Of a stretch of DNA of 38,507 bases, positions 1 to 38,507 are shown piece by piece. Source of the stretch: an uncultured Planctomycetota bacterium (lineage in GTDB: Bacteria; Planctomycetota; PUPC01); the NCBI GenBank assembly GCA_964466285.1, contig CAYXNI010000001.1, forward strand, positions 1 to 38,507, read 5' to 3'. Made by a program: the position numbers and the translations under genes. The notes below the pieces were generated by a model. That model was given only the letters and a program-made list of their open reading frames with translations. It was not told where the DNA came from and did not search any database. How positions within the stretch are numbered: position 1 is the stretch's first letter; each line of letters opens with the position of its first letter.

Positions 1-460
1 CTTTGCCGCATTTGAGGCCGGTGGCTTCAAGGATGGGCTTGCAGTCTTCTTCGGTGGTGCCGGGGTAGGTGGTGCTTTCGAGGACGACGAGCTGGCCGGG
101 GCGAAGCGCCCTGGCGATGGAGCGGGCGGTGTCGAGGACGGCGGTGAGGTCAGGCTCGCGGGACTTGTCGAGCGGGGTGGGTACGCAGATGATGATGGCG
201 TCCGCGTCCTTGAGCCGGGCGAAGTCGGCGGTGGCCTGGAAGCGGCCGGACTTGACGAGACGGGCGATCATTTTGGAGGGGATGTGTTTGATGTAGCTCT
301 TGCCGGCGTTGAGCTTCTCGATCTTCTGGTTATCGATGTCGAAGCCGGTGACCTTGAAGCCGGCGCGGCAGAATTCACGGACGAGTGGGAGGCCGACATA
401 GCCCATGCCGATGATGCCCACCCGGGCGGTCTTGTTGTTGATCCGACGGATCAGATCCAC
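1..460 (-). CDS. nucleotide-sugar dehydrogenase (UDP-glucose/GDP-mannose dehydrogenase family, WecC/TviB-like), N-terminal part only; the gene runs off the window start
   Basis: Absent from the ORF track because it has no stop in the window. My minus-strand translation from GTG at 460 reads VDLIRRINNKTARVGIIGMGYVGLPLVREFCRAGFKVTGFDID..., with a GxGxxG Rossmann motif. AAGGAG SD at 467-472, 6 nt from the start. Confidence 0.8.
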   Translation of the reverse strand, partial: MDLIRRINNKTARVGIIGMGYVGLPLVREFCRAGFKVTGFDIDNQKIEKLNAGKSYIKHIPSKMIARLVKSGRFQATADFARLKDADAIIICVPTPLDKSREPDLTAVLDTARSIARALRPGQLVVLESTTYPGTTEEDCKPILEATGLKCGK

Positions 461-543
461 GCGTGTCTCCTTGCAGGAGTGCCTGTTCCGTTATGATCCG
501 CGCTGGTCGAGGCGGTGCTTTCTCCTCCGGCCCGCTCGGGTCT

Positions 544-1458
544 TCAATCCGTTGAGGCCTCTTCGGGCGTTTCGGTGCCGGGCTCCTGTGTTTCATCGGA
601 AGACTCTTCGGTTTCTTCAATAGGCCCGCCCAATTCATCGTAACTGTGCAGGGAAAGGGCGTTGAGGAACACGAGTGGTACGGCGAGGACGGGCGCCCAG
701 ACGAGGACCGCTTTGAGCATGGTAAGAACGAAGGAGGGGAAGTCGCCGATGGGTGCTCCGGCGGCAAGGTTATAGATCCAGGCGGCGAGGCCGATGGTGG
801 CGTGGACGGCGAGGAGGACGGGGACGGCGACAACGGCGGCGACGGCCAGGCCGACGCCGAAGATGCGGACGATGGCCGCTTTACGGGTCCAGAGCAGGTG
901 GCGGAGGTTCCAGAACACATCGGAGAAGCTGGATTGTTCAACGACGACCATCGCGGGGATGATGAGCAGGAGGACGAAGAGCGTTATGACGATGAGGAAC
1001 AGGATGACGAAGGCGGCGGCGGCGGGGATGACGAGCACGGACTGCCAGACGGGGTATGTCCAGAGCGCCGCGAGACCGGACGCGACGGCGGTGATGGCGA
1101 CGGCCGCTGCGGAGGCCGCAAAGGGAAGGAGGAAGGCGGTGCCGGCGTGGTCGATGAGGAAATGTGCGGAAGCGGCGGGGTCTTCGATGACTTCAGGGGA
1201 GGTGAGAGAGTGGGCGACGATGCATCCGGTCACGCAGAGGATGATATATGCGAGGATGAACCCGGCGCCTGTGAGGATGAAGGCGATGGCCCCGCTGCGG
1301 GGGAGGATTTGCTCGGCTCCCCAGCAGGCCACGGCGAAGCACAAGGCGGCGGCCATGGTTCCGCCCAGCTGCCAGCCGATGGCGGCCGGCGAGAAGAGGT
1401 CGGCCAAGGCCCGGCGTACGCGGTCCAGGTCTTCGGCGAACGGATGATCCTGTGCCAT
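544..1458 (-). CDS. hypothetical polytopic membrane protein with an acidic C-terminal tail
   Basis: 304-aa ORF with an ATG start and several long hydrophobic segments. The tail is Glu/Thr/Asp-rich (EETEESSDETQEPGTETPEEASTD). It sits in the same-strand run radA, lipoprotein, this gene, dehydrogenase. No family recognised. Confidence 0.6.
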   Translation of the reverse strand: MAQDHPFAEDLDRVRRALADLFSPAAIGWQLGGTMAAALCFAVACWGAEQILPRSGAIAFILTGAGFILAYIILCVTGCIVAHSLTSPEVIEDPAASAHFLIDHAGTAFLLPFAASAAAVAITAVASGLAALWTYPVWQSVLVIPAAAAFVILFLIVITLFVLLLIIPAMVVVEQSSFSDVFWNLRHLLWTRKAAIVRIFGVGLAVAAVVAVPVLLAVHATIGLAAWIYNLAAGAPIGDFPSFVLTMLKAVLVWAPVLAVPLVFLNALSLHSYDELGGPIEETEESSDETQEPGTETPEEASTD

Positions 1459-1469
1459 TGGGGGTATCC

Positions 1470-2120
1470 TCAGGGTTCAGGTCCTTCGACGCGCAGTGTG
1501 GTTTCGACCTGGTTGACAGGCCTCTTCTTTTCGAGGTGCTCATAGAAGGCGCCGCCGATCCGCTGGGCCATGTACCGGAGTATTTCGTTTCGGAACATGG
1601 CCTCGTCCATTGTGGTGTACCTGGGGTCGAACTTGTCCTCGCGGTCCTCGGGGTAGTTAAGGCGCCAGGCGATGCGCTGGATCAGCTTGGCCGGGGCGGA
1701 AGTAGCGTCGAGGACCCGGAACGAGACGGCGATCATGCCTTCGCGGGACTGAAGAAGCTCGTCGTATTGGGCGCTAAGGTAGGTGATTTCGCCGACAACG
1801 AGTAGTTGTGTGCCTGTGAGGCGTGCGATTTCGGGCCAGCGGGCCTCGTTCATGCCGCCCTTGAGGGCGTCCCAGAGGTTGCTCGGTCCGAGGACGGTGA
1901 TGCCGGGGAGGTTGGCCCTGAGGCCGATGGCGGTGTACTCGGCAAGCTGAACGCTGTCGACGGCGGTGATGCCGCTGCCCTCGAGGACGGCGAAGGGGAG
2001 TACGGCGATGGCGCGGCCGCCGGGGCGCACGGCGGGTTTCACGCGCTCGTATCCGCGCGGCGGTGTGTTGCAGCCGGCAATTGCAGCTGCGATGATGCCG
2101 AGCCAACAAAGGGTCTTCAC
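1470..2120 (-). CDS. hypothetical lipoprotein
   Basis: ORF 1470-2159 trimmed to the GTG at 2120, which is preceded by GGAGGG (2125-2130), 16 nt after the radA stop. The N-terminus VKTLCWLGIIAAAIAGC looks like a signal peptide with a lipobox Cys. No family recognised. Confidence 0.6.
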   Translation of the reverse strand: MKTLCWLGIIAAAIAGCNTPPRGYERVKPAVRPGGRAIAVLPFAVLEGSGITAVDSVQLAEYTAIGLRANLPGITVLGPSNLWDALKGGMNEARWPEIARLTGTQLLVVGEITYLSAQYDELLQSREGMIAVSFRVLDATSAPAKLIQRIAWRLNYPEDREDKFDPRYTTMDEAMFRNEILRYMAQRIGGAFYEHLEKKRPVNQVETTLRVEGPEP

Positions 2121-2136
2121 TGTTTCCCTCCACAAG

Positions 2137-3507
2137 TCATGGACGGGCACACCCGTCAAGAGCTTCTATGATATTTGAAACTGGGACGATGTCCAGTCCC
2201 TTCCCGGCGCCGCTGCCGGCGCCGAGGGCGCCGGCGGAGTCCGTGGAGACAAGTGCGCGGAGGAATCCGAGGCGGCGGGCCTCGGCGATGCGGGCGTCGA
2301 TGTTGCTGACGGCGCGGATTTCGCCGCCGAGTCCGACCTCGCCGGCGAAGACGGTGCGCGGGGTTAGGGGCTTGTCGGTGAAGCTGGAGGCGATGGCGAG
2401 TGCGATGCCGAGGTCGGCGGCAGGCTCGTCGACGTAGGCTCCGCCGGCGGCGTTGACGAAGACGTCCTGGCCGCCGAGCTGGAGGCCGCCGCGGCGGTCG
2501 AGGACGGCGAGGAGCATGGGAAGGCGGTTGCGGTCGACGCCGGAGACTTTGCGTTCGGGGGTGCCGTAGGTGGCGCGGGTGACGAGGGCCTGGACCTCGA
2601 CGAGGAGCGGGCGGGTGCCTTCGATGCAGGGAACGACGGCGGCTCCGACGCCGCCGGCATAGCCGGAGATGAACAGCTCGGAGGGGTTGGAGACCTCGCG
2701 GAGGCCGTCGGCCCGCATCTCGAAGACGCCGATCTCGTTGGTGGAGCCGAAGCGGTTCTTGACTGCGCGGAGGACGCGGTAGGCGTGGTGGTGATCGCCC
2801 TCGAAGTAGAGGACGGTGTCGACCATGTGTTCGAGGACTTTGGGGCCGGCGATGTCGCCGGTCTTGGTGACGTGTCCGACGAGGATGACGGGGATGCCGG
2901 TTTGCTTGGCCATGCAGATGAGTTCGGCGGCGCATTCGCGGATCTGGGAGACACTGCCGGGCGCACCGCCCAGCTCGGGCTTGCTGATCATCTGGATGGA
3001 GTCGACGACGAGGAGGCCGGGGCGGAGCTTGCGGGCGTTTTCGACGATGGTGGCCAGTGTGGTTTGTGCGGAGACGAGGAGGCGGCCGGAGTCGAGGTGG
3101 AGGCGGCGGGCGCGGAGGGCGGTCTGGGCGAGCGATTCTTCGCCGGTGACGTACAGTGCGGTGAAGCCGGCTCGCGTGACCTGGTGGCAGACTTGGAGCA
3201 TGAGGGTGGACTTGCCGATGCCGGGGTCTCCGCCGACGAGGACGGCGGAGCCGCTGACGAATCCGCCGCCCAGGATGCGGTCGAACTCGGAGATGCCGGT
3301 TTCGATGCGGGGGAGGTCGTCGAGGCTGATTTCGGAGAGGGGGACGGGCGGGCCGCTGTCGAGTGCGGGGCGGCCGGCGACAGGTTGCGGCTGGTCGGAC
3401 TCCTCGGCCATGGTGTTCCAGGCGCTGCAGCTGGGGCAGCGGCCGACCCACTTGGCCGACTGTGCGCCACACTGCTGGCACACGTACTTCGTCTTGACCT
3501 TGGCCAC
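2137..3507 (-). CDS. radA: DNA repair protein RadA/Sms
   Basis: 456 aa. N-terminal zinc ribbon CQQCGAQSAKWVGRCPSCSAWNT, Walker A GGDPGIGKST, KNRFG motif and a Lon-like C-terminal domain. GTG start preceded by GGGAGG. Confidence 0.95.
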   Translation of the reverse strand: MAKVKTKYVCQQCGAQSAKWVGRCPSCSAWNTMAEESDQPQPVAGRPALDSGPPVPLSEISLDDLPRIETGISEFDRILGGGFVSGSAVLVGGDPGIGKSTLMLQVCHQVTRAGFTALYVTGEESLAQTALRARRLHLDSGRLLVSAQTTLATIVENARKLRPGLLVVDSIQMISKPELGGAPGSVSQIRECAAELICMAKQTGIPVILVGHVTKTGDIAGPKVLEHMVDTVLYFEGDHHHAYRVLRAVKNRFGSTNEIGVFEMRADGLREVSNPSELFISGYAGGVGAAVVPCIEGTRPLLVEVQALVTRATYGTPERKVSGVDRNRLPMLLAVLDRRGGLQLGGQDVFVNAAGGAYVDEPAADLGIALAIASSFTDKPLTPRTVFAGEVGLGGEIRAVSNIDARIAEARRLGFLRALVSTDSAGALGAGSGAGKGLDIVPVSNIIEALDGCARP

Positions 3508-3546
3508 CGTGGCCTCCCGGGAATGTCGGGGGTGCGAACGGCGTTG

Positions 3547-3575
3547 ATTATATGAAAGGGCGCCCCCCGCGTCAA
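3547..3575 (-). promoter_or_regulatory. sigma70-type promoter for radA (TTGACG-N17-TATAAT)
   Basis: The minus strand reads TTGACG (3575-3570), a 17-nt spacer, then TATAAT (3552-3547), about 40 nt upstream of the radA GTG. Confidence 0.5.
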
Positions 3576-3626
3576 ACGCGGAAGGGTTCGAGCCATTTGC
3601 GTTGATGGCTCGATCGTGCCTCTTGC

Positions 3627-3651
3627 AGGGGCGGGTTTCAAACCCGCCCCT
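3627..3651. repeat. perfect 25-nt palindrome AGGGGCGGGTTT-C-AAACCCGCCCCT
   Basis: Read directly: two 12-nt arms that are exact reverse complements around one central base. It lies in the divergent radA / sugar-isomerase intergenic region. A second hairpin lies at 3589-3612 (cgagccat / atggctcg). Confidence 0.9.
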
Positions 3652-3783
3652 ACAGATTGTGCGTACGAACCTCGCACGAGGCCAGATCGCAAATGCCTCG
3701 TTCGTGTCCGCGGCTCAGGGACACGACACTCAGCGGAATGCCGGCGAACGGCTGCCATGCTTCGGATTTCACCTTCGAGATGG

Positions 3784-3812
3784 TTGCAAGCGCAACTGAA
3801 AAAGTGTATAGA
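3784..3812 (+). promoter_or_regulatory. candidate promoter TTGCAA-N17-TATAGA
   Basis: Hexamers at 3784-3789 and 3807-3812, 45 nt upstream of the ATG at 3857. Confidence 0.4.
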
Positions 3813-3856
3813 TGGGCGGCGAGTTGACCCCGAGGCATGATAAAGGAGAAGAGGAG

Positions 3857-4603
3857 ATGGTGAACGTGGCACAGGATCTGGCGGTTCAAAGTTATTGTTT
3901 CCGTGGCTTCAAGACGAACGAGGAGGTGATCGAACAGGTCAAGAGGATCGGGCTGAGCCGCGTTGAGTTGTGCGGGTGTCACGCGGACTTCGGCAATGAG
4001 AAGACGTTCGACGCGGTGGTCTCGCTGTACGAGAAGGCAGGCGTCCGGATCGTGAGCATCGGGGTGCAGGGATTCTCGAACAACGAGGCGGTGGAGACGA
4101 AGTGGTTCGAGTTTGTGAAGCGGGCGGGGGCGAAGCTGATCAGCGCGGATTTCGCGCCTGGGAACGTGCCGGACTGCTGCGGCACGGCCGTGAAGCTGGC
4201 GGAGAAGTACGATGTGAACATAGGCATTCACAACCACGGGGGCGGGCACTGGCTGGGGAGCCCGCAGATGCTGGGGCACGTGCTGGCGCACACGAGCCCG
4301 CGGATCGGGATGATGCTGGACACGGCGTGGATGATCGACTCTGCCGGCGATCCGTGCGCGTTTGCGGAGCAGTTCGCGGGCCGGCTGTACGGGGTGCACA
4401 TCAAGGATTTCGTGTATGACCGTGCGCGGCGGCCGAAGGACGTGGTGGTGGGTGCGGGGAATCTGAATCTGCCGAAGCTGGTGACGCTGCTCAAGGAGAA
4501 GGGGCCGGCAGGCTGTTGTCCGATCCTGGAGTACGAAGGGGACGTGGCCAATCCGGCTCCGGCGCTCACGGAGTGCGTGAAGGCGGTGAGGGCTGTGGCC
4601 TGA
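3857..4603 (+). CDS. sugar phosphate isomerase/epimerase (xylose isomerase-like TIM barrel family)
   Basis: ORF 3812-4603 trimmed to the ATG at 3857, preceded by AAAGGAG/GAGGAG. Pattern typical of AP-endonuclease-2/xylose-isomerase-like TIM barrels: LSRVELCG, IGIHNHGG, and YGVHIKDF followed by ILEYEG. Confidence 0.8.
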   Translation: MVNVAQDLAVQSYCFRGFKTNEEVIEQVKRIGLSRVELCGCHADFGNEKTFDAVVSLYEKAGVRIVSIGVQGFSNNEAVETKWFEFVKRAGAKLISADFAPGNVPDCCGTAVKLAEKYDVNIGIHNHGGGHWLGSPQMLGHVLAHTSPRIGMMLDTAWMIDSAGDPCAFAEQFAGRLYGVHIKDFVYDRARRPKDVVVGAGNLNLPKLVTLLKEKGPAGCCPILEYEGDVANPAPALTECVKAVRAVA

Positions 4604-4633
4604 ACCTTCGGGCGATGGATGGGGGCGGGAGGG

Positions 4634-4676
4634 CCGCGCGGGGCGCGGGGCCGCGCGGGGCGCGGGGCCGCGCGGG
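4634..4676. repeat. 17-nt tandem repeat (ccgcgcggggcgcgggg, about 2.5 copies) inside a cluster of G-runs
   Basis: The string ccgcgcgggg starts at 4634, 4651 and 4668 (period 17). G3-5 runs occur at 4621, 4627, 4631, 4640, 4647, 4657, 4664 and 4674. Confidence 0.9.
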
Positions 4677-4905
4677 ATGCGGCCGTTCTCAAGGGGGTTT
4701 CGGGGGAACGCGGCCGAATGTTTTGGGGGATCTGCGCGCGAGTTCGCTGCGTTGTGCGAGGGCGAGTCAGCGGCTGCGCGCGGGGGAGTGGAGATTTTCT
4801 GGCAAAGTTTTCCTAAAGTTTGGCATAGGTCACTCCGATATAAGAACTGAACAACAGGGGGGAGCGGTGAAAGATGATTGATAACCGGAAAGGAGGTGAG
4901 GAATA

Positions 4906-4956
4906 ATGGCGAAGAAGAAAGCAGCGAAGAAGGTCGCGAAGAAAAAGAAGAAATAG
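4906..4956 (+). CDS. 16-codon poly-lysine micro-ORF MAKKKAAKKVAKKKKK
   Basis: AAAGGAGGTGA SD (4889-4899), 6-nt spacer, ATG at 4906, TAG at 4954. A strong intrinsic terminator starts 25 nt downstream. Too short for the ORF track. Translation is unproven. Confidence 0.45.
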   Translation: MAKKKAAKKVAKKKKK

Positions 4957-4980
4957 CTGCGAGGTACGGCACAAGAGAAG

Positions 4981-5017
4981 ACCGCCCGACCTGCGAGGGT
5001 CGGGCGGTTGTTTTTTT
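4981..5017 (+). terminator. rho-independent terminator, possibly bidirectional with the convergent serA
   Basis: 11-bp stem accgcccgacc / ggtcgggcggt (4981-4991 / 4998-5008), 6-nt loop, then tgttttttt. It lies between the micro-ORF and the serA stop at 5074. Confidence 0.8.
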
Positions 5018-5073
5018 GCCAGGCGGGTTTTTCGCCGGGCTACTCTGGGCCCGGCGTGGCCAGGGCCGGCGGG

Positions 5074-6645
5074 TTACAGCCGGATGAGTTTCGCGTCGAA
5101 TATGATGGGTGAGCTGCGGATGGCTGCGATGACGTCGTCGGAGACGGGGTTGTCGATGTTGATGACGGTGACGGCGGTTCCTCCGCGGACGTCCCGGCCG
5201 ACGGTCATGTTGGCGATGTTGGCGGCGTGCTTGGCGAGGACGGTGCTGACGTAGCTGATGACGCCTGGTTCGTCCTTGTTGGTGCAGACGATTATGTAGC
5301 CGTCGGGCACGACGTCGACGTGGTAGTTGTTGATGCGGACGATGCGGGGGTCTTTGATTCCGAAGAAGGCGCCGGAGATGGAGAAGGAGCTGCCGGAGTC
5401 GAGGACTTCGACGGTGATGACGTTGGCGTAGTCCTGGGACTGTGCGCTGGTGGCTTCGGAAACGCGGACGCCGCGTTCACGGGCGATGAGTGGTGCGTTG
5501 ACGGCGTTTACGGGGCCTTCCATGAGCATTGAGAGCATGCCCTTGAGGAGTGAGGCGGTGACGAACTGGAGGGGGTTTTCGGCGAACTCGCCGCGGTAGG
5601 TGACGCGGACCTCCTGGGTGGGTTTGTCCCAGAGTTGGACGAGGGCTCTGCCGAGTTTTTCGGCGAGCTGGGCGTATGGGAGGATTTTCTGGAGTGCATC
5701 GGGTTCCATCATGGGCATGTTGACGGCGTTGCGGGCGGGTTTGCCTTCAAAGACTTCGACGACCTGGTGGGCGATTTCTTCGGCCACGTTCTGCTGGGCC
5801 TCGTCGGTGAGTGCGCCGAGGTGGGGGGTGCAGACGACGTTTTTCATGCCGATGAGGGGGTTGTTCTTCGGGGGTTCGGCGGAGTAGACGTCGAGTGCGC
5901 AGCCGGCGACCTTGCCGGACTGGAGGGCGAGTGCGAGGGCGGCCTCGTCGATGATGCCGCCGCGGGCGCAGTTGATGAGGCGGACGCCCGGTTTCATCTT
6001 GGCGATTTCTGCGGTGCCGATCATGCCGCGGGTTTCGTCGTTGAGCGGGGTGTGGACGGTGATGTAGTCGGCGGTGCGGATGAGGCGGTCGAGATCAGCC
6101 ATCTCGATGTCGAGTCCAGCGTTGCCGACGATGAAGGGGTCGTAGCCAACGATTTTCATTCCGAATGCGGCGGCGCGTCGTGCGACGGCGCGTCCGATGC
6201 GGCCGAGGCCGACGATGCCGAGCGTCTTGCCGCAGAGTTCGGCGCCCTGGTAGGTCTTGCGGTCCCACTCGCCTTTGACGAGGCTCATCTGGGCCTGGGG
6301 GATTTTGCGGGAGAGGGCGAGGATCATGGCCATGGAGAGTTCGGCGGTGGAGATAGTGTTGCCTTCTGGTGTGTTCATGACGATGACGCCCTGTCGTGTG
6401 GCGGCGTCGACGTCGACATTGTCGACTCCTACGCCGGCTCGGCCGATGACGACGAGTTTTTTGCCGGCCTGGATGACGCCGGCGGTGACCTTGGTGCCGC
6501 TGCGGACGATGAGAGCTTCGCAGCCGGCGATGGCGTCATAGAGTTCCTGGCCGGAGATGCCCTTGCGGTCGATGACTTCGTGCCCGGCCGCGGCCAGGAT
6601 TCGCTTGCCCTGTTCGGAAAGGGAATCGGTGATCAGGACTTTCAT
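5074..6645 (-). CDS. serA: D-3-phosphoglycerate dehydrogenase (long form with C-terminal ACT domain)
   Basis: 523 aa. NAD motif GIVGLGRIGRAV, 2-hydroxyacid dehydrogenase signature region, and a C-terminal ACT-like regulatory domain. Confidence 0.93.
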   Translation of the reverse strand: MKVLITDSLSEQGKRILAAAGHEVIDRKGISGQELYDAIAGCEALIVRSGTKVTAGVIQAGKKLVVIGRAGVGVDNVDVDAATRQGVIVMNTPEGNTISTAELSMAMILALSRKIPQAQMSLVKGEWDRKTYQGAELCGKTLGIVGLGRIGRAVARRAAAFGMKIVGYDPFIVGNAGLDIEMADLDRLIRTADYITVHTPLNDETRGMIGTAEIAKMKPGVRLINCARGGIIDEAALALALQSGKVAGCALDVYSAEPPKNNPLIGMKNVVCTPHLGALTDEAQQNVAEEIAHQVVEVFEGKPARNAVNMPMMEPDALQKILPYAQLAEKLGRALVQLWDKPTQEVRVTYRGEFAENPLQFVTASLLKGMLSMLMEGPVNAVNAPLIARERGVRVSEATSAQSQDYANVITVEVLDSGSSFSISGAFFGIKDPRIVRINNYHVDVVPDGYIIVCTNKDEPGVISYVSTVLAKHAANIANMTVGRDVRGGTAVTVINIDNPVSDDVIAAIRSSPIIFDAKLIRL

Positions 6646-7793
6646 CTGTTCGCACTCCTATCCAGACCGTTATAGAGCTCGGATGCCTTGTACCTGACGA
6701 ACAGCTCCTGGGCGATGACCTTGACGACTGCGGCGATGGGGACGGCGAAAAGGACGCCGAGGAATCCGAACAGGGTGCCGAAGACGAAGATGGCGAGGAT
6801 GACGATGACGGGGTGCACGCCGACGCGCTTGCCCATGATGTGCGGGGTGGTGAAGAGGCTGTCGACGGTGAGGCCGACGGCGAAGACCGCGGCGGCGGCC
6901 GCGGGGTGCAGGACGTCCTGGTGCTGGGCGAAGGTGAGGACGATGGCGGGGACCATGCCGGAGACGAGGGCGAAATAGGGGACGAATGCGCCGAGGCCGC
7001 CGATGATGCCGATGACGTACCAGAAGGGGGTTCCGACCAGGGCGAGGCCCGCGGTGAAGACGACGGTGTCGACGAGGACGACGATCATCTGGCCGCGGAA
7101 GAAGGACTTGAGGTTGGCGTCGATGTGGCCGGCGATTCGAAGGATTTCGTCCTTGTGGCGGAGCGGCAGCGCGTCCTTGACGCGGTCGCGGGCCCGGTCG
7201 ATATCGACGAGCAGGTAGACGGTGACCACGAAGAAGAGAAAGAACTGGAAGACCCAGAGGGCGGCGGAGAAGGTGCTGAAAAGGATGGTGTGGAGGGACT
7301 GTGTGACGGCGTCGGGAGCACCTTCCCGGGTGAGGAGGGTGGTGATGAGGCGGGAGACGATGAGCCAGCGTTCGTCCGGGGAGCTCTTGACCCAGGTCTC
7401 GATGCCCTTCTGCCATTCGGGCGGGAGGATCTGTCGGACGGTGTCGAATTTCTCGCTCTGCAGCCACTCTCTTGCGGCGAGGATGGCGTTGGGGATGGCG
7501 ACAAAGAGGGCGAGGCCGATCACGGCGGCGAACACGGTGACGAGGAGGCCGACGGACACCCGGCGGCCGATGGCAATGGGGCCGATACGGCGGCGCTCAA
7601 GCCAGTCGACGACGGGGTCGAAGATGTAGGCGGCGATGACGGCGAGGCAGAATGGGATGAGGACGCCGCGAATGACGTAGAGGACTCGGAGCCCGATGAA
7701 GATAAGGATGAGGAGCCCGATGAACCGGAGCCAGGGGTTCCGAAGGACGGCTTTCAGTCCGGTTTCGTGTGCGGGTGTTCCGCCGTTGTCCAC
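6642..7793 (-). CDS. AI-2E family transporter (PerM/UPF0118)
   Basis: 383 aa, about 8 TM segments, general PerM-like layout. GTG start preceded by GGAGAG. Its stop overlaps the serA ATG (ATGA at 6642-6645). Confidence 0.8.
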   Translation of the reverse strand: MDNGGTPAHETGLKAVLRNPWLRFIGLLILIFIGLRVLYVIRGVLIPFCLAVIAAYIFDPVVDWLERRRIGPIAIGRRVSVGLLVTVFAAVIGLALFVAIPNAILAAREWLQSEKFDTVRQILPPEWQKGIETWVKSSPDERWLIVSRLITTLLTREGAPDAVTQSLHTILFSTFSAALWVFQFFLFFVVTVYLLVDIDRARDRVKDALPLRHKDEILRIAGHIDANLKSFFRGQMIVVLVDTVVFTAGLALVGTPFWYVIGIIGGLGAFVPYFALVSGMVPAIVLTFAQHQDVLHPAAAAAVFAVGLTVDSLFTTPHIMGKRVGVHPVIVILAIFVFGTLFGFLGVLFAVPIAAVVKVIAQELFVRYKASELYNGLDRSANR

Positions 7794-7828
7794 GGTTCGC
7801 TCTCCATCCTGGGCCCATGTACGGCGTG

Positions 7829-7857
7829 ATTATAAGGGAAGCGGGCGGACGAATCAA
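7829..7857 (-). promoter_or_regulatory. sigma70-type promoter TTGATT-N17-TATAAT for the AI-2E/serA operon
   Basis: The minus strand reads TTGATT (7857-7852), a 17-nt spacer, then TATAAT (7834-7829), about 36 nt upstream of the GTG at 7793. Confidence 0.5.
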
Positions 7858-7905
7858 ATCGGAAAATGTCAAACGACGTGATTCGGACGGCAATTCAACT
7901 TGTGG

Positions 7906-7931
7906 CACGGGCGGCCCGCCCGTGTTAGAAT
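7906..7931 (+). promoter_or_regulatory. 19-nt palindrome (cacgggcgg-c-ccgcccgtg) abutting an extended -10 element TGtTAGAAT
   Basis: Palindrome at 7906-7924 and TGTTAGAAT at 7923-7931. No good -35 at 17-nt spacing. About 200 nt upstream of the solute-binding protein start. Confidence 0.3.
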
Positions 7932-8131
7932 CCAGGCTTGAACGCGGCCGGGCCTGCCCTGTCTTCGACCCTGAGGCTCTCTTCGAGCCTGAGCCTCAGC
8001 CTGCGACGAGCTCAGTCGAGTCGAGCCGAAGGCAGACCCGAAGGGAGCGCAGCCGAAGGGATGACCGTGCCGTGGGTTTGAAACAGCTTGTTAATCTCTA
8101 TCTGCCAAGCTGGGTGCGTAGGAGGCACGAG

Positions 8132-9706
8132 ATGCGGGGCCGAATGATGATTTGTGTGCTCGCGGCGGCGTTGTGCGCGGCGTGCGTGCCGCGTGGGCCA
8201 GAGGGTCTGCCGGGGGGGAAGGTGCTGCGGTTCAACAACAACGCGGAGCCGGAGACGCTGGACCCGGCGCTGCTGACGGGGATGCCGGATGTGACGCTGG
8301 CCACGGCGCTGTTCGAGGGGCTGGTGGCGTATGATCCGAAGACGCTGGCGACGGTTCCGGGGGTCGCGGAGCGCTGGGAAATGTCGGCGGACGGGCTGAC
8401 GTATACGTTCCACCTGCGGGAGTCGGTGTGGTCGAACGGTGAGCGGCTGACGGCTGAGGATTTCGTGTATTCATGGCGCCGGGTGCTGGAGCCGGAGACG
8501 GCGGCGAAGTATGCGTATCAGTTGTGGTACATCAAGAACGCGGCGAAGTACACGAAGGGGGAGCTGAAGGATTTCTCGCAGGTGGGGATCCGGTCCGCTG
8601 ACGAGAGGACGATTGAGGTGACGCTGGAGCACCCGACGGTGTTCTTCCTGGATCTGCTGGCGTTTCCAACGTACATGCCGGTGAACCGGGGCTGTGTGGA
8701 AAAGTTCGGGAGCCGCTGGACGCGGCCTGGGAGCATGGTGGGCAACGGGCCTTTTGTGCTGGCGGAATGGAAGGCGCAGGATCAGATCGTGATGCGGAAG
8801 AACCCGCGGTACTGGCGTGCGGATGACGTGAAGTTGGACGGGATTGTGGCGTTTGCGATCACGGACGAGAATACGGCGCTGCGGCGGTACAAGGCGGGCG
8901 AGCTGGACTGGGTGAAGTCGCTGCCGGATCTGATGGTGCCACGGCTGAAGGAGCGGCCGGACTACCACAGGGCGGTGTCGCTGGGGACGCATTTCTACCG
9001 GTTCAACTGCTCGCGGAAGCCGTTTGACGACGTGCGTGTGCGGAAGGCGTTCGATCTGGCGCTGGACAAGCGGAAGATATGCCAGTTCGTGCTGCACGGC
9101 CAGTACGAGCCTGCGGCGGCGTTCGTGCCGCCGGCGCTGCCGGGGTATGTGTCGCCGCCGGGCCTCGGCTATGATCCGAGGCGCGCGGCGGAGCTTCTGG
9201 CGGAGGCGGGGTATCCGGGCGGCCGGGGGTTCCCGCCGGTCACGCTGGTATACAACACGAGCAACCGGCATGAGCAGGTGGCGGCCGTGGCGAAACAGAT
9301 GTGGAAGGACGCGCTGGGGGTCGACGTGAACCTGGTGAACCAGGAGTGGAAGGTGTATCTGAGGACGACGCAGAAGCTGGACTATGACATTATCCGGTCG
9401 GCGTGGATCGGCGATTACATGGACGCGAACACGTTCCTGGACATGTTTGTTACGAACGGGGGAAACAACCGTACGGGCTGGAGCAACGCGCGGTACGACG
9501 AACTGATCGCAGAGGCGGCGCGGACGGCGGACGCGGCGAAGCGGACGGCGATGCTGCGGGAGGCGGAGGACATTCTGGTCAATGAGGAGGTGCCGATCCT
9601 GCCGATCTACTTCGATGCGCATCTGGGCTTGCGGCGGACGACGATCACGGGGGTGTATGACAACGCCCGGAACATTCATCCGTTTCAGGGCGTGGACATG
9701 GAGTGA
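8132..9706 (+). CDS. ABC transporter substrate-binding protein, family 5 (peptide/nickel, OppA/DppA-like)
   Basis: ORF 7769-9706 trimmed to the in-frame ATG at 8132, preceded by AGGAGG (8120-8125). Signal peptide MRGRMMICVLAAALCAAC. The body has the typical SBP_bac_5 layout (for example WSNGERLTAEDFVYSW, then YNTSNRHEQVAAVAKQMWKDALGV). Confidence 0.85.
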   Translation: MRGRMMICVLAAALCAACVPRGPEGLPGGKVLRFNNNAEPETLDPALLTGMPDVTLATALFEGLVAYDPKTLATVPGVAERWEMSADGLTYTFHLRESVWSNGERLTAEDFVYSWRRVLEPETAAKYAYQLWYIKNAAKYTKGELKDFSQVGIRSADERTIEVTLEHPTVFFLDLLAFPTYMPVNRGCVEKFGSRWTRPGSMVGNGPFVLAEWKAQDQIVMRKNPRYWRADDVKLDGIVAFAITDENTALRRYKAGELDWVKSLPDLMVPRLKERPDYHRAVSLGTHFYRFNCSRKPFDDVRVRKAFDLALDKRKICQFVLHGQYEPAAAFVPPALPGYVSPPGLGYDPRRAAELLAEAGYPGGRGFPPVTLVYNTSNRHEQVAAVAKQMWKDALGVDVNLVNQEWKVYLRTTQKLDYDIIRSAWIGDYMDANTFLDMFVTNGGNNRTGWSNARYDELIAEAARTADAAKRTAMLREAEDILVNEEVPILPIYFDAHLGLRRTTITGVYDNARNIHPFQGVDME

Positions 9707-9756
9707 TCGGGGAAGGGCGCGACGAGTGCGCTCATGGTTCCGAGTGACGCCCAAGT

Positions 9757-9852
9757 TGAGGAGAGTGGGGAGTGGGGAGGGAGAAGAAGAGAGTAAGAGC
9801 AAGAGTAAGAGGGAGAGTGGGAGGTGAGGGGGGGCAAGGGGGCGTAGGGGGA
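9757..9852 (+). repeat. polypurine (G/A) tract of about 97 nt
   Basis: gttgaggagagtggggagtggggagggagaagaagagagtaagagcaagagtaagaggga... I count 3 C residues across 9758-9852. Internal repeats gagtaagag and gagtgggga. Starts 50 nt after the SBP stop. Confidence 0.9.
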
Positions 9853-9920
9853 CGCGCCGGGGCCAGCAGGAGGCGGGCGCCGGGGTGAGAAATGCAGATA
9901 CTGGAAATGCGAAATACGTA

Positions 9921-9949
9921 TTGAATGTTGGGAACGAAAGAACTATCAT
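9921..9949 (+). promoter_or_regulatory. candidate promoter TTGAAT-N17-TATCAT
   Basis: Hexamers at 9921-9926 and 9944-9949 in a locally AT-richer stretch, 55 nt upstream of the LysM gene ATG. Confidence 0.4.
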
Positions 9950-10003
9950 GACCGCCAAAGTTCATTGCAAACCATTTGTCCACTTTTTTTCGAGGGAAGG
10001 GCC

Positions 10004-10744
10004 ATGAACCGGGATGCGAAGATCGGGATTGTGGTGATTCTGATTATTGTGGGGCTGCTGGTGGTCATCTGGGGGCGTGGTGGTGGCCGGAAGGACCGCA
10101 CCGAGGGCGAGGAAGGTGCGGGTCAGGGCCAGTTGGGTGCGATTCCGCCGGACGGCGGGGTTCCGCCGCCGCCGGTGCCGACGATTCCTCCGCCGCCTGT
10201 TGGGCCGCCACCCGTGGGGCCTCCTCCGCCGCCCGTGTTTGGAACAACGACGCCGGGCACGGCGGCGCCTCAGTATATTACTTACAAGGTGAAGCCGGGT
10301 GATAGCCTCGAGACGATCGTGCGGGACCAGCTTCACGTGCAGGATCCGGCTGCGATGAACCGCCTCATCAATGAAATCGTCAAGCTGAACAACCTGAGGG
10401 ACAAGAACAAGATCGCTGCTGGTCAGACGCTGAAGCTTCCCAAGGAGGGCGCGTCGACGCCGGCGCTGGAGCCGGCCGCGCCGCCGGTGACTTCGAGTGA
10501 TCCCTGGAACGAAGTGGTGATCACGGCGCCGAGCGGCATGGCGGCGGTTCCGATTCCCGGGGCCACGATCCAGCGGAGATATGTGGTGAAGGCCGGGGAC
10601 AACCTGATGAAGATCGCCCGGGAACAGCTTCATGCGGCGGACGACGCTGCGGCGAAGAAGCTCGCAACCAAGATCGCGGAGCTGAACAAGCTCAGCAACC
10701 CGGACGAGCTGGAGATCGGTCAAGCGCTCATGCTGCCTGAATGA
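10004..10744 (+). CDS. membrane-anchored protein with a proline-rich linker and two LysM domains
   Basis: ORF trimmed to the ATG at 10004. N-terminal TM segment IGIVVILIIVGLLVVIW, then a PPPPVP-type linker. Two LysM-like units: YKVKPGDSLETIVRDQL...LNNLRDKNKIAAGQTLKLP and YVVKAGDNLMKIAREQL...LNKLSNPDELEIGQALMLP. Confidence 0.8.
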   Translation: MNRDAKIGIVVILIIVGLLVVIWGRGGGRKDRTEGEEGAGQGQLGAIPPDGGVPPPPVPTIPPPPVGPPPVGPPPPPVFGTTTPGTAAPQYITYKVKPGDSLETIVRDQLHVQDPAAMNRLINEIVKLNNLRDKNKIAAGQTLKLPKEGASTPALEPAAPPVTSSDPWNEVVITAPSGMAAVPIPGATIQRRYVVKAGDNLMKIAREQLHAADDAAAKKLATKIAELNKLSNPDELEIGQALMLPE

Positions 10745-10814
10745 TGGACGGTTGCACACCTTTCGGGACGAGCATGGCCGGGCGCGGCCGCTTCGTTCTG
10801 ACACATCGATGTGA

Positions 10815-11747
10815 ATGATTCGAATCCTCAACGATCTGAAGGCTCCCCGTTCGCTTGGCCGGCCGGTAGCGACGATCGGCACGTTTGACGGTGTGCACAA
10901 GGGGCACCAGCGCGTGCTGGCGGAGTTGCGCCGGTGGGCGGACGAGCTGGGCACGCGGGCTCTCGTGGTGACGTTTAACGTGAGTCCGAAGACGCTGACG
11001 CGCGGGGAGCGTGCGCCGTGCATCACGTCGTTGGAACACCGGCTGGTGCTGTTCGAGCGCCTGGGGATCGACGCGTGCGCGGTGCTGCGGTTCGACAAGC
11101 GGCTGAGCCGGGTCTCGGCGCGGGACTTCGTGGTCAAGATGCTGTGCGGCAGGCTGCGGGTGCAGGGGGTGCTGGTGGGGTTCAACTGCCGGTTCGGGCG
11201 GAACGCGGAGGGTGACTACGAGTTCCTGAAGGAGCTGGAGGCGGAAGGACTCTGCAAGGCGCGGCAGGTCGCGCGGCCGGCGGTGTTGGAGGGGCGGGCG
11301 GTGTCGAGCTCGGCGATCCGTGAAGCGATCGAGGCGGGAAGGCTTCGCCGGGCGGAGCGGATGCTGGGACGGCCTGTGACGCTGCTGGGGACGGTGGTGC
11401 ACGGGCGGGGCCGGGGATCGCGGCTGGGTTTTCCCACGGCGAACCTGGACCTGCACCACGAGGTGAAGCCGCCGAGCGGGGTGTATGTGACGTGGGCGCG
11501 GGTCGGGGACCGGTGGCTGCCGGCGTTGACAAGCATCGGGCGGCAGGCGACGTTTCCGCATCCGCTGCGTGAGGACATGGTGGAGGTGTACATCGCCGGG
11601 CTTCGGCGGGAGCTTTACGGGAAGGACCTGGAGGTGCGGTTCGTGCGGAAGCTTCGCGAGCAGAAGAGGTTTTCGTCGGGCGAGGAGCTTGTGGAGCAGA
11701 TGAAGCGTGACCTGGGCGCCCTGAAGAGGTGCCGGGCGAGGAGTTGA
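10815..11747 (+). CDS. ribF: bifunctional riboflavin kinase / FMN adenylyltransferase
   Basis: 310 aa. N-terminal ATIGTFDGVHKGHQ nucleotidyltransferase motif and a C-terminal riboflavin kinase region (GRGRGSRLGFPTANL, then PSGVYV). Confidence 0.93.
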   Translation: MIRILNDLKAPRSLGRPVATIGTFDGVHKGHQRVLAELRRWADELGTRALVVTFNVSPKTLTRGERAPCITSLEHRLVLFERLGIDACAVLRFDKRLSRVSARDFVVKMLCGRLRVQGVLVGFNCRFGRNAEGDYEFLKELEAEGLCKARQVARPAVLEGRAVSSSAIREAIEAGRLRRAERMLGRPVTLLGTVVHGRGRGSRLGFPTANLDLHHEVKPPSGVYVTWARVGDRWLPALTSIGRQATFPHPLREDMVEVYIAGLRRELYGKDLEVRFVRKLREQKRFSSGEELVEQMKRDLGALKRCRARS

Positions 11748-11749
11748 AC

Positions 11750-12319
11750 ATGGCCGAGGCGGGTCTTTCGGGGTCGGCTCAGGCGGAACTGTTGCGGATT
11801 GCACGCGCGGTGGTGGAGGCGGCGGCGAAGGGGCTGCCGGCCCCGGACTGCCGGCCGGATGGCCTGCCCGAGCTGGAGGAGCACCTGGGCGCGTTCGTGA
11901 CGCTGAATGAGCGCGGTCAGCTGCGCGGATGCATCGGGCGCTTCTTGCCGGACGAACCGGTGTGGAGGGTCGTGGCGGCGATGGCGAGGTCGGCGGCGAT
12001 GGAGGACCCGCGGTTCCAGCCGGTGGGTGAGGCGGAGTTGAAGGACATCGACATCGAGATCAGCGTGTTGTCGCCGCTGCGAAAGACGGAGGACCCGCTT
12101 TCGCTGGAACTGGGCGTGCATGGGATCTACATCAGGCGCGGGGGGCGTTCGGGGACGTTTCTGCCGCAGGTGGCGACGGAGCACAACATGTCGAAGGAGA
12201 AGTTCCTCTCCACGTGCTGCGCACATAAGGCGGGCCTGCCGCCGGACGCGTGGAAGGACCCGACGACCGAGGTGTATCTCTACACCGCGCAGGTGTTCGG
12301 GGAGGAGAAGCGGGAATAG
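11750..12319 (+). CDS. AMMECR1 domain protein
   Basis: ORF trimmed to the ATG at 11750, 3 nt after the ribF stop. Hallmark GAFVTLNERGQLRGCIGRF and the downstream GVHGIYIRRGGRSGTFLPQV. Confidence 0.85.
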   Translation: MAEAGLSGSAQAELLRIARAVVEAAAKGLPAPDCRPDGLPELEEHLGAFVTLNERGQLRGCIGRFLPDEPVWRVVAAMARSAAMEDPRFQPVGEAELKDIDIEISVLSPLRKTEDPLSLELGVHGIYIRRGGRSGTFLPQVATEHNMSKEKFLSTCCAHKAGLPPDAWKDPTTEVYLYTAQVFGEEKRE

Positions 12320-12326
12320 GGGAGAG

Positions 12327-12428
12327 GAAGACGGATGTAACCACGAAGGCACAAAGGCACCAAGGTGCACAAAGGCATGGACCGCGAAGACGGATCTGAC
12401 CACGAAGACACAAGGACGCCAAGGAACC
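12327..12428 (+). repeat. two tandem copies (59-nt period) of a gaagacggat...accacgaag-CACNAAGG repeat
   Basis: Copy 1 starts at 12327 and copy 2 at 12386. Octamer sub-repeat cacgaagg cacaaagg caccaagg..cacaaagg. It overlaps the 5' end of the GxxExxY ORF. Confidence 0.85.
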
Positions 12429-12829
12429 CGAAGACGAAGGGATACGAGCCGCTGCCGCCGCAGACGGAGTTCATCGCGAAGGAGGTTGTGGATGCCGCAA
12501 TGCACGTCCACAAGAAGCTGGGCCCCGGCCTGCTCGAATCAGTATACGAGGTGTGCCTGGCCCATGAGCTGAAGAAACGCCGTATCCCAGTGGAAACGCA
12601 GGTTGCTCTGCCCATTGTGTATGATGGAATTCAACTTGATGCTGGATACCGCATCGACATGCTGGTCCAGAAATGCATCATCGTCGAACTGAAAGCTGCC
12701 GAGGTGGCTACTCCTCTTTTTGAGGCCCAACTGCTTACGTACCTCAAGTTGACCGGACACAGGCTCGGCCTTCTGATCAACTTCAATGTCCCCTTGTTGA
12801 AGGACGGCATCAAGAGGCTCATTCTCTAG
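12377..12829 (+). CDS. GxxExxY family protein (PD-(D/E)XK-like small protein)
   Basis: The core matches the family pattern as I remember it: HKKLGPGLLESVYEVCLAHELKKRRI, then LPIVYDGIQLDAGYRIDMLV, IIVELKA, QLLTYLKLTGHRLGLLINFN and LKDGIKRLIL. Start uncertain (ATG 12377 or GTG 12365). GC is 47% on line 12601-12660. Confidence 0.85.
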   Translation: MDREDGSDHEDTRTPRNPKTKGYEPLPPQTEFIAKEVVDAAMHVHKKLGPGLLESVYEVCLAHELKKRRIPVETQVALPIVYDGIQLDAGYRIDMLVQKCIIVELKAAEVATPLFEAQLLTYLKLTGHRLGLLINFNVPLLKDGIKRLIL

Positions 12830-12843
12830 CCTTATTCGTGCGA

Positions 12844-12877
12844 CTTCGTGCCTTTGTGTCTTGGTGGTCAGGTCTTC
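12844..12877 (-). repeat. inverted copy of the CACNAAGG-type repeat (right flank of the GxxExxY gene)
   Basis: The reverse complement gaagacctgaccaccaagacacaaaggcacgaag matches the left copy gaagacggatctgaccacgaagacacaaggacg. It contains the last codons and stop of rmuC (PLDEKT*). Confidence 0.8.
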
Positions 12878-13998
12878 TCGTCGAGAGGATGTGGCAGTGC
12901 TTCGGGCTCGTGGGTGGTGCGGAGGTGCTCGATCTGGTCGAGGGGCTTTTCGAGCTGGCGGATGCGGGTGGTGGAGAGGCGCTCGTGGGTCTTGCAGACG
13001 GTGCCGAGCTGCTCGCCGAGCTTGTCGAGCTCATCCTTGAAAAGCGTCCACTGCTTGGCGAAGGCGTTGATGAGACCGACCATTTCGATGGCTTTTCGCT
13101 CCATGCGGACGTTCTCGGCGGCCTGGCGGATGACGGCGAGAACGGCGTAGAGTGTGAGGGGGGAGCAGAGGACGTTCTTCTGGCGCAGTGCTTCATCGAG
13201 GACGGAGGGGTCCATCTCGTGGATGGAGGCGTAAACCTGTTCGTTGGGAATGAAGACGAGGGCGTAGTCGACGGTGTTGTCGTCGGTGTTGATGTAGTCG
13301 CGTGAGGCGGCCTCTTTGACGCGGTTCTTGACGTCGGCGATGAAGGCTTTGCCGAGGCGCTGGCGCTCGTCGTCGGTCTGGGCCTTCAGGTAGCGGAGGT
13401 AGTTGTCGAGGGGGAACTTGACGTCCATGTTAAGCTTCAGGTTGTTGGGGAGCGGGAAGGTGAAGTCGGGGCGGGTGGCGCCGGTGGCGACCTGCTGCTG
13501 CTTGAAGTAGTTGACGTTTTCGATGAAGCCGGCGAGCCTGAGGACGTCTTCGGCCATGCGCTCGCCCCACTGGCCGCGGTGCTGCGAGCTCGAGAGGGCG
13601 TTGCTGAGCTGCTCGGTTGTCTGGCGGAGCCTGAGTGTTTCCTGCATGGCGGCCTGGAGCTGGGCGGCGACGGCGCGGTGCGAGCCTTCGCGGTCTTTGT
13701 CGGCGCGCTGGACGAAGTCCCGGAGGTCGGTCAGGCGTTTTTGCATCGTTTCGAGGTTCTGGTCGATCAGCTTCTTCTCGCCCTCGAGGTCCTTCCGGGC
13801 CGAGTCGGTCTGGGCGGAGAGGACTTCACGGGCGAGGCGGACGACCTGCTCGGAGTTCGCCTGGAGCGCCTGCTGGGACAGTGTGGCGAAGGTGTTCCGG
13901 GTTTCTTCCTGCGCGTTGCGGCGGGAGCGGGTGAGCAGGTAGACGGCGGCGACGCCGAGCAGGATTCCGATGAGCAGGCCGGCGATGAGTTGGGGCAT
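12868..13998 (-). CDS. rmuC: DNA recombination protein RmuC
   Basis: ORF trimmed to the ATG at 13998 (GAGGA upstream). N-terminal TM helix, a long coiled-coil, and a C-terminal RmuC nuclease-like region (DFTFPLPNNLKLNMDVKFPL, then ALVFIPNEQVY). Confidence 0.88.
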   Translation of the reverse strand: MPQLIAGLLIGILLGVAAVYLLTRSRRNAQEETRNTFATLSQQALQANSEQVVRLAREVLSAQTDSARKDLEGEKKLIDQNLETMQKRLTDLRDFVQRADKDREGSHRAVAAQLQAAMQETLRLRQTTEQLSNALSSSQHRGQWGERMAEDVLRLAGFIENVNYFKQQQVATGATRPDFTFPLPNNLKLNMDVKFPLDNYLRYLKAQTDDERQRLGKAFIADVKNRVKEAASRDYINTDDNTVDYALVFIPNEQVYASIHEMDPSVLDEALRQKNVLCSPLTLYAVLAVIRQAAENVRMERKAIEMVGLINAFAKQWTLFKDELDKLGEQLGTVCKTHERLSTTRIRQLEKPLDQIEHLRTTHEPEALPHPLDEKT

Positions 13999-14042
13999 GG
14001 GGTGAATCCTCGTCAGGTCTGATCGTGGGACCTTCGGGGGCA

Positions 14043-14071
14043 ATTCTAGTGTGATCGGCGCGGGACGGCAA
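14043..14071 (-). promoter_or_regulatory. sigma70-type promoter TTGCCG-N17-TAGAAT for rmuC
   Basis: The minus strand reads TTGCCG (14071-14066), a 17-nt spacer, then TAGAAT (14048-14043), 45 nt upstream of the ATG at 13998. Confidence 0.5.
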
Positions 14072-14088
14072 GCGAATTTCGCTGCGGG

Positions 14089-15792
14089 CTAGCCGCCGCC
14101 CATCTGCTCGAGGGCTCGGATCGCGCTGGCGCGGACGGCGGGCCGAGGGTCGAGCGCCGCCTTCTTCAGAGCGTCGACAATCTCGGGCGCCTTCAGGGCG
14201 TTGGCGAAATCGCAGGCGTCGGCGCTCGCCGGGCTCTTGGGATCGGTGATGACCTGGACGAGGGCTTGCTTTAGCGGCTCGGGGTGCTGCTGAACGGCGA
14301 GTTGCAGCGCGTTGAAGGCCTGGCTGCGGATGGTGCGGTCGGGGTCGCTCTGGAGCCCGAGCAAGGCAACGTACGCGTCGGACGCAGGAATGGAGCAAAG
14401 GACTTTCATTGCGACGAACCGCACCTGCCGCTCGTCGTCGAGCGCGGCCCGGACAACGGCCGCGAGGCTGTCCCGGCCGGGAAGCCCGCCCAGTGCGGCG
14501 ACGGCGGTGGCGCGGACGATGATGTCCTTGTCCTGGGCGGCGGTGAGAAGCGCTCGAGTGGCAGCCCCGTCGCCGAGCATGCCGAGCGCCCGGATGGCGG
14601 CGATGCGAGTCTGGGGGTCGGGGTCGGCCAGCGCGGGCTCGATGAGTTCGGCGGCGCCTTTGCTGTGCAGCCGGCCCAGCGCGGTGATGGCCGCGCGGCG
14701 GACCTCGGGCGCACTGTCCTTCAGGGCCCTGCGCAGCGCGGGCGTGGCCATGTCGCACTGGCCCGCCAGACCCAGCCCGAACGCGGCGCGCCATCGCAGT
14801 TCGGGGTTCGTTTCATTTTCGAGCGCCCACACCAGCGCCTCGACCGACTCGCGCGAGCGGAGCATGCCGATCAACTCGATTGTGCGCAGGCGGACCGGCT
14901 CGGGCGAGCCGTCGGCGAAATGCCTCGTAAGCAGCGTCACGGCGTAGGCCGGCCGCGCCATGTTCAGGGCGCTCGCCAGGTATTCGCGGACCGGGCAGGG
15001 ATCGAGCGTGAGGAAGTACTTGACCAGGGACTCGATGATCTCTTCCGCCACCTTGTCCTGAGCCCGAAGTGCTTCGAGTTCCTTCGTGCGGATGACAAGC
15101 ACGCGCGCTAGCCCGAGGGCGGCCGACTCGCGGAAGTCGGGCGGATACATTTCCGGCGGGTTGTTGAGGACGCGGGTCATCGCCTCAACGGCCCGGTGAT
15201 CGCGGTCGCCGACGCACACGATCACGGCGAGCGCCGCGCGCTGGACATCAGTCTCGCCGGGCGACTGCCCGCGGTAGGAGCCGCTCGGGGTCTCGATGAT
15301 CTTGAGGTACTGGCTCAGGATACTCTCGCCCAGCCCGCCGATGGCGTCCTCGATGAGCTCGGGAAACGTCAGCTCGACACCAGCATCGGCGAACGAGATT
15401 TTCTTGTCGTACCGCAGGACGGGACTGGGGCCGACGGCCTGGGAGTGCACCTGCAGGAGGACCGGGATCGCAGCCGGATCGTCGATCTCCCGGAGCGCCC
15501 ACACGGCCGCCACCTTCACGTCGATGATGTCGTTACGCTTCAGCACCGTCACCAGCGCGGGGACGGCCTCATCAAGTGCTGCGAGCCCGGCGAGGCCGAT
15601 TGCGTTGATTCGTTTCTCAAGCGAAAGCGACGCGTCCAGTATGGCCTGGACGGTGCTCTCCCGGGCCTCTTTCCCCAGGATCACGCGTGGGCGGCTGCTC
15701 TCGACGGCCGCGCCTTCGAGCGGGGCGGGGCGCTCGGCCCCGGGCGCACTGTGCGGCGCGCCAACCAGCATCGCGGCGGCAAGAAGAAGCAT
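14089..15792 (-). CDS. secreted HEAT-repeat (PBS-lyase HEAT-like) protein
   Basis: ORF 14089-15912 trimmed to the ATG at 15792 (signal-like MLLLAAAMLVGAP). An alternative GTG at 15819 overlaps the upstream stop (GTGA). Repeated motifs of the type D.D..VR..A..ALG run throughout. Confidence 0.75.
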   Translation of the reverse strand: MLLLAAAMLVGAPHSAPGAERPAPLEGAAVESSRPRVILGKEARESTVQAILDASLSLEKRINAIGLAGLAALDEAVPALVTVLKRNDIIDVKVAAVWALREIDDPAAIPVLLQVHSQAVGPSPVLRYDKKISFADAGVELTFPELIEDAIGGLGESILSQYLKIIETPSGSYRGQSPGETDVQRAALAVIVCVGDRDHRAVEAMTRVLNNPPEMYPPDFRESAALGLARVLVIRTKELEALRAQDKVAEEIIESLVKYFLTLDPCPVREYLASALNMARPAYAVTLLTRHFADGSPEPVRLRTIELIGMLRSRESVEALVWALENETNPELRWRAAFGLGLAGQCDMATPALRRALKDSAPEVRRAAITALGRLHSKGAAELIEPALADPDPQTRIAAIRALGMLGDGAATRALLTAAQDKDIIVRATAVAALGGLPGRDSLAAVVRAALDDERQVRFVAMKVLCSIPASDAYVALLGLQSDPDRTIRSQAFNALQLAVQQHPEPLKQALVQVITDPKSPASADACDFANALKAPEIVDALKKAALDPRPAVRASAIRALEQMGGG

Positions 15793-15815
15793 GGGAAGGT
15801 CTTGAACAGAATGCT

Positions 15816-16397
15816 TCACCGGCGGCTTTCGGGTCCTTCTTCGGTCTTTTCCCGCGGCTTCTCGATCAGGTACGTGGGCTCGGTTCTTGCCGGGCTGACG
15901 AACGGCCCCCAAAAGATGGAACGTTTCTCCTCGCCTTTGACCACGTACGCCCGCGGCCTGTACGCGGTTTCGCGGCGTGCGCCATCGATGCGGGACCGGG
16001 CGATCTCCCGCGTCGTTTCCGCGTTGCGCATCAGGACGGCATCCTCGACAGCCACCGTGCGGGTCAGCTCAAAGTAGTATTGCCGCCGGTCGACGATCTT
16101 CCACGGGATTATCAAGTCGCTGAAGATATCGACGGGGAAATACTCGTACCACGGGGAATCGATTTTGACCAGGTGCTTCTCGCCCAGGTACCCGTCCTTG
16201 TAGACGGCGATCTCGCGCGTCCCGTAGAAATCGAACGGAACGTAATCAATCGGGGTCTTCCCAAGCTCAAGTCCGTCCAGGTACACCGTCGCCCCGGGCG
16301 GCTCCGTCCGGACGCCGAAGCTCTTCTTCACGCAGCCGGCAGCGACCGCAAGGGCCGCTGACAGGAACAACACGATGAGCGGTCGAATGGTTCTCAT
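15816..16397 (-). CDS. PEGA-domain lipoprotein
   Basis: ORF trimmed to the ATG at 16397. Signal plus lipobox MRTIRPLIVLFLSAALAVAAGC. PEGA-like VRTEPPGATVYLDGLELGKTP...IAVYKDGY. Confidence 0.75.
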   Translation of the reverse strand: MRTIRPLIVLFLSAALAVAAGCVKKSFGVRTEPPGATVYLDGLELGKTPIDYVPFDFYGTREIAVYKDGYLGEKHLVKIDSPWYEYFPVDIFSDLIIPWKIVDRRQYYFELTRTVAVEDAVLMRNAETTREIARSRIDGARRETAYRPRAYVVKGEEKRSIFWGPFVSPARTEPTYLIEKPREKTEEGPESRR

Positions 16398-16402
16398 TGT
16401 TC

Positions 16403-16882
16403 TCACCCCGACTTCAGTTCGACGAGTTCCGGCGTCATTGTCTCCGTGTCGAGCAACGCGACCGTGCAGCGTCCGTTCACCCAGCCGCCGCATTCACCCG
16501 GGTTGATGACCAGGGGCTTCCGGCCCGAGAACTCGGCGCGGTGCGTGTGCCCGCACACGATCACGTCGGCGCCGGCTCGATCAGCCTCGCTCAGCCGGTC
16601 GAGCGAATGAACGATCACGACCGTTCGGCCGTCCAGCATCTCGCGGCGTGCGCCCGGCACCGTCCCGGGCAGCAGTTCCCCGACCACCTTTCGCTCGCCG
16701 TCACAGTTCCCGAACACCCCGTACACCGGCACTCCCAGGGCGAGGAACTTCCGGACTGCGAAGGGGGCGACGAAATCACCTGCGTGGATCAGAACCTCGA
16801 CCCCCTTCTTCTTGAACGCCGCCACGGCCGCCCCGATCAGCGGAATGTTATCGTGCGAGTCCGCGACTATCCCTATCTTCAC
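16403..16882 (-). CDS. metallophosphoesterase, MJ0936/YfcE family
   Basis: 159 aa. MKIGIVADSHDN, HAGDF, GNCDG and GHTH motifs in the canonical order. Confidence 0.88.
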   Translation of the reverse strand: MKIGIVADSHDNIPLIGAAVAAFKKKGVEVLIHAGDFVAPFAVRKFLALGVPVYGVFGNCDGERKVVGELLPGTVPGARREMLDGRTVVIVHSLDRLSEADRAGADVIVCGHTHRAEFSGRKPLVINPGECGGWVNGRCTVALLDTETMTPELVELKSG

Positions 16883-16913
16883 AAAACTCTCCTGCCGGGG
16901 ATACTGCCGCCCC

Positions 16914-16970
16914 TTCGACAGGCTCCCTTCGGGTCTGCCCTCGACAAGCTCGGGCCGTGAGCCTGTCGAA
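16914..16970. repeat. 12-bp inverted repeat ttcgacaggctc / gagcctgtcgaa with a 33-nt spacer
   Basis: Arms at 16914-16925 and 16959-16970, between the asnB stop and the phosphoesterase start. Confidence 0.8.
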
Positions 16971-17070
16971 CGGAGCCTCAGGGTCGAAGACAGGGCGGCA
17001 TGAGCGTTGTCGAATGCCGCAAGTCCAGTCTACGGCGTCCGGGCATGGCAGTCAAGGTGTTTACCCCTCA

Positions 17071-17112
17071 AAGTCCCAAGTCCATAGTCCAGAGTCTATA
17101 GCCCATAGTCCA
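17071..17112. repeat. heptamer tandem array (6 units, consensus TAGTCCA)
   Basis: aagtccc aagtcca tagtcca gagtcta tagccca tagtcca, read in 7-nt register from 17071. Located 35 nt downstream of the asnB stop. Confidence 0.9.
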
Positions 17113-17146
17113 CCTCCGTGGTTGGGACTGAGGGAAAGCCGCGCGG

Positions 17147-19045
17147 TCAGAAGGGGAGCCTGGGGCTGAACTCGCGCGCCCAGAGTTCGAAGCAAAGCAG
17201 CGTCCAGATGGGGTAGGAGCGGTCGGCGCGGCCGCTTGCGTGGTCGTCGAGCATCTGCCTGATTCTGTCGCGCGAGAAGACGTCGTTGAGGATGGTGCTG
17301 CTGCCGAGCAGAGTGTCGCGGGCGAATGGGGCGAGCTCGGTACGCAGCCAGCGGGCGATGGGGACGCCGAAGCCCATCTTGCCGCGCGAGTAAATCCTTT
17401 CGGGCAGCAGGTCGCGGAAGGCGTGGCGGAGGACGTATTTGCCGCGCGCGCCGTGGAGCTTGTGACGGGACGGGATGCGGAAGGCGAGCTCGATGAGCTT
17501 GTGGTCGAGCAGCGGGGCGCGGGTCTCGAGGCCGTGGGCCATCGTCGCGATGTCGATCTTGACGAGCGGGTCGTTGGGGAGGTAGACGGTGAGGTCGGCG
17601 AACATCGCGGCGGCCGCGGGGTCCTTGAGGCCGGCGCACCGGGCGTAGGCGTCTTCGAAGACGGCGGCGGAGTCGGGTCCGCCGGCGGCGTCGAGGAACG
17701 AGGCCCGGTAGAGGTCCTGCTTGTCATGCTCGGAGGAGTAGGCCAGCCACGCGGCGTGGCGCCGGGCCGGGGCGAGCTGAAGGGCGCCGAGCAGGAGGCG
17801 GGCGCGGGTGAGGGCGGCCTTGCGGTCGCGGCCGCGCGGCAGGACCGATCCGAGAAGTCCGATGAGTTTTCCGAACGAGGGGGCCAGGCGGTCGACCTGG
17901 CCGCAGGCGCGCGCGGCGAGGTGGCGGGGGTAGCCGCCGAAGGCCTCGTCGCCGCCGTCGCCGGTCAGAGCGACCTTCACGTGCCCGGCGGTCAGCTGCG
18001 CGAGGTAATACGCCGGGATGGCGGAGGGGTCGGCGAACGGCTCGCCGTATCGCCGGGCAAGCACGGGGAGGACGTCGACGGCGCTGGGGGTGACGAGGAA
18101 CTCGGTATGCCTGGTGCCGAACTGTTCGGCCGCGATGCGGGCGAAGCCGAGCTCGTCGTATGCCGGGTCAATAGCTCCGGCGGGGTCTCCGAACCCGATG
18201 CTGAACGTCTGGACCGGCCCGGCGAGGCGGCTCATGAGGCCGACGACGATCGAGGAGTCGATGCCGCCGCTCAGGAATGCGCCGAGCGGGACGTCGGAGA
18301 CGAGGCGGGTCTGGACGGCGCTCTCGACGGCCGCGCGGACCTGGCCGGCGGCGTCGTCGAGCGAAATGTCCTGCGGCTCGGGGACAAGGTCCCAGTACCG
18401 CGAGAGCGTCGGCTTCCCGTGCTCGTGGACGAGGATGTGGGCGGGCGGGAGTTTCCGGACGCCCTGATAGATGGTGAGAGGAAACGGCACGGCCAGGTAG
18501 GAGAGGTAGTGGTGGAGCGCCTCGGGGTCGAGGACTCGCGGGACGGCATCGAGCGAGAGCAGCGCCGCGAGCTCGGACGCGAAGGCGAAGAGTCCGCCGC
18601 CTTCGTAGTAGACAAGGGGCTTCTCGCCGAGCCGGTCGCGCGCGAGGAGCAGGCGCTCGGCGTTCGCATCCCAGAGTGCGAACGCGAACATCCCGTCGAG
18701 GTGCTTGACGCAGCCGGCGCCGTGGTCTTCGTAGAGGTGCAGGATGACTTCGTTGTCGCTGCTCGTCCGGAAGCGGTGGCCGCGGGATTCGAGGCCGGAG
18801 CGCAGGTCCCGGAAGTTGTAGATCTCGCCGTTGCAGACGAGCAGGACGGAGCCGTCCTCGTTCGCAAGCGGCTGTCGGCCGGTTGCAAGGTCGATGATGC
18901 TGAGGCGTGCGTGGCCGAGGCGGCACGGGCCGGAGACGGCCTTGCCGGACTCGTCGGGCCCGCGGTGCCGGAGGCGCTCGATCATGGCGGCGACGACGGC
19001 ATCTGCGTCAGGTCTGGCTGTCAGGATTCCGGCGATTCCGCACAC
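17147..19045 (-). CDS. asnB: asparagine synthase (glutamine-hydrolysing)
   Basis: ORF 17147-19087 trimmed to the GTG at 19045, which makes the nucleophile Cys residue 2 (V/M-CGIAG). GGAGGG lies upstream. SGGIDSS PP-loop motif present. Confidence 0.92.
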   Translation of the reverse strand: MCGIAGILTARPDADAVVAAMIERLRHRGPDESGKAVSGPCRLGHARLSIIDLATGRQPLANEDGSVLLVCNGEIYNFRDLRSGLESRGHRFRTSSDNEVILHLYEDHGAGCVKHLDGMFAFALWDANAERLLLARDRLGEKPLVYYEGGGLFAFASELAALLSLDAVPRVLDPEALHHYLSYLAVPFPLTIYQGVRKLPPAHILVHEHGKPTLSRYWDLVPEPQDISLDDAAGQVRAAVESAVQTRLVSDVPLGAFLSGGIDSSIVVGLMSRLAGPVQTFSIGFGDPAGAIDPAYDELGFARIAAEQFGTRHTEFLVTPSAVDVLPVLARRYGEPFADPSAIPAYYLAQLTAGHVKVALTGDGGDEAFGGYPRHLAARACGQVDRLAPSFGKLIGLLGSVLPRGRDRKAALTRARLLLGALQLAPARRHAAWLAYSSEHDKQDLYRASFLDAAGGPDSAAVFEDAYARCAGLKDPAAAAMFADLTVYLPNDPLVKIDIATMAHGLETRAPLLDHKLIELAFRIPSRHKLHGARGKYVLRHAFRDLLPERIYSRGKMGFGVPIARWLRTELAPFARDTLLGSSTILNDVFSRDRIRQMLDDHASGRADRSYPIWTLLCFELWAREFSPRLPF

Positions 19046-19087
19046 GGGGCAGTCCCTCCGGCCGGCGAACGTTCGCGACGCGTGCAC

Positions 19088-19116
19088 ATTGTAGTGGAAG
19101 CGCGATACGCGGGCAA
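19088..19116 (-). promoter_or_regulatory. sigma70-type promoter TTGCCC-N17-TACAAT for asnB
   Basis: The minus strand reads TTGCCC (19116-19111), a 17-nt spacer, then TACAAT (19093-19088), about 43 nt upstream of the GTG at 19045. Confidence 0.5.
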
Positions 19117-19146
19117 GCGGCGGTCGGCGGGAAGAAGACGGGCTTT

Positions 19147-19250
19147 ACCACGAAGCCACAAAGTCACGAGGAAAATCATCCTTTGTGGGCCTTTGTGGAT
19201 CTTTGTGTCTTGGTGCCTTTGTGGTTGTGTCTTCCTTCACTTGCCTTCGT
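19147..19250. repeat. solo locus of the CACNAAGG/CTTTGTG repeat family
   Basis: accacgaagccacaaag (forward orientation) is followed by ctttgtgggc ctttgtggat ctttgtgtct tggtgcctttgtgg. The reverse complement of 19201-19235 contains cacaaaggcaccaag, identical to 12351-12365. It overlaps the stop of the 19237-20205 gene (LHEGK*). Confidence 0.85.
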
Positions 19251-20205
19251 GCAGGGTGAACTCGTCATAGACCTGGCCGTCGGCGGCCATAGTCTTGCCG
19301 GTCACTTTGGCCCCGTCGACGGTGATGAGTGTGAGCATGAAGACAGGCTTGGGCAAGGTCTTTTCGCCGGCGGGGCCTCGGAGGACGGCTTGCTGGCCGA
19401 CCATGCCGTAGCTTATGTCGTCCCCGATGGCCTCGCTGATGCGGTTGAGGCTGTAGACGCCGGCGCCGGCAACGCCCTGGATGATATAGTTGACGCCATC
19501 GCGCTTCGTGCGGTAGTAGATGTGGTCGTGGCCGGTGAAGTGTGCGACAACGCCGTACTTCTGGCAGAGCCGAGTGAGGGCGGTGGGCTCGTTCGGGCAC
19601 TCGGCTTTGCTCTTGCTTCCCACGGTATACGGCGGGCAATGCTGCCAGACGAAGAGCAGCTTGCCGGCCTTCTGCCCCGCAGCGAGCTGCTGCTCGAGCA
19701 GCTCGAGCTCGGCGGGGCCGGGGACGCTGTGATCGGGGGCGTCGACGCCGATGAAGCGGGCGTTTCGGAAGTCGAAGGAGAAGTGGCGGGAGTCGATGCC
19801 GTAGAAGGCGGTAAAGTACTTGAGGGCGTCCGCGCCGCTGCCTTCGTGGTTTCCGAAGCAGGGCCAGCAGGGCGTCTTGCGGGCGAACTTGCCGATCTGC
19901 TGCTCCAGCCGATCGTATTCCTTGGCGCCGGGGCTGGCGACCATGTCGCCGGTGAGGATGACGAATGTGGGGGCAAGGCTGTCGCACTTGGCGACGAGGG
20001 GGTCAAATCCCCCTCCGCCCTTTACGTCGCCCATGACGATGAAGGTGTACTGATCGGTGGAGGTCTTCTTCTCGACCTCAGCCGTGAGCGGGCGCGGGTC
20101 ATAGGGTTTTTCGGGCGGAAAGGCCAGCGCGGGCACGGATGCGACGAGCAGAATGACGAGCACGACCGGCAACGCGAACCGCAACGGCACAAGGCGTCTG
20201 ATCAC
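19237..20205 (-). CDS. secreted calcineurin-like metallophosphoesterase
   Basis: ORF trimmed to the GTG at 20205, preceded by AAGGAG with a 7-nt spacer. Signal peptide, then the motifs FIVMGDVKGG, ILTGDM, GNHEG and GHDH. Confidence 0.8.
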   Translation of the reverse strand: MIRRLVPLRFALPVVLVILLVASVPALAFPPEKPYDPRPLTAEVEKKTSTDQYTFIVMGDVKGGGGFDPLVAKCDSLAPTFVILTGDMVASPGAKEYDRLEQQIGKFARKTPCWPCFGNHEGSGADALKYFTAFYGIDSRHFSFDFRNARFIGVDAPDHSVPGPAELELLEQQLAAGQKAGKLLFVWQHCPPYTVGSKSKAECPNEPTALTRLCQKYGVVAHFTGHDHIYYRTKRDGVNYIIQGVAGAGVYSLNRISEAIGDDISYGMVGQQAVLRGPAGEKTLPKPVFMLTLITVDGAKVTGKTMAADGQVYDEFTLHEGK

Positions 20206-20393
20206 GTCAGTTCTCCTTTTGCTAATGGCTGGGACCACACCTGGTTTGTAGGGCAGGCGCCCATTCTTATCGTTGTGTCGTTGGTGCCCTTCGGGTCAAG
20301 TGCACGCCGGTCGGTCTCATTTCCCGTCACTGAGCACGTACGGATCGATGATCTCGCCGTCGGCGACCGAGAAGCTGTCCAGAAGTAAGGTTA

Positions 20394-20459
20394 TCAATGG
20401 TTCGGCTTATCGCTCAGGTATTCGACCATCCGGCCCAGGCCGACGCGGTCCTCTTGCAT
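20394..20459 (-). pseudogene. displaced glyQS 3'-end fragment, copy 3 (MQEDRVGLGRMVEYLSDKPNH*)
   Basis: By hand alignment, 48/66 nt are identical to copy 2. It shares catccggcccaggccgacgcggtcct with copy 2. No upstream coding continuation; it abuts the hicB stop. Confidence 0.7.
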
Positions 20460-20462
20460 AGA

Positions 20463-20690
20463 TCAGCGGGACACCTGGTAGATCAGGGGCCGGTAGCTGG
20501 GCGGCGGGATCGGCTTGCCCGCGTCGCGCGCCGCCCGAAGCCAGGCTTCCTTCGCACGCTCGACCTCGGCCAAGGCCGCTTCCGGTGTCTGGCCAAAGGC
20601 CGAACAGGACTCAAGGTCAGGGATGTCGGCGATGTATCCGCCGTCTTCTTCGCTGTAGAAGATGTTGATGTGGTAGTCAGTCATGTTCAT
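20463..20690 (-). CDS. hicB: HicB-family antitoxin (UPF0150 fold)
   Basis: YHINIFYSEEDGGYIADIPDLESCSAFGQTPEAALAEVERAKEAW is the classic HicB N-domain pattern. The ATG overlaps the hicA stop (ATGA). The second ATG at 20684 has better SD spacing (GGAGGA). Confidence 0.8.
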   Translation of the reverse strand: MNMTDYHINIFYSEEDGGYIADIPDLESCSAFGQTPEAALAEVERAKEAWLRAARDAGKPIPPPSYRPLIYQVSR

Positions 20691-20938
20691 TCCTCCAACT
20701 GTAGATTATAGCGCTCAATGAGGCGAAGGAACTGACGAATCTGGTACGGCTTCGCCTCTCCATTTACATTTTGCAGGTTCACCAGTTCCGGAATGCCGGG
20801 ATGGGTGAAAATGTGATGGCTCCCGCTGACCCGTGCGCTGCGGAAGCCAAAGCCCTCGACCAGACTCACCGCGTCGTTGAAGGCGACATTCTGGAAGGAC
20901 CCATCGGCAAGCCTACGAAGCAATTTCCTCCGGTTCAC
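20687..20938 (-). CDS. hicA: HicA-family toxin (YcfA-like mRNA interferase)
   Basis: 83 aa. FGFRSARVSGSHHIFTHPG, then GEAKPYQIRQFLRLIE, matches the HicA pattern. GTG start. Canonical hicA-then-hicB order. Confidence 0.8.
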   Translation of the reverse strand: MNRRKLLRRLADGSFQNVAFNDAVSLVEGFGFRSARVSGSHHIFTHPGIPELVNLQNVNGEAKPYQIRQFLRLIERYNLQLEE

Positions 20939-20976
20939 GTTGCACCACCCCCTGGCTGTTTCGCGTCAATCCCTGT

Positions 20977-21057
20977 CTACAATCCGAACTTGTCGGTCAG
21001 ATATTCCAGCATCCGGCCCAGGCCGACGCGGTCCTGCTGCATGGTGTCGCGGTGGCG
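20977..21057 (-). pseudogene. displaced glyQS 3'-end fragment, copy 2 (RHRDTMQQDRVGLGRMLEYLTDKFGL*)
   Basis: 81 nt, the same length as the live end at 23215-23295. By hand alignment 66/81 nt are identical, and the first 33 nt (cgccaccgcgacaccatgcagcaggaccgcgtc) are identical. It has its own stop and no upstream glyQS sequence. Confidence 0.75.
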
Positions 21058-21064
21058 TTCCTGG

Positions 21065-21451
21065 TCAGGAGTCTGTTTCGCGCGTACGGCACTTCGCCTT
21101 ATCTTCAGCGACCCGGCCCACCGCGGCGTCATCGACCCGGACGCCGCGTTTCAAGACATAGGCCGCAAAGCTGGCCGGTTCGCAATGCTCGAGCTGATCG
21201 GCGGAGAAAATGTGAAGTTCGATGTCGTCGCCGACCTCCTGCTGCACGCGCACGGCGGCTTGCGCCCGGCGATGCATGTCCCATGTCTCGGCGCCGCGCA
21301 CAAACACGCCGATATCTATGTCGCTGTAGGCATCGGCTCGACCTTCTATATGAGATCCGAAGAGGAATGCGGCAACAACGGTCGACTCGCGACGCAATGC
21401 CGCCACCGCCTCGGCCGCCTTGGCCTTTACCTCATCAAGCCGGACGGCCAT
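21065..21451 (-). CDS. MNT-type nucleotidyltransferase (minimal NTase, antitoxin-like)
   Basis: 128 aa. The FLFGSHIEGRADAYSDIDIGVF motif (GS-x9-11-DxD) is typical of MntA-like minimal nucleotidyltransferases. No intact HEPN partner is present. Confidence 0.8.
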   Translation of the reverse strand: MAVRLDEVKAKAAEAVAALRRESTVVAAFLFGSHIEGRADAYSDIDIGVFVRGAETWDMHRRAQAAVRVQQEVGDDIELHIFSADQLEHCEPASFAAYVLKRGVRVDDAAVGRVAEDKAKCRTRETDS

Positions 21452-21548
21452 TCGATGATCTCCTCTGTAGCACGGAGCGAGTGCTCCGCCTGCTTCACAT
21501 CAATCGCGAGCTTGAAAGGTGTTGATATGCTAGTTCAGGGCCCTTCGC

Positions 21549-21824
21549 CTACTCAATGATGCCCTTCGCCCGAAGGATGGCAACGTAACCATCCCTCTTG
21601 AGGGGGCACTTCACGAGGTCTCTGAAGTCATCCATGCCGAGGTGTACTTGGCTTCGGATTTTGTCGGAAACGTGCCCCGGTACATCGCCCTTTCCGTGCG
21701 AACACCTCAGCATCAGGATTTTCCGGCCTTCGTGTATGAACCACCCGATCTTGTGTCCGGTGCTCCTGCTTTCAATCCCCAGTTTCTGAAAAATCGTATC
21801 GACGTCGGATTTCTTCAGTTGCAC
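21549..21824 (-). CDS. divergent HicA-like small protein (putative toxin), ORF-C of the three-gene operon
   Basis: ORF 21549-21869 trimmed to the GTG at 21824, which overlaps the upstream stop (GTGCAACTGA). The layout LKKSDVDTIFQKLGIE..STGHKIGWF...LRCSHGKGDVPGHVSDKIRSQ resembles HicA/YcfA, but with TGH instead of GSH and an extra C-terminal segment. The assignment is tentative. Confidence 0.5.
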   Translation of the reverse strand: MQLKKSDVDTIFQKLGIESRSTGHKIGWFIHEGRKILMLRCSHGKGDVPGHVSDKIRSQVHLGMDDFRDLVKCPLKRDGYVAILRAKGIIE

Positions 21825-22402
21825 GTACCGTGAGTCTCGCAAACATTTCGTTGAAGGTGGGCAAGCCATCGGCGCGGCAGCGGCCCAAGTTCCCCGGAAG
21901 GGGTCTTCAAGTCCTGATATAGCTCGGCGACGACATCCTTGAGATCCGCTATGGCTTCTGACTCACAGTCCCCGTGGCCGTAAGCCTCCAGATCGGGGAT
22001 GTATGCGACGACAGACCCTTCGGATTCTTCAACGGTAACGTATAGCGGTTCTTTTAGAAGCAGACTGTCTGAGTTCAACGAAGAGATTGCAACTACTCTG
22101 GAAACGCGAGCCTTGCTCTCTTCGACGGCTGTCACCCGGACTTCGAGCGCAGATACTCGTTCGGACAAGGACCTGAGCGCTGTGTCTTGAGCGGAGATAA
22201 CCGCATGCAAAATGTTGCCAAGCAGTGCTTGCGCTATCCCAGCAGCCCTGACCTGCCTTTTTTGAGCTACTCTCTCAGCACCGCGCACAATTGGCCGACC
22301 GGGCGCGGCTTCTCTCCATTGCACGGCCACTGTTGCCTCTGCGGGCGCATGCTCCGAGAAATGCAAGTCCAAGGCGTGGAGGCTGTCAGGGCAGCTAGCC
22401 AT
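21815..22402 (-). CDS. coiled-coil protein with a HicB/UPF0150-like C-terminal domain (putative antitoxin), ORF-B
   Basis: ORF 21815-22441 trimmed to the ATG at 22402, which overlaps the ORF-A stop (ATGGCTAG). The C-terminus YVTVEESEGSVVAYIPDLEAYGHGDCESEAIADLKDVVAELYQDL is HicB-like. The N-terminal part is coiled-coil-like (DTALRSLSERVSALEVRVTAVEESKARV). Confidence 0.55.
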   Translation of the reverse strand: MASCPDSLHALDLHFSEHAPAEATVAVQWREAAPGRPIVRGAERVAQKRQVRAAGIAQALLGNILHAVISAQDTALRSLSERVSALEVRVTAVEESKARVSRVVAISSLNSDSLLLKEPLYVTVEESEGSVVAYIPDLEAYGHGDCESEAIADLKDVVAELYQDLKTPSGELGPLPRRWLAHLQRNVCETHGTCN

Positions 22403-23063
22403 CTTTCTTTCCCGCAGATGAAGGATTGCGCACGAATTCACGTACTACAGCTTGCGCCCGCTGAATCAACTGCTCCAACGTCTCTTTCTTCCGCGGCCAG
22501 GTCAGCTTGAGCACGGTTCGTACGTTGAGCGTAGTCTCGTTCACCGCCTCGACTATCATGTCCCTGACCGTTTCGGCTCCCCGCAAGCGGAAGCCGCTCA
22601 AGTAAACCGGCGTGTATTTTCCCGCGCTCGGCGGGGCTACTGGGGGTAGCGCGGGCGCAAGCAGTGCAAGGTTCATGTTCAACTCCATGCGCAGCGTAAT
22701 CGGAAGTTGCTCTGGAGCATCCGCAAGAACCAGTTGAAATCGACGCTGAACCTCTGTTGCCTTGACTGCTGAGTCTGCACGTTCTTCGTGCTGCTTGTCT
22801 ACGCCAATAACAGCGGTCTTCTCAGAAGGGGAGGCAACCGCAAACAGATGCAGGTGGTGCGCAAGACCGCGCCGGCTATACGTGTGACAGATTACGGGCT
22901 TTAACCGCCCGACGTGGGACTGACCCACCGGCAGGCCTGCCTCCCGAAGCGCGGATATGGCCCTATCAGATATACTAAACTCAAGCCTAAAACCTTCACA
23001 TCCGCACACGGCCAGATTTGGAAGCCGCAGAACATCTTTAGCAGGTGCCACACGCTTTGGCAT
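22395..23063 (-). CDS. hypothetical protein with no recognisable motif, ORF-A
   Basis: 222 aa from the ATG at 23063 (the ORF track's alternative is TTG at 23120). It is the first gene of the overlapping operon. GC is 50% on line 22681-22740. Confidence 0.55.
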   Translation of the reverse strand: MPKRVAPAKDVLRLPNLAVCGCEGFRLEFSISDRAISALREAGLPVGQSHVGRLKPVICHTYSRRGLAHHLHLFAVASPSEKTAVIGVDKQHEERADSAVKATEVQRRFQLVLADAPEQLPITLRMELNMNLALLAPALPPVAPPSAGKYTPVYLSGFRLRGAETVRDMIVEAVNETTLNVRTVLKLTWPRKKETLEQLIQRAQAVVREFVRNPSSAGKKDG

Positions 23064-23146
23064 TGCTAATCCGCCACAAGAGAGGCCAATCTTTGGCAGT
23101 GACCCGCAGAACCCACTCAACGGTTCCCGGTGAACTCATCAAACAG

Positions 23147-23175
23147 ATAGTACACACTCCGCGAGAGAAATGCAA
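23147..23175 (-). promoter_or_regulatory. candidate promoter TTGCAT-N17-TACTAT for the three-gene operon
   Basis: The minus strand reads TTGCAT (23175-23170), a 17-nt spacer, then TACTAT (23152-23147). It lies 40-70 nt downstream of the glyQS stop. Confidence 0.35.
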
Positions 23176-23214
23176 ACACTTAGTTCGCGGCTGTCTGGAC
23201 GTGGTCGAGACACC

Positions 23215-24600
23215 CTACGCTCGCAACTTGTCCACCAGGTACTCCACTATCCGGTCGAGGGGGACGCGGTCCTGCTGCATGGTGTCGCGGTGGCGGACGG
23301 TGGCGGCCCTGTCGTTCAGGCTGTCGAAATCGACCGTGACGCAGTACGGCGTTCCGATCTCGTCGTGGCGGCGGTAGCGCTTGCCGATGGAGCCGAGGAT
23401 GTCGTGCATGGCGGGCCAGCGCTTCCGGACGTCGTCGAACAGGGGCTTGGAGACGGCGATGAGCTCTTCCTTCTTCGAGAGCGGGAAGATGGCGGCCTTG
23501 CACGGGGCGACGGCGTTGTTCAGGCCGAGGACGACGCGCTTCTCGCCGCGGACTTCCTCCTCGCGGTAGGCGTCGCACAGGATGGCCAGGATCGCGCGGT
23601 TGAGGCCGAACGACGGCTCGACGACGTAGGGGATGTACTTTTCGCGGGTGATGGGGTCTTCGTATTCGAGCTTTTCGCCGGAGGCCTGGGAGTGCTGCTT
23701 GAGGTCGTAGTCGGTTCGTGAGGCGATGCCCTGGAGCTCGCCCCACTTGTCCCACGGGAACAGGTATTCGAGGTCGACGGTGCGGTTCGAGTAGTGCGAG
23801 AGCTCTGCCTTGTCGTGTTCGCGCCAGCGGAGTTTCGCGGGGCTGACGCCGATGGACTGGTAGAACTCCCACGACTCTTTCTGCCAGTGGCCGAAGTGTT
23901 CGAGCTCGGTGCCGGGCTTGACGAAGTACTCGATCTCCATCTGCTCGAACTCGCGCGTGCGGAAGACGAAGTTGCCGGTGGTGATTTCGTTGCGGAAGGC
24001 CTTGCCGATCTGGGCGATGCCGAAGGGCACGCGCATCCGCATCGACTGCTGGACGAGGACGAAGTTGTAGAAGATGCCCTGGGCGGTCTCGGGGCGGAGG
24101 TAGGCCTCGTTGTTGGCGTCCTCGATGGGGCCGACGTGGGTCTTGAACATGCAGTTGAACTTGCGGGCGTCGCCCAGCTCGCCGCCGCAGGTGGGGCAGA
24201 CGATGTGGTTCTCGCGGAGCAGGCGGGAGATCTCATCGAGCGAATGGCCGCTGAAGTCCTTGCCGAGCTTGTCGGCGAGCAGGTTGTCGCCGCGGAAGCG
24301 CTCGCGGCATTTCTTGCAGTCGACGAGCGGGTCGTTGAAGTTCTCGACGTGGCCGGAGGCCTGCCAGACCTTTGGGTTGACGATGATGGAGGAGTCGAGC
24401 CCGACCATGTCCTCGCGGCCGCGGACGAAGCGGTTCCACCAGATGTCCTTGACGTTGCGGGCGATCTCGACGCCGAGCGGGCCGAAGTCCCACTGATTCG
24501 CGAAGCCCTGGTAGATTTCGGAGCCGGGGAAGATGATGCCGCGGCGCTTGCAGAGGGACTTGATGTTCTTGAGGGCTTCGGACTCTTTCTCCTGGGCCAT
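23215..24600 (-). CDS. glyQS: glycine--tRNA ligase (homodimeric GlyQS type)
   Basis: ORF 23215-25047 trimmed to the in-frame ATG at 24600 (MAQEKESEALKNIKSLCKRRGIIFPGSEIYQGFANQWDFGPLGVE, the typical N-terminus). 461 aa with class II motifs. The upstream extension is low-complexity and overlaps the permease gene start region. Confidence 0.95.
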   Translation of the reverse strand: MAQEKESEALKNIKSLCKRRGIIFPGSEIYQGFANQWDFGPLGVEIARNVKDIWWNRFVRGREDMVGLDSSIIVNPKVWQASGHVENFNDPLVDCKKCRERFRGDNLLADKLGKDFSGHSLDEISRLLRENHIVCPTCGGELGDARKFNCMFKTHVGPIEDANNEAYLRPETAQGIFYNFVLVQQSMRMRVPFGIAQIGKAFRNEITTGNFVFRTREFEQMEIEYFVKPGTELEHFGHWQKESWEFYQSIGVSPAKLRWREHDKAELSHYSNRTVDLEYLFPWDKWGELQGIASRTDYDLKQHSQASGEKLEYEDPITREKYIPYVVEPSFGLNRAILAILCDAYREEEVRGEKRVVLGLNNAVAPCKAAIFPLSKKEELIAVSKPLFDDVRKRWPAMHDILGSIGKRYRRHDEIGTPYCVTVDFDSLNDRAATVRHRDTMQQDRVPLDRIVEYLVDKLRA

Positions 24601-24708
24601 GACTGTTCCTTTGCTTACACAGAGGTAATAATGGCGCCCTTCTCTCGCCGCAGAAGACGCGGAGACCGCGGAGCGCGGTGCAGGCCGGCGGAGCGCCGTG
24701 CGGGCCGG

Positions 24709-24737
24709 ATTATACCGGGGCGCTTGCCGGGTTTCAA
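24709..24737 (-). promoter_or_regulatory. sigma70-type promoter TTGAAA-N17-TATAAT for glyQS
   Basis: The minus strand reads TTGAAA (24737-24732), a 17-nt spacer, then a perfect TATAAT (24714-24709). This leaves a leader of about 100 nt. Confidence 0.55.
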
Positions 24738-24783
24738 GCGAAGGGGCCGCTTGAGTGAGCTTTTTCAGAGTGCGCTTTTTGTG

Positions 24784-24812
24784 TTGACACGACTCCGACG
24801 CCCGCGGAGAAT
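24784..24812 (+). promoter_or_regulatory. candidate promoter TTGACA-N17-GAGAAT for the permease gene
   Basis: A perfect -35 at 24784-24789 and a weaker -10 at 24807-24812. It is back-to-back with the glyQS promoter (47 nt between the -35 boxes). Confidence 0.3.
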
Positions 24813-24973
24813 ATGCGAGGGCTGGAGTGCCTGAAATGCGGGTGTGCGCATTTTCGGGTGATCTACACAAGCCCCTGGCCAGGCGCTCAACGGCTCCTTG
24901 GCATTGCCGGCCGCTTTGAGCGTCGGTCAACCCCCAGGCGCGTTGGCGCCGTCGTTCTGAAAAGGGGACTTCA

Positions 24974-26806
24974 TTGCAACTGAAGAGACGGCTAGGGTTG
25001 ATCCATGTTTTCTGCATTGCATCAGGGGCGATGATCAGCTCCGGCATTTTCGTGCTGCCGGGGCTGGCCTACACGAAAGCTGGCCCGGCCGTGGTGTTCT
25101 CGTACCTCCTGGCCGGGGCGCTCGCAGCCACAGGCATGCTGAGCACTGCCGAGCTTGCCACGGCCATGCCGAAGGCGGGAAGCGACTATTTTTCCATCAC
25201 CCGGAGCATAGGTCCGGCGTTTGGCATGATTGCGGGGGTTCTCAACTGGGTGTCGTTCTCGCTCAAGAGTGCTTTTGCCCTCGTGGGAATGGCCGCGGTG
25301 GTTCGGCTATTGGCTCCCATCGACATGCGCCTCACAGGGGTGGTCCTCGGCGTAGTCTTTGTAGGCATCAACCTCGTGGGGGTCAAGGAGGCGGCGCGCC
25401 TTCAGGTGGCCCTTGTTCTGGGGCTCATGGCGCTTATGCTGCTATACGTTTTCTACGGGTTGCCTGCGGTCAATCTACAGCAGTACGAGCCTTTCGTCCC
25501 ACACGGGTTCGGCGCTGTGTTCGCCACTGCCGGGTTCGTCTTTGTTTCATACGGCGGGCTGCTGAAGGTGGCAAGCGTGGCTGAGGAGGTGCGGAACCCC
25601 GGGCGCATCCTCCCCGCCGGGATGATCCTGTCGCTTGTCGTGGTGGGGCTCTGCTACGCCCTGATGGTCGGCGTGACAGTGGGGGTTCTGAGTGCCGAGC
25701 GACTGCGCACAACCCTTACGCCGATCACCGATTGTGCTGTCATTCTGATGGGGCGCGGGGGCGGGATTGCCCTGGCTGTCGCGGCCTCCCTGGCGTTCCT
25801 TACAACGGCCAACGCGGGAATCATGGCGGGTTCCCGTTACTTGCTGGCCCTGAGCCGCGACGGCATGCTGCCCGAGTCGGTTGGAAAGGTAGGGGCAAGG
25901 TTCCACACCCCGCATGTCGCGATTCTCGTGACCGGCGGTCTCGTGATTACACCGCTCTTCCTCGATCTCCGCATTCTCGTGGAATCTGCGTCCATTGGGC
26001 TGATCTTCACGAACATGTGCTCGCTCCTCGCGGTGATCGTGCTGCGGGAAAGCAGGTTGCAGAACTACCGACCCACCTTCCGAGCGCCACTCTATCCGTG
26101 GCTGCAGATCGCGGGCTTGCTCGGCTTCGCCTTCGTACTTCTGGAGATGGGCGAAGATGCATTTCTGATCAGTGCGACGCTGGCGGTCATCGGGTTCGGT
26201 ATCTACTGGTTTTACGGACGCCCCCGCGTCCAGCATGAATCTGCCCTCCTCCACCTTGTCCGGCGCCTCACTGCCCGAGAACTGGTCACCAGCACTCTGG
26301 AAGCGGAACTCAAGGAGATTATCCGCGAGCGGGACGCAATCATTGTAGACCGCTTCGATGAAATGACCGAGAAATGCCCGGTTCTTGATCTGAAGAGCAA
26401 GATGACACGGGATGCGTTCTTCTCGAAAGCTGCGGCGGTCATGGCTCCCCGAATGGAAGTGCCCGCGGAGAACTTGGTGCGCCTCTTGATTGCCCGCGAA
26501 GAAGAGAGCTCGACCGTGATCGCACCACACCTGGCAATCCCGCACATCATTGTGGAGGACTCGGCCCCGTTTGAGATGCTCATCGCGCGGTGCACACCGG
26601 GCGTCTATTTCAGTGAGGAGGCCCCCGAGGTGCGTGCTGTGATTCTGTTGGCGGGGTCAAGACAAGAACGCAACTTCCATTTGCGATGTCTGGCAGCTAT
26701 CGCGCAGGTCGCGCAGGCCAGGGATTTCGAGTCGCGCTGGCTCACAGCCCGGGGGGAACAGGATATTCGACACCTCTTCGTTCTGAGTGAACGCCAGCGT
26801 GAATGA
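24974..26806 (+). CDS. APC-superfamily amino-acid permease fused to a C-terminal PTS EIIA(Ntr/type-2)-like domain
   Basis: 610 aa with a TTG start. The N-terminal ~430 aa hold about 12 TM segments and begin with an APC-like FCIASGAMISSGIFVLPG. The C-terminus LLIAREEESSTVIAPHLAIPHIIVED...RAVILLAGS...HLRCLAAIAQV matches the EIIA type-2 pattern, including the conserved His. Confidence 0.85.
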   Translation: MQLKRRLGLIHVFCIASGAMISSGIFVLPGLAYTKAGPAVVFSYLLAGALAATGMLSTAELATAMPKAGSDYFSITRSIGPAFGMIAGVLNWVSFSLKSAFALVGMAAVVRLLAPIDMRLTGVVLGVVFVGINLVGVKEAARLQVALVLGLMALMLLYVFYGLPAVNLQQYEPFVPHGFGAVFATAGFVFVSYGGLLKVASVAEEVRNPGRILPAGMILSLVVVGLCYALMVGVTVGVLSAERLRTTLTPITDCAVILMGRGGGIALAVAASLAFLTTANAGIMAGSRYLLALSRDGMLPESVGKVGARFHTPHVAILVTGGLVITPLFLDLRILVESASIGLIFTNMCSLLAVIVLRESRLQNYRPTFRAPLYPWLQIAGLLGFAFVLLEMGEDAFLISATLAVIGFGIYWFYGRPRVQHESALLHLVRRLTARELVTSTLEAELKEIIRERDAIIVDRFDEMTEKCPVLDLKSKMTRDAFFSKAAAVMAPRMEVPAENLVRLLIAREEESSTVIAPHLAIPHIIVEDSAPFEMLIARCTPGVYFSEEAPEVRAVILLAGSRQERNFHLRCLAAIAQVAQARDFESRWLTARGEQDIRHLFVLSERQRE

Positions 26807-26921
26807 TCGGAGCACCGTGTTCTCTGTCGCGCCGCCGCTGGGTAGCTCCTGCCCAAGCGAAAAGCCACCCGAAAACACCCCGTGTTCAGAATGTAGACTC
26901 GCGCTGCGCAAGACGTCGAGC

Positions 26922-26950
26922 TTGAGTTTGCCCGCCGGAGGGCTTAGAAT
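26922..26950 (+). promoter_or_regulatory. candidate promoter TTGAGT-N17-TAGAAT
   Basis: Hexamers at 26922-26927 and 26945-26950, 48 nt upstream of the TPR gene ATG. Confidence 0.4.
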
Positions 26951-26997
26951 TGGGTGTCGGATCCTGGCCTTCCTGGGATCTTTAGCGGGGACATGAC

Positions 26998-28188
26998 ATG
27001 CGGTGCTGTTTGGTTGTGGTTTCTATGCTCGCCGTTCTGTCGGTGTGTTCGGGGACTCTGGGCGCGGAGGCGGGCGGAACAGGGCCGGGCGCCGAGCGCG
27101 GCGACCCGACGCTGCCGCTGCCGCTGAAAGGGCAGCCTGCGGGCTATTACTCGGCGTTGGCGAAGGTGCACACAACATATGGGCTGTACAAGGAGGCGGA
27201 GGTCCTGCAGCAGAAGGCGATCGAGCTCGAGAACGGCCGGGCGAAGAAGGAGCGGCTCTCCTACGAGCTGTATGACCTGATCTATTGTAAGGCGGGATGG
27301 TGGGACAAGGCCGCGGAGGAGATCGTGCGGACCATGAGCCTGGCGGAGCCGGGAAACGCGGTGCAGATGCGGAAGTATCACATGGACCGGGCACGCGCGC
27401 TGAACGAGGCCGGCCGAGCGGACGAGTACATCGTCGAGCTGGAGACGCTGGTGCAGTTGTCGGCCGACGAGGACGAGCGGGAGCGGGCGCTGCGGACGCT
27501 GCACCAGGCGCTGGAGCGGCTGGGGAAACTGGAGCCGAAGATCGAGCAGTACGAGGCGGCTGTGCGCAAGAATCCGAAGGATGTGACGACGCTGCGAATC
27601 CTGGCGGGGCTCTACTACGGGAGCGGGCTGCTGAACCAGCCGGCGAAGGCGATCGAGAAGATCGAGCAGATCCGGCAGGCGGAGCCGAAGGACGTGAACG
27701 CAGCGGAGCAACTGGCCCGGCTGTACGTCTCGACGAAGCGGGCGGCGAAGGCCGTGGCGGTCTACGAGGACCTCATGGACCTCAACGAACGCCGGTTCGA
27801 GGGGTACTTCACGGACGCTATCGCCATCATCCGCCCTGGCGGCAAGGACGCCGAGGCGATCGCGTGGTGTGAGAAGATCGCAAAGAAGTATCCGAAGAAG
27901 CCCGAGATTCTCGTGCGGATCGGGAACATTCACAACGAGCGGGGCGAGCTTGCCAAGGCGGCAGAGCAGTATCAGAAGGCGATCGCGCTGCTCGAACGGC
28001 CGATTGACAAGCTTCCGATGTATTTCCGGCTGATCGAGTGCCAGTTGGGCGCCCGGAAGTACGCGGAGGCGGAGCAGAGCTGCCGGGAGGCGAAGAAACT
28101 GGACATTCGCGTCGAGAGTATGAGCAAGAGGCTGCAGGATTTGCTTGACCGGTCGCTCCAGGGGCAAGGGAAGCCTCGCCAAGAGTGA
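26998..28188 (+). CDS. secreted TPR-repeat protein
   Basis: 396 aa. Signal peptide MRCCLVVVSMLAVLSVCSG, then multiple TPR-like helical repeats (for example LAGLYYGSGLLNQPAKAIEKIEQIRQAEPKD and AEQLARLYVSTKRAAKAVAVYEDLMDLN). Confidence 0.8.
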   Translation: MRCCLVVVSMLAVLSVCSGTLGAEAGGTGPGAERGDPTLPLPLKGQPAGYYSALAKVHTTYGLYKEAEVLQQKAIELENGRAKKERLSYELYDLIYCKAGWWDKAAEEIVRTMSLAEPGNAVQMRKYHMDRARALNEAGRADEYIVELETLVQLSADEDERERALRTLHQALERLGKLEPKIEQYEAAVRKNPKDVTTLRILAGLYYGSGLLNQPAKAIEKIEQIRQAEPKDVNAAEQLARLYVSTKRAAKAVAVYEDLMDLNERRFEGYFTDAIAIIRPGGKDAEAIAWCEKIAKKYPKKPEILVRIGNIHNERGELAKAAEQYQKAIALLERPIDKLPMYFRLIECQLGARKYAEAEQSCREAKKLDIRVESMSKRLQDLLDRSLQGQGKPRQE

Positions 28189-28212
28189 ACACAACGCGGT
28201 CAAAGGCCGCAA

Positions 28213-28274
28213 CCAAATGACGAATGACGGAATGTCTAATCAAATCAAATGCCGAATGTCCAAATGACGAATGA
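28213..28274. repeat. AAATGAC/GAATGAC heptamer-type repeat with a 15-nt perfect direct repeat
   Basis: ccaaatgacgaatga occurs at 28213-28227 and again at 28260-28274. Related gaatgtc units lie between them. Confidence 0.85.
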
Positions 28275-28419
28275 ATGCAGGCGGGCCTTGCGTGACGAGG
28301 GCGTCTCGCCCTCGTGTCGAATCCAGATCATCAACGCGGCCAAGATGGCCGCGTCACACTTTTCGGAGCATGGCACGACGAAAATGGCGGATTGTAGTAC
28401 GAGGAACACGAAAAGACAT

Positions 28420-28443
28420 GCCGGCCAATAAGCCGGCCAATAA
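28420..28443. repeat. perfect tandem duplication of the 12-mer gccggccaataa
   Basis: Copies at 28420-28431 and 28432-28443, 55 nt upstream of the URO-D-family gene. Confidence 0.9.
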
Positions 28444-28498
28444 GGCGAATGGCACGAGCACCGTGGGGAGCGGATGATCGTTTTTTCCGGGGAAGACG

Positions 28499-29587
28499 AT
28501 GGCACAGTATGAGGGCCTCCGAAGGCCGTTCAAGCACAACGGGCGGGGGCTGATCGACAATCTCGCGCGGAGGGGGACGCCCGACCGTGTGTACCACATG
28601 GAGCTGTTTCACGACGGTGAGATGGCGAACGCGATCATTCAACGGTTCGAACTCGACCGCGGCTTGAATGCCAATGACCCGGACTACTGGCGGAAGCGGC
28701 ACCTGGCGTTCGTGCGCTTCCTCGGATTTGACTACGTCTCCGCCGGCCCAGCGGGCCAGGAGTGGCCGCTGTACGGGACCGACGCGGACGACACTGCCGG
28801 CCTCTCGCGCGGCAAACGCCGGTACATGGACGAACGGCGCGGCCCCATCACCACCTGGGAGGAGTTCGAGAAGTATCCGTGGCCGGACCCGCACGCGCCA
28901 GGTCTGGCCGCCGAGATCGAGTGGTGGAACAAGAACCTGCCCGACGACATGGTGCTCTTCCTCGGAAGCATCGGACATTTCTGCGAGTTCCTCACGTGGC
29001 TGTTCGGTTACGAAAGCCTCTGCTACGCGCTCTATGACAACCGCGGCCTGGTGCGGGCGGTGTCGGACCGGCTCCTCGAATACTACCGCGTCGTCAATGA
29101 GCGCCTGCTGCAGTTCGAGCGGTTGAAGGCGCTCTGGCCGTCCGACGACATGGGCTACCGTGGAGGCACGCTGATTTCGCCGGACGACATGCGCGAGTTC
29201 TGTCTGCCGGGGCACAAGATGACGGCCGAGATGGCGCACAAGGCCGGCTGTCTCTGCCTCCTCCACAGCTGCGGTAACCTGAACGAGATCGTCGATGACC
29301 TGATCGACGGCGGGATCGACGCAAAGCACAGCTTCGAGGACACGATCGAAGACGTGCGCGGAGTGAAGAAGATGTATGGCCGCAGGATGGCGCTTATCGG
29401 CGGCATCGACGTGGATTTCCTGTGCCGCTCGGATGAGAAGGCAATCCGCAGGCGCGTGCGCGAGACGCTGGACATCTGCCAGCCAGGCGGCGGGTACTGC
29501 CTGGGCACCGGCAACAGCGTGACGAACTACATCCCGGTGGACAACTACCTGGCGATGGTGGACGAAGGACGGCTGTACGCGAGGTGA
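28499..29587 (+). CDS. uroporphyrinogen decarboxylase (URO-D) family protein (MtaA/CmuA-like or sugar-pathway paralog)
   Basis: 362 aa. The length and C-terminal pattern (HSCGNLNEIVDDLID.GIDA.HSFED, then GGGYCLGTGNSV) are typical of URO-D-family proteins. The specific function is not inferable. Confidence 0.75.
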   Translation: MAQYEGLRRPFKHNGRGLIDNLARRGTPDRVYHMELFHDGEMANAIIQRFELDRGLNANDPDYWRKRHLAFVRFLGFDYVSAGPAGQEWPLYGTDADDTAGLSRGKRRYMDERRGPITTWEEFEKYPWPDPHAPGLAAEIEWWNKNLPDDMVLFLGSIGHFCEFLTWLFGYESLCYALYDNRGLVRAVSDRLLEYYRVVNERLLQFERLKALWPSDDMGYRGGTLISPDDMREFCLPGHKMTAEMAHKAGCLCLLHSCGNLNEIVDDLIDGGIDAKHSFEDTIEDVRGVKKMYGRRMALIGGIDVDFLCRSDEKAIRRRVRETLDICQPGGGYCLGTGNSVTNYIPVDNYLAMVDEGRLYAR

Positions 29588-29596
29588 GGAATTCCA

Positions 29597-29624
29597 TTGC
29601 GGAAATGCGGCGGGACGCTACAAT
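29597..29624 (+). promoter_or_regulatory. candidate promoter TTGCGG-N16-TACAAT
   Basis: Hexamers at 29597-29602 and 29619-29624, 110 nt upstream of the oxidoreductase ATG. Confidence 0.35.
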
Positions 29625-29734
29625 GCCGGGCACGTAAGGCGGCTTCCGCTGGGAATCGTGCCGAGGCGGGAGCGTTTTGGCGCCGGCAGCGCGTGTGCCT
29701 GCCGGAATGTCAGTCTGTATGAGGAGAGGCAGGA

Positions 29735-30775
29735 ATGAAGCGTTTCAAGAGGCCCGAAGACATCAAGGTCGGAGCGGTCGGTTACGGGGGTGCGTTCAAC
29801 ATGGGTGCGGCGCACCTGAACGAGATGAAGAAGGCGGGGATGACGCCGGTGGCGGTGGCGGAGCCGGACGAGGCGCGCCGGAAGGTGGCCGAGAAGGATT
29901 TCCCTGGCATTCAGACCTTCCCTTCCGTGACCGAGATGCTCAAGAAGTCGGACGTGAATCTGCTGGCGATCATCACGCCGCACAACACGCACGCGAGGCT
30001 CGCAATGCAGTGCCTGAACGCGGGTCGGCACGTGGTGTGCGAGAAGCCGCTGGCGATCACGACGGAAGAATGCGACAAGATGATCGCGGCGGCGAAGAAG
30101 AGCGGCGTCGTCCTGTCGACGTATCACAACCGTCACTGGGATGGATGGATTCTGAACGGGGTGAAGCAGATCAAGGAGCAGGGGGTCATCGGGGACGTCA
30201 TCCGGATCGAGGCCAGGATGTGCGGCTACGGCAAGCCGGGCGACTGGTGGCGCACGAGCAAGTCGATCTCGGGCGGCATCCTGTATGACTGGGGCGTCCA
30301 CCTGCTGGAGTACGCGCTGCAGTTGATCGACTCGGAGATGGTCGAGGTAGCGGGTTACGCGAAGACCGGGTTCTGGGCGAAGGAGACCAAGTGGAAGGAC
30401 GACACGAACGAGGACGAGGCGATCGCCATGGTGCGATTCAAGAGCGGGCAGTGGCTGCAGTTGCACATCTCGTCCATTGACTCCTTCCCGAAGAATGACC
30501 ACGGGCCGCTCGAGATCACGGGCACGAAGGGCACGTACATTATGGGCTTCGGGCAGTGGAAGACGATCGTTCACGCCGGCGGCAAGACGGTCACGACAAC
30601 CGGCGGCGACCCGGCGGGCGAGGGCTGGAAGCTGTACCAGAACATCGCCGATCACCTGGTGAAGGGCAAGCCGCTCGTCATTACTCCGGAGTGGGCTCGG
30701 CGTCCGATCCACATCCTGGACCTGGCGAACAAGAGCGCGAAACTGGGCAAGGCGATCAAGACCCGGTACAAGTAG
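29735..30775 (+). CDS. Gfo/Idh/MocA family oxidoreductase
   Basis: 346 aa. N-terminal Rossmann region IKVGAVGYGGAFNMG, EKP motif (VVCEKPLAIT) and a typical C-terminal alpha/beta domain. GAGGAGAGG SD. Confidence 0.9.
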   Translation: MKRFKRPEDIKVGAVGYGGAFNMGAAHLNEMKKAGMTPVAVAEPDEARRKVAEKDFPGIQTFPSVTEMLKKSDVNLLAIITPHNTHARLAMQCLNAGRHVVCEKPLAITTEECDKMIAAAKKSGVVLSTYHNRHWDGWILNGVKQIKEQGVIGDVIRIEARMCGYGKPGDWWRTSKSISGGILYDWGVHLLEYALQLIDSEMVEVAGYAKTGFWAKETKWKDDTNEDEAIAMVRFKSGQWLQLHISSIDSFPKNDHGPLEITGTKGTYIMGFGQWKTIVHAGGKTVTTTGGDPAGEGWKLYQNIADHLVKGKPLVITPEWARRPIHILDLANKSAKLGKAIKTRYK

Positions 30776-30804
30776 CCGGCAGGTTCACTTTCTGCGCATG
30801 AGTA

Positions 30805-30846
30805 CCCGCCCGGCAGGCCGCGATGCTTGCCGGGCGGGTTTGTTTT
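30805..30846 (+). terminator. rho-independent terminator
   Basis: 13-bp stem cccgcccggcagg / cttgccgggcggg (one G-U pair), 8-nt loop, then tttgtttt. Starts 30 nt after the oxidoreductase stop. Confidence 0.8.
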
Positions 30847-30850
30847 GGCG

Positions 30851-30898
30851 CGGCTCAGGCCGGGGCCGGCTCAGGCCGGGGCCGGCTCAGGCCGGGGC
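30851..30898. repeat. three perfect tandem copies of the 16-mer cggctcaggccggggc
   Basis: Copies at 30851-30866, 30867-30882 and 30883-30898. The copy at 30883-30898 contains the histidine kinase stop codon (tca at 30887-30889). Confidence 0.95.
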
Positions 30899-33800
30899 GC
30901 CTTGGCCGGCGAAGGCGGCGGACAGGTCGTTCACGCCGAAGGGCTTCTTGAGGATGGCGTGGGCGGCGGAGCGGCAGTCACCGGGAATGGCGCTGGGATC
31001 AAAGGCGGTGATGATGATGATCTTGGCGTCGGGCCGGACTTTCTTGATTTCGCAGCAGGAGCGGGCGCCGTCCTTCGTGCCGGGCATGAGGAGGTCGAGG
31101 AAGACGTAGGCGAAGGGCTTCTCGCGGCAGGCGCGGACGGCTTCCTCGCCGTTGGTGACGGCAACGACGTCGTAGCCCTGGCCCTCGAGGTAGTCCTTGA
31201 GCCAGAAGCGCATGAGCTCGTCGTCGTCGGCCACGAGCATCGATGTTCCCTTGGGCGGCATGGGCAGAGCCGACGGGCTGGCCATGGAAGAGGCCGTGGG
31301 GGCGGAGCGCACAGGCAACCGGATGGTGAAGACGGCGCCCTGCCCCGGCTGGCTCTTGACGTCAATGGTTCCGCCATAGCCCTCGACGATGGCCCTGGAT
31401 TCGGGAAGGCCAAGGCCCAGGTGGGAAGGCTCGCCTCCCTCCGGCCCTGGGCCGCTCTTTGTGGTGAAGAACGGGTCGAAGAGGCGGGGCATGTCTTCGG
31501 GCCTGATCCCGGCGCCGGTGTCGCTGACGGCGATGATGATTTCCTGCTGTTCGTGGCGGACGGTGACGCGGATGTCGCCGTCATGACCGATGCTGTCGCT
31601 GGCGTTCGCGAGGAGGTTGAGGAGGATTTGGAGGATTTTGCCTTCGTTGACCCAGGTAAAGGGGACGGGCTGAACGTCCTCGAGCACGCGGATGCGGCGC
31701 TGGGAGAAGGCGGGCCCCATCATTTGGATGACCGTGGTGACGATGGTGCCGAGGTCGAGGAGTGATTCCTCGCCCGGGGAATCGGCCCTGGCGAAGGCGT
31801 TGAGCCGGCCGGCGATAGCCCCGCCACGCTCGGCGACGGCGCGGCAGGTTTCGAAGAGCCGGGGGACGAGGTCGAGGTTTGTGGCGGCGACGTCGGCCAG
31901 GCCCCGCAACCCGCCGAGGAGGTTGTTCATTTCGTGGGCGAGGCCGGACGCGAGGGTGCCGACGGCGGCGAGACGCTCGGCCCGGATGAGTCGCTCCTGG
32001 AGGCGGACTTCGCTGGTCACGTCGCGCGAGACAAAAAGCACCTGGAGCGCTTTCCCGGGGCCGGATTCGAGGGCGGAAGCGCGAGTGCTGATCCACAGGT
32101 CACGGCCGTCTTTGTGCCGGCAGGGGAGGCGGTTGTGGGCCCATAGGCCGTTCGCCCGGACGGCGTCGAGGATTTCACGGGCGAATGCGGCGGGGTCGAG
32201 CTCGGCCCGGAGCAGGCCCTGGAGGCTTTTCTGCCCGACCATTTCCTGCTCGGAGTATCCGAACACTTGCTGGGCGCCCGTGTTCCAATAGGTGACGGTG
32301 GTGTCTTCGGTGGCGACGGCGACGGCGTCGGTTACGCTGGCGAGGATCGTGGCTTGGCGGTCAATGTTTTCGCGGGCCTTGACCGATTGGGTCACATCTC
32401 GAATAATCGCGAGCCGGAGTTTCCGGCCCTGGAGCTCAAGGGGCGCGGCGGTGACATCCACCCAGATAACGGAGCCATCCTTCCTGCGGTGGTGGTGGAT
32501 GGGCGAGCAAACGGCGGCCGGGCTACGAACGTTCTTCCGGACCATTTCCCAGAAGGCTTCTCGCTCGTTCTCGGGAATAATAACCGAGATCGGCCGGCCG
32601 AGCAGTTCCTCGCGCGTGTAGCCGTATTCCGTCAGCAACACGCCGTTCACGGCCGCGATCTCGGCGGTCTCGGGATTGTAGATGACGACGGGGTCGGGGA
32701 TCGTTTCGTAGATCGTGCGATAGCGTTGCTCGCTCTTCTGAAGCTCTTCTTCGGCCTTCACGCGTTCGGTCACATCGCGTGCCACGCCGAGTACGCCCGA
32801 GATTGCCCCCTTCGGGGTTCGGAGCGGGGTCAGGCGGGTGTCGAGCCAGACTTTGCGGTCGCGGAACGTGATTTCATCCTGGGCTGCGCGCGGCTGACCT
32901 GATTCCAGAACAGAGCGTATGTTGTGTTCGAGACGATCGCCGACGCCGGGAGGGAAGAGCTCCGTGATCTGGATGCCCATCGCGGCATCGCGCCCCTGGC
33001 CCATCGCTTCTTCCGCGGCGGCGTTCCAGTATTGGATTCGGTATTCACGGTCGATGATGAAGATGTGCTCCTGCGCACTTTCGGCAAGGGTGCGGTATCG
33101 CTCTTCGCTTTCGCGCATGGCGTCTTCGGCGCGCTTGCGGTCCGTGATGTCTTCGGCCGTGCCCTCGTAGTACATGACGTTGCCCGCCTCGTCGCGGACG
33201 GCCCTGGCGCTCTCGCGGACGAACAAGGTTGTGCCGTCGTGGCGCGTCCAGGCGGACTCGCTTCCTCTGACTTGGCCGTCGCGCTCGACCCGTTTCTTGA
33301 ACTCTGCGCGGGCGTACGCCGGCTCATAGCCGGTGTCCTCGAGGTTCCGACGCACAAGGTCGCGGAACGAGGTGTACCCGAGCATCCGGATGAGCGCCGG
33401 GTTGGCCATGAGGATGCGGCCGTCGGGGGTGGTGCGATAGAGGCCGACGGAGGCGTTCCGAAACAGGCTGCGGAAGCGCTCCTTGGACTCGCGGAGCGCT
33501 TTTTCGGCGGCCTCGCGCTCAGCCATCTGGCGTTTCAGTTTGCGGTTGACGGCTTCGAGTTCGGCCGTGCGCTGGGCGACGCGGCGTTCGAGGTCCTCGT
33601 TGAGGCGCCGGATTTCGCCCTCCGCGCTCTTGCCCTTGGTGATGTCGCGGTGGGTGGAGACCCACACCGTGCCGTATCGCAGGGAGTTCCAGGTGGAGAT
33701 GCTGGCCCGGCCCCAGAAAAGGGTGCCGTCTTTCCGGACGTTGTGAACTTCTCCGACCCAGACGCCCTCGCATTTCAGGGCGTCCATGATTTCACGGGCG

Positions 33801-34477
33801 ACGTCTTCAGGGGTCTTGTCCGCGCTCGGAGCGTTCAGGACGCTGGCGTTCCTGCCGTTGAGTTCCCCGGGATCATAGCCGAACATAGCTTCGAAGCGCG
33901 GGTTGGCGTAGATGATCTTGGCGTCCGTGGCGCTGACGACCACCGCTCCGTCCCACATGTTGGAGACGATTTCGCTTTGGAGGCGCAGGTCTTCTTCTAT
34001 TTGGCGGCGTTCGCTGATGTCGCGGAGTACGCTGACAAAACAGGGCTCCGGCCCTTGCGTGTGAAGCCGGCCGAATTCCTCAACGTCGGCGATGCTGCCG
34101 TCCTTGCACACAAGCCGGAAATACGAGGGAAAGACCTCACCGGCCAAACCGCGTTTGAATTCCTCCATGGCCCGCGCCACGTCGTCCGGGTGCAGGAAGT
34201 CGGTGAAGGGACGTCCGACGACATCCTGGAGGTCGTAACCGTATCGCGAGACCTGGGGGCTGCAATATGTGATGACGCCTTGCGTGTTGATGAAGAAGCT
34301 GGGGTCGTTGGTGCTCTCGACGAGGCTGCGGTAGAAGTCACGGTCCGCGATCGCCGCCTTGTGCTCGGCGCGCAGCTTTTCGCATCGGCGCAGCTTGCGC
34401 TGGGCGTTGCCGAGTTCGGCTTCGGCGGCGGCGAGACGCTTCGAGAGTTCTTTTACGGCCGGTCTGCTGGCAGTCAT
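30887..34477 (-). CDS. hybrid sensor histidine kinase: coiled-coil, multiple PAS/PAC domains, HisKA, HATPase_c and a C-terminal receiver
   Basis: 1196 aa. Many PAS-like units (repeated motifs such as R.DG....V). H-box LASGLAHEMNNLL, G-boxes DTGAGI and GLGLPESRAIVEGYGG, and a receiver domain MLVADDDELMR...FLDLLMPG...KKPF. Confidence 0.9.
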   Translation of the reverse strand: MTASRPAVKELSKRLAAAEAELGNAQRKLRRCEKLRAEHKAAIADRDFYRSLVESTNDPSFFINTQGVITYCSPQVSRYGYDLQDVVGRPFTDFLHPDDVARAMEEFKRGLAGEVFPSYFRLVCKDGSIADVEEFGRLHTQGPEPCFVSVLRDISERRQIEEDLRLQSEIVSNMWDGAVVVSATDAKIIYANPRFEAMFGYDPGELNGRNASVLNAPSADKTPEDVAREIMDALKCEGVWVGEVHNVRKDGTLFWGRASISTWNSLRYGTVWVSTHRDITKGKSAEGEIRRLNEDLERRVAQRTAELEAVNRKLKRQMAEREAAEKALRESKERFRSLFRNASVGLYRTTPDGRILMANPALIRMLGYTSFRDLVRRNLEDTGYEPAYARAEFKKRVERDGQVRGSESAWTRHDGTTLFVRESARAVRDEAGNVMYYEGTAEDITDRKRAEDAMRESEERYRTLAESAQEHIFIIDREYRIQYWNAAAEEAMGQGRDAAMGIQITELFPPGVGDRLEHNIRSVLESGQPRAAQDEITFRDRKVWLDTRLTPLRTPKGAISGVLGVARDVTERVKAEEELQKSEQRYRTIYETIPDPVVIYNPETAEIAAVNGVLLTEYGYTREELLGRPISVIIPENEREAFWEMVRKNVRSPAAVCSPIHHHRRKDGSVIWVDVTAAPLELQGRKLRLAIIRDVTQSVKARENIDRQATILASVTDAVAVATEDTTVTYWNTGAQQVFGYSEQEMVGQKSLQGLLRAELDPAAFAREILDAVRANGLWAHNRLPCRHKDGRDLWISTRASALESGPGKALQVLFVSRDVTSEVRLQERLIRAERLAAVGTLASGLAHEMNNLLGGLRGLADVAATNLDLVPRLFETCRAVAERGGAIAGRLNAFARADSPGEESLLDLGTIVTTVIQMMGPAFSQRRIRVLEDVQPVPFTWVNEGKILQILLNLLANASDSIGHDGDIRVTVRHEQQEIIIAVSDTGAGIRPEDMPRLFDPFFTTKSGPGPEGGEPSHLGLGLPESRAIVEGYGGTIDVKSQPGQGAVFTIRLPVRSAPTASSMASPSALPMPPKGTSMLVADDDELMRFWLKDYLEGQGYDVVAVTNGEEAVRACREKPFAYVFLDLLMPGTKDGARSCCEIKKVRPDAKIIIITAFDPSAIPGDCRSAAHAILKKPFGVNDLSAAFAGQGAPA

Positions 34478-34518
34478 ATGGCATCTGTCCCCTTACAGGT
34501 TCCCGGAGAGACACCTTT

Positions 34519-34546
34519 ATTGTAGGGAGAAAACGTCCAGGCTCAA
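34519..34546 (-). promoter_or_regulatory. candidate promoter TTGAGC-N16-TACAAT for the histidine kinase
   Basis: The minus strand reads TTGAGC (34546-34541), a 16-nt spacer, then TACAAT (34524-34519), about 42 nt upstream of the ATG at 34477. Confidence 0.4.
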
Positions 34547-34563
34547 GTTCAAAGTGAGGTGCT

Positions 34564-34582
34564 CAGCCGCCGGGGGCGGCTG
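34564..34582 (-). terminator. GC hairpin downstream of ftsK (no U-tract)
   Basis: cagccgcc-ggg-ggcggctg, 15 nt after the ftsK stop. The lack of a T-run makes an intrinsic terminator function uncertain. Confidence 0.3.
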
Positions 34583-34596
34583 TGGCGGATCCGGGC

Positions 34597-37122
34597 TCAC
34601 CGGGCACGGGCGCTCTCTTCGGCGTCGTCGATGTCGCCGCCGTCGTCAAGGTCCTCGTCGGCGTAGTCGTCGCGCTCGGACGCGGGCTTGTTGGAGGTGC
34701 GCTGTTCCGGCGGGATGCCGCGTTTCTCTTCCCACTGTTCGAGGGTCATGACGACTTCGCGGGCCTTGGAGCCTTTGTAGCCGCCGACGATGCCCTCTGC
34801 GGCCATCATGTCGACGAGGCGTGCGGAGCGGCCGTAGCCGATGGTGAGCTTGCGTTGGAGGAGCGAGACGCTGCCGCGGCGGGATTCGAGGACGATGCGG
34901 CAGGCGGTGTCGTAGAGCGGGTCGGGGCCGTACTCCTCGCCGCCGTTCTCACCGTCGTAGGCTTCTTTGTCTCGGCCGAGCTGTTTGACGTTCATGAGGT
35001 AGGCTGGCTCGCCCTGTTTCTTGACGAACTCGCAGATGTTCTTGATTTCGCGGTCGCTGCAGTAGGTTCCCTGGACGCGGACGAGGTCGGAGGTGCCTGG
35101 CGGGATGAAGAGGAGGTCGCCGGAGCCGAGGAGTTTCTCGGCCCCGTTCCGGTCGAGGATGGTGCGGGAGTCGACCTTGGATGTGGTCTGGAACGAGATG
35201 CGGGTGGGCAGGTTGGACTTGATGAGTCCGGTGATAACGTCGACGGAGGGCCGCTGCGTGGCGAGGACGATGTGGATGCCGACGCCTCTGGATTTCTGGG
35301 CCAGGCGAGTGATGAAAATCTCCACCTCCTTCGAGGCGACCATCATCATGTCGGCCAGCTCGTCAACCACGATCACGATGTACGGCATGTGCACCGGGAT
35401 TTCGTCCTCATCCCAGTCGTCGCCCAGGCGGTCGCGCATGCCCCGTTCACCGAGCTTGTTGTACTGTGTGATGTGACGGACGCCGACGCGCGCGAGCATG
35501 TCGTAGCGTTCGTCCATCTGCTTCGTCGCCCACTCGAGGACGTAGGGCGCTCGTTTCATGTCCGTGACGACCGGGGTGAGCAGGTGCGGTATGCGCTCGA
35601 ACATGCCGAGGTCCACCATCTTGGGGTCTACGAGGATGAGGCGGACGTCCTCGGGCTTGTGGAGCATGAGGATGGTGACGATGATGGAGTTGAGGCACAC
35701 GGACTTGCCGGAGCCGGTCGCGCCCGCGATCAGGAGGTGGGGCATGCGGGTGAGGTCGCTCAGGATCGGAGTGCCGGAGGCGTCCTTGCCAAGGAGGATC
35801 GGAAGGAGGAGCTTGTCTTTCTTGACATGGTACTCCTCGCAGGTCATCAGCTCGATCATCTGGACGATTTCTTTGATGGGGTTGGGGACCTCGACGCCAA
35901 CAGTGCCTTTGCCGGGGATGGGGGCGACGACGCGGACGCTCGGGGCCTTGACGGCCATGGCAATGTCGTCGGACAGGCTGGTCACGCGGTTGACCTTGAT
36001 GCCGGGCGCCAGGGCCATTTCGTAGCGGGTGACGGACGGGCCGCGCTCAATGCCGACCACCTGTGCGCCGATGCCGAACTCGGACAGTGTGCGCTCGAGG
36101 ATCAAGCTGTTCTCGCGGATGGAGGCTTCAAGATACTGGGCATCGAATGGTGCAAGCAGGTCGAGGAGCGAGAGGGGCGGGAGTTGGTAATCGGCGCCGA
36201 CCACGGACGCGGGCACGACGGCGATCTTGCCGATGGCGGCCTTGGCCGGGCTGTTGGACCGGATCGGCGGCGGGAGTTTCTCCTCGGGGAGACGGCCGTC
36301 CTTGTCGCCCGTCTTGGCCGGGGTTTCAGGTTTCACCTGCGCTGGTGCCGCGGCCGCGACAGCCGTGGCGCGAGCGGCGGCGACGGAGGCTGCGGCGGCG
36401 GCCGGGACCGCCGTGGCCGGGGTCGAGAGCTTGACGGCCGGGGCCGCGGAAGGGACAAGCCTGGGCGCTGCGGCCGTGGCGGCCCCCTGAACCGCCGGCT
36501 TCACGGCCACGGGCTTGACAGGCGCAGCCTTGGCGGTGATGACGCCGGGGCGCGTCTGCCGAATAGCCTGCCACTTCTTCAGTCCTTCGCCCACCCGCTT
36601 CAGGGCCCAGATCGCGAGGTCGTCGGCGGAGGTCAGGAGCCCGCCTATGGAGAAGAGGAGTACGGTAACCAGCCAGGAACCTAACCTGCCGAAGTGATCG
36701 AGGAGGACGCGGGCCGCGGCAACGCCGGCGACCCCGCCGGCGCCCGGCATGCTGGAAGTTCCAGGTCCGATGAGCTGTGCGGCGGCAGACGCGGAGGCCA
36801 GCATCAGGATGGCGCCGGCCACGCTCATCCAGGCGTCGAGCAGGTCGCGCTTGGCCAGGCAACGGATGGCGAAGCCCACGGCCAGAGCGACCGCCAAGTA
36901 CGAGGCGACTCCGAAGTTGAAGAACAGCCACTGGGCAAGCTGGGCGCCGAGCTTGCCGCAGACGTTCCGGAATGCGCCGGTGACCGGCCAGTGGGTCTGG
37001 GGCAAGTCGGTGCTGGTGAACGTGACCAGGCTCAGGAGCATGAAGAGGGCGACGAAGACCAGCACGAGGCTGGTCACGCGGCGGCGGATCATCACGAATT
37101 TTTCAGCCGATTCGGGCGTCAC
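34597..37122 (-). CDS. ftsK: DNA translocase FtsK
   Basis: 841 aa. N-terminal TM segments, an Ala/Pro-rich linker, a motor domain with Walker A AGATGSGKSV, and a C-terminal gamma (winged-helix) domain SVSLLQRKLTIGYGRSARLVDMM. GTG start preceded by GGAGG. Confidence 0.93.
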   Translation of the reverse strand: MTPESAEKFVMIRRRVTSLVLVFVALFMLLSLVTFTSTDLPQTHWPVTGAFRNVCGKLGAQLAQWLFFNFGVASYLAVALAVGFAIRCLAKRDLLDAWMSVAGAILMLASASAAAQLIGPGTSSMPGAGGVAGVAAARVLLDHFGRLGSWLVTVLLFSIGGLLTSADDLAIWALKRVGEGLKKWQAIRQTRPGVITAKAAPVKPVAVKPAVQGAATAAAPRLVPSAAPAVKLSTPATAVPAAAAASVAAARATAVAAAAPAQVKPETPAKTGDKDGRLPEEKLPPPIRSNSPAKAAIGKIAVVPASVVGADYQLPPLSLLDLLAPFDAQYLEASIRENSLILERTLSEFGIGAQVVGIERGPSVTRYEMALAPGIKVNRVTSLSDDIAMAVKAPSVRVVAPIPGKGTVGVEVPNPIKEIVQMIELMTCEEYHVKKDKLLLPILLGKDASGTPILSDLTRMPHLLIAGATGSGKSVCLNSIIVTILMLHKPEDVRLILVDPKMVDLGMFERIPHLLTPVVTDMKRAPYVLEWATKQMDERYDMLARVGVRHITQYNKLGERGMRDRLGDDWDEDEIPVHMPYIVIVVDELADMMMVASKEVEIFITRLAQKSRGVGIHIVLATQRPSVDVITGLIKSNLPTRISFQTTSKVDSRTILDRNGAEKLLGSGDLLFIPPGTSDLVRVQGTYCSDREIKNICEFVKKQGEPAYLMNVKQLGRDKEAYDGENGGEEYGPDPLYDTACRIVLESRRGSVSLLQRKLTIGYGRSARLVDMMAAEGIVGGYKGSKAREVVMTLEQWEEKRGIPPEQRTSNKPASERDDYADEDLDDGGDIDDAEESARAR

Positions 37123-37125
37123 GGA

Positions 37126-37920
37126 CTACCTCCACGGAAAATACGCCAGCGCGGCGGCGGCCACCGCAAAGCAGTACGGCGAGAAGACCCAAAGCCCGAC
37201 CCGGCGGACGATCCTGAGGAGCAGGCGGAGGGCGAACCAGCTGGAGACGAGCGCGGCGGCGAAGCCGAGCGCGGCGGGAAGGGGGGCGAGTCCGAGCCCC
37301 GTGCCCGCCTTCCACAGCTTCAGGCCTTCCAGGCAGGCGGCTCCGGCGATCGCAGGGACACCCAGGAGGAAGGCGAACCGGACGGAGGCCTCGCGATCCA
37401 GTCCCAGCGACCGGCCGGTGCTGATCGTCATGCCGGAGCGCGATACGCCGGGAAGCAGGGCGACCGCCTGGGCGATGCCCACGGCGAAGACCTGTGTGCC
37501 GGCCATGTCGCGCTCGATGATCTTCTGGTTCCGGCGGCTGCGCGCGAGGAACTCCCCGGCGATCAGGGCCAGGCCGGTGACCATCAGGCAGAGGGCGACG
37601 GTCGTGGGCTGGTTGCTGACCTGCTCGAAGAAAGAGTGCAGGCCAAGGCCGAGGGCGGCGGCAGGCACGGTCGCGATGCAGATCGCAATGCCCAGGCGTC
37701 GGTCCTCGAAGAAGAGCCGGACGAGTTCGCGGCGGAAGACGATGACAATGGCCGCGAGCGAGGCAAGGTGGACGAGGACCGAGACCGCGAGGGGCAGGGA
37801 CTGGGTGCCCGGTTTCTCGATCAGGGCGGCATACAGTGCGAGATGGCCCGAGCTGCTGACGGGCAGAAATTCGGTGAGGCCCTGAACCAGGCCGTAGATG
37901 ATTGTCTCGAGCGCGGTCAT
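37126..37920 (-). CDS. uppP: undecaprenyl-diphosphate phosphatase
   Basis: ORF 37126-38016 trimmed to the ATG at 37920 (MTALETIIYGLVQGLTEFLPVSSSGHL, the canonical BacA/UppP N-terminus). 264 aa, polytopic. Its stop lies 3 nt before the ftsK start. Confidence 0.92.
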   Translation of the reverse strand: MTALETIIYGLVQGLTEFLPVSSSGHLALYAALIEKPGTQSLPLAVSVLVHLASLAAIVIVFRRELVRLFFEDRRLGIAICIATVPAAALGLGLHSFFEQVSNQPTTVALCLMVTGLALIAGEFLARSRRNQKIIERDMAGTQVFAVGIAQAVALLPGVSRSGMTISTGRSLGLDREASVRFAFLLGVPAIAGAACLEGLKLWKAGTGLGLAPLPAALGFAAALVSSWFALRLLLRIVRRVGLWVFSPYCFAVAAAALAYFPWR

Positions 37921-38176
37921 CAGGTGTTCCTTCCGGGCGCGGGCCGGATCGCCAACCGACAGGCGCGCAAGCGCTTGTGAATGGCCCGCGTTCTCTGGCA
38001 CCGGGCGGGGGCGCAATATCCCCTTTCCCGAGCGTACATACTAAATATCGTCACTGGATTGGGCGACCTTTAGCGAAAACCGCCCCTGGTGCCCGGCAGG
38101 TGGTCTCCGAGTTGCGGCGACTCGCCCGTGCGGGAGAGGCTGTGCCACGGTGAGCCGCGAAAAGGAGGCGAGCGGG

Positions 38177-38205
38177 TTGCCTGATGTGCGAAGTTGGGGT
38201 AGAAT
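38177..38205 (+). promoter_or_regulatory. candidate promoter TTGCCT-N17-TAGAAT with no annotated downstream gene in the window
   Basis: Hexamers at 38177-38182 and 38200-38205. Downstream lie a structured GC-rich stretch and a heptamer array, then the window ends. Confidence 0.3.
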
Positions 38206-38322
38206 GATTGCGGGTGAGGACCGGCGGCGCAGGAGGCGCGGGTCGTCGCGGCGCGATGATGCGGATGGGGCGTGGCGGAAAACCGCAGTCAGAACATTCG
38301 GACTGTCAGCCGGTTGTGGATT

Positions 38323-38345
38323 CTCACGGTGTCAGGCACCGTGAG
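38323..38345. other. perfect 9-bp stem-loop ctcacggtg-tcagg-caccgtgag
   Basis: Read directly. Not followed by a T-run. Confidence 0.8.
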
Positions 38346-38349
38346 ACGC

Positions 38350-38426
38350 TGGACGATGGACTGTGGACAAGGGGGGAGGGACAAGGAACAATGGAGGATG
38401 GAGAAGGGACGATGGATGATGGCCTG
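38350..38426. repeat. heptamer tandem array (11 units, consensus TGGACRA), reverse-complement orientation of the 17071 array
   Basis: tggacga tggactg tggacaa gggggga gggacaa ggaacaa tggagga tggagaa gggacga tggatga tggcctg, in 7-nt register from 38350. Confidence 0.9.
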
Positions 38427-38507
38427 CCACCGCCGGACGTGTTTCTTTTGGGCTAGCCCAACTTCCGCAGTTGAAGCGATTTTGAGACTATTTTGAAGGT
38501 GCCTGGG

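Follow-up and report, generated by a model that had tools for sequence, protein, structure and literature searches.

Why does the 3′ end of glyQS, an essential synthetase gene, occur three times along one stretch of planctomycete DNA, twice with no glyQS sequence upstream of it? The answer that is well supported by the comparisons below is serial insertion into the glyQS 3′ end, each insertion bringing a replacement end.

Three copies of the glyQS 3′ end

Within the window (the whole 38.5-kb stretch of DNA analysed) a repeat finder returned three direct copies of the glyQS 3′ end on the minus strand (Table 1), and this family, D1, is the sole credible repeat family in the window. Copies 1 and 2 are identical at 66 of 81 nt (81%) and copies 2 and 3 at 48 of 66 nt; BLASTN within the window gives E = 5e-19 for the first pair, E = 8e-14 for the second (54 nt at 87%) and E = 4e-8 for copies 1 and 3. 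The first 33 nt of copies 1 and 2, in gene orientation, are the same (23263-23295 and 21025-21057), the perfectly identical blocks between adjacent copies being 33 and 25 nt. The repeat finder places copy 3 at 20394-20474 (65% over 81 nt), whereas the real similarity covers only the interval in Table 1. The counts, the 33-nt identity and the translations given in the preliminary description were all reproduced, and alignment also confirmed that each copy has its own stop and that copies 2 and 3 have no glyQS sequence before them.

The copies all preserve the reading frame and share the place of the stop codon, and the residues retained in the tails are those conserved in GlyRS (L, EYL, DK). 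As the similarity ends exactly at the stop, this indicates that every tail has at some time served as a functional end of GlyRS; between tails the difference is 19-31%, with GlyRS-like constraint retained. The start and conserved residues of glyQS itself were defined by alignment with 17 relatives, which places the true start, MAQEKE, at 24600; a 610-codon open reading frame reaching 25047 was rejected as an artefact.

The possibility that the copies reflect chance similarity, an assembly artefact or parts of real genes, two of which the preliminary description had itself raised, is effectively refuted. Copy 2 does sit inside a 51-codon open reading frame, but this has no Pfam match and was not called as a gene in the contig L081, which is nearly identical. 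The E-values of 5e-19 to 4e-8 stand against a best unrelated ungapped match to copy 1 of 42/81 in the whole window, and the same pattern recurs in other lineages. L081 is an independent assembly, colinear over 9,070 nt at 99.8% identity, which shows that the arrangement is not an assembly artefact.

Table 1. Features of the glyQS 3′ array and its flanks.
Feature	Position	Strand	Description	Basis
glyQS	23215..24600	-	class II glycyl-tRNA synthetase, 461 aa	Pfam tRNA-synt_2b and HGTP_anticodon; alignment with relatives; translation
Copy 1	23215-23295	-	glyQS tail in use, 26 codons and stop	repeat finder, alignment
Packet A leader	22677..23214	-	non-coding, or N-terminal part of a 241-codon TTG open reading frame	
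g93	22395..22676	-	packet A cargo, 93 aa (as called in L081)	function not recognisable
g195	21815..22402	-	packet A cargo	function not recognisable
g91	21549..21824	-	packet A cargo	function not recognisable
MNT gene	21065..21451	-	orphan MNT-type nucleotidyltransferase (antitoxin half of HEPN/MNT)	Pfam Polbeta/NTP_transf_2
Copy 2	20977-21057	-	displaced glyQS tail, RHRDTMQQDRVGLGRMLEYLTDKFGL and stop	repeat finder, alignment, translation
hicA	20687..20938	-	toxin gene, packet B	Pfam HicA_toxin, 36.6 bits against a cutoff of 27
hicB-like	20463..20690	-	antitoxin gene, packet B	Pfam UPF0150/HicB_lk_antitox, just under cutoff
Copy 3	20394-20459	-	displaced glyQS tail, MQEDRVGLGRMVEYLSDKPNH and stop; shortest and most diverged	repeat finder, alignment, translation
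Metallophosphoesterase gene	19237..20238	-	right-hand neighbour of the array	GC3 0.85, host-like
Asparagine synthase (asnB-type)	17147..19087	-	right flank of the variable interval	conserved in relatives

Packets and their foreign composition

The copies bracket two gene packets, packet A at 21058-23214 and packet B at 20460-20976. The preliminary description had delimited these packets correctly, but the function of its 'three-gene operon' in packet A is not recognisable and the MNT gene lacks its usual HEPN partner. No family match was found for g93 in Pfam or NCBIfam, the C-terminal ~100 residues of g195 belong to a large uncharacterised family (820 matches), and g91 has just four homologues, of which two carry the names Acidobacteria and Aminicenantes. 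The leader of packet A, ~540 nt with no recognisable gene, contains a weak terminator-like hairpin at 23172-23188, and the TTG open reading frame that overlaps it has no homologue outside this contig family. The MNT gene matches NCBIfam MntA below that model's cutoff and is 47-65% identical to the MNTs at the same locus in lineages L087, L092, L098 and L102, while the hicB-like gene has homologues that are 77-89% identical at the same locus in L097, L085/L100 and L087. Both packets end close to a tail: between the stop codon and the left edge of the next copy there are 7 nt for MNT (copy 2) and 3 nt for the hicB-like gene (copy 3). The cargo falls into five unrelated types, all of which share the direction of glyQS, and is mostly toxin-antitoxin-like.

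The composition of the cargo is foreign, with a GC3 of 0.58-0.82 against 0.85-0.94 in the flanking host genes, and GC drops to 53-60% across the islets. The end of glyQS now in use is also unusual. ATA and TTG each occur once in the gene and CGA twice; the ATA, the TTG and one CGA all fall in the last 12 codons, which hold three of the five rare codons of the 462-codon gene (p = 3.3e-4, hypergeometric); the last 16 codons (23215-23262) probably came with packet A. That copy 3 is the native end, as had been suggested, is not established, all three tails having a lower GC3 than the body of glyQS.

Empty sites, other fillings and independent arrays in relatives

The locus was compared among Planctomycetota with GlyRS 75-92% identical, comprising 13 GlyRS lineages (27 contigs). 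The relatives do not all carry the same triplication. In three lineages, represented by five contigs (L091/L101, L106 and L107), the site is empty, glyQS running straight into asnB. Such sites had been anticipated with the metallophosphoesterase gene as the flank; they exist, but the flank is asnB, and no counterpart of the metallophosphoesterase gene was found at this position in the relatives. Other fillings of the glyQS-asnB site are present in L082, L085, L092, L094, L095, L097, L099 and L104. HEPN/MNT or hicB follows glyQS directly, with no second tail, in L092, L085/L100 and L097, and L098 also has a toxin-antitoxin-filled site lacking a second tail. In L103 a cassette has decayed by deletion.

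Independent tail-bracketed arrays are found in two other lineages. In L087-90 four tails bracket three cassettes and a fourth cassette has no distal tail, the contents being HEPN/MNT, an HSDR_N-like gene, DUF4258 with a hicB-like gene, and HEPN/MNT again; in L102 HEPN/MNT lies between two glyQS tails. The three array lineages are separate in the GlyRS tree, with an array-free sister beside each. The HEPN/MNT and hicAB cassettes of these three lineages are compact, with 38-70 nt from tail stop to first gene and 0-7 nt from the stop of the last gene to the next copy. The left edges of the relic copies range from -30 to -21 codons, and four of the six start within one codon of the same ATG. Among 71 glyQS loci of other phyla no convincing downstream tail copy was seen, only two marginal matches (E = 0.004), which marks the pattern as particular to this clade. 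The empty and alternatively filled sites, the independent arrays, the low-GC3 cargo and the rare-codon tail bear out the earlier proposal of successive insertions, each with its own replacement end.

Homologous recombination clearly acts on the repeats of L087. Tail 1 with its cargo resembles tail 4 with its cargo (90% over 317 nt), which indicates that a tail and its right-hand cargo move together. Homogenisation covers the tails and reaches into the neighbouring 5′ part of HEPN, but elsewhere the two cassettes are only 63-67% identical at the protein level, a case of gene conversion. At the copy-4 junction an MNT start is fused to the core through the microhomology GATGG(G/A)GCAGG.

Proposed mechanism and search for a catalyst

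The region just 3′ of glyQS is best explained as a hot spot that has taken up insertions repeatedly within a single clade of uncultured Planctomycetota. Small foreign gene packets, possibly as circular intermediates, would enter within the final ~21-30 codons of glyQS through reciprocal recombination, probably centred on the conserved ...ATG-SAG-CAG-GAC-CGC-GTC... (M-E/Q-Q-D-R-V). Each packet would bring its own in-frame gene end through the stop, so that the essential synthetase stays intact, and the previous end would be pushed downstream as a relic. The window would then have received at least two insertions, hicAB probably first, with copy 3 as its relic, and the three-gene and MNT packet later, with copy 2 as its relic, copy 1 being the end now in use. 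Toxin-antitoxin cargo may predominate because nothing but addictive cargo would persist when flanked by direct repeats.

The 38.5-kb window contains no gene for an integrase, transposase or recombinase; the preliminary description had already noted that no integrase is visible. Nor was any of the three found in the arrays or filled sites of the 13 GlyRS lineages (27 contigs), or an integrase gene or fragment in the ~9 cassettes of the three array lineages. A search for an integrase-bearing occupant of the glyQS end gave none, the core and tail patterns had no match in viral contigs, and collections of plasmids and phages gave none for the islet region. No arm motif is common to the sequences that flank the relic copies on the element side, no attC-like hairpin is present in the repeats, and the dyad of the core is weak (6/7 arms in L087, 4/7 in the window). 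Integration by an integrase in the manner of phage 21 and e14 is thus not established.

Two candidates for the catalyst are a site-specific recombinase acting in trans and short-homology recombination. We tentatively favour the former, at a little short of an even chance: the packets would be integrase-less cassettes, like CIMEs or integron cassettes, and a site-specific recombinase, its gene lying at another place in the genome or on a visiting element, would recombine them at a short core. Counting against this reading are the absence of an integrase and of an integrase-bearing occupant, the unshared flanks and weak dyad, the homologous recombination seen in L087, the sites filled without a second tail (L092, L085/L100, L097) and the final L087 cassette, which lacks a distal tail. 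Homology-driven insertion without a dedicated recombinase is a less probable but serious candidate. A circle excised from a donor array might enter through one RecA crossover within the ~25-33 nt whose sequence codon bias has kept the same across lineages, or linear donor DNA anchored in glyQS might be joined illegitimately within the recipient's last ~30 codons (homology-facilitated illegitimate recombination); both routes would yield a donor-derived tail, the cargo, and then the recipient's own tail as a relic. The identical blocks are about the minimum length for homologous recombination, the 33-mer recurs with 100% identity in L097, a diverged lineage, and the lack of an integrase at the site in 13 lineages, the gene conversion and microhomology fusion in L087 and the varying left edges all fit, as do the toxin-antitoxin-filled sites without a second tail (L092, L085, L098) if junctions fell outside the tail. 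However, the shared ATG near which four of the six relics start resembles a defined site more closely than a set of random joins, recombination over 25-33 nt is inefficient where the flanks diverge by ~30% and yet ~8 events are needed, natural competence is not known in this clade, and almost all documented cases of such architecture are integrase-mediated.

It is unlikely that the packets are decayed full-size prophages or integrative elements of the phage 21/e14 type, in which an integrase once lay next to attP and deletions left the addictive toxin-antitoxin genes. The architecture, a substitute 3′ end with a displaced native end, does match both elements at icd, and the leader of packet A could be debris. 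Toxin-antitoxin genes resist deletion, L103 provides a cassette that did decay in this way, and CIMEs formed by ICE/IME decay are a further match (PMC5704250). Yet the ~9 cassettes hold no trace of an integrase, no intact relative was found at the site or in viral contigs, and independent random deletions would hardly have produced compact HEPN/MNT and hicAB cassettes in three lineages. An origin in situ, by tandem duplications from inside the glyQS tail followed by divergence or replacement of the intervening genes, with no DNA entering via the tail, is very improbable. A duplication from -27 codons to just past the downstream gene would give exactly tail, gene and partial tail, HEPN/MNT is present twice in L087, and HEPN/MNT and hicB occur at the locus in so many lineages that they could be ancestral residents. 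Against this, the cargo between tails is unrelated (three genes of no recognisable function with MNT versus hicAB; four contents in L087), the tails are diverged yet GlyRS-constrained, the current tail has foreign codon usage, the two HEPN/MNT sets of L087 are too far apart at 63-67%, and sister lineages have empty sites.

Comparison with known systems

Phage 21 and e14 integrate inside the 3′ end of the essential icd gene of E. coli, supplying a diverged in-frame substitute end and displacing the native end as a relic direct repeat; both are prophages of 15-40 kb that bring a tyrosine integrase of their own, encoded beside attP. The window likewise has an in-frame substitute end and displaced relic ends, but the glyQS units are only 0.5-2.2 kb, lack an integrase, form stacks of two to four and have no cargo other than the toxin-antitoxin type. 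Toxin-antitoxin cassettes are also common in integron arrays. Like integron cassettes, the glyQS packets are compact, in one orientation, apparently promoterless, with one site each, and stacked at a fixed entry point; unlike them, they lie in a window without intI, attI or Pc, their repeats have no attC-type fold and the site is a functional gene end.

The accretion of integrase-less elements at gene 3′ ends is already known (PMC5704250; PMC3146451; PMC4701971). CIMEs, as with ICESt1/ICESt3 at fda, are integrase-less, have att-like repeats containing the target-gene end and occur in tandem at one site, but they are defined as decayed ICEs or IMEs whose integrase-bearing kin use the same site (PMC5704250). 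The glyQS packets are also integrase-less tandem units bounded by target-gene ends, although no integrase-bearing partner was found at glyQS and the units are far smaller and all in the direction of the target gene. In Dehalococcoides many islands lie in tandem at ssrA, each ending in a direct 20-bp repeat of the 3′ end of this RNA gene; about half have the DsiB serine integrase and 15 have no integration module, and they carry reductive dehalogenase cargo over kilobases to tens of kilobases (PMC3146451). The glyQS packets share the tandem arrangement downstream of an essential gene, ended by gene-end repeats, but the target is a protein gene, and size and cargo are different. Acinetobacter pdif modules are small, recombinase-less, serial and often toxin-antitoxin, as are the glyQS packets, and are moved by XerC/D encoded elsewhere; their 28-bp XerC-spacer-XerD sites alternate in orientation on plasmids (PMC6449649, PMC13141974), whereas the glyQS repeats are direct, 66-100 nt long, formed by coding tails of a chromosomal gene and without an evident Xer-like dyad. 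Use of a tRNA-synthetase 3′ end as a target, regarded as unusual in the preliminary description, has a precedent in the lysS 3′ end of Streptococcus, a site-specific ICE target flanked by short direct repeats (PMC4701971). The lysS elements are complete ICEs that encode tyrosine integrases, have repeats of 13-17 bp and form no cassette arrays (PMC4701971), unlike the integrase-less arrays at glyQS, with which they share an aminoacyl-tRNA synthetase 3′ end as the point of entry.

Three direct copies of the glyQS 3′ end bracket two packets

The glyQS-tail feature is real and recurrent. In the window the 3′ end of glyQS is present in three direct copies that bracket two packets of genes (Table), with 66 of 81 nucleotides identical between copies 1 and 2, 48 of 66 between copies 2 and 3, and the first 33 nt the same in copies 1 and 2; the hand counts of the preliminary description were reproduced exactly on recounting. 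BLASTN within the window gave E = 5e-19 for copy 1 against copy 2, 8e-14 for 2 against 3 and 4e-8 for 1 against 3, the highest unrelated match to copy 1 in the window being 42/81, and the tails make up a single family of three direct copies, besides which the 38.5 kb hold no credible repeats. The reading frame and the position of the stop codon are kept in all copies and the similarity ceases exactly at the stop. An assembly error is excluded by L081, an independent contig from ENA that runs colinear with the window at 99.8% identity over 9,070 nt.

The glyQS ORF is intact, with the anticodon-binding domain matched up to residue 457 of 461 (Pfam), and the tail in use keeps the conserved GlyRS residues in the alignment with relatives. 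From its sequence, the promoter match upstream of the gene could give read-through into cassettes lying in the same direction.

Features of the window and of relatives' contigs
Feature	Contig	Position	Strand	Remark
glyQS	window	23215-24600	minus	start MAQEKE, from alignment with relatives
Copy 1	window	23215-23295	minus	the gene's own end
Copy 2	window	20977-21057	minus	direct repeat of the glyQS 3′ end (repeat finder)
Copy 3	window	20394-20459	minus	direct repeat of the glyQS 3′ end (repeat finder)
Identical block, copies 1 and 2	window	23263-23295, 21025-21057		first 33 nt in gene orientation
Packet A	window	21058-23214		order: leader, three genes of no family, MNT-type nucleotidyltransferase
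Packet A leader	window	22677-23214		540 nt; no recognisable gene
Packet B	window	20460-20976		hicA and hicB-like gene (Pfam)
Terminator-like hairpin	window	23172-23188		weak; directly past the glyQS stop, in the packet A leader
Promoter match	window	24709-24737	minus	strong, sigma-70-like; TTGAAA, 17-nt spacer, TATAAT, 11/12; ~110 nt upstream of glyQS start
Metallophosphoesterase	window	19237-20238		adjoins copy 3
PDDEXK_3 nuclease-family ORF	window	12365-12829	plus	GC3 0.70
MNT remnant	L103 (oriented)	1136-1258		C-terminal third only (residues 83-123)
hicB-like gene	L085	4007-4198		without hicA
hicB-like gene	L100 (oriented)	4776-4967		without hicA
hicB-like gene	L097 (oriented)	1585-1809
hicB-like gene	L087	14195-14419
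HEPN 3′ end and MNT start	L087	14762-14822		remnant, made up of the 35 nt before tail 4
Intergenic repeat, 118 nt	L107	1864-1980, 7057-7172		82% identical; upstream of a metallophosphoesterase gene and of glyQS
Resolvase, 638-aa large serine recombinase and type I restriction HsdR genes	L087/L088	373-3911		6-10 kb upstream of glyQS
Perfect direct repeat, 53 nt	L087/L088	3683-3735, 3859-3911		past the large serine recombinase gene

Cargo of the two packets

All six cargo genes lie on the glyQS strand. In packet B, between copies 2 and 3, the HicA_toxin domain scores 36.6 bits (cutoff 27) and the UPF0150 and HicB_lk domains 27.0 and 23.8 bits, slightly under their cutoffs; the two genes are adjacent with a 4-nt overlap, and the pair has the HicA and HicB-like domains that define a type II HicAB module. 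In packet A, between copies 1 and 2, the MNT protein matches Polbeta at 36.6 bits and MntA at 39 bits (cutoff 60). No HEPN partner gene was found in the window, so the pairing with a HEPN toxin that defines type VII HEPN/MNT systems is lacking there; relatives carry the HEPN/MNT pair.

The other three genes of packet A encode proteins of 93, 195 and 91 residues, as called in L081, and none has a match in Pfam, NCBIfam or PADLOC. The 91-residue protein has four homologues only, two of them named (Acidobacteria, Aminicenantes), and its AlphaFold model is of low confidence (pLDDT 64) with nothing matching in the PDB. The C-terminal ~100 residues of the 195-residue protein are common to a large unnamed family, its homologues having no assigned family. 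A 241-codon ORF with a TTG start overlaps the leader of packet A; it has no homologue outside its own contig family and no signs of an integrase remnant. An Rfam search of 19000-25200 gave no match. GC3 of the cargo is 0.58-0.82, whereas the glyQS body has 0.94, the metallophosphoesterase gene 0.85 and asnB 0.90, and the GC content falls to 53-60% across the islets.

The interval downstream of glyQS in relatives

The window GlyRS has no exact database match, a near-identical protein (P0001) being found by homology search; homologues at 71-84% identity come from metagenomes and MAGs only, and those that are named are Planctomycetota. The relatives compared comprise 27 contigs of 13 GlyRS lineages, in which a conserved frame is seen of glyQS, a variable interval and asparagine synthase. 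The interval is empty in L091/L101, L106 and L107, where 53-110 nt separate the two genes. Elsewhere it holds a GH4 glycosidase gene (L082-84, L095), three metabolic-type genes (L094), a conserved 311-aa gene (L099), or a 408-aa gene with a metallophosphoesterase unrelated to that of the window (L104/105). Further intervals hold a hicB-like gene 8 nt past the glyQS stop and a DNA methyltransferase (L085/86/100), hicB 89% identical to that of the window (L097), and HEPN/MNT (L092, L098). The hicB-like genes of the interval are found in four other lineages (Table), at 77-89% identity to the window's. In L103 the conserved gene of L099 (here 336 aa) is preceded, directly past the glyQS stop, by a 3′ remnant of MNT, a cassette decayed through deletion.

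Independent tail-bracketed arrays occur in two further lineages. In four assemblies (L087-L090), whose GlyRS is 80% identical to that of the window, glyQS is followed by HEPN/MNT, tail 2 (100 nt, 94%), an HSDR_N-like gene, tail 3, a DUF4258 gene with a hicB-like and two small genes, tail 4, HEPN/MNT and asnB. In L102 the order is glyQS, HEPN/MNT, tail 2 and two more genes, the second being the conserved gene, here of ~306 aa. In the GlyRS tree the three array lineages lie apart, each with an array-free sister: window and L082, L087 and L107 (empty), L102 and L099 (92% identical). As a negative control, 71 glyQS loci from other phyla, at no more than 56% GlyRS identity among the matches listed, yielded no convincing downstream tail copy, with two marginal matches at E = 0.004. 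No decayed tail copies were found in L085, in L092 or past the last L087 cassette.

The preliminary description had named three findings that would speak against it, a uniform arrangement in relatives, chance similarity of the copies, and their membership of longer conserved ORFs; relatives show empty and otherwise filled sites, the similarity is far above chance, and the copies do not belong to longer conserved ORFs.

Probable replacement ends and proposed order of events

The tails diverge by 19-31% yet retain residues conserved in GlyRS (L, EYL, DK), each thus having evolved as a functional end of the gene and not as a drifting duplicate. Duplication in situ is very improbable. The body of glyQS has a GC3 of 0.944, and the sole ATA, the sole TTG and one of the two CGA codons of glyQS all fall beyond the identical block, among the 12 codons that end the gene (p = 3.3e-4, hypergeometric). 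In L087, tail 1 with the start of its HEPN/MNT and tail 4 with the start of its own are 90% identical over 317 nt; as the likeness includes the start of the cargo, the tail travels with cargo on its gene-distal side. Serial insertion with replacement of the gene end is as such very probable. The order proposed before, with copy 3 the oldest and copy 1 the newest, is plausible and follows on the premise that the functional end is always the point of entry, although it is not proven: GC3 of all three tails is below that of the gene body, and a choice of the ancestral tail by the C-termini of relatives was ambiguous, none being singled out.

How the packets entered

The events are insertions of the reciprocal-recombination type. 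A stretch (A/G)AGCAGGACCGCGTC is common to all relic copies, whose left edges lie at -30, -27, -22, -21 and -21 codons, and at about -21 in L102. A site-specific recombinase acting in trans, for which the chances are a little short of even, would cross over at one fixed position inside ...GGACCGCGTC..., and it is consistent with this that four of the six relic left edges coincide, that hicAB and HEPN/MNT form strikingly compact cassettes, and that documented cases of such an architecture are almost always integrase-made (PMC5704250, PMC4701971, PMC3146451). Against it, no recombinase was found at the site in any of the 13 GlyRS lineages (27 contigs), nor any integrase-bearing relative: the core and tail patterns had no match in viral contigs, and plasmid and phage collections gave no BLASTN match to the islet region. 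The element-side flanks of the copies, moreover, have no motif in common, and the core has a weak dyad only (arms pairing at 6/7 in L087 and 4/7 in the window) with no attC-like fold.

Insertion driven by homology would instead spread the crossovers over the identical 25-33 nt. The identical blocks, of 33 and 25 nt, are about the minimum required by homologous recombination, and the same 33-mer is identical in the diverged lineage L097, kept so by codon bias. In L087 the tails and the neighbouring 5′ region of HEPN are homogenised, with protein identity over the remaining cassette of only 63-67%, and at the tail-4 junction an MNT start and the core are fused across the microhomology GATGG(G/A)GCAGG, so that an MNT gene was deleted there via short-homology recombination. 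Entry by homology is possible, if somewhat less likely than a recombinase in trans. That the packets are decayed full-size elements of the e14 type is improbable. The dominance of toxin-antitoxin cargo fits all of these readings, since a cell readily loses DNA flanked by direct repeats unless the loss is lethal.

Comparison with known systems

Like phage 21 and e14 at icd, the glyQS arrays work with a substitute gene end. The analogy, drawn in the preliminary description, holds for insertion inside the 3′ end of a protein-coding gene with direct repeats of that end, and for an in-frame substitute end that keeps glyQS functional; it fails for the tyrosine or serine integrase that such elements encode beside att, as no recombinase domains were found in the cargo, the rest of the window or the relatives' arrays. 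The packets, bounded by tail copies and without a recombinase, also resemble CIMEs, which lack integration and transfer genes and keep attL and attR. Integrase-less units are stacked in CIMEs and by tandem accretion (PMC5704250), and the ssrA islands of Dehalococcoides are stacked with some members integrase-less (PMC3146451). Both, however, are defined or accompanied by elements that bear an integrase and use that site; a CIME derives from such a relative with its own att site, which can also mobilise it. No such element at the glyQS end was seen in the 27 contigs of the 13 GlyRS lineages or among viral contigs, a limited sampling that gives absence of evidence. That a synthetase gene serves as integration target is not new, lysS being an earlier example (PMC4701971).

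The arrays are like integrons in their compact cassettes of one orientation with a single recombination site each, spacers being short in the hicAB and HEPN/MNT cassettes. The 38.5-kb window has, however, no tyrosine recombinase and no intI with adjacent attI and Pc, and attC sites, which are imperfect palindromes folded in single-stranded form, are lacking; the best fold of the copies is a weak 8-pair stem (-10.8 kcal/mol) without covariation support. The pdif modules of Acinetobacter are arrays of small recombinase-less cassettes, often toxin-antitoxin (PMC6449649), and the likeness to both pdif and integrons lies there, while their defining sites and enzymes are absent. Xer dif/pdif sites are 28-bp XerC-spacer-XerD sites in alternating orientation, whereas the repeats here are direct, coding tails with no dif-like dyad. 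In an integron-like system of a new type, which seems unlikely, the glyQS tail would combine recombination site, gene-integrity safeguard and read-through promoter, and related Planctomycetota would swap toxin-antitoxin and defence cassettes without promoter or integrase of their own via a putative unlinked recombinase.

In this clade of uncultured Planctomycetota, compact, integrase-less toxin-antitoxin cassettes oriented with glyQS have accreted at the gene's coding end. This adds another case of integrase-less packets accumulating at a single chromosomal site, the landing pad being the coding end of an essential tRNA synthetase, where every arrival has to rebuild the end and addictive cargo alone persists. 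Because the arrays recur in three lineages of this little-studied clade, and sister lineages have empty sites, they are a natural system in which to ask if a dedicated recombinase is required or short-homology recombination can suffice to form such arrays, and how the spread of toxin-antitoxin modules in uncultured bacteria comes about. A caution for annotation is that housekeeping proteins can have a C-terminus of foreign origin.

Rest of the window

No integrase, transposase, recombinase or tRNA gene was found in the 38.5-kb window, which is otherwise ordinary core chromosome with RadA-like, SerA, RibF, RmuC, FtsK and BacA genes among others. The GC3 of the metallophosphoesterase gene is host-like, and the N-terminus of its product resembles a signal peptide; as a conserved flank the gene was rejected because the relatives' intervals have no counterpart, the metallophosphoesterases of L092 and L104 being unrelated at E < 1e-4. 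No flanking repeat was found for the PDDEXK_3 ORF, which lies between the host genes for AMMECR1 and RmuC, with GC3 of ~0.88, and may be a separate small insertion.

Follow-up and report, generated by a model that had tools for sequence, protein, structure and literature searches.

A minimal reversed-order hicBA-type gene pair, preceded by an orphan reading frame, in an uncultured Planctomycetota bacterium

Introduction

HicA and HicB proteins have been sorted into classes in a purely computational study (Gerdes 2024, mBio 15:e03293-23, PMC10865869), in which classes 2 and 5-8 show the reversed gene order hicBA. In Class 8, the HicA protein of about 95 aa combines a dsRBD with two small C-terminal helices and a DCPLSxEEY motif. 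The corresponding HicB is a protein of 331-356 aa with three domains, namely an N-terminal domain whose role is unexplained, a Lys-tRNA-synthetase/OB-like middle domain and a C-terminal HicB fold. Neither partner has a DNA-binding domain, and hicB is located upstream of hicA with the two genes closely linked or overlapping. Class 2 modules likewise have the reversed order and a small HicB-fold antitoxin (63-103 aa) that is devoid of a DNA-binding domain, and their HicAs are found among the small single-domain proteins of Classes 1-5. The canonical hicAB modules, such as those of E. coli, Burkholderia pseudomallei and Yersinia pestis, are type II toxin-antitoxin modules with the opposite gene order, in which the toxin has a dsRBD-like core and a His close to where beta1 begins, and the antitoxin has a HicB/UPF0150-type fold.

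Here we describe a locus in a 38,507-nt stretch of DNA from an uncultured Planctomycetota bacterium, which is referred to below as the window. From the letters of this DNA it had been proposed that three overlapping genes, ORF-A, ORF-B and ORF-C, represent an undescribed tripartite system (hereafter the original prediction). Our analysis leads to a different view. With a probability of roughly 0.75, ORF-B and ORF-C constitute a hicBA-like type II toxin-antitoxin module in which the antitoxin gene precedes the toxin gene, and ORF-A and the N-terminal extension of ORF-B are lineage-specific additions to this module.

Results and Discussion

Organization of the locus

The features of the locus are as follows.

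ORF-A, 22395..23063, minus strand: orphan ORF of 222 aa with an ATG start, outside the conserved B-C module
ORF-B, 21815..22402, minus strand: 195 aa counted from the ATG
N-terminal extension of ORF-B, 22169..22402, minus strand: 78 aa, lineage-specific, with its ATG (22402-22400) overlapping the ORF-A stop
B core, 21815..22168, minus strand: HicB-fold antitoxin candidate, about 117 aa when counted from TTG 22168, conserved in all homologs
ORF-C, 21549..21824, minus strand: candidate toxin of the HicA family ('Class 8' type), 91 aa with a GTG start, predicted dsRBD-like core followed by two C-terminal helices
Promoter-like box TTGCAT-N17-TACTAT, 23147-23175, minus strand: weak, from sequence inspection

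The three ORFs are present in the sequence as had been described, and so are the two stop/start overlaps, of which the one between ORF-A and ORF-B reads ATGGCTAG and the one between ORF-B and ORF-C reads GTGCAACTGA. The B/C overlap is beyond chance, as the same 10-nt overlap occurs in about 40 homologous loci. The lower GC content that had been noted is also real, with 55-57% at A-B-C versus 62-65% in the flanks. The same cannot be said of the proposed promoter. Although the letters of the box are there and match the sigma-70 consensus at 3/6 and 4/6 positions (7/12 in total), it was not called by a promoter scanner, which found 1 hit in the region where 1.1 were expected from shuffled sequences. 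Neither paralogs of ORF-A, ORF-B or ORF-C elsewhere in the window, nor tRNA genes or Rfam families in the whole window, were found.

ORF-C is related to Class 8 HicA

ORF-C carries the motifs RSTGH and KCPLKRDGY, and homologs were identified in 47 loci with identities of 43-66%. The alignment of the ORF-C family comprised 43 sequences, and that of the ORF-B family 121. For comparison, Class 8 HicA and HicB sequences were taken from Table S1 of PMC10865869, from the part of this table that covers Class 8 and the classes before it. An hhalign comparison of the ORF-C family with 12 Class 8 HicAs from this part gave a match of 99.4% (E=1.6e-21) over the full length of 91 columns, including the CPLSxEDY helix region, and BLASTP matches to Class 8 HicAs reached E=1.6e-11. 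Both groups of proteins are about 90-100 aa in length and share the motif F..(L/F)(I/V).CP(L/M)(S/T)..(D/E)Y. The added C-terminal segment that had been noticed in ORF-C is real and conserved. It would form the two extra helices with the motif CPL[S/K]xxxY by which Class 8 HicA is defined.

The match to canonical HicA was weaker, with a probability of 79.9% and P=1.4e-5 over 61/65 columns. It was obtained with an alignment of five sequences (1WHZ, 4C26, 9SVK, 4P78 and the window's own HicA), and its score of 31.2 compares with scores of at most 10.2 for the reversed controls and at most 14.6 for 40 column shuffles. This five-sequence alignment was required, as the ORF-C family gave no signal in hhalign against the window's HicA alone. 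The Pfam model PF07927 (HicA_toxin) found nothing in the window's ORF-C at E<=1, it being noted that the HMMER filters drop many weak matches, and it matched none of 16 family members at E<=10. Likewise, an hmmsearch of PDB sequences with the ORF-C profile returned neither a HicA nor any other toxin-antitoxin match, and IMG/VR contained no relatives when scanned with the ORF-C family or with the window's HicA. Taken together, the profile comparisons to solved HicAs and to the Class 8 HicAs of the consulted part of Table S1 uphold the HicA-like nature that had been assigned to ORF-C.

An alignment of 5 sequences was the input for the AF2 model of ORF-C, whose pLDDT of 64 indicates low confidence. 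The model places helices at residues 5-15, 64-72 and 77-86 and strands at 24-31 and 34-42, with low-confidence residues at 47-60, and a Foldseek search of the PDB with this model returned nothing below E=1. The His of RSTGH (H24) is nearly invariant in the family. It is aligned with the conserved His of the Class 8 HicAs taken from Table S1, and is one column off the catalytic His in the alignment to canonical HicA. ORF-C is predicted to have a dsRBD-like alpha-beta-beta-beta-alpha core, in which H24 would be located at or next to the catalytic His position of the GSH motif. By analogy with characterised HicA proteins, such a protein would act as a ribosome-independent RNase. In a 99% identical allele of the locus (L030), the changes in ORF-C amount to 3 synonymous and 0 non-synonymous ones.

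ORF-B contains a probable minimal HicB-type domain

The B core can be aligned with more than 120 database proteins and, in 46 loci, with the 113-118-aa product of the upstream gene. In hhalign, the ORF-B family matched Class 8 HicB from the same part of Table S1 with 82% (E=1.1e-5), exclusively over residues 239-336, which correspond to the C-terminal HicB fold. The match to the window's own HicB had P=0.004, and a marginal one to four HicB sequences had P=0.007 with a score of 20.7 versus a shuffle maximum of 18.9. A weak match to the PHROG HicB-like family (E=0.013) was also observed. The AF2 model of the 195-aa ORF-B has pLDDT values above 90 for residues 100-190, that is in the B core. A structural search of BFVD with this core gave an uncharacterised protein as the top match (E=1e-5, 94 columns, rmsd 1.9) and an annotated phage antitoxin at E=0.039. 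With full-length ORF-B, Foldseek matches in the PDB were limited to weak ones to dsRBDs and 3k6q (E of about 0.2-0.3, not significant), which is probably due to the floppy N-terminus. The profile of ORF-B did not reveal any toxin-antitoxin match among PDB sequences in hmmsearch; its best match there, DC-SIGNR, was rejected as a repeat artefact.

The Pfam family PF12910 (PHD_like; 3K6Q, Swol_0700) resembles ORF-B in that it matches 93 of 121 ORF-B homologs over the beta-beta-beta-alpha core at sub-threshold level (E=0.023 for the window's ORF-B), and 3k6q is among both the Foldseek and the hmmsearch matches of ORF-B. However, the best of these Pfam matches (E=9e-4) is below the gathering threshold, and the Foldseek E-value of 0.28 is not significant.

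The presence of a HicB-type module in ORF-B, as postulated in the original prediction, is supported by the match to the C-terminal domain of the Class 8 HicBs from Table S1, but the extra N-terminal part is about 78 aa rather than the suggested 120 aa, because the 115-aa homologs already have an N-terminal helix of about 35 aa. The core of about 115 aa would consist of this helix followed by a HicB-type beta-beta-beta-alpha fold which, by analogy with HicAB structures, would cover the active face of HicA. A DNA-binding domain was not recognisable in ORF-B.

The genes for ORF-B and ORF-C are conserved as a pair

Of 47 non-redundant loci, which come from many anaerobic phyla, 46 contain the genes for both ORF-B and ORF-C, and the ORF-B partner is almost always 113-118 aa in length. 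The family comprises more than 120 clusters of ORF-B, and its loci were recovered from at least 8 named bacterial lineages. The 10-nt overlap ATGCAnnTRA is kept in about 40 loci, where it also dictates a Cys codon close to the ORF-B stop, and through this overlap the two genes would be translationally coupled. B-C is therefore a conserved two-gene unit and, judged from the sequence comparisons described above, it most probably represents a hicBA module whose HicB is minimal, in other words a short version of the known reversed-order HicB-HicA systems. Neither the YGW(F/L) nor the LGPLP signature of this family occurs in the part of Table S1 in PMC10865869 that runs up to Class 8. Moreover, searches with Pfam, NCBIfam, PADLOC (PADLOC-DB v2) and PHROGs models gave no significant match for ORF-A, ORF-B or ORF-C, so that the check with PADLOC that had been suggested lent no support to a known defence system. 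In the literature, we found no experimental test of a member of the B-C family or of any Class 8 hicBA module.

The surroundings of the pair are of relevance for its possible role. In at least seven loci, a gene for a DNA methylase (the mod gene of type III R-M systems) is located just upstream of B-C, and in one of the loci (L019) the pair is located between the mod and res genes, the latter specifying the helicase/restriction subunit. In addition, the four most divergent members (L023, L029/L060 and L056) have D or E in place of the His of RSTGH. These observations would fit with the idea that B-C is not a toxin-antitoxin module at all, but an accessory or regulatory pair, for instance an RNA-binding regulator of R-M operons with a catalytically inert ORF-C. 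We regard this idea as very unlikely. In most loci the genes next to B-C are unrelated, for instance those for two-component systems, glycine dehydrogenase, Fic and glycosyltransferases, as is typically seen with autonomous mobile toxin-antitoxin cassettes. Furthermore, about 40 of the 44 distinct ORF-C sequences retain the His, an equivalent His is present in all Class 8 HicAs from the consulted part of Table S1, and the tight coupling of two small genes is a signature of toxin-antitoxin modules. The toxin-antitoxin reading is thus preferred, in which ORF-B would be the cognate antitoxin that neutralises ORF-C, and in which the pair would be a mobile cassette that is scattered across phyla. 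A possible defence-linked role of this cassette is supported by its recurrent position after the R-M methylase gene.

ORF-A is an orphan

ORF-A was only found to match itself, both in a word-indexed search of 5.8 billion clusters and in an exhaustive phmmer search of 1.84 billion representatives, and the searches together covered about 15 billion proteins. None of the 46 other B-C loci contains ORF-A. The tripartite system of the original prediction is therefore unsupported: ORF-A is an orphan, it is missing wherever else B-C is found, and it matches no family library. Nothing shows that B-C has a need for ORF-A.

It may still be asked whether ORF-A is a gene. In 2000 dinucleotide shuffles of a stretch of 1049 nt, an open frame of this size had a P-value of about 0.01-0.03 and is thus moderately unlikely to arise by chance; at 57% GC, frames of at least 222 codons appeared in 2.7% of the shuffles. 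The GC contents of ORF-A at the three codon positions (0.66/0.45/0.59) and its in-frame codon log-likelihood resemble those of the bona fide B core. In addition, the ORF-A stop coincides exactly with the in-frame ATG of ORF-B, which is preceded by a purine-rich stretch (GGGAAAGAAAG). In view of this frame signal and the overlap with the start of ORF-B, ORF-A is probably translated, and it may be co-transcribed with ORF-B and ORF-C.

An opposing, and in our view unlikely, interpretation is that neither ORF-A nor the extension of ORF-B is functional. ORF-A would then be an open frame that arose by chance or is decaying within newly acquired DNA, or else what a frameshift has left of a longer ancestral gene, and the functional parts would be limited to ORF-C and a TTG-started ORF-B of 117 aa. 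This would agree with the orphan status of ORF-A at every search level and with the occurrence of frames of its length in shuffled sequences. It would also agree with the properties of the extension, which is absent from the homologs, has an in-frame coding score of -0.10 that is weaker than the score of the B core, and is predicted by AF2 to be disordered at residues 1-38 and to form one long helix at residues 40-96 with moderate confidence. Indeed, the homologous ORF-B proteins begin at the position of TTG 22168. However, the window's ORF-B has no ATG at this canonical start, which leaves TTG 22168 or the upstream ATG 22402 as candidates, and the TTG lacks an obvious Shine-Dalgarno sequence. 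Gene callers record the 195-aa form. The interpretation is further weakened by the frame-specific signal of ORF-A, which equals the signal of the B core in strength, by the exact junction of its stop with the ORF-B ATG, and by the fact that A-B-C is 100% conserved on contigs of three further metagenomes, which makes four independent assemblies with an identical sequence.

Several of the same observations can be read in favour of a true three-component system, in which ORF-A is a functional partner (for example a sensor, DNA-binding regulator or chaperone) that acts together with the extended ORF-B. In such a system, ORF-A and the extended ORF-B would functionally substitute for the two large domains, N-terminal and middle, of Class 8 HicB. 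The frame of ORF-B is open for 78 extra codons exactly to the ORF-A stop, the codon usage of ORF-A matches that of the B core, and the three genes are identical in the additional metagenomes. Moreover, ORF-B and ORF-C have no DNA-binding domain, and Class 8 HicBs have about 250 extra N-terminal residues. In one of the homologous loci (L023), an unrelated small gene (DUF6941) is likewise located 5 nt upstream of an N-terminally extended ORF-B; a comparison of ORF-A with this neighbour gave noise, and a relationship between them was discarded. Against this stands the absence of any homolog of ORF-A, due to which co-occurrence and selection cannot be shown, along with the modest significance of its length and its absence from the other B-C loci. 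The 99% identical allele has no SNP in ORF-A and the other contigs are 100% identical, so that selection is unreadable there as well. In hhalign, ORF-A scored 13.9 against the N-terminal and middle domains of the Class 8 HicBs from the consulted part of Table S1, which equals the shuffled mean of 13.6, and the extension of ORF-B showed no similarity to these domains either. A three-component system is therefore distinctly unlikely, and ORF-A and the extension are considered to be lineage-specific additions to a two-gene module.

The pair is located in a repeat-bounded islet

The A-B-C genes are part of a 2.9-kb toxin-antitoxin islet that is bounded by repeats of the glyQS 3' end and contains the following additional features.

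glyQS 3' end, repeat copy 1, 23215..23295, minus strand: left islet edge, repeat family D1, C-terminus of the GlyRS ORF
Repeat copy 2, 20977..21057, minus strand: separates two cargo segments
Repeat copy 3, 20394..20474, minus strand: 65% identical, right islet edge
Orphan MntA-like nucleotidyltransferase gene, 21065..21451, minus strand: 97 nt downstream of ORF-C
Canonical hicA, 20687-20938: Pfam HicA_toxin, E=5e-9
Canonical hicB, 20463-20690: UPF0150/HicB_lk

Copy 2 is 81% identical to copy 1 with a perfect core of 33 nt, and the junction between hicB and the repeat at copy 3 is also present in another locus (L009). A further locus (L011) hints at a junction of copy 2 with copy 1, for which no more than 10 nt of unique flanking sequence is available. 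In the window, B-C is accordingly found within an islet of low GC content at the glyQS 3' end. The canonical hicA-hicB pair is indeed located about 1 kb from A-B-C, as had been pointed out, and its gene order is the reverse of that of B-C. The antitoxin-first order is nevertheless not unusual, since it is shared by classes 2 and 5-8 (PMC10865869).

The nucleotidyltransferase matched Pfam Polbeta (E=5e-9) and, below the cut-off, the NCBIfam model MntA_antitoxin (E=5e-10). No HEPN partner of this protein is present. Its gene is not conserved with B-C, being absent from L009 and the other B-C loci. This neighbouring protein alone matches two PADLOC candidate models, PDC-S09 and PDC-M05A.

A more speculative idea, to which we attach little credence, combines these features. 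The repeats of the glyQS 3' end would represent an integrase-less cassette system at one site, by which toxin-antitoxin cargo is shuffled, and ORF-A together with the extended HicB would be a lineage-specific input module. An ORF-A that was recruited or arose de novo would then control a minimal Class-8-type HicBA in trans, as the 250-residue N-terminal domains of Class 8 HicB would do in cis.

Relationship to known hicBA systems and implications

With respect to the described systems, B-C is most similar to Class 8 hicBA. The two have in common the upstream position of hicB with closely linked or overlapping genes (a 10-nt overlap in the case of B-C), a HicA of similar size with a predicted dsRBD core and two extra C-terminal helices, the lack of a recognisable DNA-binding domain in either partner, and an alignable HicB fold, which is C-terminal in the Class 8 HicBs taken from Table S1. 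They differ in that HicB has 331-356 aa in Class 8 and about 115 aa (helix plus HicB fold) in the B-C family, and the copy in the window has in addition the unrelated ORF-A and the 78-aa extension. Class 2 shares the reversed order and the small antitoxin without a DNA-binding domain, for which a HicB fold is predicted in the case of ORF-B, but the 115 aa of ORF-B are slightly above the Class 2 size range, and ORF-C has the C-terminal helices of Class 8 where Class 2 HicAs are small single-domain proteins. With canonical hicAB, including the pair in the window, B-C would share the type II nature, a toxin whose core resembles a dsRBD and has a His near beta1, and an antitoxin of the HicB/UPF0150 type. 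Compared to these modules, B-C has the opposite gene order, an antitoxin without HTH or RHH, and a toxin with extra C-terminal helices. In addition, there is no significant match of B-C to the Pfam HicA_toxin or HicB models, and the relationship is detected by profile-profile comparison only.

We thus regard B-C as a modest and uncatalogued variant of a system already described, rather than as a novel one with three parts. In this respect, the orphan ORF-A serves as a caution that a stop/start overlap alone is no proof of membership of a system. Our analysis defines a widespread family that has no Pfam, NCBIfam or PADLOC model, and this family provides a connection between Class 8 hicBA, which is poorly understood, and a minimal form with two domains. 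The link suggests that pairing with a HicA of this type may not require the large N-terminal domains found in Class 8 HicB. With sizes of 115 and 90 aa, the B-C proteins represent a small and tractable pair for probing the role of the extra HicA helices.

Sequence organisation of the A-B-C region

The original prediction described three minus-strand ORFs with overlapping stop and start signals, a reduced GC content and a nearby canonical hicA-hicB pair, and on this basis proposed an undescribed tripartite system. The observation itself was largely correct, as the ORFs, their overlaps and the canonical pair are all present. The features of the region are as follows:

20394-20474, glyQS-3' repeat copy 3, 65% identical
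20463-20938, canonical hicA/hicB pair (Pfam HicA_toxin, E=5e-9; UPF0150/HicB_lk)
20977-21057, glyQS-3' repeat copy 2, 81% identical, sharing a 33-nt perfect core with copy 1
21065-21451, minus strand, MntA-like nucleotidyltransferase (Pfam Polbeta, E=5e-9; PADLOC PDC-S09, E=1e-7)
21549-21824, minus strand, ORF-C (C), 91 aa, GTG start
21815-22402, minus strand, ORF-B (B), 195 aa counted from ATG
22395-23063, minus strand, ORF-A (A), 222 aa, ATG start
23215-23295, glyQS-3' repeat copy 1, 100%

The start of B shares ATGGCTAG with the stop of A, and the start of C shares GTGCAACTGA with the stop of B. The GC content of the A-B-C region is 55-57%, compared to 62-65% in both flanks, and its GC3 is 0.58-0.70 as opposed to 0.94 for glyQS, the GC at codon positions being sharply unlike that of host genes. 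The promoter suggested for the three ORFs fared less well: the TTGCAT-N17-TACTAT box does occur in the sequence, but it agrees with the sigma-70 consensus at 7 of 12 positions, was not called in a promoter scan of the region, and the promoter-like matches in this region were as frequent as expected from shuffled sequences. A hairpin resembling a terminator, GCGAACTAAGTGTTTGC with a T-rich tail after it, is located on the minus strand at 23172-23188, 27 nt past the glyQS stop, where it overlaps the proposed -35 box.

B and C as a conserved pair

ORF-C of the window has homologs of 43-66% identity. A total of 62 loci (47 non-redundant) was gathered, which include 17 GTDB genomes belonging to the Desulfobacterota, Planctomycetia, Bacteroidota, Clostridia, Aminicenantes, Caldatribacteriota, Thermodesulfovibrionales and Dehalococcoidia. 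Relatives of C were not found in IMG/VR. A B-like gene, nearly always of 113-118 aa, lies directly 5' of C in 46 of the 47 non-redundant loci, whereas ORF-A was not found at any of the 46 non-redundant B-C loci besides the window. Judged from this distribution, the conserved unit is a pair of genes, B-C, and not a set of three.

The B-type proteins form more than 120 clusters, and the homologs align only to the final ~115 residues of ORF-B; its first 78 aa are therefore lineage-specific. At the canonical B start position the window has no ATG, just a TTG at 22168 that is a candidate start. In about 40 homologous loci, the B stop and C start overlap by the identical 10 nt (ATG-CAn-nTRA). A near-invariant Cys lies two residues before the end of B; its codon, both in the window (21815-21824) and in all B-C loci, is the TGC within the A-TGC-A formed by the C start and the following Gln codon. 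The conservation of this Cys may thus reflect the overlap rather than a function in the protein.

Relationship of C and B to HicA and HicB

Pfam HicA_toxin did not match any of 16 C members, and hmmsearch against the PDB recovered no HicA. When an alignment of 43 C sequences was compared profile to profile with five genuine HicAs (1WHZ, 4C26, 9SVK, 4P78 and the HicA of the window), the probability was 80% (P=1.4e-5, 61 of 65 columns), with a score of 31.2 against at most 14.6 for reversed and 40 column-shuffled controls. HicA contexts have been sorted into 14 classes, the gene order being reversed (hicBA) in classes 2 and 5-8 (Gerdes 2024, PMC10865869). Class 8 HicA is described there as a protein of about 95 aa in which a dsRBD is followed by two small helices at the C-terminus, and 12 Class 8 HicA and 8 Class 8 HicB sequences were taken from part of Table S1 of that study. 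The C family matched Class 8 HicA over its full length (99.4%, E=1.6e-21), including the F..L(I/V).CPLS.EDY region, with H24, the His of the RSTGH motif, opposite the conserved His. BLASTP with C of the window against these HicAs gave an E-value of 1.6e-11. In the alignment to canonical HicA, the H24 column is one off the catalytic His, and four divergent members carry D or E instead of this conserved His. An AF2 model of C from a 5-sequence alignment (pLDDT 64) has the elements H, E, E, a low-confidence stretch, H and H, which is compatible with, though no proof of, the fold described for Class 8.

Like the HicA-like assignment of C, the HicB-like assignment of B was supported: the B family matched Class 8 HicB, but only at residues 239-336, its C-terminal HicB-fold domain (82%, E=1.1e-5). 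Weak independent backing for a HicB-type fold comes from below-threshold Pfam PHD_like matches in 93 of 121 B members, a PHROG HicB-like match (E=0.013), hhalign with the HicB of the window (P=0.004), and BFVD, in which the top structural match has an E-value of 1e-5 (rmsd 1.9, 94 columns) and a protein annotated as a phage antitoxin has one of 0.039. In the AF2 model of ORF-B, residues 1-38 are disordered, residues 40-96 form a single long helix and the conserved C-terminal core has a pLDDT above 90.

Class 8 HicA and HicB both lack a DNA-binding domain, and Class 8 HicB carries ~250 additional N-terminal residues (PMC10865869), whereas B corresponds to the C-terminal domain only. By its sequence, B-C thus belongs with the published Class 8 hicBA modules as a variant with a short HicB. 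This variant has no entry in Pfam, NCBIfam or PADLOC, and was not found in the compared part of Table S1 of PMC10865869.

ORF-A

A word-indexed search of 5.8 billion clusters matched ORF-A to itself alone, an exhaustive phmmer search of 1.84 billion representatives yielded only a 93-aa fragment of ORF-A itself, and Pfam, NCBIfam, PADLOC and PHROGs gave no match. Identical copies are present on short contigs of three further JGI metagenomes. Another contig, L030, is a 99.4% allele with 8 SNPs, all within 21444-21859: three in C, all synonymous, four in the B tail (two synonymous, two non-synonymous), one downstream of C, and none in the covered portion of ORF-A. When the 1049-nt stretch is dinucleotide-shuffled, 1-3% of the shuffles contain an open frame of this length, and the codon score is 0.03 in-frame, as for the B core, against -0.33 and -0.37 out-of-frame. 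ORF-A is therefore probably a real, translated orphan.

Because of the extra N-terminal residues of Class 8 HicB, we considered whether ORF-A plus the first 78 aa of B might be a split or frameshifted counterpart of that region. In hhalign, ORF-A scored 13.9 with the Class 8 HicB alignment, where shuffles averaged 13.6; at the low sensitivity of a single sequence, this gave the idea no support. The sole apparent tie of ORF-A to B-C is its 8-nt overlap with B, and no functional link was found. A tripartite system is thus not supported, as these searches found neither homologs of ORF-A nor ORF-A itself at other B-C loci.

Neighbourhoods of B-C

The only recurrent neighbour of B-C is an N6_N4 DNA methylase of ~690 aa, whose gene precedes the pair by 50-100 nt on the same strand at 7 loci (L019, L043, L044, L061 and three more); the other neighbourhoods are unrelated. 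At L019 (3488-9242), a 954-aa ResIII/SWI2-SNF2 protein starts 104 nt downstream, and with the methylase upstream and this helicase subunit downstream, B-C lies inside a type III R-M operon. Five B homologs of 118-134 aa (P0041, P0052, P0084, P0102, P0105) bear the JGI label 'type I restriction-modification system DNA methylase subunit', which is probably annotation spill-over from adjoining R-M genes.

At the Planctomycetia locus L023 (4872-6014), a 152-aa B is preceded, at a distance of 5 nt, by a DUF6941 gene (138 aa), and Asp replaces the conserved His of C. The DUF6941 gene is unrelated to ORF-A and represents a second, separate three-gene arrangement; with this one extra case, lineage-specific genes upstream of B may recur. 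Distant C relatives (33-39% identity) with Glu for His occur at L056 and the Dehalococcoidia-type loci L029, L060 and L062, where the upstream gene encodes 97 aa and retains LGPLP alone of the B motifs. These relatives may represent a degenerate or repurposed branch.

The glyQS 3' end as a possible insertion site

The glyQS 3' end (~25 codons plus stop) is present in three direct-orientation copies that bracket cargo segments of 2157 nt, with A-B-C and the orphan MntA-like nucleotidyltransferase, and of 502 nt, with a class-1-type hicAB. This layout resembles serial insertion at the glyQS 3' end; no integrase was found among the flanking genes scanned, which are housekeeping genes. The nucleotidyltransferase has no HEPN/HepT partner and ends 8 nt short of repeat copy 2, which suggests a possible loss of the toxin gene at the edge of the insertion. 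The JGI 3300028621 contig L011 opens (1-50) with 10 nt from the left flank of copy 2 (tgaccaggaa), followed by the shared core, the right flank of copy 1 and ORF-A. Such a junction would be expected if the 2.2-kb segment existed in circular or tandem form, and may just as well be an artefact of the de Bruijn graph at the exact repeat.

A related island from another sample, L009 (1-972), has the C homolog closest to that of the window and consists of a partial B, C, 6 nt, a hicB with 78% DNA identity to that of the window and a glyQS-3'-like repeat; nucleotidyltransferase, repeat copy 2 and hicA are absent. As hicB directly follows B-C, C sits where the window has hicA. Since L009 combines B-C, a related hicB and the same glyQS-like repeat, the glyQS 3' site appears to be a hotspot whose toxin-antitoxin cargo varies.

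Proposed function of B-C

No experimental study of Class 8 HicBA was found in the literature. Toxicity of C, its neutralisation by B and any role in defence are inferred. Going by homology, the most likely identity of B-C is a type II hicBA module, in which C would act as an RNase toxin of the HicA type and B as a minimal HicB antitoxin masking it, their translation being coupled via the conserved 10-nt overlap.
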